Shown piece after piece: positions 1 to 64,000 of a DNA stretch of 64,000 bases (positions within the stretch are counted from its first letter, which is position 1; each line of letters begins with the position of its first letter). The position numbers were made by a program, and so were the translations under genes. The notes under the pieces are model-generated. The model saw only the letters and a list, made by a program, of their open reading frames with translations, did no database searches and was not told the origin of the DNA. The DNA is from Vulcanimicrobiota bacterium (lineage in GTDB: Bacteria; Vulcanimicrobiota; Vulcanimicrobiia; Eremiobacterales; Eremiobacteraceae), in NCBI GenBank assembly GCA_963805945.1, contig CAWDVP010000002.1, positions 544,001-608,000 on the forward strand. Direction: 5' to 3'.

Positions 1-3
1 CTA

Positions 4-99
4 TTACGATCCAGAAGGTGCCATCCGCCGATAGATGAGATAAGCCTTGACGGAGCCGGTTGTTATGAACAATTTCCAAAACAGCACTGGAGAAAGCAT
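4..99 (-). CDS. YqzL-like small protein (31 aa, MLSPVLFWKLFITTGSVKAYLIYRRMAPSGS)
   Basis: Read manually, absent from the ORF track. SD AAGGAGGT at 111-118 and extended -10 TGnTATACT at 142-150. The FWKLF-x-TTGS-x-x-AYL-x-Y pattern matches the YqzL family. Confidence 0.75.
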   Translation of the reverse strand: MLSPVLFWKLFITTGSVKAYLIYRRMAPSGS

Positions 100-141
100 C
101 TAGATGCCTGACCTCCTTCGCACTCCTGTTCGCCGGCCCTG

Positions 142-170
142 AGTATAACATACCGTCCGACACAGAACAA
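142..170 (-). promoter_or_regulatory. Sigma70-type promoter for the YqzL-like gene
   Basis: TTGTTC-17 nt-TATACT with TG extension on the minus strand. Confidence 0.55.
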
Positions 171-206
171 GGGTGTGGAGGACTTGACATTTCGGCGCGA
201 AGCGTT

Positions 207-1016
207 CTATAGAATCTTCGCTGCGCGCGCGAGTTCGTAGAGCAGAATCGACCCTGCCATGGCCACGTTGAGCGAGTCGCCGGCGGGTCGTTGGGGGATG
301 CCGACCTCGATCGCACCGGCCGTCGCAGGTATCCCCTCTAAACCGCGACGTTCGTTGCCCAGAACGAGCGCGGCCCGGCCCGGCAACGACACCGAACGTA
401 CGTCCGATGCCCCGGCCGCAGCGCCGACGATCGTCAGGCCGGTCGAGGCCAGCGCGGAGGCGAGCTGCGACCACTCCCCATAGCGCACGATCGCGACCCG
501 GAACAGCGCCCCCATGCTCGCGCGCACGAGTTTGTCGTTGTACGGCTCGACCGAGGTGGGGCCGAAGCACACCGCGCCGGCGCCGAAGGCCTCCGCGCTG
601 CGCACCAAAGTGCCCGCGTTACCGGGGTCGTCGATGTCGTGGAGGATGAGGGTGAGGGCCGGAGCCGGTGCGGCGGGCAGCACGACGCCGAGAGCCTCAA
701 CGCCGCGTTCCAAGAACGGCACTTGCGCTACGAGGCCTTGCGGCGTGCGCGTCTGCGACAGCGAATCGAGCGTGCGCTCGTCCACCGCGAACGAGGGTGC
801 GCCCGAGGATTCTGACTGCGCGGCGGCATCGTCCACTGCGGCGCTCGCGCCGGGCACGAAGAAGACGGCGCTCGGCACATGGCCGGTCGCGAGCGCCGCG
901 TCGAGCAGCGCCGGCCCTTCGATGAGAAAACACCGCGCCTGGGCGCGGTGTTTCTTGGTGTGGAGCAGACGCGCCGCGCGCACCTGCGAGCTATGGAAGC
1001 CCGCCGCGGCGGCCAC
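207..1016 (-). CDS. TrmH/SpoU family RNA 2'-O-methyltransferase
   Basis: Motifs DPGNAGTLVRSA, LGNERRG and SLNVAMAGSILLYE; typical position after rplT. Confidence 0.92.
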   Translation of the reverse strand: MAAAAGFHSSQVRAARLLHTKKHRAQARCFLIEGPALLDAALATGHVPSAVFFVPGASAAVDDAAAQSESSGAPSFAVDERTLDSLSQTRTPQGLVAQVPFLERGVEALGVVLPAAPAPALTLILHDIDDPGNAGTLVRSAEAFGAGAVCFGPTSVEPYNDKLVRASMGALFRVAIVRYGEWSQLASALASTGLTIVGAAAGASDVRSVSLPGRAALVLGNERRGLEGIPATAGAIEVGIPQRPAGDSLNVAMAGSILLYELARAAKIL

Positions 1017-1021
1017 CGGCG

Positions 1022-1393
1022 TTAGACTCCGGCGGCGGCGGGCGCGTGCTTCTTGGCGATCTCGAGCAGGCGCGCGAACGCCGCTGCGTCGTTGATGGCT
1101 AGATCGGCGAGCACTTTGCGGTTGACGGTGAGGCCCTCTTTCTTGAGGCCGCTCATGAAGCGGCTGTAGGTGAGACCCTCACGTCGCGCCGCGGCGTTGA
1201 TGCGCGCGATCCACAGCGCGCGGAAATCGCGCTTGCGATTGCGCCGGTCGCGAAACGCATAGGTGAGCGCATGCAGCAGCGCTTCGTTCGCCGCCTTGTA
1301 GTTGCGGCCGCGGGCGCCGCGGAAGCCCTTGACCGCCTTCAACACTTTGCGTCGCTTGTTCAGCGACATCATCCCGCGTTTTACTCGTGCCAT
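1022..1393 (-). CDS. rplT: 50S ribosomal protein L20
   Basis: MARVKRG...YAFRDRRNRKRDFRALWIARINAA...NRKVLADLA. Confidence 0.99.
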   Translation of the reverse strand: MARVKRGMMSLNKRRKVLKAVKGFRGARGRNYKAANEALLHALTYAFRDRRNRKRDFRALWIARINAAARREGLTYSRFMSGLKKEGLTVNRKVLADLAINDAAAFARLLEIAKKHAPAAAGV

Positions 1394-1419
1394 TGTGACG
1401 TTTCCCTATCCCGTCGCCA

Positions 1420-1623
1420 TTAGGCGTACGGCAGCTTGAGCTTGATCTTGAGCCGATCCGTCTTGTCCACGACCACCTGCTTGCGGAACTTGCGGATCCG
1501 CTTCGGCGACTTCTTGGTGAGGATGTGGCTGCATCCGGAGAACTGGCGCTCGCGCACGAACTTGCCCGTGCCCGTGACCTTCACGCGCTTGGCGGTGCTG
1601 CGATGCGTTTTCAATTTAGGCAT
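1420..1623 (-). CDS. rpmI: 50S ribosomal protein L35
   Basis: MPKLKTHRSTAKRVKVTGTGK...HILTKKS; lies between infC and rplT. Confidence 0.97.
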   Translation of the reverse strand: MPKLKTHRSTAKRVKVTGTGKFVRERQFSGCSHILTKKSPKRIRKFRKQVVVDKTDRLKIKLKLPYA

Positions 1624-2239
1624 TATTGACCTCAAGTGACTTGGGTTGGTGATGCTTGCCGTGTTCTGCGGCTTGCGCCGCCGCCGCGATGTGCGCCGCC
1701 TTGGCGGCGCTGTGCGCGGCGACCACTTCCGGCTTGGGCGACAGGATCATGAACATGTTGCGCCCTTCCAGCCGTGGTTCGCGCTCGACGATGGCGAGCG
1801 GTGCGGTGTCCTGCGCGACGCGGTCGAGCAATCTGCGGCCGTGTTGCGAGTACGAGATCTCTCGTCCGCGGAACATGATGGTCACTTTCACCTTGTCGCC
1901 GTCCTGGAGCAGCCGTTCGGCGGTGTGGAACTTCACCATGTAGTCGTGGTCGTCGATCTTCGGTCGGAGCTTGACCTCTTTGAGCTCCATCTTATGCGAT
2001 TTCTTGCGCGTCTCGCGGTCCTTCTTGTCCTGCTCGTAGCGGAGCCGGCCGTAATCGTCGAGGCGGCATACCGGCGGCACCGCGGTGGGCGAGACTTCGA
2101 TCAGGTCGACCCCGCGCTCCCGGGCGAGCCGGATGGCGTCGTAGGTGGACATGATGCCGAGTTGGGCTCCGTCATCCGCGATGACGCGGACCTGGGGGAC
2201 GCGGATCTGTTCGTTGACGCGAAGCGCTTTGGTGCTAAT
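1616..2239 (-). CDS. infC: Translation initiation factor IF-3, probable AUU start, Ala/His-rich C-terminal tail
   Basis: The frame extends upstream of the ORF-track Met to ATT-AGC-ACC-AAA-GCG-CTT-CGC-GTC-AAC-GAA-CAG-ATC (ISTKALRVNEQIR); motifs KEVKLRPKIDDHD and KVKVTIMFRGRE. Confidence 0.95.
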   Translation of the reverse strand: MSTKALRVNEQIRVPQVRVIADDGAQLGIMSTYDAIRLARERGVDLIEVSPTAVPPVCRLDDYGRLRYEQDKKDRETRKKSHKMELKEVKLRPKIDDHDYMVKFHTAERLLQDGDKVKVTIMFRGREISYSQHGRRLLDRVAQDTAPLAIVEREPRLEGRNMFMILSPKPEVVAAHSAAKAAHIAAAAQAAEHGKHHQPKSLEVNNA

Positions 2240-2302
2240 GGCGGCTGCGCTCGCCGCGCGTCATCTCAATGGTAAGCGTTGGCGACCTCCTCATGGTACG
2301 CG

Positions 2303-2432
2303 AACAAAAAAAGCCCGCGTGCTGCAGGCTACCCTCAAAGACAAAGCGTGTGCTTGTGATTGCGGCCTTCGTCTTTGTGCGACCGGACTGGCAGCCGGAT
2401 GGCGCCGTACGGTGCGAAGGGTAGTCGTTTAG
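2303..2432 (-). promoter_or_regulatory. Structured 5' leader with intrinsic terminator (putative L20-leader attenuator)
   Basis: Minus-strand hairpin AGCCTGC-AGCAC-GCGGGCT followed by a T7 run upstream of infC; CTACCCT...AGGGTAG long-range pairing. Confidence 0.6.
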
Positions 2433-2441
2433 TGCCCCCGG

Positions 2442-2471
2442 ATTATATCAGGCAGCGCGTCGAACCGTCAA
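2442..2471 (-). promoter_or_regulatory. Sigma70-type promoter of the infC-rpmI-rplT operon
   Basis: TTGACG-18 nt-TATAAT with TG extension. Confidence 0.75.
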
Positions 2472-2517
2472 CCTTTGGCGGGTTTCCGTGAGCGGGACGC
2501 ACGTCATTCGGGCCTTT

Positions 2518-2880
2518 TCACTCGCTTAGGATCTTGTTCGACCACTCCACCAAAGCGACGAGAGTCGCCGGCGTCGCGAACGTCGCGTTCTTACCGGCCA
2601 GATCCGCTTGTTCGACCCCACGGGCCTTCGAGCAAGCGGTTCAGACATGGATCGGGATCTTGAGGCCGATCGTGCGGACGAGGACCTCGCGCAGCGGCGG
2701 CCAGCCGATCGGCTGAATCGTGTCTGCCACCGCCGTGCGCATGAGCGACACGGCCTCGCCCAAGAGGAAGATCTGGACCTCGTTGCCGGATTCGGCGAAC
2801 GCGTTGGCGTGGAGAAAGCCGAACGCGGCTTTGGTGTGGTCGTCGGCGCCCCACGCGCTCTTGATCAAGACCTTGCTCAC
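2518..2880 (-). CDS. DsrE family selenoprotein (UxxC motif, Sec at UGA 2641-2643), 120 aa
   Basis: DsrE N-terminus (IFLLGEAV). The in-frame TGA sits at the conserved Cys position and the frame continues as TACSKARGVEQADLAGKNATFATPATLVALVEWSNKILSE, completing the fold. Confidence 0.85.
2604..2643 (-). promoter_or_regulatory. Bacterial SECIS-like hairpin
   Basis: mRNA UGA-A-CCGCUUG-C-UCGA-AGG-CCC-GUG-GGG-UCGA-A-CAAGCGG; G-initiated apical loop 19 nt after the UGA. Confidence 0.7.
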
Positions 2881-3242
2881 GATGTCGTCACCTTGGCTTC
2901 TCCGCCGCGCGGACCCCAGAAGATCACCCAGGTGGCGAAGTCGTCGCTGAAATGCTCGAAGCGATGCGCGACGCCCGCCGGCACGAACAGCACATCGTGC
3001 GGGCCGAACTCGCGCCGGCTCTCGCCGTTACGGAACCAGCCGTGCCCCGAGATGATGACGTAGAGCTCGTCTCTGCCGTGCGGCGTTTGCGGATCGTCGC
3101 CGCGCGGGGCGTAGTACTCGAGCTCCATCGTGCCGTGCGCCATGACGTGCACGGAGATGTCGTCGGTGAGCGGCGTCGCGGCAGCCGCCGCCGCGGTCGC
3201 GTGGTCCGAGCTTCGCTCGGGCACCATAGGCTCAGGCTCCAT
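2877..3242 (-). CDS. Cupin domain protein
   Basis: QTPHGRDELYVIISG...FVPAGVAHRF cupin motifs; stop overlaps the DsrE start (GTGA). Confidence 0.88.
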   Translation of the reverse strand: MEPEPMVPERSSDHATAAAAAATPLTDDISVHVMAHGTMELEYYAPRGDDPQTPHGRDELYVIISGHGWFRNGESRREFGPHDVLFVPAGVAHRFEHFSDDFATWVIFWGPRGGEAKVTTS

Positions 3243-3367
3243 GCCGATGCGTTCGCCGGTGCGCCGCCGCACACTCTACAGCGCAGGCGAGCCCTGTCCA
3301 CAGCGCGAAAAACCACCCGGCAGCCCCTTATAGTAAGGATAGAAGGCGCGCGAAGGGACACCGATTC

Positions 3368-5075
<1,708 letters not shown>

Positions 5076-5078
5076 AGC

Positions 5079-5486
5079 ATGGCGCGCCCGATCCGCATCC
5101 TTGTCGCCAAAGCCGGTCTTGACGGTCACGATCGCGGGGCGAAGGTCATCGCCCGCGCGCTCCGCGACGCCGGCTGCGAGGTGATCTACACCGGCCTGCA
5201 CCAGACGCCCGAGCAGGTCGTCGAGGCCGCGATCCAAGAGGACGTCGACGGCATCGGTCTCTCGATCTTGTCGGGCGCGCACGGCACGCTGTTCCCTCGC
5301 ATCAAGCAGTTGCTCGATGAGGCGAAAGCGAGCGACATCGTGCTCTTCGGCGGCGGCACGATCCCGAACGAGGACATCCAGCCGCTGCTCGACGCCGGCG
5401 TCGCCGCGGTGTTCACGCCGGGCACGCCGATGGCGACCATCGTCGACTTCGTGCGCCGCGAATGCGGCAAGCGAGTCGAAGCATAG
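5079..5486 (+). CDS. icmB: Acyl-CoA mutase small subunit, cobalamin-binding
   Basis: [15 protein letters not shown] (DxHxxG), [15 protein letters not shown]. Confidence 0.9.
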
Positions 5487-5518
5487 GTAAGGACGACAGC
5501 ACTCTGAGGGCGCCGCAC

Positions 5519-7013
5519 GTGAGAGTGCGGTTTGCGCCCAGCCCGACCGGCTATCTGCACGTGGGCGGCGCGCGCACCGCGCTCTTCAATTGGCTCTTCG
5601 CCCGTCATAACGGCGGTGAGTTCGTGTTGCGCGTCGAGGACACCGACGCGACGCGCTACTCCGACGAATACGTCGACGCGATCTATCGCGCGCTGCGCTG
5701 GCTCGATCTCGACTGGGACGAAGGGCCGGACGTCGGCGGGCCGTTCGGGCCGTATCGCCAGCGCGAGCGCATCGCCTCGCATCGCGCGGCGGCGCAGGAG
5801 CTGATGGCGCGCGGCGCGGCTTATGAATGTTTTTGCGGCCCGCGCGCCGTCGAAGAACCGGCGGAAGGCGATGACGCGCCCGAAACGGAGACGGCTGCCG
5901 CGCCGGAGCGCATGACTTGCAAGTGCGCGGTCCTTGATCAGAAGAAGCGCGAGGAGCTGCGCGGTCAGGGCATCCGGCCGGCGCTCCGCATGCGCGTCGA
6001 CCCCACGCGCGCGATCCTGGTGGACGACATGGTGCGCGGGAAGGTGGAGTTCCCGGCGGGCTCGCTCGACGATTTCATCATCGTCAAGAGCGACGGCGGC
6101 CCGCTCTACAATTTCGCGGTCGACGGTCGACGATCACGCGATGGAGATCTCGCACGTCATCCGCGGCGAAGAGCATCTCGCGAACACGCCCAAGCAGCTG
6201 CTCATCTACGAGGCGCTGGGCTGGCAGCCGCCGCGCTTCGCGCACATCCCGATCATCCTCAACGAAGCGCGCCGCAAGCTGAGCAAGCGCGACGGCGCGA
6301 CCTTCGTCAACGAATACGAGGATATGGGCTACCTGCCCGACGCGCTCGACAACTTCTTGGCGCTGCTGGGCTGGTCGCCCGGCGGCAACCGTGAGCTGAT
6401 GACGCGCGAGGAGATGATCCGCGACTTCACCATCGAGGGCGTCGTCAAGCACGCCGCGATCTTCGACCACGCCAAGCTCGCGTGGATGAACAAAGAGTAC
6501 TTGAAGGCGCTGCCGCCGCAGGAGCTGGCGCAGCGCGTCGCCGCGCTGCTCGCGACGCGCACGCCGCCGCCAGACCGCATCGACGAGGCGCACGTCGCGC
6601 GCGTCACCGCGTTGCTGCAGGAGCGGGCGCGGACCGTCGTCGAGATCGCCGATCAGGGCGCATATTTCTTCACGCGCGGTCCGGTCGAGCCGGCGCCCGA
6701 AGCGCTCGCGAAGTACTGCGCGACGCCGGAGGCCCTCGAGCGTCTACGAGAGGTGCGGATTGCACTTGCTGGAGCGGTCGACTTCGCGTCGACCGACATA
6801 GAAGTCGCCATTCGAGGCCTCGCCGAGCGGTCGGGCCACAAGGCCGCTGCGTTCATCCATCCTCTGCGCGTGGCGCTCACCGGTCAATCGGTGAGCCCCG
6901 GCATCTTCGAGGTCACGAGCATCCTGGGGCGCGAGGTCGCGCTCGCGCGCATCGACGCGCTGCTCGCGCGGCTGCAGACCTCGCCCGCCGTCGCGGCGAA
7001 GGGCGGGTCATGA
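5519..7013 (+). CDS. gltX: Glutamate--tRNA ligase (frameshift near 6121)
   Basis: RVRFAPSPTGYLHVGGARTAL, DDHAMEISHVIRGEEHLANT, KLSKR. Confidence 0.96.
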
Positions 7014-8365
7014 GCACCGCGCGCGCGATCATATTGGCGGCAGGCAAAGGCACGCGCATGAAGAGCCGTGTGCCGAAGGTGCTGCACGAGCTGTGCGGCC
7101 GCACGATGTTCGAGCACGTGCTCCACGCTGTCAGGGATGCCGGCATCAGCGACATCCTCGCCGTGGTGAACGCCGATCTGCGCGCCCCGATCGAGGCGTT
7201 CGGCGTGCGCACGCTCGTGCAAGAGCCGCAGAACGGCACCGGTCACGCAGCGCAACTCGCGATGGCAGCGCTCGCGGGCGATGATCCCGTGCTCATCGTC
7301 AGCGCGGACATGCCGCTGCTGCCGGCGCGAACTGCTCGCGTCGGTCGTCGGCGTTCGAGGCACAACCGGCGCCGCCGCCGCGCTCGTCACCGCCGACGTG
7401 CCGCTGCCGACCGCATTCGGCAGGATCGTGCGCTCGCGCGGCTCGGTCGCGCGCATCGTCGAGCACGCGGACGCGACGCCGCAAGAGCGTCTGGTCGACA
7501 GAAGTGAACGCGGGCGTCTACTGCTTCGACGCGCCGTCGCTGCGCACGTATCTCGCGGGCTTGAGCGCCGCCAACGCGCAGAAGGAGCTCTATCTCACCG
7601 ACTGCATCGAGGCGGCGGTCGAGGCAGGCGCGCTCGTCGAGGCGGTCACCGCCAAGAATCATCGCGACGTCATCGGGGTCAACACTCGCGTCGACCTCGC
7701 GCTGGCGCGCGCGATCATGCAGCGGCGCATCCTGCGCGCGCACATGCTCGCGGGGGTGACGATCGTCGACCCTATGACGGCCTACGTCGACGCCGACGTC
7801 GAACTCGCCCCCGATGTCGCGTTGCTGCCGCAGACCCACGTGCTTGGCACCAGCCGCGTGGGGCGCGGTGCGCGCATCGGACCCGAACACGAGCGTCATC
7901 AACGCCGAGATCGGCGAGGGCGCGGTCATCACGTATTCAGTGGTGCGTGACTCGAAGATCGGCGAGGGCGCGACGCTCGGCCCGTTCGCGCACGTGCGCG
8001 GTGGTACGGAGATCGCGGCGGGCGCGCACATCGGCAACTTCGTCGAGCTCAAGAACACGAAGATGGGCCGCGGTGCGAAGGCGAGCCATCTGTCGTACCT
8101 CGGCGACGCTGAGATCGGCGAGAACGCGAACATCGGCGCGGGCACGATCACGTGCAACTACGACGGCAACCGCAAGAACAAGACGAAGATCGGCGCACGC
8201 GCCTTCATCGGCTCGAACACCTCACTTGTCGCGCCGGTGGAAATCGGTGAAGATGCATTGACCGGCGCTGGCGCGGTCGTCACGCACGACGTGCCGCCCG
8301 GCGGACGGGTCGCCGGCAATCCCGCTCGTCCGCTGCGCGATAAGGAGCGTTCCGACACGCCATGA
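7010..8365 (+). CDS. glmU: Bifunctional UDP-GlcNAc pyrophosphorylase/acetyltransferase (frameshifts near 7325, 7500 and 7885)
   Basis: [51 protein letters not shown]. Confidence 0.96.
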
Positions 8366-9603
8366 GCGCCGTCTCGCACGGCTCGTACGTCGTCGCGACG
8401 GCGTTCTTGCTGCTCGCCGCCGCCATCGTGATCGCGCAAGGCTTGATCATCGTGCGGCTGCGCCGTCGCTCCGCGCGCGCCGAGCGGCGCTTCGAGATGC
8501 TCCAGCACATCGCGCCCGCGCTCAGCGGCGCCGCGGCCGAATCCACCGCCGCCACCTGCGAGCGCATCCTCGATCGGTGCAGCGCGCTCGTGCGCGCGCA
8601 GTCGTTGCTCTGCTTCTACGTCGAAGATGCGCACCTTGTGCTCGGCGCGCGGACCGGCGGCGGCTACGTCGATTTCCTCAAGGAAGGCGACGCCTACGAC
8701 GGCGAGACGATCGCCGACTGGGTGCGCCGCGAGGGTAGGGCCGCGATCGTCGGGCCCGCGCCCGCCGCGCTGCCGCCCGATCTCGGCGTGTACGATCTCA
8801 CCGTCGAAGCGGATAGAGTCGCGGCGGGGCCGATCGCGGGCAGCCGCGACACCGTATGGTGCGTCGCGGTGCCGCTCATGCGTCCGCCCACCGGCAGTGA
8901 GCGCTCGGCGGTCATCGGCGTCGTGTATGCCGACCGTCCGAAGACCGAGCCGTTCCGCGAAGACGATGTGACGACGCTGCTCACCATCGCACACCTCGCT
9001 GGCGACGCTCTGGCGCGCGCGCTCTTCGCCGACCGCGTGAAGCACGAGGCTTCGCGCGACGCGCTCACCGGCCTGCTCAGCCCGGCGGGCTTCCGCAAGC
9101 GGCTACGTGCAGAAGTGGACGCGCGCCGGAATGAGACGCGCCGCGGCGCCAACCGCGACGTCGCGCTGTTCTTCATCGACACCGATCACTTCAAGGTCTG
9201 GAACGACACTCACGGGCACCCGTCGGGCGACCAACTGCTCCGTCGTCTCGCCGCGATGTTCGCGCAGACGGCGGAACAAGCGCACGGCTTCGCCGGCCGC
9301 AACGGCGGCGACGAGTTCTGCATCGCGCTCCTCGACCGCAACAAAGACGCCTCGATCCAGCTCGCGCAAGACCTGTGCTCGAGCGTGGCGGTCGCCGACT
9401 TCGCGTCGCTCGTGCCGAACTCGGTGACGCCCGGCGTGCACATCACGGTGAGCATCGGCGTGGCGCACTTCCCGATGGACGTGCCGCCCGATGATCGCCA
9501 ACCGACCGAGCGGCTCTTGGAAGCGGCCGATCAGCGCATGTACGAGGCCAAGCACGCGGGGCGTAATCAAGTGGCGTATTCACGCGCGCGCTTGCGCGCC
9601 TAG
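8362..9603 (+). CDS. Membrane-anchored GAF-GGDEF diguanylate cyclase
   Basis: N-terminal TM segment, GAF-like region, [14 protein letters not shown] and RNGGDEF. Confidence 0.88.
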
Positions 9604-9624
9604 AACGGTCAATTCGAACTCGAT

Positions 9625-10173
9625 ATGCGGATGAAGGCTTCGTCGAACATACGGACGCAGCGCTTGACAGGCCGCCGGATTCAGCGAAACGATCTCGCAT
9701 ACGTCATCGAAGGCGATCGCGACATCCGCATTCAGCGCTGGCTCTTCGGCAAGGTCTACACCGAAGAGGAATCCCGCGAGCGCCATGCCCGCTGGATGCA
9801 AGCGTGGCATGATGCCGGCTTCGGGTTTTGGATCTTCAGAGAAACTAAGGGCGCGATCGTCGGACATGGGGGCCTTTTCTGGTCTCCGCGCGAGCAAGGC
9901 GAGGTCGAAGTCGGCTACGCGCTTAAACCAGAGCACTGGGGGCGCGGCTTTGCGACCGAGATGACGCGGCTCTCGCTCGAGGTCGGCTTCGAGCAACTGG
10001 GCTTGCGGCGGATCATCGGCATCGCGCAAGGCGTCAATATGGCGTCGCGACGCGTCATGGAGAAATGCGGGATGAGCTTCGAAGCGGCAACGCCGTCACC
10101 CGACGGTGTCGACAGCGCCCGCTACGCGATCGAAGCGCGTTCGCAGAACGAGACCGCGCGAGCGGTCGAATGA
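9625..10173 (+). CDS. GNAT acetyltransferase (RimJ/RimL type)
   Basis: EVGYALKPEHWGRGFATE, NMASRRVMEKCGM. Confidence 0.88.
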   Translation: MRMKASSNIRTQRLTGRRIQRNDLAYVIEGDRDIRIQRWLFGKVYTEEESRERHARWMQAWHDAGFGFWIFRETKGAIVGHGGLFWSPREQGEVEVGYALKPEHWGRGFATEMTRLSLEVGFEQLGLRRIIGIAQGVNMASRRVMEKCGMSFEAATPSPDGVDSARYAIEARSQNETARAVE

Positions 10174-10188
10174 ATTCGACCGCTCCAT
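10160..10188 (-). repeat. REP-like palindrome, family 2 (ATGGAGCGGTCGAATTCATTCGACCGCTC)
   Basis: Imperfect palindrome recurring at 53418, 57986 and 58648; contains the GNAT stop codon. Confidence 0.8.
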
Positions 10189-10200
10189 GAGTCGTTCAGC

Positions 10201-10752
10201 TCAGTAGCCGGAGCGTTCCGGCGACGTGCGCTTGATCGTCACGCCGAAGCACTCGATCACCCACTCCAAGCCGCGCCAGAACCGCGTCGCGTCGAGGATC
10301 GGATTCAAGAAGTTCGTCGTCGTGCAGAAGCGGTATGCGTACGGCCGCTTGTGGTGTTCGCCGTGGTGGCCGACCGACTGGAAGAGCCCAAGGCGCTGCA
10401 GCCCGCGTACCCAGAAGGGGACGCTCTGCGAATGCGCCCACTTGTGGATCTGGTTGGACTGCGATGCGATCAGCACCGTCAGGTACGCCTGCCACGCGTG
10501 CACGTGGAAAGCGACCAAGATCCCCGCTACGACCACGGCGAGCGCGACCGTGACGAGGTTCGTCTCCCAATAGCCCTTGTTGCGCATCGAGCCGGGGCGG
10601 CGATGATGATCGATGTTGGGCAAGATGACCCACTTGTCCAAGAACGCAGACTTGCCGGGCGCGCCCCACGTGTCTTCGGCCCAGTGCCCAAGACCCGAGA
10701 TGAGGTCCGCGATCAAGAAACATACCAGCACATTCAATAGGATGTAAAGCAT
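10201..10752 (-). CDS. CarF/TMEM189 (Kua, FAD4-like) lipid desaturase family protein
   Basis: ADLISGLGHWAEDTWG, IDHH, QIHKWAH, HHGEHH, FCTTTNFLNPILD; SD GGAGG. Confidence 0.88.
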   Translation of the reverse strand: MLYILLNVLVCFLIADLISGLGHWAEDTWGAPGKSAFLDKWVILPNIDHHRRPGSMRNKGYWETNLVTVALAVVVAGILVAFHVHAWQAYLTVLIASQSNQIHKWAHSQSVPFWVRGLQRLGLFQSVGHHGEHHKRPYAYRFCTTTNFLNPILDATRFWRGLEWVIECFGVTIKRTSPERSGY

Positions 10753-10869
10753 GACGGCCTCCTGTGGCAGTGCCACGGGGCCATGGTAGCGTTGGTGCCT
10801 GGTACGGGGAGTCCGTGAGATTACGTATTCGGCCCTCGGCGTATACGGAGGGGCCGGAAAGTGATGCGG

Positions 10870-11268
10870 CTAGGGGCTTTCCGCGTAGCCCTCCATCATG
10901 AGCGCGTACAGCGTTGCGGCGTCGCGCCGCGGTACGCCCCATTCGCGCAGCGCCTGGACGTCAAAACCCGTGTTGGTATGGGTCACGAGCGTCCAGCGGC
11001 AATAGCGTTTGACGAGCAGCGCTTCCTCGGTCATCTGCTCCTGCGACATCGGCCATGCCGCCAGTGCGTGGTCATGCACGATATAGATCCGATACGCATT
11101 GTCGGTCGGCACGCCCACGAGTCCGAGCGCCGCGATCTGCTCTTCGTCGGTCGCACCGCCGTGCCCGAAGCGCGGGCACAGCGTGAAATACAAGACGAGC
11201 AGCGCAAGAACGCTGATCGTGCCGATCAGCCAGGGCGCTCGACGCGTAGGCGGGGGCGCGCTCTTCAT
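10870..11268 (-). CDS. Hypothetical membrane-anchored protein
   Basis: N-terminal hydrophobic segment WLIGTISVLALLVLYFTL; coding-like codon bias. Confidence 0.55.
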   Translation of the reverse strand: MKSAPPPTRRAPWLIGTISVLALLVLYFTLCPRFGHGGATDEEQIAALGLVGVPTDNAYRIYIVHDHALAAWPMSQEQMTEEALLVKRYCRWTLVTHTNTGFDVQALREWGVPRRDAATLYALMMEGYAESP

Positions 11269-11347
11269 ACTAGAGAGCATCGGCCGATCACAACCGGAAG
11301 AGCACTCGACGATCTCGCGCGCGACCGCGAGCGCTCTTGCCGGTGTG

Positions 11348-11560
11348 TCAGGCGCACGGCAGCGAGGCCTGCTCGGCCGCGCGATCGCCCTCGATCGCAC
11401 GACCGAAGCCGACCAGCCAGCGTCCGAGCGCCCGTCGCCAACGCGACGGACCCCGCGAGCGCGCCGCGCGCAGCGCGGCTGCTAGATGCTCGCGCCCGAT
11501 CGCTTCGCGTACGTCGTCCTGTCGCGAACGTACTGCAGCGACCCAACTTCTGCCATCCAT
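11348..11560 (-). CDS. Small Arg-rich hypothetical protein (70 aa)
   Basis: Strong SD AAGGGAGGT before ATG; amphipathic C-terminus RWRRALGRWLVGFGRAIEG. Confidence 0.65.
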   Translation of the reverse strand: MDGRSWVAAVRSRQDDVREAIGREHLAAALRAARSRGPSRWRRALGRWLVGFGRAIEGDRAAEQASLPCA

Positions 11561-11589
11561 GCTGTCACCTCCCTTCGATGAGCGTGAGA

Positions 11590-11629
11590 GAGAATAAAAC
11601 GAGGCCTCCGCGTTTGCGGAGGCCTCGCC
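11590..11629 (-). terminator. Intrinsic terminator/attenuator upstream of the small protein
   Basis: CGAGGCCTCCGC-AAAC-GCGGAGGCCTCG followed by TTTATT on the minus strand. Confidence 0.8.
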
Positions 11630-11660
11630 ACAGCATCGATGGGGTATCGCACCCCGCCCG

Positions 11661-11720
11661 CTAGGCAGAACCTCGCGCAACGCCAACACACGCGATCCCC
11701 TTCGGGATCGTGCACGTCAT
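11661..11720 (-). CDS. Putative leader peptide (MTCTIPKGIACVGVARGSA)
   Basis: 19-codon ORF ending about 30 nt before the terminator, with overlapping hairpins. Confidence 0.4.
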   Translation of the reverse strand: MTCTIPKGIACVGVARGSA

Positions 11721-11850
11721 AAGCGTGGTCTTGCGGTTGCTCAAAAAACTCACTCCTCGAGCGTGGTCGAAAAACTCGACCGGACAGAGGAGCATGGTAT
11801 CACGAGCCAAGCGAGGTTGTCAAATCCACAGCGTAGAAACGCGCGGCACA

Positions 11851-14800
11851 ATGCAACGCCGGATCGTCCCTGCGCTTGTCGCGTGCGTCATCGCGCTCGG
11901 CTTCGCGAACGTCAGCCGCGCGGATGGCCCACCTTATGGGAATCTTAAATGGCGCAGCATCGGTCCCGCGATGTCCGGCGGGCGCGTGGCCGCGGTGGCG
12001 GGCACCGACGCCGATCCTTTCCTCTATTATGCGGGCGCGGCGGGCGGGAGCGTCTGGCGGTCGAACGACGCGGGCGCGAGCTGGACGGCGGCCATGCCCG
12101 ACCTGCCGGTCAATGCGATCGGCGCTCTGGCGATCGCTCCGAGCGACAAGAACACGGTGTGGGTGGGCACGGGCGAGTCCTGGGTCCGCGAAGACGCGTC
12201 GTACGGCGACGGCGTGTGGATGTCGTCCGACGGCGGCGCGCACTGGCAGCATCGCGGCCTCGAGGCGACCTCGCAGATCTCGCGCATCCTCATCGATGCG
12301 CACGATCCCAAGGTCGTGCTCGTCGGCGCGCTCGGCGATCCGTCGGCGGACAGCGATGCGCGCGGACTCTATCGCACCACCGACGGCGGCGCGACCTGGA
12401 CCAAGACGCTGCGCACCGGACCGAGCAGCGGCATCTCCGACATCGCCTGGAATCCGCAACATCCGAACATCGTCTTCGCAGGCGTGTGGCAGTTCCGGCG
12501 CCGGCCATGGGAGTTCGTGAGCGGCGGCGGCGACGGCGGCCTGTATCGCTCGCTCGACGGCGGCGTCACCTGGACGAAGCTCGAAGGCCACGGCCTGCCG
12601 ACCGGGATCACCGGCCGCATCGGCGTCGCAGTCGCGCGGGGCGATGCCAAGCGCGTCTATGCCTTGATCGAATCGCGCGAGGGAGTGCTGTGGCGCTCGG
12701 ACGACGGCGGCGACAGTTGGGTGAAGACGAGCGACGATAGGCAGATCGACCAACGGCCGTTCTATTTCAGCCGCTTGGCGGTCGACCCGCAGAACGCCGA
12801 CCATGTCATCGCGCTCTCCGAGTATCTACAGGAGAGCAAAGACGGCGGCCACACGTTCGCGCAGATCGGCAAGGACGTGCACGTCGATCATCACGATCTG
12901 TGGTGGTCGGCAGACGGCCGGCGCATGATCGAGGGCGACGACGGCGGCGTCGCGTCGTCGTTCGACGGCGGCGCTGATTGGAACTGGCCGGGCAATCTGC
13001 CGATCGGGCAGATCTATCACATCGGCTACGATCTGCGCGTGCCGTACGACGTCTGTGGCGGCTTGCAGGACAACACGACGTTCTGCGGACCGTCGAACAG
13101 TCTGGATCCCGAAGGCGTTCTCAACCGCGATTGGATGAGCGTCAACTGGGGCGATGGCGAGTCGGTGTGGCCCGACCCGCTCGACTCGTCGCTCATCTGG
13201 AACGACATCGAGAACGGCGTGCTCGGCATCTTCGACCTGCGCACGCAGCAATTCGTCGATGTCTCGCCGTACACGCGCGATATCAGCGGCACGCCGGCAG
13301 CGGGCATGCGCTATCGTTTCGCCTGGGACGCGCCGATCTCGTTCTCGCCGCAGGATCCGCGCGTCGCCTACGTCGGCGGCAACGTGCTGTTCGCGACGCG
13401 CGATCGCGGCCGGCACTGGAAACCCATCAGCCCGGATCTCACGCTCGACGACAAGACGCACCAGCAGACGTCCGGCGGTCCGATCCTCGCCGACATCTCC
13501 GGCGCCGAGTACTACGACACGATCGCGGACATCGCGCCGTCGCGCGTCCGCGCCGGCGTCATCTGGGCCGGCACGGACGACGGCCTTGTCCAGCTCACCC
13601 AAGACGGCGGCGCGCACTGGAAGAACGTGTCGGTGTCCGTTGTCGCGCCGTACGGCGCCGTGCGCACGGTCGAAGCATCGCCATGGAATGCCGGCACCGC
13701 GTTCGCCGCGATCGACCGGCATCTGCTCGGCGATCGCGCCGCGTATCTGTTCGTCACCGAGGACTTCGGCGCGCACTGGCGCTCGATCGCGGCGGGCTTG
13801 CCGGCGCAATACGCATGGTCGATCCGCCAGGACCCGCGCGATCCGTCGCTGCTGTACGCCGGCCTCGAGCAAGGGATCTGGATCTCGTTCGACCGGGGCG
13901 CATCGTGGCAGTCGCTCAAGCTCAACCTGCCCGCCGCCTCGATCCGCGACATGCGCGTCCAGCCGCAGGCCGACGATCTCATCATCGGCACGCACGGCCG
14001 CTCGCTGTTCGTCCTCGACGACCTCACGCCGCTGCAGCAGTTGGCGAAGGCGCAGTCGGCGCGCGCGTTCCTCTTCCCGTTGCGGCCGGCGTACAGCTAC
14101 TGGACGTGGACGCGCGAAGACGCCCAGAGCAACCTGCCGGCGGCCAACACGTTCGCGGGCGACAACCCTGACGTGGGCGCGCTCATCAGCTACTATCTTG
14201 CCGCGGCGGCCGCGCACCCAGTCGAGGTCGAGATCATCGACGCTCGCGGCCGGATGGTGCGCCGTTACGCGGGCACGCACGGCGTCGACGGCAAAGACAA
14301 GCCGATCGTCGCCGGCGACGCCGGTATCGATCGCTTCATCTGGAACCTCACCGCGGAGCCGCCGGTGAAACGCACGAACGCCACGGGGTCGGTGCAAGGC
14401 CCCGACGACGGCGCTTCGGTCGTGCCCGGCACATACGCCGTCGTCATGCGGGTCGACGGACGGACGTTGCGACAGCCGGTGCGCGTGCTGCCGGATCCCC
14501 GCGCGACCTGGACGCAGGCCGATTACGTCGCGCGCTACGACTTCTTCGCCGCGCTGTACAGCGAGCTTTCGCAGGTGGACACGGCGCTCAACGAGATGGA
14601 CGCGCTGCAGCCGAAGTTAGAAGCGCTGGTACCGGTGCTGAAGAGCAAGAACGCGCCGGCGGTGCTGGTCGCGCAGGCGCAGTGGTCGCAGACGAGGTTG
14701 ATCGCGATCGAGGCCGATATGACCTCGAGCCCGCACAGCCTCGACGAGACGACGCACTTCCCCGACCGGCTGCGCGAACGCATCCTGTGGCTGACCGGCA

Positions 14801-14964
14801 GCCAGCTCGCGTTCTCCCGACAGCCGCCGTTCGCGGCGCATCGCGCGGAAGCCGCGGACATGCGCAAAGAGTTCGATCGGCTCATGGGCGAGTACGCCGC
14901 GTTCAAAAGCGAGATGGCGGAGTTCGAGGCGGCGTTGAAGGCGGCGGGTTATGGGCCGATCTGA
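11851..14964 (+). CDS. Secreted BNR/Asp-box repeat (VPS10/sortilin-like beta-propeller) glycosyl-hydrolase-like protein
   Basis: Signal peptide, WRSIGPAMSGGRV, repeated S-x-D-G-G-x-T-W boxes, GTHGRS. Confidence 0.88.
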   Translation: MQRRIVPALVACVIALGFANVSRADGPPYGNLKWRSIGPAMSGGRVAAVAGTDADPFLYYAGAAGGSVWRSNDAGASWTAAMPDLPVNAIGALAIAPSDKNTVWVGTGESWVREDASYGDGVWMSSDGGAHWQHRGLEATSQISRILIDAHDPKVVLVGALGDPSADSDARGLYRTTDGGATWTKTLRTGPSSGISDIAWNPQHPNIVFAGVWQFRRRPWEFVSGGGDGGLYRSLDGGVTWTKLEGHGLPTGITGRIGVAVARGDAKRVYALIESREGVLWRSDDGGDSWVKTSDDRQIDQRPFYFSRLAVDPQNADHVIALSEYLQESKDGGHTFAQIGKDVHVDHHDLWWSADGRRMIEGDDGGVASSFDGGADWNWPGNLPIGQIYHIGYDLRVPYDVCGGLQDNTTFCGPSNSLDPEGVLNRDWMSVNWGDGESVWPDPLDSSLIWNDIENGVLGIFDLRTQQFVDVSPYTRDISGTPAAGMRYRFAWDAPISFSPQDPRVAYVGGNVLFATRDRGRHWKPISPDLTLDDKTHQQTSGGPILADISGAEYYDTIADIAPSRVRAGVIWAGTDDGLVQLTQDGGAHWKNVSVSVVAPYGAVRTVEASPWNAGTAFAAIDRHLLGDRAAYLFVTEDFGAHWRSIAAGLPAQYAWSIRQDPRDPSLLYAGLEQGIWISFDRGASWQSLKLNLPAASIRDMRVQPQADDLIIGTHGRSLFVLDDLTPLQQLAKAQSARAFLFPLRPAYSYWTWTREDAQSNLPAANTFAGDNPDVGALISYYLAAAAAHPVEVEIIDARGRMVRRYAGTHGVDGKDKPIVAGDAGIDRFIWNLTAEPPVKRTNATGSVQGPDDGASVVPGTYAVVMRVDGRTLRQPVRVLPDPRATWTQADYVARYDFFAALYSELSQVDTALNEMDALQPKLEALVPVLKSKNAPAVLVAQAQWSQTRLIAIEADMTSSPHSLDETTHFPDRLRERILWLTGSQLAFSRQPPFAAHRAEAADMRKEFDRLMGEYAAFKSEMAEFEAALKAAGYGPI

Positions 14965-14965
14965 A

Positions 14966-15365
14966 ATGGGTCGACCTAAAGGTCGACCCCTACATACGCT
15001 TGCTGCAGCGGCGGCGGTGATGGCGATGCTCGGCTGCAGCAGCGGACCGAAAACCCATCCCGTCACGCTTGCGTCGGGGCCGCCGGTGGGCGTGATCGAA
15101 GAGAAGGTATCGGATTTCGTAGACGTGCGGGGCGTGCCCCAGCAGCATCTACTCCGTTGAATATGTGAGCGTGCAGAATTTCGAGGACCAAGACGCGCTC
15201 TACAAAGAGATGCAGCAGGTGTTCACCGTGTACGAGAGCCGCGTCGACCAGGGCGGCTTCAAGAAGTTCAACCTCACCCCGATGAAGCGAGACGCCGGCG
15301 GCAGCTGGGAAGAGCGTCCGTTCTATCTGGAGCGGCGGCCGGACGGCCGATGGAACGTCTTATGA
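14966..15365 (+). CDS. Hypothetical lipoprotein (frameshift near 15130-15160)
   Basis: Lipobox AMLG-C; the two ORF-track pieces join with one indel (...SVEYVSVQNFEDQ...RWNVL). Confidence 0.55.
14968..14995 (-). repeat. GTAG-type REP palindrome, family 1
   Basis: ATGTAG-GGGTCGACC-TTTA-GGTCGACCC on the minus strand; related copies at 26921, 35093 and 53454. Confidence 0.85.
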
Positions 15366-16534
15366 CGTTGCCGCTGACGCCCCACGTCGCGCAGCTCGTC
15401 GACGCGCTCTACCCGCCGGCGCGCCAGGCGCTCGCCTATGAGGTCGCCGCAATCGGGCGGCGCGTGTTCTGGATCGGCGCCGCGCTGCAGCTCGCCGCCT
15501 TGCTCGCGATCTACTACAGCGGCGCGGCGACCGCGCTGCGCGCGTGGCTCGAGCGGCGCATCCCGCGGCCGTTCTGGGCGGCGTGCGCGCTCATCGTCAT
15601 CATCGGATGCGCTGTGGCGCTGATCATGCTGCCGCTCACTTGGTACGACAGCTACACCATTGCGCATCGCTACGACCTGAGCCGCGAATCGCCGGCGCTG
15701 TGGTTCCATGACTGGGCGGTCGCGCTCGCGCTCGGCGTGGGCATCAGCGCGCTCGGCGGCGCGTGGTTCTTCCGGGTGGTGGCGCACTGGCCGCGCGCAT
15801 GGCCGCTCGTCGCCGGTCTCTTCGCCGCGCCGATCGTGCTCGTCGCCTCGGTGCTGCTGCCCGTCGTCATTGAGCCGCTGTTCAATCAATACACGCCGCT
15901 GCCGCAGTCGGCGCTCACCGCGTCGATCCTCGAGCTCGCGGCCGCGCACGGCGTCAAGGCCGCGTCGGTCTACGAGTTCGACCTCAGCAAGCAGTCGACG
16001 TCGGCCAACGCATTCGTGTCGGGCATCGGCGGCACCGACCGCATCGCGCTCTCGGACAACCTGCTCTCGTCGTTCAAGTCCGACGAGATCCTCTACGTCA
16101 CGGCGCACGAGCTCGGGCACTACGTGCATCGCGATCTGTGGCGCGGTGCGCTCTACTCATGGCTCGGCGCGCTCGCGGCGATCGCCTTCCTCTGGTTCCT
16201 GGGCGGTGCCCTTATCATCGCGAGCCCGACGCGCGCGTCGGGCATGAGCGATCCAGCGGCGGCGCCGCTGCTCATGGCGCTGCTGCTCGTCTTCGCACTG
16301 CTCACGCAGCCGGTCGCCAATGCGCTGTCGCGCCAGATCGAGCACAACGCCGACGTCTTCGCCGCCGCCAACACGCATCTCGGCGAAGCGGGCGTGCGAG
16401 CCTTCGCCCGGCTGGGCTCGCAAGGCTTGAGCAGCATGCACCCCGATCCGCTCGTCGTGTGGTATTTCTACACCCACCCCCCGCTCGACGAGCGCATATG
16501 GTACGCCGCCCATGAGGCCGGCCTGTCGGAGTAG
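15362..16534 (+). CDS. M48 family (Ste24/HtpX-like) zinc metalloprotease
   Basis: ANAFVSG, AHELGH, EHNAD, YTHPPLDERI; multiple TM segments. Confidence 0.92.
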   Translation: MTLPLTPHVAQLVDALYPPARQALAYEVAAIGRRVFWIGAALQLAALLAIYYSGAATALRAWLERRIPRPFWAACALIVIIGCAVALIMLPLTWYDSYTIAHRYDLSRESPALWFHDWAVALALGVGISALGGAWFFRVVAHWPRAWPLVAGLFAAPIVLVASVLLPVVIEPLFNQYTPLPQSALTASILELAAAHGVKAASVYEFDLSKQSTSANAFVSGIGGTDRIALSDNLLSSFKSDEILYVTAHELGHYVHRDLWRGALYSWLGALAAIAFLWFLGGALIIASPTRASGMSDPAAAPLLMALLLVFALLTQPVANALSRQIEHNADVFAAANTHLGEAGVRAFARLGSQGLSSMHPDPLVVWYFYTHPPLDERIWYAAHEAGLSE

Positions 16535-16618
16535 GAGTTCGCGCGCCGGGACCTAACCGTAGGATTCCGCGGCTTCGCTATGGCTCGCGGCCTTGGTCAA
16601 TCGGAGGTTTACAGTATC

Positions 16619-17878
16619 GTGCGCTTCGCAAACGGTCGCTCTCGTCGTCTCCTGCTGGTCGTCGCCGGTTTCGCCGGCGCCGCGGTGCTCACCGCAGCGG
16701 GCGCTGCGAACCTCGCCCAGCAGGCGAAAGCCGACGACGTCACCATCATCACGTTCGGTGCGCCGCTCTCGCTGACCGGCCGCGACGCGCGCGAAGGCGC
16801 GCTCACCAAAGAAGGCTACGACTTCTGGAAGGACTACGTCAACTCGCAGGGCGGCATCAAGGTCGCCGGCGTGCTGCACAAGGTCGACATCAAGTACTAC
16901 GACGACGGCAGCGATTCGGCGACGTCGGCGAAGCTCGTCGAACGGCTCGTCACGCAGGACAACGTCAAGTTCATCCTCGCGCCGTACGGGTCGTCGGCGA
17001 CCTATGCCGCGAGCGCCATCACCGAGAAGTACCAGGTGCCGATGGTGGATCCGAACGGCGCGGCGGAGAAGATCTTCAGCCGCGGCTTCAAGTACACGTT
17101 CGCCATCCTCAGCCCCGCCAAGATGTACCTCCAGGGGATCCTCGAGCTCGCGCTGACGATGCATCCGAAGGCGGCGTCGCTCGCCATGCTCGCGGCGAAC
17201 GACCAGTTCTCGATCGAGGTCGCGGACGGCGCGCGCGCCTTCGCGAAGGCGAACGGCATCAACGAGGTGTTCTATTCCGAGTATCCGCCGGACACCAAAG
17301 ACGTGGCGACGCTGCTCACGCAGGTGAAGGCGAAGAACCCCGACATCATCTTGGGCTCGGGCCACCTCCAAGACTCTTTGCTCATCATGCGCGCGGCCAA
17401 GGATCAGAACGTCAGCTCGAAGATCATCGGCTTCTCGGTCGGGCCGTCGACGCCGGACTTCATCACCAGCCTCGGCAACGACGCCAACGACGTCATGGGC
17501 GGCGCGCAGTGGACCACCGCGCTCAACTACACCGATCCGTTGTGGGGCGACGCGCAGCGCTACACGCGCCTCTTCCAGGCGAAGTACCACCATCTGCCTG
17601 ACTATCACAACGCCGAATCAACGGCGGCGTGCGAGGCGTTCCAGCAGGCGCTGCTCAAAGCCGGCGCGATCGATGCGGGCAAAGTGCGCGACGCGCTCGC
17701 GTCGCTCGACATCGACACGTTCTACGGCAAGATCAAATTCGACAGCCGCGGCGTCAACATCTATAAGCCGATGGCGGTCGAGCAGATCCAAAAGGGCGAG
17801 CACGTGACCGTGTGGCCGGCGGACGCCGCCAACGCCAAGCCGGTGTATCCGCTGCCGCCGTGGGGCAAGCGGCAGTAG
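16619..17878 (+). CDS. Branched-chain amino acid ABC transporter substrate-binding protein
   Basis: GAPLSLTG, YYDDGSD, LAPYGSSAT; SD GGAGG before GTG. Confidence 0.9.
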   Translation: MRFANGRSRRLLLVVAGFAGAAVLTAAGAANLAQQAKADDVTIITFGAPLSLTGRDAREGALTKEGYDFWKDYVNSQGGIKVAGVLHKVDIKYYDDGSDSATSAKLVERLVTQDNVKFILAPYGSSATYAASAITEKYQVPMVDPNGAAEKIFSRGFKYTFAILSPAKMYLQGILELALTMHPKAASLAMLAANDQFSIEVADGARAFAKANGINEVFYSEYPPDTKDVATLLTQVKAKNPDIILGSGHLQDSLLIMRAAKDQNVSSKIIGFSVGPSTPDFITSLGNDANDVMGGAQWTTALNYTDPLWGDAQRYTRLFQAKYHHLPDYHNAESTAACEAFQQALLKAGAIDAGKVRDALASLDIDTFYGKIKFDSRGVNIYKPMAVEQIQKGEHVTVWPADAANAKPVYPLPPWGKRQ

Positions 17879-17891
17879 CGGCAGCGCCACG

Positions 17892-18755
17892 CTCTACCTC
17901 CAAGTCCTGATCAACGGGCTGCTCGTCGGCGGCATCTACGCCGCCGGAGCGCTCGGTTTTTCCCTCGTCTGGGGCATCATGAACGTGATCAACATCGCGC
18001 ATGGCGCCTTCATCATGCTCGGCGCGTACGCGTCGTACTGGCTGTTCGTGGGCGCGCTGCACCTCGATCCGTTCCTCTCCATACCGCTCTCGATGGCGGT
18101 CATGTTCGTCCTGGCGTACGTGCTGCAGCGCGTGCTCGTGAACCAGGTCATCCGCGCGCCGATGCTCGCGACGTTCCTGCTCACCTTCGGCATCTCGATC
18201 ATGATCGCCAATCTCGCACAGGTGTACTGGTCGTCGGACATCCGCTCGGTGACGACCACCTACTCCGGCTCGAGCTTCGCGCTCGGCAGCCTCACCGTGC
18301 CGTGGGTACGATTGGCGACGCTCGGGATCGCAGTGGCGCTCACCTTCGCGCTGCAGATGTTCATGACGCGCACGAAGACCGGGCGCGCGATCCGCGCGAC
18401 GAGCATGGACGTCGACGCGGCGCGGCTGTCGGGCGTGGATGTCGCGGGCATCTACGCGCTCACCTTCGGCATCGGCGGCGCGCTGGCGGCCGCGGCGGGG
18501 TCGCTGGTGAGCGTGTCGTATGCGATCACCCCGAGCATGGGCGACTCGTTCGTGGTGCGCGCGTTCGTCGTGTCGATCCTCGGCGGCTTGGGCAACGTCA
18601 CGGGTGCGCTCGTCGGCGGGCTGGTGTACGGGGTCATCGAGTCGTTCGGCGCGCTCGTCTTCGGCGAAGGCTATAAGGATGTCGTCGCGCTCGTCGTGCT
18701 GCTGCTCGTGGTGCTCTTCCGGCCGTACGGCCTCGTGGGCAAGGCCACCGCCTGA
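17892..18755 (+). CDS. livH: Branched-chain amino acid ABC permease (LivH-like); start codon not resolved
   Basis: QVLINGLLVGGIYA, NVINIAHGAF, TGRAIRA, ILGGLGN. Confidence 0.85.
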   Translation, partial: LYLQVLINGLLVGGIYAAGALGFSLVWGIMNVINIAHGAFIMLGAYASYWLFVGALHLDPFLSIPLSMAVMFVLAYVLQRVLVNQVIRAPMLATFLLTFGISIMIANLAQVYWSSDIRSVTTTYSGSSFALGSLTVPWVRLATLGIAVALTFALQMFMTRTKTGRAIRATSMDVDAARLSGVDVAGIYALTFGIGGALAAAAGSLVSVSYAITPSMGDSFVVRAFVVSILGGLGNVTGALVGGLVYGVIESFGALVFGEGYKDVVALVVLLLVVLFRPYGLVGKATA

Positions 18756-19714
18756 TGAACGCCGGCCGGACGGTGACGTTCGTCGTCCTGGCCGTGCTCG
18801 TGCTGGCCGCGTTCCTGCCGCCGCATCTCAACGGCAACTGGGTGCACGTGTTCACCCTGTTCTTCATGATGGCGATCCTCGCACAGGCCTGGAACCTGAT
18901 CGGCGGTTACGCGGGGTATGCGAGTTTCGGCAATGTGGCGTTCTTCGGCGTCGGCGCCTATACGTGCGCGTATGCGATGACCGAACGCGCGCTGCCGTTC
19001 TGGGCGGCGTTCGCGCTCGCCGCGGTCATCGCGGCGCTGTTCGCGGTCGCGCTGGGGACGCCCATCCTGCGCCTCAAGGGCCACTACTTCGCCATCGCCA
19101 CGTTGAGCATCGCCATCGGCACGCAAGCGCTCGTCGCGGAACTGCCGCCGCTGGGCAAGGGCAGCGGCATGACCCTGCCGATCAACAGCAATTTCCATCT
19201 CTTCTACTGGACGATGCTCGGCGTGCTCGTCGCGAGCATCGTGCTCACCGCGCTCATCGCGCGCGCGCGTTTCGGCTACGCGCTCGTCGCCATCCGCGAG
19301 AACGAAGAAGCGGCCGCGATGCTCGGGATCAACACCGCGCGCATGAAGGTGGCGGCCTGGGCGGTATCCGCGGCGCTCACCGGTATGGCCGGCGCGACCT
19401 TCGCCTACTGGACGAGCTTCATCGATCCACCCACCGTCTTCGACCTGAACTTCAACGTGCTCATGATCATCATGGCGCTGCTCGGCGGCGCGGGCTCCGT
19501 GGCCGGACCGACCATCGGCGCCTTCATCATCAGCGGCATCGGCGAGTATCTCGGCGCGCAGTCCGTATCACCATGGCACACCGTCATCCTCGGCGCCATC
19601 ATCGTCTTCGTGGTCATCGTCTTGCCGCGCGGTGTGATGCCGTATCTCACCGGCGGACCGCGCGCGTGGAATCTGGCCGCGATACGCGCGCAGATGCGGG
19701 TGAGCCGCGTATGA
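18755..19714 (+). CDS. livM: Branched-chain amino acid ABC permease (LivM-like)
   Basis: WNLIGGYAGYASFG, RLKGHYFAIAT, AIRENEEAA. Confidence 0.88.
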   Translation: MNAGRTVTFVVLAVLVLAAFLPPHLNGNWVHVFTLFFMMAILAQAWNLIGGYAGYASFGNVAFFGVGAYTCAYAMTERALPFWAAFALAAVIAALFAVALGTPILRLKGHYFAIATLSIAIGTQALVAELPPLGKGSGMTLPINSNFHLFYWTMLGVLVASIVLTALIARARFGYALVAIRENEEAAAMLGINTARMKVAAWAVSAALTGMAGATFAYWTSFIDPPTVFDLNFNVLMIIMALLGGAGSVAGPTIGAFIISGIGEYLGAQSVSPWHTVILGAIIVFVVIVLPRGVMPYLTGGPRAWNLAAIRAQMRVSRV

Positions 19715-20508
19715 GCGGCGTGAGCGGCGCGAGCGCTGTCGGCGCGGCGCCTGTGTCCAGCGACGCGGCGATCGTCGCCACCGATATCGTCGTGCGCTTC
19801 GGCGGCCTCGTCGCGCTCGACGGCGTGACGCTGCGCGTCGCGCGCGGCGAGATCGTCGGGCTCATCGGTCCGAACGGCGCCGGCAAGACGACGCTGTTGT
19901 CCGTCATCTCGGGCACGCAGCGCCCGACCGCCGGCTCCGTGGCGGTGAACGGGCGCGACATCAGTGACGTGCCGACATTCCGGATCGTGCGGCTCGGCCT
20001 CGCGCGCACCTTCCAGGTCGTCAAACCGTTCGCGCATCTCACGGTGCGCGAGAACGTCGCCGTCGGTGCGCTGTTCGGACGCCACGGCGTCAGCCGGCCG
20101 GCTGCGCAGGCGTTCGCGGCCGCCGACGCCGTGCTCGAACGGGTCGGGCTGGCGAGCGAGGCGCGCCGGCAAGCATCGGAGCTCACGCTGGCCGGGCGCA
20201 AGCGCCTAGAGATCGCGAAGGCTCTTGCGACCGATCCCGAGATCCTGCTGCTCGATGAGGTCATGGCCGGCTTGACGCCGCACGAGACCGATCAGGCGAT
20301 GGGGTTGTTGCGCGAAGTGAACGCATCTGGCGTGACGCTGGTGGTGGTCGAGCACGTCATGAAGGCCATCATGGGTCTGTCGCAGCGCGTCGTCGTCCTG
20401 CACCAGGGCAGGATCATCGCGCAGGGGATGCCCGCCGCGGTGGTCGCCGATCCGCACGTCATCGAGGCCTACCTCGGTGCGCGCTATGAGGGCGCACGCG
20501 ATGCTTAA
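19711..20508 (+). CDS. livG: ABC ATPase (LivG-like)
   Basis: GPNGAGKTT, LARTFQ, LLLDE, VIEAYLG. Confidence 0.9.
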   Translation: MSGVSGASAVGAAPVSSDAAIVATDIVVRFGGLVALDGVTLRVARGEIVGLIGPNGAGKTTLLSVISGTQRPTAGSVAVNGRDISDVPTFRIVRLGLARTFQVVKPFAHLTVRENVAVGALFGRHGVSRPAAQAFAAADAVLERVGLASEARRQASELTLAGRKRLEIAKALATDPEILLLDEVMAGLTPHETDQAMGLLREVNASGVTLVVVEHVMKAIMGLSQRVVVLHQGRIIAQGMPAAVVADPHVIEAYLGARYEGARDA

Positions 20509-21202
20509 GGTCGCCGGCCTCGACGCCGGCTATGGCGAGGCGCAGGTGCTGTGGGATCTCTCGCTTGAGGTGGGGCGCGGCGAGATCGTCGCGCTCGTCG
20601 GCGCGAACGGCGCAGGCAAGAGCACGCTGCTCGCGACGATCTCCGGACTGATCGCACCGATGCGCGGCACGATCGATTTTCAGGGCACCGATATCGCCGG
20701 CTGGCGCGCGGAGCGGATCGTCGCAGCCGGCATCAGCCACGTGCCGCAAGGCCGGCGTCTGTTCGGCGGGCTCACGGTCACCGAGAACCTCCTCATGGGC
20801 GCGTTCCATCGGCACGACGACGGCGTCGCCGCCGATATCGACAAGATCTTCAACCAGTTCCCGCGACTGCGCGAGCGGGCCGAGCAGTTGGCGGGCACGC
20901 TCTCCGGCGGCGAGCAGCAGATGTGCGCGATCGGCCGCGGGCTCATGGCGCGCCCCGCGCTGCTGCTGGTCGACGAGCTCTCGCTGGGTCTGGCGCCTAT
21001 CATCGTCGAGCAGCTGCTCGCCGTGCTTGCCGGCTTGCGCAACGACGGGGTCACCATTTTGCTCGTCGAGCAAGACGTGCGCGTCGCGCTCGAGACCGCC
21101 GACCGGGGCTACGTGATCGAGAACGGCCGGGTGGGCCTCTCAGGCTCCGCGCGCGAGATCCTCGCCAACCCTCACATCAAGACGGCCTACCTCGGCATCT
21201 AG
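20501..21202 (+). CDS. livF: ABC ATPase (LivF-like)
   Basis: GANGAGKST, LSGGEQQM, DELSLGLAP. Confidence 0.9.
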   Translation: MLKVAGLDAGYGEAQVLWDLSLEVGRGEIVALVGANGAGKSTLLATISGLIAPMRGTIDFQGTDIAGWRAERIVAAGISHVPQGRRLFGGLTVTENLLMGAFHRHDDGVAADIDKIFNQFPRLRERAEQLAGTLSGGEQQMCAIGRGLMARPALLLVDELSLGLAPIIVEQLLAVLAGLRNDGVTILLVEQDVRVALETADRGYVIENGRVGLSGSAREILANPHIKTAYLGI

Positions 21203-21322
21203 CTCCGACCGTTTATCGGGACGGCGGCTTGACCTGATTCCGCCGGAGTGCTAGGCTATTTCCACGATTCAAAAGTTTGGGGTCCCGCGACCTCGCTCGC
21301 GAGGCCCTCTGGAGCGTTGGGG

Positions 21323-22141
21323 ATGGCCAATCCGGGCCAGAATGTCGAAGAGCCGCCCCGCCGGGAGCGGGCAGGAGTCCAGTCCGTCGAGCGGACGCTG
21401 GACATCCTCGAGTCGCTCGTCGACTTCGATTCCGAGGTCGGGCTCGTCGAGATCAGCCAGGCGGTCGTGCTGCCCCTGGCCACCGTCCACCGCCTGTTGG
21501 GGACGCTGATCCGCCGCGGCTACGTCAAGCAGAACCGTCAAAACCGCAAATATTCGCTCGGCTTCCGCGCCCTGCAGATGGGCAACGACATGCGCCAGCG
21601 CTTCAGCTTGCGGCTGGAAGCGCGGCCGTTCCTCCACCGTCTGATGATGAGCACCGGCGAAAGCGCCAATCTGGCGGTTTTAGATGACGGCGAAGTGGTA
21701 TATATAGACCAAGCCCAATCGTCGAAGATCCTACGCATGTTCACACAACTCGGAAATCGGATGCCGGCGCATTCGACCGGCAGCGGCAAGGTGATGTTGG
21801 CGTTCGCCGCGGCGGAAGCCGCCGAGGGCGTGCTGCGCCGCTACGGCATGCCGAGCCGGACGCCGCGCACGATCACCGATGCGGCGCGCTTCCGCGACGA
21901 GCTCTCGCGCATCCGCGTGCAGGGCTACGCGCTCGACGATGAAGAGCATGAAGTGGGCGTCCGCTGTCTGGCGGTGCCGGTGCGCGACGGATCGAGCCAG
22001 GTGGTGGCGAGTCTGAGCGTGTCCGGTCCGGTGACCCGGCTCGGCGACGATCAGATCCACAATTTCACCGCCGAAATCGTCGAGTGCGGCAAGCAGCTGT
22101 CGTCGCGGCTCGGCTTCGTCGACGCGGTCACCGCACACTAG
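21323..22141 (+). CDS. IclR family transcriptional regulator
   Basis: VQSVERTLDIL HTH, HSTGSGKVML, GYALDDEEHEVGVRCLAVP. Confidence 0.93.
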   Translation: MANPGQNVEEPPRRERAGVQSVERTLDILESLVDFDSEVGLVEISQAVVLPLATVHRLLGTLIRRGYVKQNRQNRKYSLGFRALQMGNDMRQRFSLRLEARPFLHRLMMSTGESANLAVLDDGEVVYIDQAQSSKILRMFTQLGNRMPAHSTGSGKVMLAFAAAEAAEGVLRRYGMPSRTPRTITDAARFRDELSRIRVQGYALDDEEHEVGVRCLAVPVRDGSSQVVASLSVSGPVTRLGDDQIHNFTAEIVECGKQLSSRLGFVDAVTAH

Positions 22142-22151
22142 GAGGTCCCTC

Positions 22152-23576
22152 ATTCCCGAAGATCCAGCACGTCTGTCGCACCTGCATGGCGCGCATGACA
22201 CCCCGCCCGACAGCATGGAAGCGCTGCTCGCCGGTGTGATCGAGCTATACGTCGGCGAGCCGATGGCCAAGCTGACCGTGCGGCACGTCGCGCGCGAGCT
22301 CAAGACCTCGCAGGCCGCCGCCGCCGAAGCGCTCGACACGCTCGCGCGCCTCGGCTTGCTGAGCGTGCAGCTCAGCGCCGACGGCAAGAACGCCTACCAG
22401 CTGCGGCCGGCCGACAGCTTCCTCGACGTGCTCGAACGGCTCACGCGCTATTGCGCGGAGCAGATCGAGTCGGTCGCGATCTCGCCCGAGCGCGCCTTGC
22501 TCACGAGCGGCGAGGTGGTGTCGGAGATCCCCGCGGTGCGCGCGCTGCGCGCGCGCGTCGCGAACCTGGAGACCTCCAACACCATGCTGCAGCGCAAGAA
22601 CCTCGAATTGGGTTTCTTGTACACCACGAGCGCGCTGCTCGCGAGCTCGATCGAGCCGATGACTCTGGCGCAGACCGTGCTCGACGCGGTCGGCTCTGCC
22701 GCGCGCCTCAAGGCGCACGAGTACTTCGTCGCGCTGGTGGATCAAGGGCTGCTGACCTTCCAAGGCGGCGTCAACATCGACAAACGCGCGGCGGAGGCGT
22801 TCCTCACCGGCCACGCGTCGCTCATCGACGCCTGCATCGAAAAAGGCACGCTGCTGTCGATGCCGCGCCAGTCACGCATCGACCGGGTGAAGCAGGCGCC
22901 GTTCACGGTGCTGCCGCTGGCGAGCGGTCCGGGCGCGCGCGGCCATGGCTGCATCGTCATCACGCGGATCGCCGAAGAAGGACTCGGCAGCGATGAGCTG
23001 CGCACCCTCATGCAACTCGCCGAGATGGCGGGCCGCAGCCTCGACAACGCCGCGATCTTCACGCAGAGCGTCGCCATCGGCGCGACCGACGAGCTCACCG
23101 GCGCGCACAGCCGGCGCTATCTGTTCCGTCGTCTCGGCGAGGAGATCACGCGTTCGAGGCAGAGCGGCGGCCCGCTGTCGGTGTTCATCTTCGATATCGA
23201 CCACTTCAAGATCGTCAACGACGAGTTCGGCCATCCCGAAGGCGATCGGCTGCTCAAGGTGATCGTCGCCGCCGCGATGGGCGCGGTGCGCGACATCGAC
23301 CTCGTGGCGCGCCTCGGCGGCGAAGAGTTCGCGGTCATCCTGCCCGGTACGCCGGCCAGCGAGGCGTTCGCGGTCGCCGAGCGCGTGCGCCGCGCGGTCG
23401 AACGCATCGCGCACGAGACCGAATCAGGCGCGGTGCTGCGGCCGCGCGTGTCGTGCGGCATCGCGTCGCTCGACGATACGACGCAGACACCGGCCTTGCT
23501 GCTGGCGGCTGCGGACTCGTGTCTGCTGGAGGCCAAGCGCACCGGCCGGAACCGCTCGATCATCGCCTCGCGCTAA
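22152..23576 (+). CDS. Diguanylate cyclase with N-terminal wHTH-like, coiled-coil and GAF-like regions; probable AUU start (alternative ATG 22215)
   Basis: DIDHFKIVNDEFGH, RLGGEEF; SD AGGAGGT 5 nt before an in-frame ATT. Confidence 0.82.
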   Translation: MPEDPARLSHLHGAHDTPPDSMEALLAGVIELYVGEPMAKLTVRHVARELKTSQAAAAEALDTLARLGLLSVQLSADGKNAYQLRPADSFLDVLERLTRYCAEQIESVAISPERALLTSGEVVSEIPAVRALRARVANLETSNTMLQRKNLELGFLYTTSALLASSIEPMTLAQTVLDAVGSAARLKAHEYFVALVDQGLLTFQGGVNIDKRAAEAFLTGHASLIDACIEKGTLLSMPRQSRIDRVKQAPFTVLPLASGPGARGHGCIVITRIAEEGLGSDELRTLMQLAEMAGRSLDNAAIFTQSVAIGATDELTGAHSRRYLFRRLGEEITRSRQSGGPLSVFIFDIDHFKIVNDEFGHPEGDRLLKVIVAAAMGAVRDIDLVARLGGEEFAVILPGTPASEAFAVAERVRRAVERIAHETESGAVLRPRVSCGIASLDDTTQTPALLLAAADSCLLEAKRTGRNRSIIASR

Positions 23577-23577
23577 A

Positions 23578-24057
23578 ATGGCGGCGACCGTGCGGCACGC
23601 CACGCGCGCCGACCGCGAGTTCGTCGATCGCTTGGGGCGCGACAGCGCGCCGTCGAGCCTTTCTCCGCTTCGTCCGGCATCCGCGCAGGCAGCCGCCGAA
23701 GCCTTCCATCGCGCGGTCACCATGTGCGCCGATCGCCCCGATGCGCTCACTCTCATCGCGGAGCTCGACGGCGAAGCGGCCGGTTTCCTCATGCTGCTCT
23801 TCGACCTGCCCGATGACGTGACGCTGCAGCGCCAGGCCTTCGTCGTGTACATGGCGGTGCGTCCGGCGAACCGCAAGCGCGGCCTCGGTCGCGCGCTCCT
23901 GGCGGCTGCGGTCGAAGAGGCGAGGAAGCGCGGCGTGGCGCACATTAGTCTGATGGTCACGGAAGCCAATGCGCCCGCCCGCGCGCTATACGCGCAGGCA
24001 GGGTTCGTGGACGAGCGCGTGCAGATGACGAAGAAGATCCCGGACACGCCGCGATGA
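23578..24057 (+). CDS. GNAT acetyltransferase
   Basis: AVRPANRKRGLGRALL, NAPARALYAQAGF. Confidence 0.88.
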   Translation: MAATVRHATRADREFVDRLGRDSAPSSLSPLRPASAQAAAEAFHRAVTMCADRPDALTLIAELDGEAAGFLMLLFDLPDDVTLQRQAFVVYMAVRPANRKRGLGRALLAAAVEEARKRGVAHISLMVTEANAPARALYAQAGFVDERVQMTKKIPDTPR

Positions 24058-25154
24058 TGAACGCACCCGCGAGCAGCGCCATAAACTGGCGCTTCGCCGT
24101 GCGCGTCGTGCTCATCGCCGCCGCGATCGTCGGCACGCTCTATCTCATGACGCTCATCCCCAAGACGATGGCGGTGTTCATCATCGCGATCCTCCTCGCA
24201 TACGGCTTGGCGCCGATCGTGCGGATGCTCGGCAAGCGCATGCCGCGCGCCGTCGCCATCGCGGTCGTGTACGTGGGGCTCATCCTCGTCGCCGCGGTGC
24301 TCATCCTCGTCATCATGCCGGCGGTGCTCGAGCAGACGCAGCGCATCCTCGACAATTCGCCGGCGTACGTCGATGCCTTTAAGACCTTCGCCGATAATGC
24401 TCAGCTGTGGCTGAAGGCGCACTTCGGCAAGCTCATCGCGGCCAACCAGGTCGCGCAGATGGAGAACGCGAGTGTGACGCGGATCTCCGGCGCCGCCACC
24501 GCGATGATCGGCGCGGCGGGCAGCATCGCCGTCGAGGTCGCCAACGCGGTGTTCATCCTCGTGTTCGGCGTCATGATGTCGTACTTCTTGCTCGCGAGCG
24601 CCGACGCCATCCGCACCTCGTTCTACAGCCTGTTCCCCGATCGGCTGCAGCAGCAGGCGCGCTTTTTCGCCGCGGAGACCGGCCGCGTCGTCGGCGGTTT
24701 CATCGTCGGCCAGGTCACCTTGTGTTCGATGACGTTCGTGATGACGCTCGTCGGCCTGCTCGCCATCCGCGCGCCGTTCGCGCTGCTCATCGCGGTGCTG
24801 TCCGGCGTCATGTACGCGATCCCGTACTTCGGGGTCGTCATCGCGACCGTCGTGGGGTTCTTGCTCGGCAGCCTCGTGTCGTGGCCAGTCGGCGTGGGCG
24901 TCGCGATCGTGATCATGATCGCGAGCAAGCTCGCGGATTTCCTCGTGCCCAAGGTCATGGGCGACAGCGTCGGGGTGTCGCCGCTCGCGATCCTGTTCGC
25001 GGTGCTCGCCGGCGGCGAGCTGTTCGGGCTGTGGGGTTTGATCCTCGCGATACCGGCGGCCGCGCTGTTCAAAGTGGTGTGGACGCTGTGGCTCCATCCG
25101 TGGCTGACAGGCAGGCCGATGCTCGAGCCCGCGAAGACCGACGCCGCCGCGTAA
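24054..25154 (+). CDS. AI-2E (PerM) family transporter
   Basis: Multi-TM; IPYFG, PKVMGDSVGVSP, GGELFGLWGLILAIP. Confidence 0.9.
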   Translation: MMNAPASSAINWRFAVRVVLIAAAIVGTLYLMTLIPKTMAVFIIAILLAYGLAPIVRMLGKRMPRAVAIAVVYVGLILVAAVLILVIMPAVLEQTQRILDNSPAYVDAFKTFADNAQLWLKAHFGKLIAANQVAQMENASVTRISGAATAMIGAAGSIAVEVANAVFILVFGVMMSYFLLASADAIRTSFYSLFPDRLQQQARFFAAETGRVVGGFIVGQVTLCSMTFVMTLVGLLAIRAPFALLIAVLSGVMYAIPYFGVVIATVVGFLLGSLVSWPVGVGVAIVIMIASKLADFLVPKVMGDSVGVSPLAILFAVLAGGELFGLWGLILAIPAAALFKVVWTLWLHPWLTGRPMLEPAKTDAAA

Positions 25155-25171
25155 ACCGGCCGGACCTCCGG

Positions 25172-26869
25172 CTACATCACGTCGGGAGCGGAAACGCCCA
25201 GCAGTCCGAGCGCTGAGGCCAACACCGTCTTGCTCGCCAGGCATAGCGACAGGCGCGCGCTCGTGAGCGCTTCGTCGTCGCTCAACACCACGCACTCGGT
25301 GTAGAAGCTGTGGAAATCGGTCGCGAGATCGCGCGCGTATTCGGCGAGGCGATGCGGTGCGCGCGCTTTGGCGGCGTCGGCCACGGTGCGTTCGAAATCC
25401 GCGAGCCGCCGCACGAGCGCGATCTCGCCGGGGTGGCCGACCAGCGCGAGATCGGCGCCTTGCCGCGCGCGCTCTAGCAGCGGTCCCCTCCCTGATTCCT
25501 GCGCGCGGCGCAGGATCGACGCGATGCGCGCGTGCCCGTACTGGACGTAGTAGACCGGATTTGCCGACGATTGCTCCACCGCCAGCGCGAGGTCGAACAC
25601 GAGCTGCGACTCCGGCGCGCGGTTGATGAAGAAGAAACGCGCGGCGTCCTTGCCGACCTCGTCGACCACCTCGCGCAAGGTGACGATCGCGCCGGCGCGC
25701 TTGCTCATCGCCACGCTCTCGTCGCCGCGCTTGAGGGCCACCTGTTGCGCGATGAGCACCTCGAGCGCGCCGGGATGGCCGAGCGCCGCGGCGATCGCCT
25801 TGATGCGCGCGATGTAGCCGTGGTGATCCGGCCCGAGGACGTCGATGAGATGGCGGTTGCCGCGTTCGAACTTGTCACGGTGGTACGCCGCGTCCGGCGC
25901 GATGTAGGTCGGCCGGCCGTCGCTGCGGCGCAGCACGCGATCCTTGTCGTCGCCGAACTCGGTGGAGCGCAGCCACACGGCGCCGTCCTGCTCGTAGGCG
26001 ACGCCGCGCGAGACCAGCCAGCTCACGACCTCATCGACCTTGCCGCCGTCGTGGAGGGTCGACTCGAAGAACCAGCGGTCGAAGACGACGCCGAAGCGCT
26101 CGAGATCCTCGCGCTGCTGCGCGACGATGGTGTCGCGGCCGAACGTCGCGAGCGCTTTTCGGCGCTCGTCAGGGTCGGCGCGCAGCCACCGGTCGCCGTC
26201 GCGTTTCTTGAGCAGTTCGGCGACGTCGATGAGATCGTCGCCCCGATAGCCGTCTTTCGGGATCTCCGCCTGCTCGCCGAACAACTCGGCGTAGCGCGCG
26301 AAGATCGAATCGGCGAGCAGGTCCATCTGGGCGCCGGCGTCGTTGACATACGTCTCGGTGTTGACCGTCGCGCCGGCGAACCGCAGCATCGCCGCGAGCG
26401 TCGCGCCGAGCGAGCTCGAGCGGCCCTGGACGACGTTGAGCGGGCCGGTCGGATTGGCCGACACGAACTCGAGCAAGACCGGTCCGTACGACGCGAGCGC
26501 GTCCGAGCGGCCGAACGCATCGCCTGTTTCGAGCGCCTCGCGCACGACGTCGGCCCAGAACGCCGGGGCCATGCGCAGATTGATGAAACCAGGCGGCTTG
26601 ACTTCGAGCGACGCGACGCCGGTCATCCGTGCGACGCCGTCAGCGGCGACGGCGCGCGCGACGTCGAGCGGGTTGCGGTTCCACAGCTTGCCTGCTGCGA
26701 GCGCGGCTGCCGTCGCGAAATCGCCATGCGCAGGGTCGCGAGTCGGCCCGAGGGCGACGGGCGGCGCGGTCTTCGGGTCGGCGCCGAACTCCCCGGCCGC
26801 CGACACGAAGCGTGCCTGCAGCTCGGTCTCGAACGCGGCAAGCGACTGCGCATAACGCGTCGTCTTCAT
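25172..26869 (-). CDS. argS: Arginine--tRNA ligase
   Basis: HGDFAT, EFVSANPTGPL, GPDHHGY, MSKRAG, NPVYYVQYGHARI. Confidence 0.97.
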   Translation of the reverse strand: MKTTRYAQSLAAFETELQARFVSAAGEFGADPKTAPPVALGPTRDPAHGDFATAAALAAGKLWNRNPLDVARAVAADGVARMTGVASLEVKPPGFINLRMAPAFWADVVREALETGDAFGRSDALASYGPVLLEFVSANPTGPLNVVQGRSSSLGATLAAMLRFAGATVNTETYVNDAGAQMDLLADSIFARYAELFGEQAEIPKDGYRGDDLIDVAELLKKRDGDRWLRADPDERRKALATFGRDTIVAQQREDLERFGVVFDRWFFESTLHDGGKVDEVVSWLVSRGVAYEQDGAVWLRSTEFGDDKDRVLRRSDGRPTYIAPDAAYHRDKFERGNRHLIDVLGPDHHGYIARIKAIAAALGHPGALEVLIAQQVALKRGDESVAMSKRAGAIVTLREVVDEVGKDAARFFFINRAPESQLVFDLALAVEQSSANPVYYVQYGHARIASILRRAQESGRGPLLERARQGADLALVGHPGEIALVRRLADFERTVADAAKARAPHRLAEYARDLATDFHSFYTECVVLSDDEALTSARLSLCLASKTVLASALGLLGVSAPDVM

Positions 26870-26920
26870 GACGGGTGCTTAGGAAGATGCGCGGAGCCGA
26901 CCTTCGCCCGCTCGCGGCCG

Positions 26921-26950
26921 ATGTAGGGGCCGACCTTCAGGTCGGCCCTA
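26921..26950 (+). repeat. GTAG-type REP palindrome, family 1
   Basis: ATGTAG-GGGCCGACC-TTCA-GGTCGGCCC; overlaps the rlmH stop codon. Confidence 0.85.
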
Positions 26951-27388
26951 GCGATGATACGGCTCGCCACGCGCGATCTTCACCGCGCGATAGAGCTGCT
27001 CGAGCGCGATCAATCGGGCCATCTCGTGCAAGAAGGTGAGCGGCGACAGCGACCAGCGGAAATCGGCGCGGGCGGTGCAATCGGCGTGCAAGCCGTCGGC
27101 CCCGCCGATGAGCAGGCTCAGGCGCCGCGCGCCGGTCCGCCCGACCTGATCGAGCCGCGCGGAGAGCTCCGGCGACGAGAGCATCTGGCCTTCCCGGTCG
27201 AGCGCCCACACGATGTCGTCGCCGCCGATGCGCGCCAACATCGCCTTGCCCTCCGCCTCCATGCCGCCGGGCTTGACTTCGATGATCGACACGGGCAGAT
27301 ATGGTTCGAGACGCCGCATGTAGCGGTGGCAGCCTTCGCGCAGATACGGCTCGCGCAGCTTGTCGACCGCGAGGATGGCAAGCTTCAT
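26948..27388 (-). CDS. rlmH: 23S rRNA (pseudouridine1915-N3)-methyltransferase
   Basis: ALDREG, IGGADG, SLSPLTFLHEMARL, EQLYRA, EPYHR. Confidence 0.95.
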   Translation of the reverse strand: MKLAILAVDKLREPYLREGCHRYMRRLEPYLPVSIIEVKPGGMEAEGKAMLARIGGDDIVWALDREGQMLSSPELSARLDQVGRTGARRLSLLIGGADGLHADCTARADFRWSLSPLTFLHEMARLIALEQLYRAVKIARGEPYHR

Positions 27389-28503
27389 GCGTCCGCATTC
27401 GCCGCCTGTCGGGTGCGTACCGCCGCATAGAGCCCGCCGGCCTTGCGCTCGACGCTGCCCTCGAGTTCGAGCACCATGAGACGCGCGGCGATCTCCGCAG
27501 CGCCCGCGCCGCACGCAGTGGCGAGCTCGTCGACGCTGCAGCCGCCGGCACGCAGCAGCGGCAGCAGCGCATCTTCGGCCGGTGGCGCGCCATTGTCCAA
27601 GGGCAAGCGCAGCGTGGTCTCCCAGCCCATCAACGATGCCACATCTGCTGCGGACGTCACGAGCGGCACGCCGTCGGCGATGAGCGCGTTCGTGCCGGCG
27701 CTCGTCGGCCGGCCGACATCGCCCGGAATGGCGAAGACACGTCGGCCCAGCTCGTCGGCGAGGCGGGCGGTGATGAGCGCACCGCTGCGCGAGCCGGCTT
27801 CGACCACGATCGCCGCCTGCGACAGCGCGGCCACCACGCGATTGCGCATCGGGAAATGAAATGCACGCGCCTTCTCATGCGGCGGGAACTCGGAGAGGAC
27901 CGCGCCGCCGCGCTCGACGATCTCGTCGGCGAGCAATCCGTGGTAGTCGGGATAGAGCGCACGCACGCCCGAGCCGATCACCGCGGCGGTCGGCGTGCCC
28001 GCGTCGAGCGCGCCCTTGTGCGCGGCGGCGTCGATGCCGCGGGCCAGTCCGGAGATGACCGTCGCGGAGAACGCCGAGAATTCAGCGGCCATGCCGGTCG
28101 CCACGGCGCGTCCGTACGCGCTCGCCGCGCGGCTGCCCACGATCGCGACGCAGCGGCGCGCAAGGCATGCGAGGTCACCGCGCACGTAGAGCACGAGCGG
28201 CGCGTCGCACAGGTCGTGCAGCGCCGCCGGATACGCCGCATCGTCGTGCAGCACGACGCGCGCACCCGAAGCATGCGCCGCGGCCAGCGCCGCACGTGCG
28301 GCGTCATCGTCGACGAGCGCGAGTCGCGCGAGAATGCCGTCGGAGAGGCGCTCTACGCCAGGCGGCGGCGCCGCATCACTGTGGGCGAACTCCGCGACTG
28401 CGCGGGCAGAGCCGAGCGCTCGCACGTGCGACGCGAGGGCGCGCGGGGACCACACGCCAGCCGCTGCGACCGCCAGCGCATAGCCGATGTCAAGATCGTC
28501 CAT
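27385..28503 (-). CDS. dprA: DNA-processing protein DprA
   Basis: VAIVGSR, ISGLARGIDAAAH, FPMRNRVVAALS, VEAGSRSGALITA. Confidence 0.95.
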   Translation of the reverse strand: MDDLDIGYALAVAAAGVWSPRALASHVRALGSARAVAEFAHSDAAPPPGVERLSDGILARLALVDDDAARAALAAAHASGARVVLHDDAAYPAALHDLCDAPLVLYVRGDLACLARRCVAIVGSRAASAYGRAVATGMAAEFSAFSATVISGLARGIDAAAHKGALDAGTPTAAVIGSGVRALYPDYHGLLADEIVERGGAVLSEFPPHEKARAFHFPMRNRVVAALSQAAIVVEAGSRSGALITARLADELGRRVFAIPGDVGRPTSAGTNALIADGVPLVTSAADVASLMGWETTLRLPLDNGAPPAEDALLPLLRAGGCSVDELATACGAGAAEIAARLMVLELEGSVERKAGGLYAAVRTRQAANADA

Positions 28504-28555
28504 GCGGGTGCATCACGCGCCGGCGCCTCGGCGTCCAGGGTGCGCCGCAGCGGGG

Positions 28556-30190
28556 CTACGTCGGCTGCAAGTGCTGGTGCACGAAGGCGATCGCGATGCT
28601 GCCCTCGCCGACGCCGGAAGCGACGCGTTTCACCGAACCTGCTCGGATGTCGCCGACCGCGAAGATGCCGGGCACCGCGGTCTCGACCAAGAAGGGATCG
28701 CGTTCTCCCTTCCACCGGCCCCCGCGTACGAGGTCGGTGCCGGTGAGGATATAGCCGCGCGCGTCGCGCGCGATCGCGTCGGGCAACCACGCGGTGTCGG
28801 TGTCGGCGCCGATGAACGCGAAGAGCGCCGGCGTCTCTCGACGCGACGTGACGCCGGTCTCGTCATTGCGGACGTCGATCGCCTCGAGATGATCCGAGCC
28901 GTGCACGGCGGTGACCTCGGAGCGCAGTTCCACGGCGATATTGAGCTTCGTCTTGAGCTTCTCGATGAGATAATGCGACATGCTCTTGGCCAGCGAATCG
29001 CCGCGCACGAGCAACGTCACCGACTTCGCGTAATCCGCGAAGAACACCGCGGCCTGGCCGGCCGAGTTGCCCGCGCCGACGAGATAGACGTCCTGGCCCT
29101 GGGTCGAGCTGGCTTCGCTGCGCGACGCGCCGTAGTAGATCCCGCGGCCGGTGAGGCGATCGCATGACTCCACGTCGAGCCGCCGATAGGTCACCCCGAG
29201 CGCGAGAACGATCGTGCGAGGCGTGACGATGTCACCGCCGTCAAGCGTGACGCACAGCGGATCGACGTGGATCGCCTGGACGGATCGCGTCACCACGATC
29301 TCCGCGCCGAAGCGCCGCGCCTGCTGCAGCGCGCGACTTGCGAGCTCATCGCCGGAGACGCCGATCGGAAAGCCGAGGTAGTTCTCGATACGCGACGATT
29401 GACCGGCTTGGCCGCCGGGCGCGTCGCGCTCGACGAGCAGCGTCTGTAGGCCCTCGGACGCGCCATACACCGCGGCCGCCAAGCCGGTCGGCCCGCCGCC
29501 GATGACCAACACGTCGTACTCCGTCTGCTTCGGCGCGATCGATAGGCCGGCCGCCGTGGCGATCTCTTTCAGAGACGGCGCGACGAGCATACTGCCATCC
29601 TGCAGCCGCACGATGGGGTACCGATCGGTCTGCGGAAGATCCGTGGGGCAGACGGGATCGTCGGGCGTGAACCACGCGAACGACACTTGATTGCGGTTGA
29701 GGAAGTCGCGCACGTCGTGCGATGCCGGATCCCAGCGCGGCCCGATGACCACGAGTTCGGGCGCCGGTGGCTCCGCCGCGATCTCGTGCAGCCCCTCGAT
29801 GCGATCGAACGCCGAGGAGCCGACCGCGGCGGAGATCCGGGGGTCCACGGCCGCCAGCGCGTGGAACTCGCTCGGTTCGAGGCGGATGGCGCGTGACTTC
29901 TCCGTCGCGCGAAGGCTACCGACGAACGGCACGTTCAACATCATCGGCACCTCGCCGAACATCTCGCCCGGCCCGCGCACGCCCACCACCCGTTCGATGC
30001 CGTCGACCACCTTCGTCACTTCAAGGCGGCCCTCGACCGTGAAGAACAACGCGCGAGCTTCGCCCTCATGCGCCACGTACTCGCCCGCTTGCACATGGAT
30101 ATCGGGCACGACACCCACGAGATGCTCGAGCTCACGCTCCTCGAGTTCGGAGAAGAGCGGGATTGCCCTCAGTTCATCGATGGTGAGCAT
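28556..30190 (-). CDS. cNMP-binding domain fused to a thioredoxin-reductase-like FAD oxidoreductase
   Basis: N-terminal Crp-type domain (FGEV); GGGPTG, SSRIENYLGFP, GAGNSAGQAA, GDIRAGSVKRVASGVGEG. Confidence 0.9.
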   Translation of the reverse strand: MLTIDELRAIPLFSELEERELEHLVGVVPDIHVQAGEYVAHEGEARALFFTVEGRLEVTKVVDGIERVVGVRGPGEMFGEVPMMLNVPFVGSLRATEKSRAIRLEPSEFHALAAVDPRISAAVGSSAFDRIEGLHEIAAEPPAPELVVIGPRWDPASHDVRDFLNRNQVSFAWFTPDDPVCPTDLPQTDRYPIVRLQDGSMLVAPSLKEIATAAGLSIAPKQTEYDVLVIGGGPTGLAAAVYGASEGLQTLLVERDAPGGQAGQSSRIENYLGFPIGVSGDELASRALQQARRFGAEIVVTRSVQAIHVDPLCVTLDGGDIVTPRTIVLALGVTYRRLDVESCDRLTGRGIYYGASRSEASSTQGQDVYLVGAGNSAGQAAVFFADYAKSVTLLVRGDSLAKSMSHYLIEKLKTKLNIAVELRSEVTAVHGSDHLEAIDVRNDETGVTSRRETPALFAFIGADTDTAWLPDAIARDARGYILTGTDLVRGGRWKGERDPFLVETAVPGIFAVGDIRAGSVKRVASGVGEGSIAIAFVHQHLQPT

Positions 30191-30204
30191 TTCGCTGTCG
30201 CCTT

Positions 30205-30909
30205 CTAGAGCAGTTCGATTATTTCCGCGAGCGAGACGACGCGCGGCGCGCGGTCGAACTCCGGATGCGCCGCCTCGCGATCGAGCAGCGCCGCGCGCAT
30301 GCCAGCCGCCAGCGCGCCCTCGACATCGTGGCCGGGAGAATCGCCGACGTGCAGTGCGGCATCGGCCGGCACGCCGGCGCGGCGCAACGCCTCGGCGAAG
30401 ATCTCCGGATGCGGCTTCTCATAGCCGAGGTGCGCGGAGTCGAGGATGAAGTCGAACGAGCCGTGCAGGTCGACCCCATGCAGAACCTGCTCGAGATCGC
30501 CGGTCCAATTCGAGATGACGCCGAGCGCGATGCCCCGGCGCCGCAGGCTTTCGAGCAAAGGCCGGACCTCGTCGTAGACGCGCCAGCCAAGGCGCTCGTT
30601 GAAGCGCCGATAGACCGCTTCGGCGCGTGCCGCATCGCCCGGATCGACCGCGCAGACCGACAACAACACGACATGATACTCGGTCCAGAAACGATCCACT
30701 GCGGCCATGGAAAACGCCTGTTTTTCGGCCGCCGGCGTCTGCGGTGCGAGCATCGCGGAGGCGCGTTTGATGCCTTCGGCGAGCTTCGAGCGGTCGATCG
30801 CGACGCCCAAATCGGCGCAAGATGCCAAAAAGTTGGTCTTTTGGTCGGGTTCCATGCAAAGGAGCGTGTAGCCCGCGTCGAAAAAGACTGCCCGTGTGGT
30901 TCTTTCCAT
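30205..30909 (-). CDS. HAD family hydrolase (IA)
   Basis: FFDAGYTL, ISNW, EKPHPEIF, HVGDS...DVEGA. Confidence 0.9.
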   Translation of the reverse strand: MERTTRAVFFDAGYTLLCMEPDQKTNFLASCADLGVAIDRSKLAEGIKRASAMLAPQTPAAEKQAFSMAAVDRFWTEYHVVLLSVCAVDPGDAARAEAVYRRFNERLGWRVYDEVRPLLESLRRRGIALGVISNWTGDLEQVLHGVDLHGSFDFILDSAHLGYEKPHPEIFAEALRRAGVPADAALHVGDSPGHDVEGALAAGMRAALLDREAAHPEFDRAPRVVSLAEIIELL

Positions 30910-30985
30910 GCTGGAGGGGCCTTCGAACTCTAGCAGGGCGGTCCTGTGCATCGCGCGGGATCGCCGTCTCCAAGGAGTAAGACAG

Positions 30986-31132
30986 ATGCCCGAAGCGTAT
31001 TGCGTGAAATGCAAAGCCAAGCGAGAGATCAAGAACCCGGCGCAGATCACGATGAAGAACGGCCGCCCCGCGGTGCAGGGCGAGTGCCCGATCTGCGGCA
31101 CGAAGCTGTTCAAAATCGGAGCGTCCAGCTAG
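30986..31132 (+). CDS. DUF5679-type zinc-ribbon small protein
   Basis: AYCVKCK...KNGR...GECPICGTKLFKI; SD AAGGAG. Confidence 0.85.
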   Translation: MPEAYCVKCKAKREIKNPAQITMKNGRPAVQGECPICGTKLFKIGASS

Positions 31133-31160
31133 TCACAATCCGGGCGGGCTGGACCAGACC

Positions 31161-31613
31161 GTGAACTGTCCGGCATGCCGTAGCGGCGACACTCGGGTCG
31201 TCGACAGCCGCGACGACGAGAACGCCGTCCGCCGCCGGCGCGAATGTCAATCGTGCCGGCACCGTTTCACCACCTACGAGCGCATCGAAGCCGCTCGGCT
31301 ATTCATCGTCAAAAAAGATGGTCGCCGCGAGCCGTACAACCGCGATAAAGTGCTCGCCGGTCTGCGGCGCGCGTGCGAGAAACGGCCGATCTCCGAGACG
31401 GCGATGCAAGAGGTCGCGGATTCCGTCGAACGCGAGCTCTACGCGCGCGGCGAGAGCGAAGTGCAGTCGGGCGCGGTCGGCGAGCTGGTCATGAGCGCGC
31501 TCAAGAAACTGGACAAAGTGGCGTACATCCGCTTCGCCTCAGTCTACCGGTCGTTCACCGACCTGAACTCGTTCCAGGAAGAACTCTCCCAGCTCTTGCC
31601 CAAGAGCGACTGA
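31161..31613 (+). CDS. nrdR: Transcriptional repressor NrdR
   Basis: CPAC, VVDSR, RRRREC, RFTTYE, ATP cone, VAYIRFASVY. Confidence 0.97.
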   Translation: MNCPACRSGDTRVVDSRDDENAVRRRRECQSCRHRFTTYERIEAARLFIVKKDGRREPYNRDKVLAGLRRACEKRPISETAMQEVADSVERELYARGESEVQSGAVGELVMSALKKLDKVAYIRFASVYRSFTDLNSFQEELSQLLPKSD

Positions 31614-32066
31614 ATGGACGTCGACGTCGAGATCAGCGTGCTGCCCGAAGGCGTCGGGCTGCCGCTGCCGCAGTACATGAGCGCGGGCGCCGCGGGCTGC
31701 GACCTGCTCGCGGCGGTGCGCGACGACGTCGTGCTCGCACCGGGTGAACGCGCGCTCATCCCGGCGGGGTTCTGTCTCGCGCTGCCCGCCGGCTTCGAAG
31801 CGCAAGTGCGTCCGCGCAGCGGGCTCGCACTCAAGCACGGCGTCACCTGTCTCAACACGCCGGGCACGATCGACGCAGACTATCGCGGGCCGGTGGGAGT
31901 CATCCTCATCAATCTCGGCACCGAGCCGTTTCGCGTGCGACGCGGCGAGCGCATCGCGCAGATGATCATCGGCCCGGTGCAGCGCGCGCGTTTCGTCGAG
32001 CGCGACACGCTCGCCGGCACCGAGCGCGGCGCGGGCGGTTTCGGCTCGACCGGCCGCGGTTCGTAG
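31614..32066 (+). CDS. dut: dUTP diphosphatase
   Basis: [31 protein letters not shown]. Confidence 0.97.
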
Positions 32067-32069
32067 CGC

Positions 32070-33128
32070 ATGCGGGCGCTCGTCGTCGGCGCAGGCTCCA
32101 TCGGGTCATACATGGCGGCGCGGCTGCAGCAGGGCGGGCACGAGCCCGTCTTCTGGCTGCGCGGCGACGTCGAGCGGCCGACAGTGGAGTACACGCTGCA
32201 CGTCGGCACGACGGAGTATCGGGCGAGCGTCCAAGCGGTGACCCAGTTGTCGGACGGGCGCCTGCGCGAGCCGTTTGAACTGGCGATCGTCGCGGTGAAG
32301 ACGTTTTCGACGCAAGGCGCGATCGACGCGCTCGCGGCGATTCCGGCGTGCGCGGCGTCAACCGTACTGGTCATGGAGAACGGCCTCGGCAGCGATGAGC
32401 TCTGCGCGACGGCGTTCGGCGCCGACCGCGTCGTCGCCAGCGCGCTCACGACGGCGGTCGAGAAGACGGGCGAAGGCGTGCGCGCGACGAGCAAGGGCGG
32501 CTTGAGCATCGCGCCGATGGGCTCTGTGCCGCAGAACTGGCTGGTGGCGGCGCTCGAAGTCACGCCCATCAGGCTCGCGGTCGTCTCCGATTGGCGCGCG
32601 CTCAAGTGGTCGAAGCTGTGCATCAACCTCATGGCCAACGCGGTGTGCGCGATCCTCGATTGGCCGCCGGAGCGGGTCTACGCCGACAGCGTCGCTTTTT
32701 CAATAGAGCGGCGCTGTCTGCTCGAGGTGATCGCGGTGATGGACAAGCTCTCGATCCAGCCGGTGGCGCTCATCGATTTTCCAGTGCCATGGTTCGTGGG
32801 GGTGGCGCGCTCGATCCCAGAGAGTATACTTCGGATGCTCATCGCCTCGCGCGTGACCAAGGGCCGCGGCGGCAAGCTGCCCTCGCTGCTGCTCGACCTG
32901 CGCGAACATCGCCCGCAGCTGGAGGTCGACGCGCTCAACGGCGCGGTCGCCTCGCGCGCGGCGGCTGCCGGCGTCGCCGCTCCGGCGAACGCGACGGTGA
33001 CGCGCATCCTCGACGGTATCACCGCCGGCACCGTGAGCTGGCATGAGTTCCGCGACAAGCCCTCGGCGCTTGCCGACGCGATCAATGCGGCCGCGGCCGG
33101 AACTGCCGCACCGCCAGGGCGACCTTAG
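32070..33128 (+). CDS. panE: Ketopantoate reductase family protein
   Basis: VGAGSIG, AVKT, ENGLG, KWSKLCIN, SLLLD, EVDALNGAV. Confidence 0.8.
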   Translation: MRALVVGAGSIGSYMAARLQQGGHEPVFWLRGDVERPTVEYTLHVGTTEYRASVQAVTQLSDGRLREPFELAIVAVKTFSTQGAIDALAAIPACAASTVLVMENGLGSDELCATAFGADRVVASALTTAVEKTGEGVRATSKGGLSIAPMGSVPQNWLVAALEVTPIRLAVVSDWRALKWSKLCINLMANAVCAILDWPPERVYADSVAFSIERRCLLEVIAVMDKLSIQPVALIDFPVPWFVGVARSIPESILRMLIASRVTKGRGGKLPSLLLDLREHRPQLEVDALNGAVASRAAAAGVAAPANATVTRILDGITAGTVSWHEFRDKPSALADAINAAAAGTAAPPGRP

Positions 33129-33484
33129 CGGCGAAGCCGGCGGACGGCGTTTTCGTACGCCTTGTCGTGCGGATCCAAGGCAAGCACTCTGACGATTCGA
33201 TCATGCTCACGCACTATGAATACACCGCGGAACACGACGCCGCCGTGCCTCAAAGACGCCGCTCTGGCAAGCTGCAGCTTACCTCTCTTCTTCGGGAACT
33301 GTTTGGGGTCGGTTTCGAGCTTCGCGCGGAGATCGTTCCATGTAGCTCCGAAACCCGGGCGGGTGACGCAGTAGTCGACCAAGGCTTTGCCGACTTCCCT
33401 ATGCAGCACGACAGTCCAGCGGTCACCGGCCGCGCGGCCTGCCCGCGTTGCTGTATCGGACTCCGATCGCCTCGTCGATCGCAT
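33125..33484 (-). CDS. RelE/ParE-like toxin (start uncertain)
   Basis: WTVVLHREVGKAL...P..KKRGKL...FRGVFIV...VRVLALDPHDKAY pattern; basic; directly downstream of an HTH gene. Confidence 0.6.
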   Translation of the reverse strand: MRSTRRSESDTATRAGRAAGDRWTVVLHREVGKALVDYCVTRPGFGATWNDLRAKLETDPKQFPKKRGKLQLARAASLRHGGVVFRGVFIVREHDRIVRVLALDPHDKAYENAVRRLRR

Positions 33485-33800
33485 CTCCAAGCACCCTTGC
33501 GCTGATGAACTCGCTGTCCGGTGCTTTGGCTCTGCGCCTCAACGCAGCTGCATCGGCACGGAGGAATCGTGGCTCGAAAAGCTCATCGAGCCGGCATCCG
33601 AGAACCATCGCGATCTTTTCGAGCTTGGCCACGGTGATGTTGCCGTCTCCTCGCTCCACCTTTGAAACCGTTGCACGAGAGACTTTGGCTCGCGTCGCGA
33701 GCCTCGACTGGGAAATATCAAGCTCGGCTCGCTTGCGCACGAGATTGACCCGAAGGATGTCCGTCGCGCGCGTCGCTGGTCGATTCTTTTCTGCTCTCAC
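33423..33800 (-). CDS. XRE/Cro HTH regulator, putative antitoxin
   Basis: ISQSRLATRAKVSRATVSKVERG...LEKIAMVLGC. Confidence 0.85.
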   Translation of the reverse strand: MRAEKNRPATRATDILRVNLVRKRAELDISQSRLATRAKVSRATVSKVERGDGNITVAKLEKIAMVLGCRLDELFEPRFLRADAAALRRRAKAPDSEFISARVLGDAIDEAIGVRYSNAGRPRGR

Positions 33801-33807
33801 GCCCCAT

Positions 33808-33852
33808 AGTATACGCTGCTCTTGGGCTAATTGTCAATTTTAGTAGACAATT
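33808..33852 (-). promoter_or_regulatory. Promoter (TTGACA-18-TATACT) with overlapping inverted-repeat operator; leaderless start
   Basis: AATTGTC-N10-GACAATT at 33829-33852 covers the -35; the GTG start lies 7 nt after the -10. Confidence 0.7.
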
Positions 33853-34690
33853 CAAACGCTTTAGCCGCTGGACAACGGTCGGCGAGACCGCACTGATCGC
33901 ATTGCGGCTCCGGCCGGCACGGACCGAGCGCCGCGAAAAGCGCGAGCGCTCCTTCGACCGCGTACGGGTCGCGGCTGAGCGCCTGCGCGAGCGCGCCGAT
34001 CTCGAGCTGCAGCACTTCCGACGGCGCGCCGGATTCAACGATGGCGAGACGTTCGGCGACGCGCCGTGCACCCGGGTGTGCGAACACAGTGAAGAAGCCC
34101 CATCGCTTCAGCGTCTGACGTGCGGCCATCTCGTTGATGCGTGCGAAATCTGCGCGCAGCGTGTCCACCAACGCAGGCCAGCCTTCCATGGGCTCGTCTG
34201 CGGCGGCGACGCGAGCGACCCGCGCGAGATAACCGCCTTCATCGCGCGCGATGTCGCGCCAGCGCGCGGCGTTGACGACGCAGGCGCGGATCTTCGCCTC
34301 ATTGCGGATGATCGGCCGCCGTAAGAGCTCGTGCACCTCCGCATCGCCGAAGACCGCCACGCGAACAGGGTCATAACCGGCGAACCCCGCGGCCAGCGCA
34401 TCGCGCTTCGACTCCACCACCGTGTTGCCGATGCCTTGTGCGAAGATGACCTCGCACAGGCGGCCGAACGCGACGCTTTCGCCGCTCGGCGCGTCATGCT
34501 CGGCGACGTAGCGGCGCACGCGCGCCGCGCTCTCATCCGCGCCGAAGCGCGTGTCGAGGATGCGGTCGATGACGCGCACGAGGCCTGAGCGCTTGCGCAC
34601 GCTGGCCGCGCGGAGCCGCTTCCGAGGCGGCCCTAGCGTCTCAGCCGGCTGCGCCGACGGCGTTTGTTCACGGGGTTGGGTCAGAGGCAT
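33827..34690 (-). CDS. 3-methyladenine glycosylase I (Tag)-like protein with C-terminal EndoIII-like 4Cys cluster motif
   Basis: FGRLCEVIFAQG...KRDAL..GFAGYDPVRVA...IIRNEAKIRACVVNA; C-x5-C-x2-C-x5-C at the C-terminus. Confidence 0.75.
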   Translation of the reverse strand: MPLTQPREQTPSAQPAETLGPPRKRLRAASVRKRSGLVRVIDRILDTRFGADESAARVRRYVAEHDAPSGESVAFGRLCEVIFAQGIGNTVVESKRDALAAGFAGYDPVRVAVFGDAEVHELLRRPIIRNEAKIRACVVNAARWRDIARDEGGYLARVARVAAADEPMEGWPALVDTLRADFARINEMAARQTLKRWGFFTVFAHPGARRVAERLAIVESGAPSEVLQLEIGALAQALSRDPYAVEGALALFAALGPCRPEPQCDQCGLADRCPAAKAFELSTKIDN

Positions 34691-35050
34691 CTCATCTCCA
34701 TCATTTCGCGGGAACGCACTGCGGCAGCGGGCGAGAAAAGCGCGCCACGCGCCGAGGTTCGAGGCGGGGATCGGCGCGATGAACGCGGCGCTGCGCCAGC
34801 GTGCGGTCTCGGCCGAAAACCGGTTGCCGGCGCATGCGACAAAGCGGCGGACGAAGGCGCGCACGAGAAACGGTGAGTCGGCGTCGACGATCGCGCGCAT
34901 GCCATGCGGGATGACGCAACGGTCCACCACGCGCACGGGTGTGGCGCGGCCCGCATCGTCGCACGCGTTGAGGGCGACGCGCGCGGAGACGCCCGAGAGG
35001 CACGGCCGCAGCCGCGCCGTATCGAGCATCACGAACCATAGCCGCTCCAC
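34691..35050 (-). CDS. Inactivated RAYT/Y1 HUH transposase-like domain, in frame with the downstream glycosylase
   Basis: By-eye alignment: WFVMLDT~YFVTICT, CVIPHGMRAIV~VVMPNHVHGI, FVRRFV~IIRSFK, RWRSAAF~VWQRNYY, WRAFL~IRQYI; REP 42 nt upstream. Confidence 0.55.
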
Positions 35051-35092
35051 ATCCGGGGTCTATGTCACGCGGGAGCGCTGTCGCGACAAGAC

Positions 35093-35120
35093 GGGCCGAT
35101 CTAAAGATCGGCCCCTACAT
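35093..35120 (-). repeat. GTAG-type REP palindrome, family 1
   Basis: ATGTAG-GGGCCGATC-TTTA-GATCGGCCC on the minus strand. Confidence 0.85.
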
Positions 35121-35132
35121 AAAGCGCCGAGA

Positions 35133-35804
35133 TCAGTAGGTGCGGCGGGCGAGGTGCCGTTCGAGCGCTCGTGCGGCGAGCGCCATCGAGAAGTTGGTGA
35201 TGAAATAGACGAAGCCGATGAGCGTGAACGTCTCGATCGGATTCAAGTACTTGGCGAAGATGATCGTCCCCGAACCCGTCAGTTCTTGCACGCCGAGCCC
35301 CCATGCGTACGACGTATCCTTGACCACGGTGATGAACTGCCCGACGGTCGGCGGGATGACTTTGCGCATGCCCTGCGGCAAGATGATGAGGCGCAGCGTC
35401 TGGACGTACGAGAGGCCCTGCGAGCGCGCGGCCTCCCATTGCCCCGGCGGCACGCCGTTGAGTCCGGCGCGCACGATCTCGGCGATGACCGCGGCGGTGT
35501 AGATCGACATGCCGGCGATCGCGGCCCACACCGGCGGCAGATGGCTCCAGAAACGCGCGGCGAGCATGATCAACAAAAGCGGTAGGTTTCGGAACAACTC
35601 GATATAGAGCGTGGCGAGCGCCCCCGTCAGGCGCGCGAAGCCGCGTGCGCCTTCGCCCGCGTAACGCGCGACGCCCAAGACGACGCCGCCGACCATCGAG
35701 ATGACGATGGTCCAGAACGCGATCTCCAGCGTGACCTCGAAGCCCCACCACAAGAAACGTAGATTCTCCGACTGGAAGAGCGCGACGAAGCCGTGCCAGC
35801 TCAT
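35133..35804 (-). CDS. Polar amino acid ABC permease
   Basis: YIELFRNLPLL, AEIVRAG, GQWEAARSQG, KDTS. Confidence 0.9.
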   Translation of the reverse strand: MSWHGFVALFQSENLRFLWWGFEVTLEIAFWTIVISMVGGVVLGVARYAGEGARGFARLTGALATLYIELFRNLPLLLIMLAARFWSHLPPVWAAIAGMSIYTAAVIAEIVRAGLNGVPPGQWEAARSQGLSYVQTLRLIILPQGMRKVIPPTVGQFITVVKDTSYAWGLGVQELTGSGTIIFAKYLNPIETFTLIGFVYFITNFSMALAARALERHLARRTY

Positions 35805-36478
35805 GCGCCGCGCCTCGCATCGGCCGGCGTCGCGATGCGGCGCTCGAAGTAGCGCGCGAGACCGGCGAGTGGCAACGTCAACGCGAGATAGAGAACGGCG
35901 ACGGTGACGTAGGCGACGCCGTACATCAACGTCTCGGATGACCACGTGTCCGCCTGATAGATGAGATCTGCGCCGGCGATGAGCGAGAGCACCTGCGTGT
36001 TCTTCACGAGGTTGACGCACTGGTTGGTGTATGGCGGGATGATGACGCGCAGCGCCTGCGGCAGCACGACGTAGCGCATCGCTTGCACGAACGTGAGGCC
36101 CTGCGACAACGCCGCTTCGAGCTGGCCACGCGCGACCGAGGCGACGCCGCCGCGCACCACTTCGGCGATGAACGCGCCTGTGTAGATCGACAGGCTCACC
36201 ACGCCCACGACGAGCACCGGCAGCACGATGTGGAACCGCGGCAGTCCGTAGTAGAAGAAGAACGCCTGCAGCAGCAGCGGCGTGTTGCGGATCGACTCGA
36301 CGTAGATGCGGTTGACGGCCTGGGCGAGCCGCGACGGCGCGGCGCCGAGCAAGCCGAACGCCACGCCGAGGATCGTCGCGAACACGAGCGCTAGCGCCGC
36401 GACGAGCACCGTGTGCGCGAGCCCGATGGCGAAGACGCGCCAGTCGAGCAGCAGCGCCGACCAGGCCTGGAGCGTCAT
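35801..36478 (-). CDS. Polar amino acid ABC permease
   Basis: YVESIRNTPLL, AEVVRGG, GQLEAALSQG. Confidence 0.9.
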   Translation of the reverse strand: MTLQAWSALLLDWRVFAIGLAHTVLVAALALVFATILGVAFGLLGAAPSRLAQAVNRIYVESIRNTPLLLQAFFFYYGLPRFHIVLPVLVVGVVSLSIYTGAFIAEVVRGGVASVARGQLEAALSQGLTFVQAMRYVVLPQALRVIIPPYTNQCVNLVKNTQVLSLIAGADLIYQADTWSSETLMYGVAYVTVAVLYLALTLPLAGLARYFERRIATPADARRGA

Positions 36479-36503
36479 CGCCGTCGTCTAAGCGGCCCTT
36501 AGG

Positions 36504-37337
36504 CTACTTCGTCTCGTTCTCGGTGTAGATGCCCCATTTCTGTTGCCACTTCTTCAGCGTGCCCGAGTTCTTGATGTCGGTGATCTGGGTCGCCACCCAC
36601 GCGGACAACGTGTCGCCGCCCTTGCGGGTCGCCACGCCGTAGTCTTCGCTGCTGTAGCGATCGGGCAGGATGACGGTGGTGGGGTCTTGCTGCTCGTAGT
36701 ACTTGAGGATCGAGCCGTCGGTGGAGAACGCCTGCACGCGGCCGGCCTGCAGCGCCGCGAGGATCTCGCCGTACGTCTCGAACGCGGCGAAGCTCAGCAG
36801 CACGTTGATGTCGGACCCCTTGGCGGTGAGCCGCGTGGCGGTATCCGCACCCTTGGCGACGCCGATGGTCTTGTTGTTGAGGTCCTTGAGCCCTTTGATG
36901 CCCGAGCTCTTCTGCACGAGCAGCGCGATGCCGTCGGTGTAGTAGGGCGGGCTGAAGTCGAGGATGAGCTTGCGCTGGTCGGTGATGGTGAACGTCGCGA
37001 TGACCATGTCGAGCTCGCCGCTGTCGAGCAGCGCGCCGCGCGTCTTCGCCGTCACCGTGGTGAACTTGACCTTGTTCGGGTCGCCGAGCAGGCGCTTGGC
37101 GAGCTCGTGCGCGATGTCGATCTCGTAGCCCTCGTACTGGTTCGTCTTGGGATTGAGGAAGCCGAAGCCGAGCACATCGGCCTTCACGCCGACGTCGAGC
37201 GCGCCGCGCGCCTTGATATCGGATAGCTGGTCGGCCGCCGCCGGTCCGGCGCCGAGCGCGCACAGCGCGAGCGCTGCAGCGAGCGCGGCGAACGTGGCGC
37301 CCGCGACGCGCCCGATCGCGAAATGCCGTCTCTTCAC
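36504..37337 (-). CDS. Polar amino acid (Glu/Asp/Gln) ABC substrate-binding protein
   Basis: Signal peptide, [28 protein letters not shown]. Confidence 0.9.
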
Positions 37338-37353
37338 GATGTCCCCTCCATGA

Positions 37354-38082
<729 letters not shown>

Positions 38083-38114
38083 ATGCGTGCCGCCTGTGCT
38101 CGGCGGTGCGCCGC

Positions 38115-38564
38115 TTAGAAGACCTCGACCGGAGTGCCGCCGGCCGCCGAGAACAGCGCTTTGACTTTGTCCACATCGGGGCCGGCAGCGAAACCGGCGA
38201 CGCTGCGTCCGGAGTCGATCGCATCCGTGTAATCATCGGATCGGCCGTCAGGGATGCTCAGCTCCGCCAACAATTCGTCCGACCCGGACGACACCATGCC
38301 GGCGCCTTTCGGCGTCTCATCGGTGAGTCCGGGTACGCTCATGCCGCCGAAACCGGTGATGATGCCGGTGCCTGAACCCATCGCGTCCGCGTTGGGCTCG
38401 CCGCTGAGGATGAACTCGACGCCGCTGGAGACGAGATCATCCGACGGCGTCTCGCTCGTGATCACCTTGAGACGTTCGATGTCGAGGCCGCTCGCCTTGA
38501 TCGTGTCCGCGAGCTTCGCCACCGCATCGTGGTCCTTGAAAATGCCGACGACCATCGTACCCAT
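38115..38564 (-). CDS. Hypothetical protein, general-stress-protein-like
   Basis: MVVGIFKDHDAV start and L..LSIPD.....Y...I..G C-terminal pattern; SD AAGGA. Confidence 0.6.
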   Translation of the reverse strand: MGTMVVGIFKDHDAVAKLADTIKASGLDIERLKVITSETPSDDLVSSGVEFILSGEPNADAMGSGTGIITGFGGMSVPGLTDETPKGAGMVSSGSDELLAELSIPDGRSDDYTDAIDSGRSVAGFAAGPDVDKVKALFSAAGGTPVEVF

Positions 38565-38642
38565 GCTAGCGACGTCCTTTCTTGCGTGAACCCCGCGGTT
38601 CGCGCAAGGCGGCGGCGCAGCCTCCTGCGAAACCCAGCGGCC

Positions 38643-39299
38643 ATGAGCGCCCTGAAACTCATCTTCTACGTGGACGTGCTCTCGTCGTGGAGCTTCGTCG
38701 CCGAGCAAGCGTTGGACCGGCTGCGCGCTGAGCTCGGATCGCGCTTGGAGGTCGAGTGGCGCATCGCGTTCCTGTTCGACGGCGGCCCCTTGGGCTATGG
38801 TCTCGAGAAGAACGCCTGGTACTACCGCCGCAACCTCGCGGTGACCGGCGTGACGCTCAACACCGCGTGGCGCGACAGCATGGCCGACACGACCTGGCAT
38901 GCGAACCTCGCGGCGCAAGCCGCGCGCAGCCTCGGGATCGAGGACGACCGCGTTCGGCGCGCTCTCACGCGTGCCGCGATGGTGGACGGCGAACACATCG
39001 GCAGGCGCGACGTCGCCGTCGCGATCGCCGCTTCGGCGGCGGGCGTCAGCGCAGCCGAATTGGAAAAGGCGATGGACGATCCACGCACGGCCGCGCGCAT
39101 GCACGAGACGACGGCGGAGTTCAAGGCGTTGAAGCTCGATGTGCAGCCGGTGTTCATCTTCCGCAACGATATCGGCGATACCGCGATCCTCTCGGGGCTG
39201 TACACCTATGAGACGCTTGCCAGCTGTGCGCGCGAGATGCTCGCCGCGGCCGACGGCTATGCGTCCTTCATCGCGAATAATCCCGAGCCGAAGCAGTAG
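38643..39299 (+). CDS. DsbA/FrnE/kappa-GST-fold protein with SxxS in place of CxxC
   Basis: FYVDVLSSWSFVA, VQPVFIF. Confidence 0.8.
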   Translation: MSALKLIFYVDVLSSWSFVAEQALDRLRAELGSRLEVEWRIAFLFDGGPLGYGLEKNAWYYRRNLAVTGVTLNTAWRDSMADTTWHANLAAQAARSLGIEDDRVRRALTRAAMVDGEHIGRRDVAVAIAASAAGVSAAELEKAMDDPRTAARMHETTAEFKALKLDVQPVFIFRNDIGDTAILSGLYTYETLASCAREMLAAADGYASFIANNPEPKQ

Positions 39300-39350
39300 G
39301 GACGCGGTCGCCGCGCGAAGGCGACAGTCACCACGGCGACTGGAGGGTCT

Positions 39351-39752
39351 ATGAGCCTCGCGCGCTTGCTCTTGACGGTGCTCGTCATCTTCGTGCTCTC
39401 GGTGGTCTTCGGCACGCTCATCCACGCGTTCTTGCTGAAAGACGACTACATGCAGGTGTCGCAGCTCTACCGGACGGCGATGGACACGAAGTTCGTCTTC
39501 ATCTGGCTCGCGTATCTCGCGTTCGCGATCGGCTCGGTATGGGTCTATTCCAAAGGCGTCGAAGACGGCCCGTGGCTGGGCCAAGGCCTGCGCTTCGGCT
39601 TGGCGATGTGGCTGATCCTGAGCATCCCATCGTTTTTGATCGCATACGCGACCCAGCCGATCCCCGAGAGCCTCGTCATGAAACAGACGCTCTACGAACT
39701 CGTCGACAAACTCGTGCTCGGCGTCGTGACTGCACTCATGCTAAGGAGATAG
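39351..39752 (+). CDS. Four-TM hypothetical membrane protein
   Basis: Four hydrophobic helices, QGLRFG motif; SD GGAGG. Confidence 0.7.
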   Translation: MSLARLLLTVLVIFVLSVVFGTLIHAFLLKDDYMQVSQLYRTAMDTKFVFIWLAYLAFAIGSVWVYSKGVEDGPWLGQGLRFGLAMWLILSIPSFLIAYATQPIPESLVMKQTLYELVDKLVLGVVTALMLRR

Positions 39753-39754
39753 AA

Positions 39755-40321
39755 TTGAAAAGATATCCACTTACGGGCGCAACGCTCTTGGTCGCGCTGG
39801 CGCTCGCGCTGCCGGTCGCGACGTTCGCGGACGCCCCGACCGCCAGTACGGCGATGGCGACGCCGACCCCGGTGCCCGGCACCAGCTTGATCAACGTCTC
39901 GCGCTGCCATCCGAAACTGAACAACAACTATGATTCCGGCTATCCGCCCGCCGCGTGGAGCGGCGCCTCTCAGGTCTACAACTATTACGACGTCTACGGC
40001 GGCTATCCGAATCAACGGCCGTCGAGCAGCACCGCGAACCTGTTCATCGATTACACGAACACGACGCACAAGGTGATGACCTCGGTCGAATTCGGTCTCA
40101 CCACGAGCGGCGTGGTGATCGCCGAAGTCAAGGACAGCGGCAAGTTCGCGCCGGGCGCGGAGATCAAGCACCGCTTCTCGATGGGCAACGGCGTCGTGCC
40201 GCTCACCAACCAGCCACCGGTGTGCATGCCGCTGCGCATCACGTGGGCCGACGGCACGACGTGGAAGGCACCGCATCTGCCGGCCATCAACAAGTCAGCG
40301 ACCTACGGAAGCGGGCACTAG
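39755..40321 (+). CDS. Secreted hypothetical protein (TTG start)
   Basis: SD AAGGAG, signal peptide, Tyr/Gly-rich insert, two Cys. Confidence 0.7.
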   Translation: MKRYPLTGATLLVALALALPVATFADAPTASTAMATPTPVPGTSLINVSRCHPKLNNNYDSGYPPAAWSGASQVYNYYDVYGGYPNQRPSSSTANLFIDYTNTTHKVMTSVEFGLTTSGVVIAEVKDSGKFAPGAEIKHRFSMGNGVVPLTNQPPVCMPLRITWADGTTWKAPHLPAINKSATYGSGH

Positions 40322-40345
40322 GAACGAGAAGCTCGCGCACGTACC

Positions 40346-40378
40346 GACCGGGTCCGCTTTGCGCAGACCCGGTCTTTT
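40346..40378 (+). terminator. Intrinsic terminator between convergent genes
   Basis: GACCGGGTC...GACCCGGTC followed by TTTT. Confidence 0.7.
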
Positions 40379-41655
40379 CATATGTCGAGGTCGAGCAGAT
40401 GGTCGAGCGGCTCGCGCTTGGCGACGAGCGTGGCCTGGCCGTCACGCGCCAACACCACCGCCGGCCGAGGGAAGCGGTTGTAGTTGCTCGCCATCGAGTA
40501 GGTGTACGCGCCGGTGTTGCGCACCGCGAGCAGATCGCCGGGGCGCGGGTCGTCAAACCGGACGTCGGGGAACAGCCGGTCTGTCTCGCAATGCCGTCCG
40601 AAGACCGTGTAGATGGCCTCATCCGCCGTCGCAGCCTGCCGGTGCTTCTTCAACAACGCCACCTCATAGCGCGCATCGTACAGCGCCGGCCGTGGGTTGT
40701 CGGACAGGCCGCCGTCGACGATGAGCGCCTGCGACCCATCGGGCAGCGTCTTGCGCACGCCGATCGTGTACAGCGTCGTGCCGGCGCTCGCCACGAGCGC
40801 GCGGCCAGGCTCGACGAGGATCTGCGGACGCGGCAATCCCGCGCCCACGTAATGATGCTCGAAGGCCTCGAAGATGGCGCTCGCCCAGGCGTGTGGCGTC
40901 GGCGCCCGCTCCTCGCCTTCATCGATGCCGATGCCGCCGCCGATGTCGACGACGGAAAACGAGGCGTCGCACTCGCGCCGGGCATCGAGCGCGAAGGCCG
41001 CGAGTGCGGCGATCTCATCCTCGTACTTACCTAGGTCGTAGAGGCGCGAACCGATGTGGCAGTGGATGCCCGCGAGATCCAGGGATGCGCATGACTCGAC
41101 GAGTTCGAGCGCGGCTAGCGCTTGCCCATCGTTGATGGCGAAACCGAATTTCGAATCGGCGCCGCTCGTCTGGACGTGCGCGTGCGTGTCCGTGTCGATC
41201 TCCGGATTGACGCGCACCAGCACCGACGGCTGCTTGTGCAGCCGCTCCGCTGCGGCGGCGAGCGCGTCGATCTCGTCGCGATGATCGATCACGATGTGCT
41301 GCACGCCGGCGCCGACGGCGAGGTCGATCTCCTCGGCCGTCTTGAAACAGCCGTGCATGAGGATGCGATCAGCCGGCACGCCGGCACGCAGCGCGGTGTG
41401 CAGCTCGCCGGCCGAGCAGACGTCGACCGCGAGCCCCTCATCGGCCGCGATGCGCACAACGGCGCGCAGCATGAGCGCCTTGGCTGCGTAGGTGATCTCG
41501 GTGCTCCAGACCTTTGACGCAAAGGCGCGGCGAAAACTAGCCATCGCCCCGCGCAGGGTGGATTCGTCGAGCGCGAGCAGCGGCGTGCCGAAGGTCGTGG
41601 CAAGCTCGAACGCGTCGCAACCGCCTATGAGTCCAGGCACCGTTTCGATCGGCAT
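40378..41655 (-). CDS. lysA: Diaminopimelate decarboxylase
   Basis: YAAKA, SKFG, HCHIGS, EPGRALVA, HCETD, GAYTYSMASNYN. Confidence 0.95.
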   Translation of the reverse strand: MPIETVPGLIGGCDAFELATTFGTPLLALDESTLRGAMASFRRAFASKVWSTEITYAAKALMLRAVVRIAADEGLAVDVCSAGELHTALRAGVPADRILMHGCFKTAEEIDLAVGAGVQHIVIDHRDEIDALAAAAERLHKQPSVLVRVNPEIDTDTHAHVQTSGADSKFGFAINDGQALAALELVESCASLDLAGIHCHIGSRLYDLGKYEDEIAALAAFALDARRECDASFSVVDIGGGIGIDEGEERAPTPHAWASAIFEAFEHHYVGAGLPRPQILVEPGRALVASAGTTLYTIGVRKTLPDGSQALIVDGGLSDNPRPALYDARYEVALLKKHRQAATADEAIYTVFGRHCETDRLFPDVRFDDPRPGDLLAVRNTGAYTYSMASNYNRFPRPAVVLARDGQATLVAKREPLDHLLDLDI

Positions 41656-41723
41656 GGCGGCGCGTTCAGCCCCGCGCTTATCAAATCCCTCAGTCAACGA
41701 TCGCTCAACGATCGCTGTGCCTT

Positions 41724-43259
41724 CTAACGCGACCACAGCGAGCGGTCGAGCGAGCGATAGCCGACCGCTTCCGCGAGATGCTCCGCCGCCACGCGCTGCG
41801 CACCCGCAAGGTCCGCGATCGTCCGCGCCACCCGCAGGATCCGGTCGTGCGCGCGCGCGGAGAGGTGCAGCTTCATCACCGCGGCGGCGAGCAACGCGCG
41901 TGCGCGGTCATCGAGCGCGCAGTGCTCCCGCAGCGCCTTGGCCGGCATCGCCGCATTGCACTCGACCGGCCCGAGCCGCTCGCGTTGCCGTCCCCGCGCC
42001 TGCTCCACCCGCGCCCGCACGGACGCCGATGGTTCGGCGGAGACTTGGCGCGACATGTCCTCATACGGCAGGCGCGGCACCTCGACGTGCATGTCGATGC
42101 GATCGAGCAGCGGCCCGGATAGGCGCGCGAGGTAGCGCGAGATCGCATGCGGCGAGCACGAGCAGCCGCGCAGCTTGTCGCCGCTGTAACCGCACGGACA
42201 TGGGTTGAGGCTCGCGAGCAGCATGAAGCGCGCTGGATAGGTGACCGTGGCGGCCGTGCGCGAGACGGTCACCGAGGCGCTCTCGAGCGGTTGGCGCAAT
42301 ACCTCGAGCGCCGAGCGCGGAAATTCCGGCAACTCGTCGAGGAAGAGCACGCCGCAATGCGCGAGCGACACCTCGCCGGGTCTAGGCACGGAGCCGCCGC
42401 CGACGAGCGCGGTCGCGCTCACCGTGTGGTGCGGCGCGCGGAAAGGCCGCGCGGTGACGAGCCGCGAGCGGTTGCGCAACAGGCCGCTCACGCTGTAGAG
42501 CTTGGTGACTTCGAGCGCTTCGTCGCCCGTCATCGAGGGCAAGATCGACGGCATGCGGCGCGCCAGCATCGTCTTACCGCTGCCGGGTGCGCCGACGAAC
42601 AGCAGGTTGTGACCGCCGGCCGCGGCGACTTCCATCGCCCGCTTGGCGCGATCCTGGCCGCGCACGTCCTCCAGGTCCTCGACATAGTGCGTCTCGTCGC
42701 GGACGGTCTCGCGCGCCGCACCGCCGGACGCGATGCCGCTGGGTGCTTTGCCCAAGACGACGTCGACGGCTTCTTGCAGCGTGCGCACCGGATGCAGCGT
42801 GAGGCCGTCAATCAGCGCGGCTTCGGCGAGATTGTCGACGGGCAAAATCAGCCGCCGATGGCCGGATTTCTTGACCCCGATGGCGATGGGCAGCACGCCG
42901 CCGACCGATTTGACCGCGCCGTCGAGCGCGAGCTCGCCGATCGCCACGACGTCGCGCAGCAAGCGCGCGTCGAGTTGCTGGTCCATCGCGAGGATCGAGA
43001 GCGCCAAGGCGACGTCGAACGCCGCGCCTTCTTTGCGCACGTTCGCCGGCGCGAGGTTGACGACGACCTTGTAGGTGGGGAAAAGGTAGCCGCACGAGCG
43101 CACCGCGGCATTGACGCGTTCCTTGGATTCCTGGATGGAGCGGTCGGGCAGGCCGATGATGTGGATGCTGACGTCGGTCGTCGCGATGCCGACGACCTCG
43201 ACGCGCACGACGTACGCGTCGATGCCGCGCACGGCGGCCGAATATCCGATGGCGAGCAC
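41724..43259 (-). CDS. comM: YifB/ComM Mg-chelatase-like AAA+ ATPase
   Basis: VNLAPA, GAPGSGKTMLA, PFRAPHHT, FLDELPEF, NPCPCG, DRID. Confidence 0.93.
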   Translation of the reverse strand: MLAIGYSAAVRGIDAYVVRVEVVGIATTDVSIHIIGLPDRSIQESKERVNAAVRSCGYLFPTYKVVVNLAPANVRKEGAAFDVALALSILAMDQQLDARLLRDVVAIGELALDGAVKSVGGVLPIAIGVKKSGHRRLILPVDNLAEAALIDGLTLHPVRTLQEAVDVVLGKAPSGIASGGAARETVRDETHYVEDLEDVRGQDRAKRAMEVAAAGGHNLLFVGAPGSGKTMLARRMPSILPSMTGDEALEVTKLYSVSGLLRNRSRLVTARPFRAPHHTVSATALVGGGSVPRPGEVSLAHCGVLFLDELPEFPRSALEVLRQPLESASVTVSRTAATVTYPARFMLLASLNPCPCGYSGDKLRGCSCSPHAISRYLARLSGPLLDRIDMHVEVPRLPYEDMSRQVSAEPSASVRARVEQARGRQRERLGPVECNAAMPAKALREHCALDDRARALLAAAVMKLHLSARAHDRILRVARTIADLAGAQRVAAEHLAEAVGYRSLDRSLWSR

Positions 43260-43295
43260 GTCAGCTCTATCACCAGCTACGTGCGGCGCGTCAAG

Positions 43296-43403
43296 TCAGT
43301 GGTGCGGACCGACCACGCCTTTGGCGATGAGGAACATCTTCGTGTTGATGACGAGGAACCGCCACGCTTGGAAGGGCCAGAACTGCCGCCAGAATCGTCC
43401 CAC
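43296..43403 (-). CDS. Small hydrophobic protein (35 aa, MGRFWRQFWPFQAWRFLVINTKMFLIAKGVVGPHH) downstream of the SQR-like gene
   Basis: Read manually; GTG start 10 nt after the oxidoreductase stop; high GC3; fills the intergenic gap. Confidence 0.65.
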   Translation of the reverse strand: MGRFWRQFWPFQAWRFLVINTKMFLIAKGVVGPHH

Positions 43404-43413
43404 GGCCGCGCGC

Positions 43414-44841
43414 CTATTCCGGGATCAGCTGCCAGCCCGGTTTGGCCTGCAGCTTCCACAAGAACGCCGAGTGCAGGGCGCGCTTGGTCCACGCGCCCGC
43501 GAGACCGATATCGAGATCGCACAACGCAAGATCGCGTCCACGCTCGGGATAGCGTTGGAAGTCCCGCACCACCGGCGTCATGATGATCGACGCCGCTGAG
43601 CCGTTCCATATCGACTTGCCCATCGACGCGATGCAGGCGGCGGGGATCTCCGACATGCGGGCATGGTGGGTCGGCGCCTTGCCGGCGACCCGTTCCGCGA
43701 TGTTCTGCGCGACCGTGCGCCCCATGATGCCCGACACCATGCCGGTTCTCGGCGGGGTCGCCGTGATGGCCAGACCGCTAGCCGCTTTCTTGCCCTTCGA
43801 GATCGGATGCGGCGGCGCGAAGGCGATGCCGGCCGCGTAGACGTTGTCGTAGTGCGGCGACACGTAGGTCGCCGGCCAATCCGCGGCGCGGTAGTCGGCG
43901 TATTGCCGCGGCGTGTAATCGGCGTCCACGCGCATGAACCCGTTCGGCAGCGTCATCTTCTCGCCGAGATCGCCGCCGTCGCTTGCGACGTACTTGACCG
44001 GGATGCCGCGGAACTGCGGGATCAGCATCGCCAGATCGTACTCGATCGTGCCCGGATCCTCGCCGATCTGCTCGTAATGCAGCACGCCGGGCTCGACCTT
44101 GGTGACGGCTGCCGCGACCTTCGCGATGATGCGCGCCTCGTCGAGCAGCATGCGCACCATGCCGGCGCCGGTCACGAGGATTCCGCGCTTGATCGCCTCG
44201 ATGCCATCGACGCCGAAATCGCCGGGTTCCGGTTCGTTGGTGATCCACACGAGATCGGCGTTGTCGCGCAGCCCGCGCGCGCGCAGATCCGCGTCGACGT
44301 TCATCAGATATTCGAAAGCGGCGCCTTCGCACGTGGCCGACGGGTGGCCGACGCCGACGACGATCCGCCGCTTCTTGCCCGCCTTGAGATCCCGGACAAT
44401 CGCGAGATACTTATCGCGGGCGTCGATCGCATGCTCGACCGAGCACACGCTGGTCGTGTTGCCGGTCGCGGGGCCAAGCCCGGGTGTACCTTCGAAGTTC
44501 AGGTACGGTCCGGTCGCGTTGAGCAGGTATTCGTACGAGAGCGTCCGCTCCTCGCCGGATGCGCTCGTCACGATGACCTGCCGGTCATCGGGCTTGATAG
44601 TCGTGGCTCGTCCATCGACGTAAGTGATGCCGAGCTTCTCGTAGACCGGAGCGAGCTCGAAATGCACCTCGTCCGGCGCCATGGTGCCGGTTCCCACCCA
44701 GATCAGGCTCGGAAACCAGGTGAAGCGATTGCGCGGCGAGACGACGGTGACGTCGGCGGTGTCGTGGACGAGCGTCGAGAGGTGCAGCGCGGCGGTGTGT
44801 CCGGCAAAACCGGCGCCGAGGATCACGATGCGCGGTTTCAT
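43414..44841 (-). CDS. Sulfide:quinone oxidoreductase-like FAD-dependent oxidoreductase
   Basis: ILGAGFAG, FPSLIWV, SVC, TCEGAAFE, YAAGIA, PPRTG, ACIA. Confidence 0.8.
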   Translation of the reverse strand: MKPRIVILGAGFAGHTAALHLSTLVHDTADVTVVSPRNRFTWFPSLIWVGTGTMAPDEVHFELAPVYEKLGITYVDGRATTIKPDDRQVIVTSASGEERTLSYEYLLNATGPYLNFEGTPGLGPATGNTTSVCSVEHAIDARDKYLAIVRDLKAGKKRRIVVGVGHPSATCEGAAFEYLMNVDADLRARGLRDNADLVWITNEPEPGDFGVDGIEAIKRGILVTGAGMVRMLLDEARIIAKVAAAVTKVEPGVLHYEQIGEDPGTIEYDLAMLIPQFRGIPVKYVASDGGDLGEKMTLPNGFMRVDADYTPRQYADYRAADWPATYVSPHYDNVYAAGIAFAPPHPISKGKKAASGLAITATPPRTGMVSGIMGRTVAQNIAERVAGKAPTHHARMSEIPAACIASMGKSIWNGSAASIIMTPVVRDFQRYPERGRDLALCDLDIGLAGAWTKRALHSAFLWKLQAKPGWQLIPE

Positions 44842-44914
44842 GTGATAACCGTACATCGTTTGAGCCGCAATCGTGAGAAGAAGCCGTGAAGGACGTACCC
44901 CCGTGGTACGTGCA

Positions 44915-45532
44915 TCACGGGACGATAGGCGAACCCTCGATCGGCCACGGATTATGGATCTTCATGCGCCGCATGTCCGGCGGGTAGGTCGTGGTATGTA
45001 CTTGCAGCCAATCCTCGGAGAGCACGGCGAGGTACTCGAAATTCTCCCACAGCGCATCGTCACTGTCAGCCTCACGGAAGAACGCCGTCAGCGGCTCGAG
45101 ACGGCGCCATAGACCGAGCAGCGGGCTGCAGAAACCCTCCACGAAGATCGTCTTGTCGATGATGCCGTTGCGGACGAGAACGCCTAGCTCTTCGTACGTG
45201 TTCGCGGAGGCGACGACCGCAGCACGCAGCTCGGCGTGTTTCGGATCGGCCGAGGGCGTCGCCCCGCGCGCCAGCGCCAACCAATAGCCGCGAAAGGCGG
45301 GATCCTCGGCGGCCGATGCGAGCTGCGCGCCGATAAGGTCCGTGGCGGCGCGGAAAGCGGGGCCGTTGATGACCTGCGTGATGTTGAGGATGGCGTTGAT
45401 CTGATTTCCCGCGTGCAGGTGACGCAGCTGGACCAGCGCCACCACGGCGGTCGCACCGATGATCGCGACCGTCGCGAATGTACCGAGGATGCTGAGCTGC
45501 TCGAGCGACATGGCGGCCTCCGACGTCGACAT
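44915..45532 (-). CDS. DUF4760-like membrane-anchored hypothetical protein
   Basis: N-terminal TM ...ALVQLRHLHAGNQI; NTYEELGVLVRNGIID; WENFEYLA. Confidence 0.7.
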   Translation of the reverse strand: MSTSEAAMSLEQLSILGTFATVAIIGATAVVALVQLRHLHAGNQINAILNITQVINGPAFRAATDLIGAQLASAAEDPAFRGYWLALARGATPSADPKHAELRAAVVASANTYEELGVLVRNGIIDKTIFVEGFCSPLLGLWRRLEPLTAFFREADSDDALWENFEYLAVLSEDWLQVHTTTYPPDMRRMKIHNPWPIEGSPIVP

Positions 45533-45651
45533 GGCCGCCTGAGAAAGACGGCCGGTTGGTCTTACGAGCCCGTTTTGTCGCCGCAGCTCGGCCTCCCTCG
45601 CCGGAGGAGTAGTTCACGTCCTGCCCCAGAAGGTGCGCGCGGGAGGGTGAG

Positions 45652-46209
45652 ATGCCGCTCGAGGTTTGGAGCACCGTCGCAAGCATCGGCACGTTCGTCG
45701 TCATCGCGGCGACCGCGATCGCCGCGCTCGTCCAGCTGCGCCACATGCGCAGCGGCAACCAGATCGCGGTCTACGCGCATCTCGAAGAGCAGTACGACAG
45801 CGATGTGGTCCGAGCGTCGTTCCGATTTATCACTCAAGAACTTCCAGAACGCATAAAGGACCCGGCGTTTCGCCGCGCTCTGTCGGGCGCCAGCATCGGG
45901 GAGGAGGCCCGCGCGATTCTGCCATTGATCAACGTGTACGAGAACATGGGCACGATGGTGAAGCACGGCTACGTCGACAAGGACTTCGTCCTCGACACGT
46001 ATGGCGGCCAGATCATCGGCGCCTGGGAGGGGCTTGACGCCGTGATCCCCATCCTCCGACGTGCGCAGGGATCCGCGGTCGCCATCAACTTCGAGTTTCT
46101 CGCGTCGGTCGCCAAGCAGATGATGGATGCGCACAGATACGACGTCTACCCGCGCGGCGTGCCGCGCATGCCGCTCGACATGACCTGGGTCGACGCGGAC
46201 CGCGCGTAA
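45652..46209 (+). CDS. DUF4760-like membrane-anchored hypothetical protein (paralog)
   Basis: ...ALVQLRHMRSGNQI; NVYENMGTMVKHGYVD; INFEFLA; SD GGGAGG. Confidence 0.75.
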   Translation: MPLEVWSTVASIGTFVVIAATAIAALVQLRHMRSGNQIAVYAHLEEQYDSDVVRASFRFITQELPERIKDPAFRRALSGASIGEEARAILPLINVYENMGTMVKHGYVDKDFVLDTYGGQIIGAWEGLDAVIPILRRAQGSAVAINFEFLASVAKQMMDAHRYDVYPRGVPRMPLDMTWVDADRA

Positions 46210-46216
46210 CGGCCCT

Positions 46217-47908
46217 GTGTCCGTTCAAGTCCCCGAAGCGCAGCCGGCCCGCCGGCAAGAGGCATGGCTGCTCGGCGCGCTCGTGGCGGTCGGCGTCGCG
46301 TTGCGCATCCCGGAGCTGTTCACCGGCATCTACAACGATGAAGGCGCCACGTATTTCGACATCGTGCCGAAGACGCTCGGCGCATCGCTGCAGCAGATCG
46401 CCTTCACGGAGTTGAACCCGCCCGGCTACTTCCTGTTCATGCGCGTCTGGGCGCACGCGTTCGGCACGAGCGAGTTCGCCTTGAAGTTCCCGTCGTTCGT
46501 GTTCGGCGTGGCGCTTATCGTCGTCACGTACGTCGTCGCGCGCACGATCGCGGGCCGCACCGCCGCGCTCGTCGCCGCGTCGTTCGCCGCGATCTCGACC
46601 ACCGGCATCATGCTGTCCGGCAGCGCGCGGCCGTACACCCTCGCGGCGCTGCTCGCCGGCTGCACGGCGATCGCGTTCCTTCAGATCTTCTACGGCCGTC
46701 GTGCATACGCGGCGGCGGCCGCCTTCGCGCTGTGCGGCGCCGCGCTCGCGTGGGTGCACTACACCGGACTCATCTTCATCGCCGGTCTGGCGGCAAGCGC
46801 GCCGTATCTGATCTGGCGAGATCAGCTCGTGCGACGGATTCCGCCGCTCATCGTGGGCGTGCTGGCCATCGCGCTCGCCTTTGCGCCCTGCCTGCCTTTG
46901 CTCGCACCTCGACTCTCGGGGCCGGCGTGGGCGCCGTCGATCTGGTTCGGCGATTATTTCGGCCGCGCCATCGAGCAGCTCGGATTCCTCGTGCCGCTCG
47001 ACGTCATGCACGTGCAGATCGCGTTTCTCGCGGCGCTGGGCTGTGCGATCTCGCTCGTGGTCATCGCGCTGCGCGTCGCGCGCGGTGACCGCGCGTCCCT
47101 GCCGAGCGGACCGCTCGCCGCCGCCGCTATCTGCGTCGCGGTCGGCGTGCTCGTCGAGACGCCGCTGTTCTTGCACACGCTGTGGTACGTCTTCGTGTTC
47201 TCACCGCTCGCGCTCGCGTTGCTCGCTGCCGGTTGCGTGTGGGTCGCGCGCACGGCGACATCGGCCGCGACGCCGATGGCATACCGCGTGGCGTTGCTGC
47301 TCGTCGCGCTCTACATCGTGATTCCGGCGGTGCCAGCGCAGGCCGCGCGCTATGCGTGGTTCTACACGCACCTCGAGCGGTCGGGGATGCGCGCGCTCGT
47401 CAAGGACGCCGTCCGGGTGGCCGGCGGCACACGGACGCTGTACGTCGCAGCGCCTGATTTCTTCGCCGCGCCATTCGCGTATTACACGCGCACGCAGCCC
47501 GACATCGCGCTCGTCGGCTTCGCGCATTGGGACTCGCCGCAGCTGTACTGCACGCTGCACTACGAACGCGCGTGGCGCGCGCCGGATGCGGTCGCCGCGA
47601 CCGAACGCAGGATCGCGCAGCTCGTCCCCAGCCGCTTCGACCGCATCGCGCTGATCATGGACGCCAAGGCGGCCGATCTCGGCAGCGTGCCGTACAGCCG
47701 CGTGTGGGACTTGCGCAAGGGGCTCGAGCGCCGCTATCGCACTATCTACACGGGCGCGTACGATGGGTACAACGAGCCCGTGCTGCTCGTCATGCTTGCT
47801 CCGGAGAGCTCGGCGCAGCGGGGCGTCTCGCCGGTGCGCTCGCCCGATGACAGGCACGGGCAAGCGGCGTTGAACGAACCGGAGGCAAGCGAGTGCCCGG
47901 CGCCGTGA
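46217..47908 (+). CDS. GT39/ArnT-PMT-like membrane glycosyltransferase
   Basis: YNDE, NPPGYF, ARPY, HYTG; many TM segments. Confidence 0.8.
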   Translation: MSVQVPEAQPARRQEAWLLGALVAVGVALRIPELFTGIYNDEGATYFDIVPKTLGASLQQIAFTELNPPGYFLFMRVWAHAFGTSEFALKFPSFVFGVALIVVTYVVARTIAGRTAALVAASFAAISTTGIMLSGSARPYTLAALLAGCTAIAFLQIFYGRRAYAAAAAFALCGAALAWVHYTGLIFIAGLAASAPYLIWRDQLVRRIPPLIVGVLAIALAFAPCLPLLAPRLSGPAWAPSIWFGDYFGRAIEQLGFLVPLDVMHVQIAFLAALGCAISLVVIALRVARGDRASLPSGPLAAAAICVAVGVLVETPLFLHTLWYVFVFSPLALALLAAGCVWVARTATSAATPMAYRVALLLVALYIVIPAVPAQAARYAWFYTHLERSGMRALVKDAVRVAGGTRTLYVAAPDFFAAPFAYYTRTQPDIALVGFAHWDSPQLYCTLHYERAWRAPDAVAATERRIAQLVPSRFDRIALIMDAKAADLGSVPYSRVWDLRKGLERRYRTIYTGAYDGYNEPVLLVMLAPESSAQRGVSPVRSPDDRHGQAALNEPEASECPAP

Positions 47909-48142
47909 GCCGAGATTTTCGGTTTTTTCGCGCGGTCGGGGCCGGGAATAATGCCGTCGAGCCCCGTAATGACGGGCTCAGAAGCGTCCTTAAAGGCTTT
48001 AGGCGGGCTTAACTATTGTGATGTTTTCTATGCACATATCCACACAAACCGAACGAAACCGTGTGGATAGGAGCGGCGAGGGCCGCTCGAACACCCATAC
48101 GCCTTGTATCGTTCGGTAGGACGAACGCATTGGGAGGACAGT

Positions 48143-49087
48143 TTGAAATATCAGGCAGTCGCCGCAACAGCATTCGCGCTCGCGATCGCGCTGAGCGCGT
48201 GCGCGAAGAGCTCCGCACCGAGCGGCACCGGCACGAGCGCCGGCGGCGGCAAGAACATCGCCGTGTCGCTGTTGGATCTCGAGGCCCAGTTCTATCAGAC
48301 GATGGAGCAAGGCATGAAAGACGAGGCTGCCAAGGACGGCTACACCATCACCTTCACCGACGCCAACCACAACCAGGCCAAGCAGACCTCGCAGGTCGAG
48401 GATTTCATCAGCAAGCACGTCGACGTCATCATCTTGTCGCCGGCTGATTCCAAAGCGGTCGGTCCGGCCATCGTCGAGGCGAACAACGCGAAGATCCCGG
48501 TGTTCACCGCGGACATCGCGAGCACGGCCTCCAACGGCGTCGTCGTCTCGCACATCGCGTCGGACAACATCCAAGGCGGCCGCGTCGCCGCGGATCTGCT
48601 CGGCGCAGCGCTCAACGGCAAAGGCGACGTCGCGATCATCGACGAGCCGGAGGTGACGTCGGTGCAAGACCGCGTCAAAGGCTTCCGCGCAGAGCTGACG
48701 GCGAAGTACCCGGGCGTCCGCATCGTCGCGGATCAGACGGCGGGCGGCGAGCGCGCGCGCGCGGCGACCGTCACGGATAATCTGCTGCAAAGCTTCCCGA
48801 ACCTCACCGGCATCTTCGGCATCAACGACGACTCGGCGCTCGGCGCGCTCGCCGCGGTGCAGTCCGCCGGCAAGGTCGGGGTCATCAAGATCGTCGGCTA
48901 CGACGCAAACCCGGAAGCGAAGCGGGCGATCGACAAGGGTGAGATGGTCGGCGACCCGGAGCAGCACCCTGACCAGATCGGCGCGCTGACGATCGACGCG
49001 ATCCACGACTACTTCGCTGGCAAGACGCCGCCGGCGCGCATACCGGTCGCGGTCGGCTCGTACACGGGGAAAGCGCCGGCCAAGTAG
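48143..49087 (+). CDS. Sugar (ribose-type) ABC substrate-binding lipoprotein (TTG start)
   Basis: Lipobox LSAC, IASDNIQGG, NDDSALGA, VGYD; SD GGGAGG. Confidence 0.9.
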   Translation: MKYQAVAATAFALAIALSACAKSSAPSGTGTSAGGGKNIAVSLLDLEAQFYQTMEQGMKDEAAKDGYTITFTDANHNQAKQTSQVEDFISKHVDVIILSPADSKAVGPAIVEANNAKIPVFTADIASTASNGVVVSHIASDNIQGGRVAADLLGAALNGKGDVAIIDEPEVTSVQDRVKGFRAELTAKYPGVRIVADQTAGGERARAATVTDNLLQSFPNLTGIFGINDDSALGALAAVQSAGKVGVIKIVGYDANPEAKRAIDKGEMVGDPEQHPDQIGALTIDAIHDYFAGKTPPARIPVAVGSYTGKAPAK

Positions 49088-49092
49088 GCGTC

Positions 49093-50613
49093 ATGCAGAC
49101 ACCGGACGCCGTCACCGCGGCGCCGCCCTACCTCGTCTTACGAGGCATCTCCAAATCGTATCCCGGCGTGCTCGCGCTCGACGGCGTCGACTTCGACGTG
49201 CGGCCGGGCGAAGTGCACGCGCTCGTCGGCGAGAACGGCGCGGGCAAGTCCACCCTCGTCAACGTCCTCTCCGGCGCGGTGCGCGCCGACGCGGGCACGA
49301 TCGAGGTCGGCGGCCATCAGGTCACCATCGATTCGCCGAAGCGCTCCGAAGCGCTCGGCATCGCGGTCATCCATCAAGAGTTCAATCTCGTGCCGGAGAT
49401 GACCGCGGCGGAGAACGCGCTGCTCGGCCATGAGCCGACGCGCGGCATGACGATCGACCGGCGCGAGCTGCACGCGCGCGCGGACGCGCTCTTCGCGCGG
49501 CTCGGCGTGAGCCTGCCGGCCGGCGCGCCGGTGAAGACGCTCTCGGTCGCGCAGCAGCAGATGATCGAGATCGCCAAAGCGCTGTCGGTCAACGCACGCG
49601 TGATCTTCATGGACGAGCCGTCTGCGGCGCTCACCGGTCGCGAGGTCGACCGACTCTTCGAGATCATCCACACGCTCGCCGCGCAAGGCGTCGGGATCGT
49701 CTACATCTCGCACCGGCTCGAAGAGGTGTTCGCGATCGCCGACCGGATCTCGGTGATGCGCGACGGCAGGCTGATCCGCACCGCCGATAAACGAGAGCTG
49801 ACGCAAGACGACGTCATCCGGCTCATGGTAGGCCGCGCGCTGGACGCGCACTTCCCGACGCTGCCGCCCGATCCGCCGCGCGACAAACCGCTGCTCGCGG
49901 TGCGCGGTCTCACCACGCCCGGGCGCATCGAGGACGTCAGCTTCGATCTGTTCCCCGGTGAGATCTTCGGCATCGCGGGGCTCGTGGGATCGGGCAGCAC
50001 GTCGCTGCTGCGCGCGCTGTGCGGCGCGGATCGCTTCGCCTCCGGCAGCGTCGCGCTGTCGGGCACGCCACTGCATCTGCACGATCCGGCCGACGGCATC
50101 GCCGCGGGACTTGCGCTCGTCACCGAAGACCGCAAGACGCAAGGGCTCGTGCTGGGCATGTCGATCCGCGAAAACGTGACACTGCCGCATCTCGCCGACT
50201 TCGCCGAGCACGGCGTCATCGAGCGAGGAAAAGAAGCGACCGCCGTCGCAACCCTGGCGGCCGAATTGCGCATACGCTCGCGCTCTATCGAGCAGGCGGT
50301 GCGTTCGCTCTCCGGCGGCAACCAGCAGAAGGTGGTGCTCGCGAAGTGGCTGCTCGAGCGCGCGCAGGTGTTGTGTTTCGATGAACCGACGCGCGGCATC
50401 GACGTCGGGGCGAAGGCCGAGATCTACGAGTTGATGGTGTCGCTCGCGAAGTCGGGGACGGGCATCATCATGGTGTCCTCCGAATTGCCCGAAGTGCTCG
50501 GCATGTCGATGCGCGTCGGCGTCATGCGCGGCGGCCGCCTCGTCAAGGAGTTCGCGCGCGGCGAAGCCACCCAAGAGGCGGTGCTGCGCCTCGCGGCAGG
50601 CGCGGCGGCATAG
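49093..50613 (+). CDS. Sugar ABC ATPase (RbsA-like, double NBD)
   Basis: GENGAGKST, EDRK, LSGGNQQK, DEPTRGIDVGAK. Confidence 0.93.
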   Translation: MQTPDAVTAAPPYLVLRGISKSYPGVLALDGVDFDVRPGEVHALVGENGAGKSTLVNVLSGAVRADAGTIEVGGHQVTIDSPKRSEALGIAVIHQEFNLVPEMTAAENALLGHEPTRGMTIDRRELHARADALFARLGVSLPAGAPVKTLSVAQQQMIEIAKALSVNARVIFMDEPSAALTGREVDRLFEIIHTLAAQGVGIVYISHRLEEVFAIADRISVMRDGRLIRTADKRELTQDDVIRLMVGRALDAHFPTLPPDPPRDKPLLAVRGLTTPGRIEDVSFDLFPGEIFGIAGLVGSGSTSLLRALCGADRFASGSVALSGTPLHLHDPADGIAAGLALVTEDRKTQGLVLGMSIRENVTLPHLADFAEHGVIERGKEATAVATLAAELRIRSRSIEQAVRSLSGGNQQKVVLAKWLLERAQVLCFDEPTRGIDVGAKAEIYELMVSLAKSGTGIIMVSSELPEVLGMSMRVGVMRGGRLVKEFARGEATQEAVLRLAAGAAA

Positions 50614-50616
50614 CAG

Positions 50617-51672
50617 ATGGCCGGATTGGGCACACCCCCGGTGCAAGCGGTGGACGCATCCGAAGCCGCTGCGGCCAAGGCGAACGCCGCCAAGCGCCGT
50701 GCCGCGGCGCTGCGCGGCGCGGGCCTCGTGACCGGTCTGGTGATCCTGCTCGGCGTGCTCAACGCGCTCACCCACGGCGATTTCCTCGCGCCCGGCAACG
50801 TCGTCAACGTGCTGCGGCAGATCTCGGTGAACGCGATCCTCGCGGCCGGCCAGACCTTCGTCATCATCACCGCCGGCATCGATCTCTCGGTGGGCTCGCT
50901 CATCGCGCTCACCGGCGTGCTCATGGCGGGCACGCTCTCGCACGAACAATCGGGCGTCTTCGGCGTCGCGCTCGCGATCCTCATCGGCGTCGGCGTCGGC
51001 GGCTTCGCAGGCGGCATCAACGGCTTTCCGGTCGTGCGTCTTGGCCTGCCGCCGTTCATCACCACGCTGGCGATGATGCTCATGGCGCGCGGTCTCGCCT
51101 TCCTCTATACCGGCGGCAGCCCGATAGAGATCGACAATCAGACTTTCAACTTCATCGGCAGCGGTCTCATCCCCATCGGCCGCGTGCTCGGTATCCCCGG
51201 CATTCCGGTGCCGGTGCTCGTCATGGTCGCGGTGGTGGCGGCGGGCCATTTCGTGTTGACGCGGACGCGCTACGGTCGCTACGTGTACGCCATCGGCGGC
51301 AACGAGGAGGCGGCGCGGCTGTCGGGCGTCAACGTCTTCGGCGTCAAGCTCGGGGTGTACGTGATCTCCGGCGCGCTGGCGGGCGTCGCCAGTCTGCTGC
51401 TGGCGGGCCGGCTGAACTCGGGCATTCCGCAATCGGGCGAGGGCTACGAGCTGCAGTCGATCGCGGCGGTCGTGGTCGGCGGCACCTCGCTCATGGGCGG
51501 GCGTGGCTCGATGACAGGGACGTTCGTCGGCGCGCTGCTCATCGGAATGCTGTATAATCTGATGAACCTGCTCAACGTGCAGTCGTACGCGCAGGAAGTC
51601 GTGCTCGGCGCGGTGATCTTGGCGGCCGTGCTGCTCGACGAACTGCGCAAACGCTACTTCGTGTCAGGATAA
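50617..51672 (+). CDS. Sugar ABC permease (RbsC-like)
   Basis: GIDLSVGS, AIGGNEEAARLSG, IAAVVVGGTSLMGG. Confidence 0.92.
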   Translation: MAGLGTPPVQAVDASEAAAAKANAAKRRAAALRGAGLVTGLVILLGVLNALTHGDFLAPGNVVNVLRQISVNAILAAGQTFVIITAGIDLSVGSLIALTGVLMAGTLSHEQSGVFGVALAILIGVGVGGFAGGINGFPVVRLGLPPFITTLAMMLMARGLAFLYTGGSPIEIDNQTFNFIGSGLIPIGRVLGIPGIPVPVLVMVAVVAAGHFVLTRTRYGRYVYAIGGNEEAARLSGVNVFGVKLGVYVISGALAGVASLLLAGRLNSGIPQSGEGYELQSIAAVVVGGTSLMGGRGSMTGTFVGALLIGMLYNLMNLLNVQSYAQEVVLGAVILAAVLLDELRKRYFVSG

Positions 51673-51679
51673 GGAGCAC

Positions 51680-52018
51680 ATGGCGGAACAGATTTGGGAG
51701 CGTCTCGACCCGCTCGTCGCGCGCTGGAAGAAGTTCACCGGGCCCGATGCCGCCGAACGGCTCGCCGCGGTGGAACATTCGCTCACCCCGGAACTGCAGC
51801 GCCTGCTCAAGGAGTTCGGCGAGTCGCGCGCCGACGTCGACGCGTACATCGCCGCGCTCGAGACGAAGTACGGCGTGTTCGAGACCGGCGATCTCGGCGC
51901 CGACGCGGCGCCGGAGCCTAAAGACATCAGCCGCCATCAATCGCTGCTCGCGCTGCGCCAAGCGCACGACGACGCGACCGCAGAACTAGAAGATCGAACC
52001 GCGACCGGCGAAGCCTAG
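51680..52018 (+). CDS. Hypothetical helical protein
   Basis: SD AAGGAG; high GC3; follows the permease. Confidence 0.65.
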   Translation: MAEQIWERLDPLVARWKKFTGPDAAERLAAVEHSLTPELQRLLKEFGESRADVDAYIAALETKYGVFETGDLGADAAPEPKDISRHQSLLALRQAHDDATAELEDRTATGEA

Positions 52019-52080
52019 AGGCGGGGACGGGATTTGCAACTACCCCAAGACGTAGTAGACTAGTCCGAGGTGAAGCTTAG

Positions 52081-52644
52081 ATGGAGATTCTAGCAAATAG
52101 GCAAGCATTGGTGAAGCGGTCGAGGAACCTCTTCATAGCATCGGTCGCACTCCTCGTATTGACTTGTCTCTGGCACCTCCTGCTTCTGTCACTTTACATC
52201 CGAAGCGGACTTAGTAACCAATTCTCAAATGGAATTGGTTTGGGCCTTACCTGGCTGTTTATTGGTATCGTAGCGGTGTTCTTTACGGGCCTTGAAATGG
52301 AGGCGCTGCGGACGGAAGTCTATTCCCGCGAAGAGGCGAGCCGCATGCGCTCGGAACTTCCGAGGTGGTACACGTTTCTTTCATTCAAACGCGACTCAGC
52401 TAGCCTCTACGCCGTAGCACACTCGTCGCTATGGGCCAGGATTGTGACGGCTGCGCTCTTTGTCTATATTCTCGGCTTCTTGATTCTCGGTATCATCAAT
52501 CCCACACTCCGTTCGGGGCTTTATTTCCTAGGGTTTTCGGCGATATATGCTGACATATTTTGGACGTTTGCGCTCTTTTCGTCATTCACGCTCCACTATC
52601 TCGCGGGGGATGAATGGCGTCTGCCGGACAAGGCCGGCGCTTAA
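52081..52644 (+). CDS. Four-TM hypothetical protein (lower GC)
   Basis: Hydrophobic helices; AT-richer codon usage than the flanks. Confidence 0.6.
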   Translation: MEILANRQALVKRSRNLFIASVALLVLTCLWHLLLLSLYIRSGLSNQFSNGIGLGLTWLFIGIVAVFFTGLEMEALRTEVYSREEASRMRSELPRWYTFLSFKRDSASLYAVAHSSLWARIVTAALFVYILGFLILGIINPTLRSGLYFLGFSAIYADIFWTFALFSSFTLHYLAGDEWRLPDKAGA

Positions 52645-52684
52645 GCCGGTCGTCCTCGCTGCACTATAGCGGCTCGGTGATCTC

Positions 52685-53413
52685 TTGATCCCCAGCGCTG
52701 ATTCGACCACAGATGCCCTCTCGGCGCGGGTGTTGAGAGAGGGCTTTGCAATAGTTCCAGGTGTCTTACGCACGGACGAGGTCGAGGCTCTCCGAAATGC
52801 CTGCAATTCGCCCGGAGGTGGTCACGAGTTGCGCCGAAACAGTCAGGTGTTTGGAGTACGCAACTTCATTGATGTTCCAGCGATTCGCAGCCTCTGCCAA
52901 GATCGTCGGGTCAAGTCGCTCGCGGGCGCTGTCATCGGCTATCCGTGCAACGCAGTGCGAGCAACGCTCTTTGACAAGACGGATGCCGCCAATTGGAAAG
53001 TTCCGTTCCATCAAGATCTGACGATTGCCGTCCGAGAGCGGCACGACGTCCTCGGCTTTGGACCGTGGTCGCGAAAGGCCGGTGTTATTCACGTTCAACC
53101 AGCCGCCACCATCATGGAGAGCATGATTTCCATCAGACTGCATCTCGATGACAGCGATATGACAAATGGTCCCTTGCGCGTCGTGCCTGGTTCCCATCGA
53201 TTCGGGCGGTTAGGAGCGGCTGACGTTCAGCGATTGAGAGCCACCCTGATCGAAGCGATCTGTGAGGCAAAAGCGGGCGACGCGTTGGTCATGCGCCCTC
53301 TTCTGCTTCATGCTTCCACCGCTTCCCAGCGTCCGGACCACCGCCGCGTCATTCACATCGACTATTCGAGCGCTAGACTGCCCGGAGGGCTCGAATGGCG
53401 TGATGCTATTTGA
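52685..53413 (+). CDS. Phytanoyl-CoA dioxygenase (PhyH) family 2OG-Fe(II) oxygenase
   Basis: FDKT..ANWKVPFHQD, RLHLDD, NGPLRVVPGSH, LLHAS. Confidence 0.88.
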   Translation: MIPSADSTTDALSARVLREGFAIVPGVLRTDEVEALRNACNSPGGGHELRRNSQVFGVRNFIDVPAIRSLCQDRRVKSLAGAVIGYPCNAVRATLFDKTDAANWKVPFHQDLTIAVRERHDVLGFGPWSRKAGVIHVQPAATIMESMISIRLHLDDSDMTNGPLRVVPGSHRFGRLGAADVQRLRATLIEAICEAKAGDALVMRPLLLHASTASQRPDHRRVIHIDYSSARLPGGLEWRDAI

Positions 53414-53417
53414 ACCA

Positions 53418-53446
53418 GAGCAGTCGAATAGATTCGACCGCTCAAT
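53418..53446 (-). repeat. REP-like palindrome, family 2
   Basis: GAGCAGTCGAATAGATTCGACCGCTCAAT (plus-strand reading). Confidence 0.75.
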
Positions 53447-53453
53447 AAGACAA

Positions 53454-53481
53454 GGGCCGATCTAAAGATCGGCCCCCACAT
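53454..53481 (-). repeat. GTAG-type REP palindrome, family 1 (GTGG variant)
   Basis: ATGTGG-GGGCCGATC-TTTA-GATCGGCCC on the minus strand. Confidence 0.8.
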
Positions 53482-53486
53482 AGGTC

Positions 53487-54197
53487 TTAGATGTGCCAGA
53501 TCGCGTCAGGGATCGTCACGTTGACCTGCACGTCCGTATACTTCAGATCTTTGGCGACCGTGCCGTCGGGCATGTACTGAGTCAATTCGATCGGCAGACC
53601 GTTTGTGCCCAGCACCATGGCTTCTCTATTGACGCCGTTGTCCTGATCGGGGTCAGCGACCAGCCCGGTGATCGTCGTCTTGTCTCCCTCGGTGACGGCG
53701 TCCCACTGCTTCCACTTCACCGACTTGAGCCGTGCGAGTTGCGCGCCGAAGTCCGCGTCCGCGATGGTCGAGCCGCGCAGCGAGGTCGCGATCTTGTTGT
53801 GGATGTCGAGATTGAGCTTGATCATCGACAAGAAGCCGCCCTGATGGCCCACGACGCGGTCGCCCCCCTGCCACACCGCGGCGCTTCCCTTGCCGTCGCC
53901 GCCGACGATGTCGAGCCGCGTCGAGCTCGGTTTTTGGAACCACAGCGCGTATACGCGATCCTGCACTTTGTTGCCGAGCTGTTCGTGGGCCTGGACGCTC
54001 GCCGAGTAGCTCTTCACCGCATCCCAGGCGACCTGGAAGCGGGCGAGCGCGAGCGCCGCCGCGCCCGCCGGAGGCACGCCGTTGGGCGTCGAGGTCGGCG
54101 CAGGGCCCATGACTGGAGCGGGCGGCGCGCCCGTCGGCGGGCTGGCGCCCAGCGTCAATAGCGCGGCGACGGCGAGCCCTGCGACTGAGAACCTCAT
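53487..54197 (-). CDS. Secreted LolA-like/DUF1571-type protein
   Basis: Signal peptide, Pro-rich linker, WFQKP, YTDVQVN...W. Confidence 0.6.
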   Translation of the reverse strand: MRFSVAGLAVAALLTLGASPPTGAPPAPVMGPAPTSTPNGVPPAGAAALALARFQVAWDAVKSYSASVQAHEQLGNKVQDRVYALWFQKPSSTRLDIVGGDGKGSAAVWQGGDRVVGHQGGFLSMIKLNLDIHNKIATSLRGSTIADADFGAQLARLKSVKWKQWDAVTEGDKTTITGLVADPDQDNGVNREAMVLGTNGLPIELTQYMPDGTVAKDLKYTDVQVNVTIPDAIWHI

Positions 54198-54817
54198 CGT
54201 GCTGTCTTCCCTCTTTCGGCGGCCATCTCGGTGGCGGTGAGCTGCAACATGCTTTTGGTGTTCAGGCTGGACACCCCGACGAGCACGTCGGTGCTCGAGC
54301 GCGTCATGATGAAATCGATGGCCTTGGCGAGCGGCGCGCCGGCATAGCCGTGCTCTCGATACGCTCCCATAACGATGAGGCTGACGTTTTCCTCACTCGC
54401 GGCGCGCATGATGGCCGTGCTGAGGAGGCGGTCGCGGATGGTGCGCTGCTCGATCTCGATGCCTTCCTTCCGGCCGATCGCCTCCGCGGTGCTCAGCGCG
54501 TCGAGCGCGGCCCGTTCTTGCTCCGGCAATTCGGCTTCGATCGGCAGCGTGTAGGGCACTTCGATCACGTAGATCGCGACCAGCTTGGCGAGCTGTCGCT
54601 TGGCCATACGGGCGGCAAGCGCCATGAGCACGAGCGAGTTGATGTCGGCCGAGAACACGACGAGCACGTTGCCGGCCATCGTGCTCGCGTGGGTCGAGGC
54701 GCTCTGGGCGATCTTCGCGGAACGGCTCAGCTGCGGATGCAGCATCCAGTACAGCGTCGAGCTCACCGCGCCGAGCACGCAGAACGCGATGATGATGCCG
54801 ACCGGGTGCAGCGTCAT
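54194..54817 (-). CDS. Universal stress protein with N-terminal TM
   Basis: NVLVVFS, AIYVIEVPYTLP, SLIVMG, DVLV. Confidence 0.8.
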   Translation of the reverse strand: MTLHPVGIIIAFCVLGAVSSTLYWMLHPQLSRSAKIAQSASTHASTMAGNVLVVFSADINSLVLMALAARMAKRQLAKLVAIYVIEVPYTLPIEAELPEQERAALDALSTAEAIGRKEGIEIEQRTIRDRLLSTAIMRAASEENVSLIVMGAYREHGYAGAPLAKAIDFIMTRSSTDVLVGVSSLNTKSMLQLTATEMAAERGKTAR

Positions 54818-55029
54818 CGGCTCGGCCGTGCCGGCACGCGGGCGCCGCGCAGGTAGATCATGCCGCGCCACAGCCCCGCCAGCACGAGGATCCCCGCGAT
54901 GAGCAGCGCCGTCACCATCGCCGGCGAGACGGGCACGCTCAGCGCGATGCGCACGAGCGCGACGGCGCCCAGTGCGGCGATCGCAAACGACGTGAATATC
55001 TTATAACGCAGACGTTGCAGCGATATCAT
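54814..55029 (-). CDS. Small two-TM membrane protein
   Basis: Two hydrophobic helices; ATGA overlap with the USP gene. Confidence 0.6.
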   Translation of the reverse strand: MISLQRLRYKIFTSFAIAALGAVALVRIALSVPVSPAMVTALLIAGILVLAGLWRGMIYLRGARVPARPSR

Positions 55030-55077
55030 CTGATGTCGAAGAGTGCCGTTTCGGGATGGTCCCCGCGCGGTCCTCGG

Positions 55078-56103
55078 CTAGACGCGATCTGCGCCTTTCC
55101 CCTTGCCCTTGACCTTATCGACCGCACCGCCATAGCGGGCATGCGCCGTCTTCTTATCGCCGCTGCGGCCGGCTTCGATGCCGCGTTCCACCATCGCGAG
55201 CGCTTCCGCGTAGCCGCTGCGTTCGGGCGGTGGGAGCGGTGCGGCGGCCGACGGCAGCGCGCTCGACCAGGCTTGCGCGTTACCGCTCGCGCGCGCCGCT
55301 TCGAGCGCGGCGATGAGTGCGGCGGCATCGTCGAAGCGGCGCTTGGGTTCGCTTTCGAGCAGGCGCGAGACGATGCGATCGAGCTCGACCGGCACGCGCG
55401 GGTTTACCGATCGCGGCGGCCGCGGCACTTCGTTGACGTGCGCGATCATGGTCGAGACGAGATCCTCCGAGGATTCGGAGAAGGGCAGCGAACCGGTGAG
55501 CAATTCGTAGAGCAGCACGCCGACCGAATACAGATCGCTCGACCGATCGCCCGTCTTGCCCATGAACCGCTCGGGCGGCAGGTATGCGATGGTGCCGACG
55601 ATCTCGCTGCTCTGCGAGAGATTGCCGACGTCCGACATGCGCCGCGCCAAGCCGAAGTCGGTCATCTTGACGACCCCGTCGCGGCCAATGATCACGTTGC
55701 CGGGTTTGATGTCGCGGTGGATCACCTCGTTGGCGTGCGCGAAGCGCAGCGCGTTGAGCACCTGCACGATGAGCTCGACGGCGCGATCGATCGTGTACGT
55801 GCGGCGCTCCAGCTCGCGGATGGTGGTGCCGGGCACGTACTCCATGATGATGTAGGACGCGCCGCCGTCCACGCCGACGTCGTACACCGCGACGATGTTG
55901 GGATGGTTGAGCCGCGCCATCGCCTGCGCCTCGGCGAGGAAGCGGCGGTTGGCCTCGACGGCCTGTTCGGCGAGCACCTTGACGGCGACGTCACGCTCGA
56001 GCACGTGGTCGTAGCCGCGATACACCTCGCCCATGCCGCCCGAGCCGATGAGCTCGATGACGCGGTAGCGTTCCGCGAAGACGGTGCCGGATGGGACGCT
56101 CAT
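55078..56103 (-). CDS. Hanks-type Ser/Thr protein kinase (cytoplasmic)
   Basis: IGSGGMGEVY, VAVK, HRDIKPGN, DFGLA, YLPPE, DLYSVG. Confidence 0.93.
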   Translation of the reverse strand: MSVPSGTVFAERYRVIELIGSGGMGEVYRGYDHVLERDVAVKVLAEQAVEANRRFLAEAQAMARLNHPNIVAVYDVGVDGGASYIIMEYVPGTTIRELERRTYTIDRAVELIVQVLNALRFAHANEVIHRDIKPGNVIIGRDGVVKMTDFGLARRMSDVGNLSQSSEIVGTIAYLPPERFMGKTGDRSSDLYSVGVLLYELLTGSLPFSESSEDLVSTMIAHVNEVPRPPRSVNPRVPVELDRIVSRLLESEPKRRFDDAAALIAALEAARASGNAQAWSSALPSAAAPLPPPERSGYAEALAMVERGIEAGRSGDKKTAHARYGGAVDKVKGKGKGADRV

Positions 56104-56507
56104 GAGCTGGGCGAGAACGCCGCTTTGAAGTGGGTGATCTCGCTGCGCGCCGCGGTCAGCTGGAGGCTGATGACGTCGAAGCGGATGCGCGGGAAGACCT
56201 GGCCGGAGAAGGCGAGATAGGTCTGCGCGGCGCGCCGGATGCGGCCTTGCTTGAGCGCGGTGACCGCCTCGATCGGCGCGCCGCGCGAGAGCGTGCGGCG
56301 CAGCTTGACCTCGACGAACACCAGCGTGCCGCCGTCGAGCGCGATGAGGTCGATCTCGCCGCCGCGGCAGCGGAAATTATGCTCGAGCACGTGATAGCCG
56401 CGCGCGCGCAGAAACGCGGCGGCGGCGCGCTCGCCGGCGTTGCCGGCCTCGGTGGTGCTCGCGGCGTTGGCGCCTCCGGCCGCGCTGCGGATGGCGGCGC
56501 GCTTCAC
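56100..56507 (-). CDS. YraN family protein
   Basis: GNAGE, NFRCRGGEIDLI, FVEVK, RFDVI. Confidence 0.92.
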   Translation of the reverse strand: MKRAAIRSAAGGANAASTTEAGNAGERAAAAFLRARGYHVLEHNFRCRGGEIDLIALDGGTLVFVEVKLRRTLSRGAPIEAVTALKQGRIRRAAQTYLAFSGQVFPRIRFDVISLQLTAARSEITHFKAAFSPSS

Positions 56508-57160
56508 GCCGTTTCGCCCTGCGTGAACGTGAGCCGCGGCGCGACCACCGGCATGAACGATCGCCGGTGGATGGCGCATGGACCCAGGCGGTCGAGCGCG
56601 GCGAAGTGCGCCGCGGTGCTGTAGCCTTTGTGCTCCGCGAAGCCGTAGCCCGGATAGCGCGCATCCATCTCGGTCATATACGCGTCGCGCGCGACCTTGG
56701 CGATGATGCTCGACGCGGCGATGACCGCCGACTTGCGGTCGCCGCCCACGATCGGCTGCTGCGGATACGGACAGCCGGGGATGGAGAGCGCGTCGACGAG
56801 CACGCGGCAGGGGGCTTGCGACAGCCCGGCGATGGCGCGGCTCATCGCGAGCTTGGTGCCCGCGAGGATGTTGATACGGTCGATCTCTTCGGCATCCACC
56901 CAACCCAGCGACACGCACACCGCTGCCGCCCGGATCTCGACGTCGAGCTGCGCCCGGCGCAGTTCGGTGACCTGTTTTGAGTCGTTGAGGAAGCGCAGCC
57001 GCAGCGGCCGCTCGATGACGACGGCGCACGCCACGACCGGACCCGCCAAGGGGCCGCGTCCGACCTCGTCGATGCCGCAGAGATAGCGCGCGCCCGCTTC
57101 CCATGCGGCGCGTTCGAAGGTGTGCAATCGCCGCAGCCGCTGGCGCTCTTTGCCGATCAC
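56504..57160 (-). CDS. rnhB: Ribonuclease HII
   Basis: GIDEVGRGPLAGPV, NDSK, IAASSIIAKVARD, HKGY, HRRSF. Confidence 0.96.
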   Translation of the reverse strand: MIGKERQRLRRLHTFERAAWEAGARYLCGIDEVGRGPLAGPVVACAVVIERPLRLRFLNDSKQVTELRRAQLDVEIRAAAVCVSLGWVDAEEIDRINILAGTKLAMSRAIAGLSQAPCRVLVDALSIPGCPYPQQPIVGGDRKSAVIAASSIIAKVARDAYMTEMDARYPGYGFAEHKGYSTAAHFAALDRLGPCAIHRRSFMPVVAPRLTFTQGETA

Positions 57161-57969
57161 GCGTCGTCTCCGGGTGGTTCGGGCAGTTCGAAGGTGACTC
57201 GTCCGAGCGTTCCGCTGCGGAACTGCGAGAGCAATCTGCGAGCGGCGCCGGCGCGGTCGACTTCGCCGCCCTTGCGCAGCATCCCGTGCGCGCGCGCGAA
57301 ACCTTCCACGTCGTAGCGCGCGGCGAGCTCCGGCTGGTGGACGCGCAGCCACGCGCCCATGCGTTCGACCACATCTTCGGCGTCGTACGCGGTCTCAGGC
57401 AGGCAGCCGCACGCGGCGAGCTGCCACGCGGCGTCGCGCGACACGATCTTCGGCGGCAGCACGCCCGGCGTGTCGAGCAGCTTCACGTCAGAGGAGAGCG
57501 CAAGCCAGCGCACGTGCCGCGTGACGCCCGCGCGATCTTCCGTGACCGTCTTCTTGCGCCGGCTCAAGCCGTTGATGACGGACGACTTACCGGTGTTGGG
57601 TGCGCCGATGACCGCGACGTGCAGCGCGGCGCGCCGGCGGGGCAGCTTGAGCAGCGTGTCGCGCACCGTTCGCAGCGTTGCGGCGTGCGTGCCGATGGTC
57701 GCAAACGCGTGCCTGCCGGGCGGCAGCGCCCGCAGCCAGCGCGTCGTGGCAGCCGGATCGGCGAGGTCCTCACGATTGAGCAGCGTGATGCATGCCTTGG
57801 TGCGCAGGCGCGGATGGAGGCCCGCGACGTCGGTCGACAGCGGCAGCCGGGCGTCGCGCACCTCCAGCACGACATCGATGAGGCTCGCAAGCTCTTCGAG
57901 CGCGCGCTTGCCCGCCGCCATATGGCCGGGAAACCAGCTGACGGCGGCCTTTTCGGCGGTGGGGGACAC
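57157..57969 (-). CDS. rbgA: Ribosome biogenesis GTPase YlqF/RbgA
   Basis: WFPGHM, EVRDARLP, GAPNTGKSS, DTPG, FRSGTLG. Confidence 0.93.
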   Translation of the reverse strand: MSPTAEKAAVSWFPGHMAAGKRALEELASLIDVVLEVRDARLPLSTDVAGLHPRLRTKACITLLNREDLADPAATTRWLRALPPGRHAFATIGTHAATLRTVRDTLLKLPRRRAALHVAVIGAPNTGKSSVINGLSRRKKTVTEDRAGVTRHVRWLALSSDVKLLDTPGVLPPKIVSRDAAWQLAACGCLPETAYDAEDVVERMGAWLRVHQPELAARYDVEGFARAHGMLRKGGEVDRAGAARRLLSQFRSGTLGRVTFELPEPPGDDA

Positions 57970-57985
57970 TGCAGGACGGGTCTTG

Positions 57986-58011
57986 ATGGAGCGGTCGGAT
58001 TTATTCGACCG
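57986..58011 (+). repeat. REP-like palindrome, family 2
   Basis: ATGGAGCGGTCGGATTTATTCGACCG. Confidence 0.75.
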
Positions 58012-58039
58012 ACTCGGCCGGCTCGACCGCCGCGGCCCC

Positions 58040-58639
58040 TTAGCGGATCGGGCCGGCACGATTGAGCGGCCAGACCACAAAGGCGGCGCGTCCGATGACC
58101 GACGTCCGCGGCACCGGACCGAAGGCGCGCGAATCGTCCGAGGCGCCGCGATTATCGCCGAGCACGAACAGTGAGTCGGCGGGCACGACCTGCGCGCGCA
58201 TGCTCGCGCCGTCGCGCAGCGACACATACGGCTCGGCGAGCCGCCTGCCGTTCACCATGACGGCGCCGCGCACGATCGCGACCGAGTCGCCCGAGACGCC
58301 GATCACCCGTTTGACGTAGACCTGCCCCGCATCGCCACCCGCGGCGTGTTGGAACGCGACGACGTCGCCGCGGTTGATCGGACGCAGCTGAAGATCGAAG
58401 ACCGGGCGCACGCCGCCTGCATGCACGCCATAGGCGAGCGTGTTGATGAGCACGTGCTCGTCGGCACGCAGCAGCGGCTCCATGGAATGGCCGCTCACCT
58501 GCGGCATGCGGATGAAGAAGAGCGATGCAAGGGCGACGAGCGCGGCCGCCTCGACGCACAGCTTGCCGATCCGGATGAGGGTACGCAGGAATTCAGGCGG
58601 CGCGGGGACTTCGATGACGCTGGATGCCGTCGAATTCAT
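58040..58639 (-). CDS. lepB: Signal peptidase I (second copy)
   Basis: VSGHSMEP (Ser), YVKRVIG (Lys), GDNRGASDDSR. Confidence 0.9.
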   Translation of the reverse strand: MNSTASSVIEVPAPPEFLRTLIRIGKLCVEAAALVALASLFFIRMPQVSGHSMEPLLRADEHVLINTLAYGVHAGGVRPVFDLQLRPINRGDVVAFQHAAGGDAGQVYVKRVIGVSGDSVAIVRGAVMVNGRRLAEPYVSLRDGASMRAQVVPADSLFVLGDNRGASDDSRAFGPVPRTSVIGRAAFVVWPLNRAGPIR

Positions 58640-58647
58640 CGTCCGCG

Positions 58648-58676
58648 TCGGTCGAATGAATTCGACCGCTCCATAC
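58648..58676 (-). repeat. REP-like palindrome, family 2
   Basis: GTATGGAGCGGTCGAATTCATTCGACCGA on the minus strand. Confidence 0.8.
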
Positions 58677-58789
58677 GCCGTGACCGTGAAACCGGCTGTC
58701 GCACGGACTTACGTGTTCCGCTTGCACGCGCGCACGCCCTCCGTCGGACGCGGAGGTCGGGTCACCCGCGCTGCGCGAACATCAAGCGG

Positions 58790-60016
58790 ATGCCCGAGGG
58801 ACACCCGACGCGCAGCATCTTCGCTGAGCGCAGTTACACGTTGTACTACTCAGGCCAATTCTTGAGCTATCTCGGATTTGGCCTGGGCGCGCTCGCCATC
58901 CCGCTGCTCGTCTTCCATCTCACCGGCTCCGCGCTCTCGCTCGGGGTCACCTACGCGCTGGAGTTCCTCCCGTTCGCGCTGTTCGGGCTCGTCGGTGGCT
59001 CGCTCGCAGATCGCCTCGATCGCCGGCGGCTCATGATCGCCTGCGACTTCGTGCGCTTCGCGATCTTCACGCTGTTCGCCGTGCTGTACTGGCGGCACGC
59101 GCTCACGCTGCCGATCCTCTACACTGGTATCGCGATCTCCGCCGCCTCGGCCGCGATCTTCCTCGGCGGACAATCGACGGCCATCCCGTTCCTGGTGGGC
59201 AAGGAGCGCTCGGCGAAGGCGGTCGCGTCGCTCATCGCGGCCGAACAGACCACCAACCTCATCGCACCGCCGATCGGCGGCATCCTCTTCACCCTCGGCG
59301 GGCCGTTGCCGGCGCTGATCGCCAATGCCTTCACCTATCTGGCATCGCAGCTCTCGCTCACGCTGGTGTCGAGCATGGGCCCGGAAGAACCTGGCCCGCT
59401 GCCGAGCCTCACGGAGCTCTGGTCCGACATCGCAGAAGGTTTCCGCTTCCTGTGGGCCGATCGCGTCATGACCGTCGTCGCATACTGCAGCCTCGGGCTC
59501 AACCTCTTCGGCATGATGGCGATGACCGTGATGATCCCGTACATGAAGCTGCGCTATGGCGCGACCGACGCCCACGTCGGCCTCGCTTTCGGCCTGATCG
59601 CGCTCGGTTCTATCGCCGGGTCACTGCTGGCCGGGGCGACCGCGCGCAAGTGGCCGTTCGGGCCGGCGCTGCTCATCGCGTACGCGATCGACGGGCTCAT
59701 CTTCGTGCCGGTCATCTTCGCGCATAACCTATGGGTGATGGTGCTCTTCGCGGCGCTGGCGTCGGGCGGCGGCACGTTTGAAGTCACGCAGATCATCAGC
59801 TGGCGCATGCGCATCGTGCCGCAGGAGAAGATCGGCCGCGTCTTCGCCGCGGTGCGGCTGGTCGCCCTCATCGGCGTCGTGCCGGGCACGCTCATCGGCG
59901 GCTACCTCGCCGACGCGCACGGCCCGCTGCTGTCGATCATCGTGTCCACCTTCGGCTACTTGATCATCGCGCTCGCCGCCGCCGCCGTGCCCGCGCTGCG
60001 CCACGATCGGCGCTGA
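58790..60016 (+). CDS. MFS transporter (DHA3/macrolide-efflux-like)
   Basis: About 12 TM, GSLADRLDRRRLMI, GRVFA. Confidence 0.9.
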   Translation: MPEGHPTRSIFAERSYTLYYSGQFLSYLGFGLGALAIPLLVFHLTGSALSLGVTYALEFLPFALFGLVGGSLADRLDRRRLMIACDFVRFAIFTLFAVLYWRHALTLPILYTGIAISAASAAIFLGGQSTAIPFLVGKERSAKAVASLIAAEQTTNLIAPPIGGILFTLGGPLPALIANAFTYLASQLSLTLVSSMGPEEPGPLPSLTELWSDIAEGFRFLWADRVMTVVAYCSLGLNLFGMMAMTVMIPYMKLRYGATDAHVGLAFGLIALGSIAGSLLAGATARKWPFGPALLIAYAIDGLIFVPVIFAHNLWVMVLFAALASGGGTFEVTQIISWRMRIVPQEKIGRVFAAVRLVALIGVVPGTLIGGYLADAHGPLLSIIVSTFGYLIIALAAAAVPALRHDRR

Positions 60017-60057
60017 AGCAAGGCATGGGCGGTTCGAAGCAACAACCATGTAGACCG

Positions 60058-61692
60058 ATGAGATCACAGCTCGTGGCCTGCGCCGCGCTCGCGTGCGTCG
60101 CGATCGTCGGATGCAGCCGCGTCTCGGAGAACGCGCAGCTCGCGCGTTCCACCACGATCCCCGGCACGCTGCGCTACTCGGTGAACGGCGTCGGCAGTCT
60201 GAACCCGCTCACGCAGACGAACACGAACGAAGTCCTCCTCGACATGTTCATCTACGGCTGGTTCTTCTACGTCGACGACAAGGGCCGCTTCGTTCCCGAC
60301 CTGGCGACCGAAGTGCCGAGCTATGCGAACGGCGGCATCAGCCGCGACGGCCGCACGCTGACGTACCACCTACGCCGCGGCGTGCGCTGGCAAGACGGCG
60401 CGCCGTTCACCTCGCACGACGCCGCTTTCACCGTGAGCGCGATCATGAATCCGCGCAACAACATCTTCTCGCGCACCGGTTGGGATGATATCGCCTCGAC
60501 GGAGACGCCCGACGCCTACACCGTGCGCTTCCATCTCAAACAACCCTACGCGCCGGCGCTCGCGACGTTCTTCGTGCCGTACCAGCACAGCGGCTATCCG
60601 ATGCTGCCGGCGCATCTGCTCGAGCGTTATCCGGATCTCAATGAGGTGTCGTTCAACGGCGCGCCGATCGGCACGGGTCCGTTCAAGGTCACGAAATGGG
60701 TGCGCGGTGACCGCATCGAGCTCGAGGCCAACCCGCTATACTGGCGCGGCCCGCCGAAGCTCACCCGCATCGTGGTGAAGATCATCCCGGACGACAACAC
60801 CGCGCTCACGCAGTTCAAGACGCACGAAATAGACGCGATCTTCGCAGCGCCTTTAGGGCAGTACCCGCAGCTCGCCGCGCTGCCGGACGCGAAGGTGCTG
60901 CTCGTGCCCTCGTCCGCGTTCGACATGCTGGTCATGAACACGCGCCGTCCGCCGCTCGACGACCTACGCGTGCGCCGCGCGATCGCGGAGGCGATCGACA
61001 AGCGACGCATCATCGACAATATCACGCACGGTGTGGGCACGCCGGCGGATTCCGATATCGTGGGCGTGTCCTGGGCGCATGCCGCCGGCCTGCCGAGCTA
61101 TGCGTACGATCCGACCGCCGCGGCGGCGCTACTCGGCCAAGCCGGCTGGCTGCCGGGGCCGGACGGCATCCGCGTGAAGAGCGGCAAGCGGCTCACGCTC
61201 AACCTCACCACCATCGCGAAAGATGCGACGAGGGTGGGGACCGTTCTCATGATCCAGGATCAGCTGCGCGCCGTCGGCATCGCTGCGGAGGTCAAGAACT
61301 ATCCGGCGGAATTGGTGTACGGCACCGCGGCCGACGGCGGCGTGCTCATGGGCGGCCGCTACGATCTCGGCGAGATCGGCCAGAACACCGGCATCGACCC
61401 GGACGACTCGACGCTGTTCATGTGCGACCAGATCCCGCCTGCCGGTGTCAACGAATCGTTCTGGTGCGATGCCGCGTTCGACGCCGCCGAGCGCGCGGCG
61501 CTGACGGACTACGACCAAGCCGCGCGCACGCGCTCGTACGCGGTGACGCAGCGCCGGCTCGTCGAACAGGTGCCGGTGGTCTTCCTCTACTACCAGCGGC
61601 TCATTCTGGTGGTGACGCCGCGGCTGCACGGCCTTGCACCGACCCCCTCGCAGATCTTCAACTGGAACACCTGGGAGTGGTCGATGCAGTGA
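60058..61692 (+). CDS. Peptide ABC substrate-binding lipoprotein (family 5), orphan
   Basis: Lipobox IVGC, PDLA, LRRGVRWQDG, PIGTGPF. Confidence 0.9.
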   Translation: MRSQLVACAALACVAIVGCSRVSENAQLARSTTIPGTLRYSVNGVGSLNPLTQTNTNEVLLDMFIYGWFFYVDDKGRFVPDLATEVPSYANGGISRDGRTLTYHLRRGVRWQDGAPFTSHDAAFTVSAIMNPRNNIFSRTGWDDIASTETPDAYTVRFHLKQPYAPALATFFVPYQHSGYPMLPAHLLERYPDLNEVSFNGAPIGTGPFKVTKWVRGDRIELEANPLYWRGPPKLTRIVVKIIPDDNTALTQFKTHEIDAIFAAPLGQYPQLAALPDAKVLLVPSSAFDMLVMNTRRPPLDDLRVRRAIAEAIDKRRIIDNITHGVGTPADSDIVGVSWAHAAGLPSYAYDPTAAAALLGQAGWLPGPDGIRVKSGKRLTLNLTTIAKDATRVGTVLMIQDQLRAVGIAAEVKNYPAELVYGTAADGGVLMGGRYDLGEIGQNTGIDPDDSTLFMCDQIPPAGVNESFWCDAAFDAAERAALTDYDQAARTRSYAVTQRRLVEQVPVVFLYYQRLILVVTPRLHGLAPTPSQIFNWNTWEWSMQ

Positions 61693-62004
61693 CTAGCTCG
61701 TGAAGATGATCTTGTCGCAGTAGCGAACGCCGAGCTGCTGGTGGTAGACGATCTTCACGTGTCTGCCCGGCTTGACGGACTGCATCTGATATGTCGTCTT
61801 GCCGTCATCTGAAAAGACCTGGTCGAACGACGGCGCGAGCAGGAAGCTAAGCTCCTTGCCGTTGCTGTTCTTCACCTTGATGTTGCTCGTCGAGACGTGC
61901 GTCACGGTGCCGTAATATGTGTCGGCGAGCGCCGGCGACGCGCTCGTGGCGATAACCGCTCCGGTGATGGCCAAGGCGATGCCGAGAACTGCGAATGCGC
62001 GCAT
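61693..62004 (-). CDS. Small secreted OB-fold-like hypothetical protein
   Basis: SD AAGGAG, signal peptide ending PALA, beta-rich mature part. Confidence 0.65.
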   Translation of the reverse strand: MRAFAVLGIALAITGAVIATSASPALADTYYGTVTHVSTSNIKVKNSNGKELSFLLAPSFDQVFSDDGKTTYQMQSVKPGRHVKIVYHQQLGVRYCDKIIFTS

Positions 62005-62017
62005 GGGGCTGCTCCTT

Positions 62018-62712
62018 CTAGCGAAGGCCGCCGATGTGCTTGGGCGGCCAGAACACAAAGAACGCGTGGCCGACGAAGTGGTCGCGCCGCAGGAATCCCC
62101 ACAGGTGTCCGTCGTCTGAATCGTTGCGGTTGTCTCCTAACATAAGATAGTACCCATTGGGAACCCTGTCCGGCGCCTGCCAGGCCGATTGGGAGGGACC
62201 TGCGCGCGATGCGGGTCGAGCGGGATGCCGTCCACCCAGATCGTAGTCCTTGATCTCAAGCTCGTAATCGGGGCGCTGCGCCCTTCGGGCATGATACGGC
62301 TCGACGAGCTTTGCCGTTGCGATACACGTCGCCATTGTGGATGCGGATATTGTCGCCGGGCTGCAGCCATGATGCGCTTGATGAAGTCGGTCGTGCCGAG
62401 CTGCGGCGGCGGCTCGAAAACGGCGATCTGGCCGTCCTGCGGTGCTGAGACCCGATACTGGATCTCGTTGGCCAGCAGCACGTCGTGGATGTTGAGCGTC
62501 GGCAGCATCGACCCCGACGGGATCCAGAACGTGCGCACGACGAACTGCATGAGCAAGAGCGCCACGATGCCCGCGATGAGGAACGCGTCGAGGTACTCGC
62601 TTGGCGACGTTGCGCTGCTTCTCGTTCGGCGATGACGGCGGGCCAGAGCCCAGAATGACCGCGCGGGCAACGGCAGAATGCCCATGATGGTGCCGAGGAT
62701 GACTGGACTCAT
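62018..62712 (-). CDS. lepB: Signal peptidase I (frameshifted, probably sequencing errors)
   Basis: [33 protein letters not shown] in different frames. Confidence 0.85.
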
Positions 62713-62723
62713 CCGAGCCGTGA

Positions 62724-63070
62724 CTATTTCTTTTCTTTGATGCGGGTGGCTTTGCTGCCGACGCGATCCTGGAGATAGAAGAGCTTCGCGCGCCGCACGA
62801 GGCCGCGGCGCAGCACTTCGATCTTCTCGACGCTTCGGCGAATGGATGAGGAACGAGCGCTCGACGCCCACGCCATGCGCGATGCGGCGGACCGTGAAGG
62901 TGGCTTGGCCAGCCGCCGTGCTTGCGCTCGGTGATGACGCCCTCGAAGACCTGGATGCGTTCTTTGTTGCCTTCGGTGACGCGCGAGTGCACCTTCACCG
63001 TGTCGCCGGACGCGAAATCGACGCTGCGTTTCTTGGCGTGGCCGTCGCCGACCAGGCTGGCGAGATTCAT
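62724..63070 (-). CDS. rplS: 50S ribosomal protein L19 (frameshifted, probably sequencing errors)
   Basis: [45 protein letters not shown]. Confidence 0.92.
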
Positions 63071-63096
63071 GATGATGTGTCCTCTACAGGGCCGCG

Positions 63097-63134
63097 AAAA
63101 AGGCGTCGGCCTACATTCTTTGAGGCCCGACGCC
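63097..63134 (-). terminator. Terminator-like hairpin in the rplS 5' leader
   Basis: GGCGTCGGGCCT...AGGCCGACGCC followed by TTTTT, between the promoter and the SD. Confidence 0.6.
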
Positions 63135-63171
63135 GCAGCCGATCACAAAAGCCTAAATGCGAACGGAAACC

Positions 63172-63201
63172 AGTATAACACAAGGCCGCGGCGGGCTTCA
63201 A
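63172..63201 (-). promoter_or_regulatory. Sigma70-type promoter of rplS
   Basis: TTGAAG-18 nt-TATACT with TG extension. Confidence 0.65.
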
Positions 63202-63265
63202 GCCTCGGACTGCGAGGTGCAGCAGGAGCGTCCTTGCGTCCGCCTCGTGGGACGAAATCGACCGG

Positions 63266-63844
63266 TCACGGCAGCAAAGGCTGTACGGGGCGCGCGTTCA
63301 TCGGAAACACCTGTCGGAATCGTGCGATCTGTTCCGCCGACACGCTGACCGGTTCGCGCAACACGAGCCAGCGCACGTCGTCCGTGTAGGGCGGCATCGT
63401 CCGCGACCCGACATACTCGAAGTACACCATAGACACGGGCAGCAGGCCGCGCAGGTCGACGCTGACGCCGGGGATGGTGGCCTCTGCCGTGATGCCAGGG
63501 GGAAGCGCAGCCCAGATCGGCTCGAGCGCTTCGTTTGCCCCACCGGGTTCGAAGAACACCCCGAGCACCGCGAGCTCGCCCGCCGCGTCCTGGTGCACGA
63601 TGTGCAGCTCCAGCGGGTACGCGCGCCCGCCGATCGTATGCTCGGCCGGCGTGTGGAAGTGGAATTGGACGACCTCGTACGCGCGGCCGTTGATCGTCAT
63701 CCGGCTGCCCGGCGCGTGGTTGACCTGCACGGTGAGCCCGTCGTTGAGGATGCGCAAGGGCGTCGGCTGATACGCGAGCGCAAGGTCGCCGAGCTTCGCC
63801 TGGATCGGGTGGACGATGTCGATCGGGGATTGCTGCTTTTCCAG
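63266..63844 (-). CDS. Alpha-class carbonic anhydrase, no signal peptide (start uncertain, CTG proposed)
   Basis: [36 protein letters not shown]. Confidence 0.88.
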
Positions 63845-63855
63845 TGCCTGCGTCC

Positions 63856-64000
63856 TCAGTCGCTCTTCGTCTTCGGTGCGGTGTGCCGAGGTCGGGTCGC
63901 CGCGTCTCAGTGCGCGCGCGCGCCTGCTCGAGCCGCCACGCGTCGATCTTCGCATGATCGCCGGAGAGCAGCACTTCTGGCACGGCCTTGTCGCGGAAGA
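63856..64000 (-). CDS. trmD: tRNA (guanine37-N1)-methyltransferase, 3' end (partial; end uncertain)
   Basis: [17 protein letters not shown]...RT..RRPDL; typical position upstream of rplS. Confidence 0.85.

Follow-up and report, generated by a model that had tools for sequence, protein, structure and literature searches.

Several DsrE-like proteins that carry selenocysteine (Sec) or are otherwise tied to selenium have been described. According to the available text of the sources, the Sargasso Sea study of 2005 (PMC1088965) reported a DsrE-like family (Pfam02635) with a UXXC motif from two sequences and drew its SECIS element in Figure 3, the study of bacterial genomes of 2006 (PMC1794560) found a DsrE-like selenoprotein in Desulfovibrio vulgaris, the GOS study of 2008 (PMC2398784) distinguished the families 'DsrE 1' and 'DsrE 2' with 2 and 19 Sec sequences, and a review of 2026 (PMC13188914) gives the DsrE-like selenoprotein family a row of its table. 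Two further proteins are related by domain: YedF, which combines a DsrE-like domain with a CGxC motif and was tied to selenium metabolism by comparative genomics (PMC5322559, in the portion available), and SaoD, a DsrE-like protein that the accessible part of its preprint describes as never being a selenoprotein (bioRxiv 10.1101/2022.07.06.499078).

Here, we analysed a DsrE-like gene in a window of 64 kb (the whole stretch of 64,000 nucleotides), whose reading frame is interrupted by a UGA at codon 80 (UGA80). This UGA very probably encodes Sec, which would make the locus a genuine DsrE/YchN-like selenoprotein gene with the motif U80-T-A-C83. We favour this reading because the comparative signal is decisive, i.e. 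the relatives that stop at the same residue and the pairing of the UGA with Cys in homologues, and not the hairpin that follows the UGA. A stop that is kept at the position of a catalytic Cys across many relatives is the standard signature of Sec.

By direct reading of the sequence and the list of open reading frames (ORFs), the dsrE-like gene lies on the minus strand between a cupin gene and infC. Its 79-codon ORF (2880..2644) begins with GTG and ends in ...GLKIPIHV, immediately before the TGA at 2643..2641. Past this TGA the frame continues for 40 codons (TACSKARG..., in full TACSKARGVEQADLAGKNATFATPATLVALVEWSNKILSE) up to a second TGA (2520..2518; Table 1). The TGA stop of the cupin gene (2879..2877) and the GTG start of the dsrE-like gene (2880..2878) overlap as GTGA. 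The start of the cupin gene is ambiguous (GTG at 3272 or a more internal ATG), and no NCBIfam family scored above its cutoff with the product. The stretch from the DsrE stop to infC contains two further sites, a strong promoter-like one that agrees with 11 of 12 consensus positions (2471..2442 (-)) and a hairpin that resembles a terminator and has a T-run (2330..2312 (-)). Together (2312-2471) they might act as leader or attenuator for the operon infC-rpmI-rplT.

Table 1. Features of the cupin-dsrE locus in window coordinates.
Feature	Position	Strand	Details and basis
DsrE/YchN-like selenoprotein, full-length CDS	2521..2880	(-)	120 codons; GTG 2880..2878; putative Sec80, Cys83; translation with TGA=U
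In-frame TGA, codon 80, probably read as selenocysteine	2641..2643	(-)	Cys-aligned in homologues; N-terminal ORFs of relatives stop before this codon
TGC of Cys83, putative resolving Cys of the U-T-A-C motif	2632..2634	(-)	sequence; Cys in 119/120 aligned rows
SECIS-like hairpin	2604..2639	(-)	folding; 7-bp lower, 3-bp middle and 4-bp apical stem, GUG loop 2621..2619
True stop, again TGA	2518..2520	(-)	homologues finish at the aligned ...SE/TE C-terminus
Shine-Dalgarno-like AGGTGA, 7 nt 5' of the GTG start	2888..2893	(-)	direct sequence reading
Upstream cupin gene	2877..3272	(-)	ORF list; Pfam Cupin_2 33.1 bits vs cutoff 27.2
Promoter-like site 5' of the cupin-dsrE pair	3273..3300	(-)	consensus scan only, 9/12 positions

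Which residue do homologues carry at the position of the TGA? A protein search with the read-through product gave 2876 matches, and the 120 listed ones were aligned. One of these rows is the gene's own 79-aa stump (P0005); the other 119 are full-length homologues of 119-185 aa with 57-66% identity over 96-99% of the query. At position 80, 117 of the 119 carry Cys, one Trp (P0003) and one Arg (P0020), while position 83 is Cys in all 119. Therefore, the TGA falls on the first Cys of the CxxC motif. Over the 40 residues encoded behind the TGA, identity to the 119 full-length homologues is 45-68% (mean 52%), and this downstream homology together with the Cys/TGA pairing is far beyond chance. The residue that follows position 80 is G in 117 of the 119 homologues and T in the window protein. 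Two longer C-terminal fragments that cross position 80, found in a separate search with the last 40 residues, carry W (P0372) and R (P0362). The codons for W and for R are both one base away from TGA, and the W in P0003 and P0372 could be the translation of a TGA by a pipeline under another genetic code or a real substitution. As W or R occurs in four relatives in total, residue 80 is not strictly required everywhere.

The relatives closest to the window gene share its stop. A second search, with the N-terminal 79 residues only and a match length of 43-139 aa, returned 1754 matches at E <= 1e-8, the best 120 of which show 70-100% identity and are closer to the query than any Cys form. Among these best 120, 119 (the own entry included) end in ...H followed by V, I, A or L, precisely at the residue that precedes the TGA; 118 clusters besides the own one thus stop at the same residue, and the closest relatives are 70-90% identical. 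The single exception is P0210, which has a Cys there and continues. Most of the 119 rows that end there are 78 aa (55), 79 aa (53) or 80 aa (5) long, the others being N-terminally extended. Two of the relatives, P0122 and P0123, end at the same residue as the window stump at 89-90% identity. The truncated forms come from several independent data sources, and the three with organism names belong to Methylomirabilota, Dehalococcoidia and Ktedonobacterales MAGs. DsrE-like proteins of 78-79 aa also make up ESM Atlas clusters of 51-75 members.

The other half of the gene recurs separately. The search of 1.84 billion cluster representatives with the C-terminal 40 residues found 34 matches, which include orphan ORFs of 26-49 aa that begin no more than about 15 residues past position 80: P0363 at residue 81, P0368 at 82, P0366 and P0381 at about 85, and also P0367, P0373 and P0390. 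Judged by where the proteins end, the stop at codon 80 with conserved coding sequence behind it appears to be a shared and old feature of this gene group. A tree of the N-terminal 79 residues was calculated from 119 stop-type rows (118 truncated ones and the query) and 120 full-length rows, with the query duplicate P0005 left out and P0210 labelled full-length. One split unites all 119 stop-type rows with P0002, P0003 and P0210. Its support is only 0.205, too low to conclude that the Sec forms are monophyletic. A scan of genome contigs with P0001 produced one locus (L001, 8184-8270), a false positive that lies off-frame of a polynucleotide phosphorylase gene in a Terrimicrobiaceae MAG, and the tblastn search against plasmids yielded a single uninformative match of 33% identity from Paracoccus.

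Most of what a sequence-only reading of the same DNA had claimed is borne out by these results, and everything it stated about the letters themselves proved correct. It had placed the end of the 79-aa ORF at a TGA on the first Cys of a CxxC motif, and the pairing it expected between this UGA and Cys in homologues was found once they were aligned. The predicted truncation by gene callers is seen in the database itself, where the window gene is present as the 79-aa stump P0005 beside the 118 other same-stop clusters. The proposed coupling to a cupin gene agrees with the GTGA overlap of stop and start, and the continuation of the frame for 40 codons to a DsrE C-terminus agrees with the coverage of the Pfam profile described below. 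The central claim, namely that the gene encodes a DsrE-superfamily selenoprotein whose motif is UxxC, is supported by the pairing, the read-through fold and the same-stop relatives.

The same reading had stressed a SECIS-like hairpin right after the UGA, with a G-initiated loop 19 nt downstream, and folding confirms its geometry. The lower stem CCGCUUG/CAAGCGG begins 1 nt past the UGA and is followed by a middle stem UCG/CGA and by an apical stem GCCC/GGGU that closes the GUG loop, which starts 19 nt past the UGA. The minimum free energy (MFE) comes to -24.2 kcal/mol when 66 nt are folded and to -19.7 kcal/mol when the fold is confined to the 60 nt that follow the UGA. The bSECIS consensus, as given in the Fig. 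2 legend of the available review text (PMC13188914), comprises a loop of 3-9 nt with a G in its first two positions, an upper stem of 4-16 bp, a distance of 16-37 nt from the UGA and an MFE <= -7.5 kcal/mol, and the hairpin at 2604..2639 falls within all four of these published limits. Such a fold is statistically unexceptional in this window of 66.6% G+C. Against dinucleotide shuffles the hairpin has z = -1.82, with 11 of 200 shuffles matching its stability; a simplified SECIS test is passed by 291 of the 1535 TGA triplets in the window, 62 of which also equal the stability of the hairpin over 45 nt. When the same peptide was recoded synonymously 3000 times, 1254 recodings were as stable and 667 passed the SECIS model. 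Rfam reported nothing at gathering thresholds in the whole window and, around the site, only a chance lncRNA match (E 9.7).

Thus, the hairpin is not above background, and we dropped it as independent evidence. It is compatible with Sec insertion and is not evidence for it. Of the earlier claim the SECIS-like form of the hairpin stands, and its weight as an argument of its own does not: in a genome of 66.6% G+C a SECIS-consensus hairpin weighs little, and it is the comparative signal that does the work. A separate observation concerns the orphan fragments P0391 and P0395, which begin in a shifted frame with EGPW (window 2615-2626 (-)). These four residues require the nucleotides GAAGGCCCGUGG, which are identical to the hairpin apex and include the U of the Arg codon CGU, i.e. 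the U of the loop. CGU is a rare codon in G+C-rich genomes. The coincidence hints at conservation at the nucleotide level, as seen in two sequences only.

The Sec reading predicts Sec machinery in this Eremiobacterota-like organism and would imply Sec usage there, as the sequence-only reading had also proposed. Within the 64 kb analysed of the 717-kb contig, no match to selA, selB or selD was found among the 65 ORFs scanned with NCBIfam, and no tRNA-Sec, tRNA-Val being the only tRNA found. A crude screen of the window for further selenoproteins, which looked for an in-frame TGA flanked on either side by high GC3, yielded two matches, both trivial; this screen is weak because its thresholds missed the DsrE gene itself. 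Elsewhere in the window, a 515-codon ORF with a TAG stop (43417-44961 (-)) shows a weak match of 57.6 bits, against a cutoff of 525, to 'type III sulfide quinone reductase, selenoprotein subtype' of NCBIfam over profile positions 2-252 of 406, and its product is probably merely a distant flavoprotein. As to the host, the ArgS protein encoded at 25175-26878 (-) is 64-78% identical to proteins of Candidatus Eremiobacteraeota, Eremiobacteraceae and Tumulicola, 92% to a metagenome protein and 78% to one of Candidatus Binatus, so that the DNA probably derives from Eremiobacterota (WPS-2) or a close neighbour of this phylum. A literature search of limited coverage on Eremiobacter/WPS-2 and selenocysteine found no paper that links the phylum and Sec.

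Could UGA80 be read without Sec? Ribosomes might pass it by near-cognate insertion of Trp or Cys, or the Sec machinery might have been lost, leaving little or no full-length protein. The window without Sec machinery, the hairpin at background level and the four relatives with W or R at position 80 all fit such a scenario. Nevertheless, we consider it improbable: family, motif and position fit a published selenoprotein family, and low-level read-through leaves unexplained why the stop has been retained at the catalytic Cys in 118 other clusters.

A second explanation would attribute the TGA to faulty sequencing or assembly, or to a private nonsense mutation that recently changed a TGC or TGT Cys codon and turned the gene into a pseudogene. 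The quality of the neighbourhood speaks for it to some extent. On the plus strand, between 3368 and 8365, the genes for methylmalonyl-CoA mutase (3368-5122), gltX (5462-7013) and glmU (6482-8365) are frameshifted, with at least 3-4 frames for the N-domain of the mutase, two for gltX (switch near 6121) and three for glmU. Thus, within the next ~5 kb three housekeeping genes carry seven frameshifts or more. The sites lie outside homopolymer runs, genes past ~8.4 kb look intact, and the region 3368-8365, ~500 bp from the dsrE-like gene, has the appearance of a stretch with indel errors from the assembly, which is locally unreliable. However, the local errors are indels, while the dsrE-like gene aligns in frame throughout, and the 118 other clusters, P0122 and P0123 included, finish at the same residue. 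The common stop in the best N-terminal matches, together with the orphan C-terminal fragments, excludes an error or a private nonsense mutation for practical purposes, and we leave this explanation only a marginal probability.

The third explanation takes the 79-aa product as a real and complete protein and the downstream homology as a decaying remnant. It can point to gene callers that give 78-79-aa proteins in many data sets and to the well-populated ESM Atlas clusters. The domain and fold analysis speaks against it. The read-through protein scores 42.7 bits with Pfam DsrE (PF02635), its only Pfam match, and covers positions 11-114 of the 116 in the profile, while the stump reaches 17.5 bits over positions 11-63 and stays under the gathering cutoff of 22.7 bits. 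The AlphaFold2 model of the read-through product, built from an alignment of 42 rows, has a mean pLDDT of 95.8 and a pTM of 0.89. In this model, residue 80 ends the strand 77-80 and caps the helix 81-87, and the last 40 residues form the helices 81-87, 91-94 and 104-113 and the strands 99-102 and 116-119, so that the stump would be without two of the five strands and without three helices of the modelled fold. By domain match and model, only the read-through product, and not the stump, gives a complete DsrE/YchN fold. Taken with the 45-68% identity of the downstream residues to distant full-length homologues and their recurrence as conserved orphan fragments in relatives, this makes a complete 79-aa protein highly unlikely.

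Two simpler readings were rejected: the gene is not split, since past TGA80 the first in-frame ATG, GTG or TTG comes only ~12 codons from the end, and genetic codes 4 and 25, in which TGA is reassigned, are excluded, since TGA terminates many family-supported genes in the window, being the ordinary stop of the cupin gene, gltX, dprA, nrdR and the dsrE-like gene's own end.

If UGA80 is indeed read as Sec, how might the gene be expressed and what might its product do? The cupin-dsrE pair would be co-transcribed, probably from the promoter-like site at 3300..3273, a consensus match only. Translational coupling of both genes is visible in the sequence itself, through the overlapping GTGA and an AGGTGA that lies 7 nt before the start codon. 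At UGA80 the hairpin (2639..2604) would recruit a SelB-type factor with Sec-tRNA(Sec), and translation would run on for the 40 codons of demonstrated in-frame homology to the second TGA. The 120-aa product is predicted to fold as a DsrE/YchN alpha/beta domain with Cys83 one turn past the helix-capping Sec80. Sec or Cys at the N-terminus of a helix is the usual geometry of CxxC redox centres. From model and motif, we propose that Sec80 and Cys83 form a redox pair that alternates between its selenol/thiol and its selenenylsulfide state. The motif would thereby suggest a putative cytoplasmic redox or transfer protein for thiols, persulfides or selenium, and the candidate substrates, by family, are thiols/disulfides, persulfide sulfur or selenium species. 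The pairing with a cupin might point to a new system of two proteins that depends on Se or S.

The label 'predicted peroxiredoxin' that some relatives carry is a label of their source and not an assayed activity. Such an identity was rejected for the window protein, which has no thioredoxin-fold AhpC/TSA or Redoxin domain, only Pfam DsrE and a DsrE/YchN fold. The 79-aa entries annotated as 'hypothetical protein' or 'predicted peroxiredoxin' (at least 118 clusters) most likely correspond to the N-terminal part of a 120-aa selenoprotein that was cut short, and their annotation could be corrected.

The full-length Cys homologues ('CGAC' forms, named DsrE family protein or predicted peroxiredoxin in their sources) have their CxxC at the same position as the U-T-A-C of the window protein, and differ from it at the N-terminus. 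An extension of ~30 residues is present in 115 of 119, with an RR motif in 113 of these 115, whereas the window protein and the listed truncated forms are without it. The Cys forms therefore look Tat-exported; the NCBIfam TAT models stayed under cutoff. Going by the sequences, this contrast would place Sec and Cys forms in different compartments. Whether the Sec form is a large clade of its own, without signal peptide and presumably cytoplasmic, in soil-type lineages (Eremiobacterota here; Chloroflexota classes and Methylomirabilota for the named relatives) and apart from mostly Tat-exported Cys paralogues, is in our judgement an even call. If true, it would be a first marker of selenocysteine use in Eremiobacterota.

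Among proteins of known structure, Foldseek ranks E. coli YchN (1jx7) first, with a TM of 0.80 and E 2.6e-7, followed by the DsrE/DsrF-like 2qs7, 3mc3 and 3pnx and then by DsrEFH (2hy5) and TusBCD (2d1p), at query-normalised TM values of 0.71-0.83 across these six. The CKTC of YchN aligns with U-T-A-C. YchN carries Cys and not Sec, its structural identity to the window protein is 18%, and it is the only solved relative by sequence, with a weak match (E 0.32). Within the DsrE/DsrF superfamily, the window protein falls into the YchN-like branch, and NCBIfam has no specific model for it. TusD/DsrE of the TusBCD and DsrEFH complexes share the fold (2d1p and 2hy5, TM 0.71-0.76) and have an active-site Cys in a position comparable to U-T-A-C, a single active Cys and not a CxxC. 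The window protein scored 17 bits against the TIGR03012 equivalog, with a cutoff of 89.25, and is thus not a TusD/DsrE orthologue; no tusBC or dsrFH partner genes adjoin the dsrE-like gene. YedF consists of two domains, one SirA-like and one DsrE-like, and is not described as a selenoprotein in the available part of its source, whereas the window gene encodes a single domain.

In summary, the gene represents no new kind of biology, as publications on the family and on its UxxC motif go back to 2005. The sequence-only reading was right that DsrE-like selenoproteins exist; its description of this one as cryptic does not hold for the kind, because that kind is already published. What may be modestly new is the host lineage, the number of truncated relatives and the N-terminal contrast with the Cys forms. 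By family description, the window gene shows the defining features of the published DsrE-like family as far as the available text of its sources gives them, i.e. PF02635, Sec as the first residue of UxxC, the existence of Cys homologues, and a hairpin immediately past the UGA. The published members in these texts come from marine metagenomes and a sulfate reducer, whereas the window gene lies in a genome of 66.6% G+C whose ArgS is nearest to Eremiobacterota.
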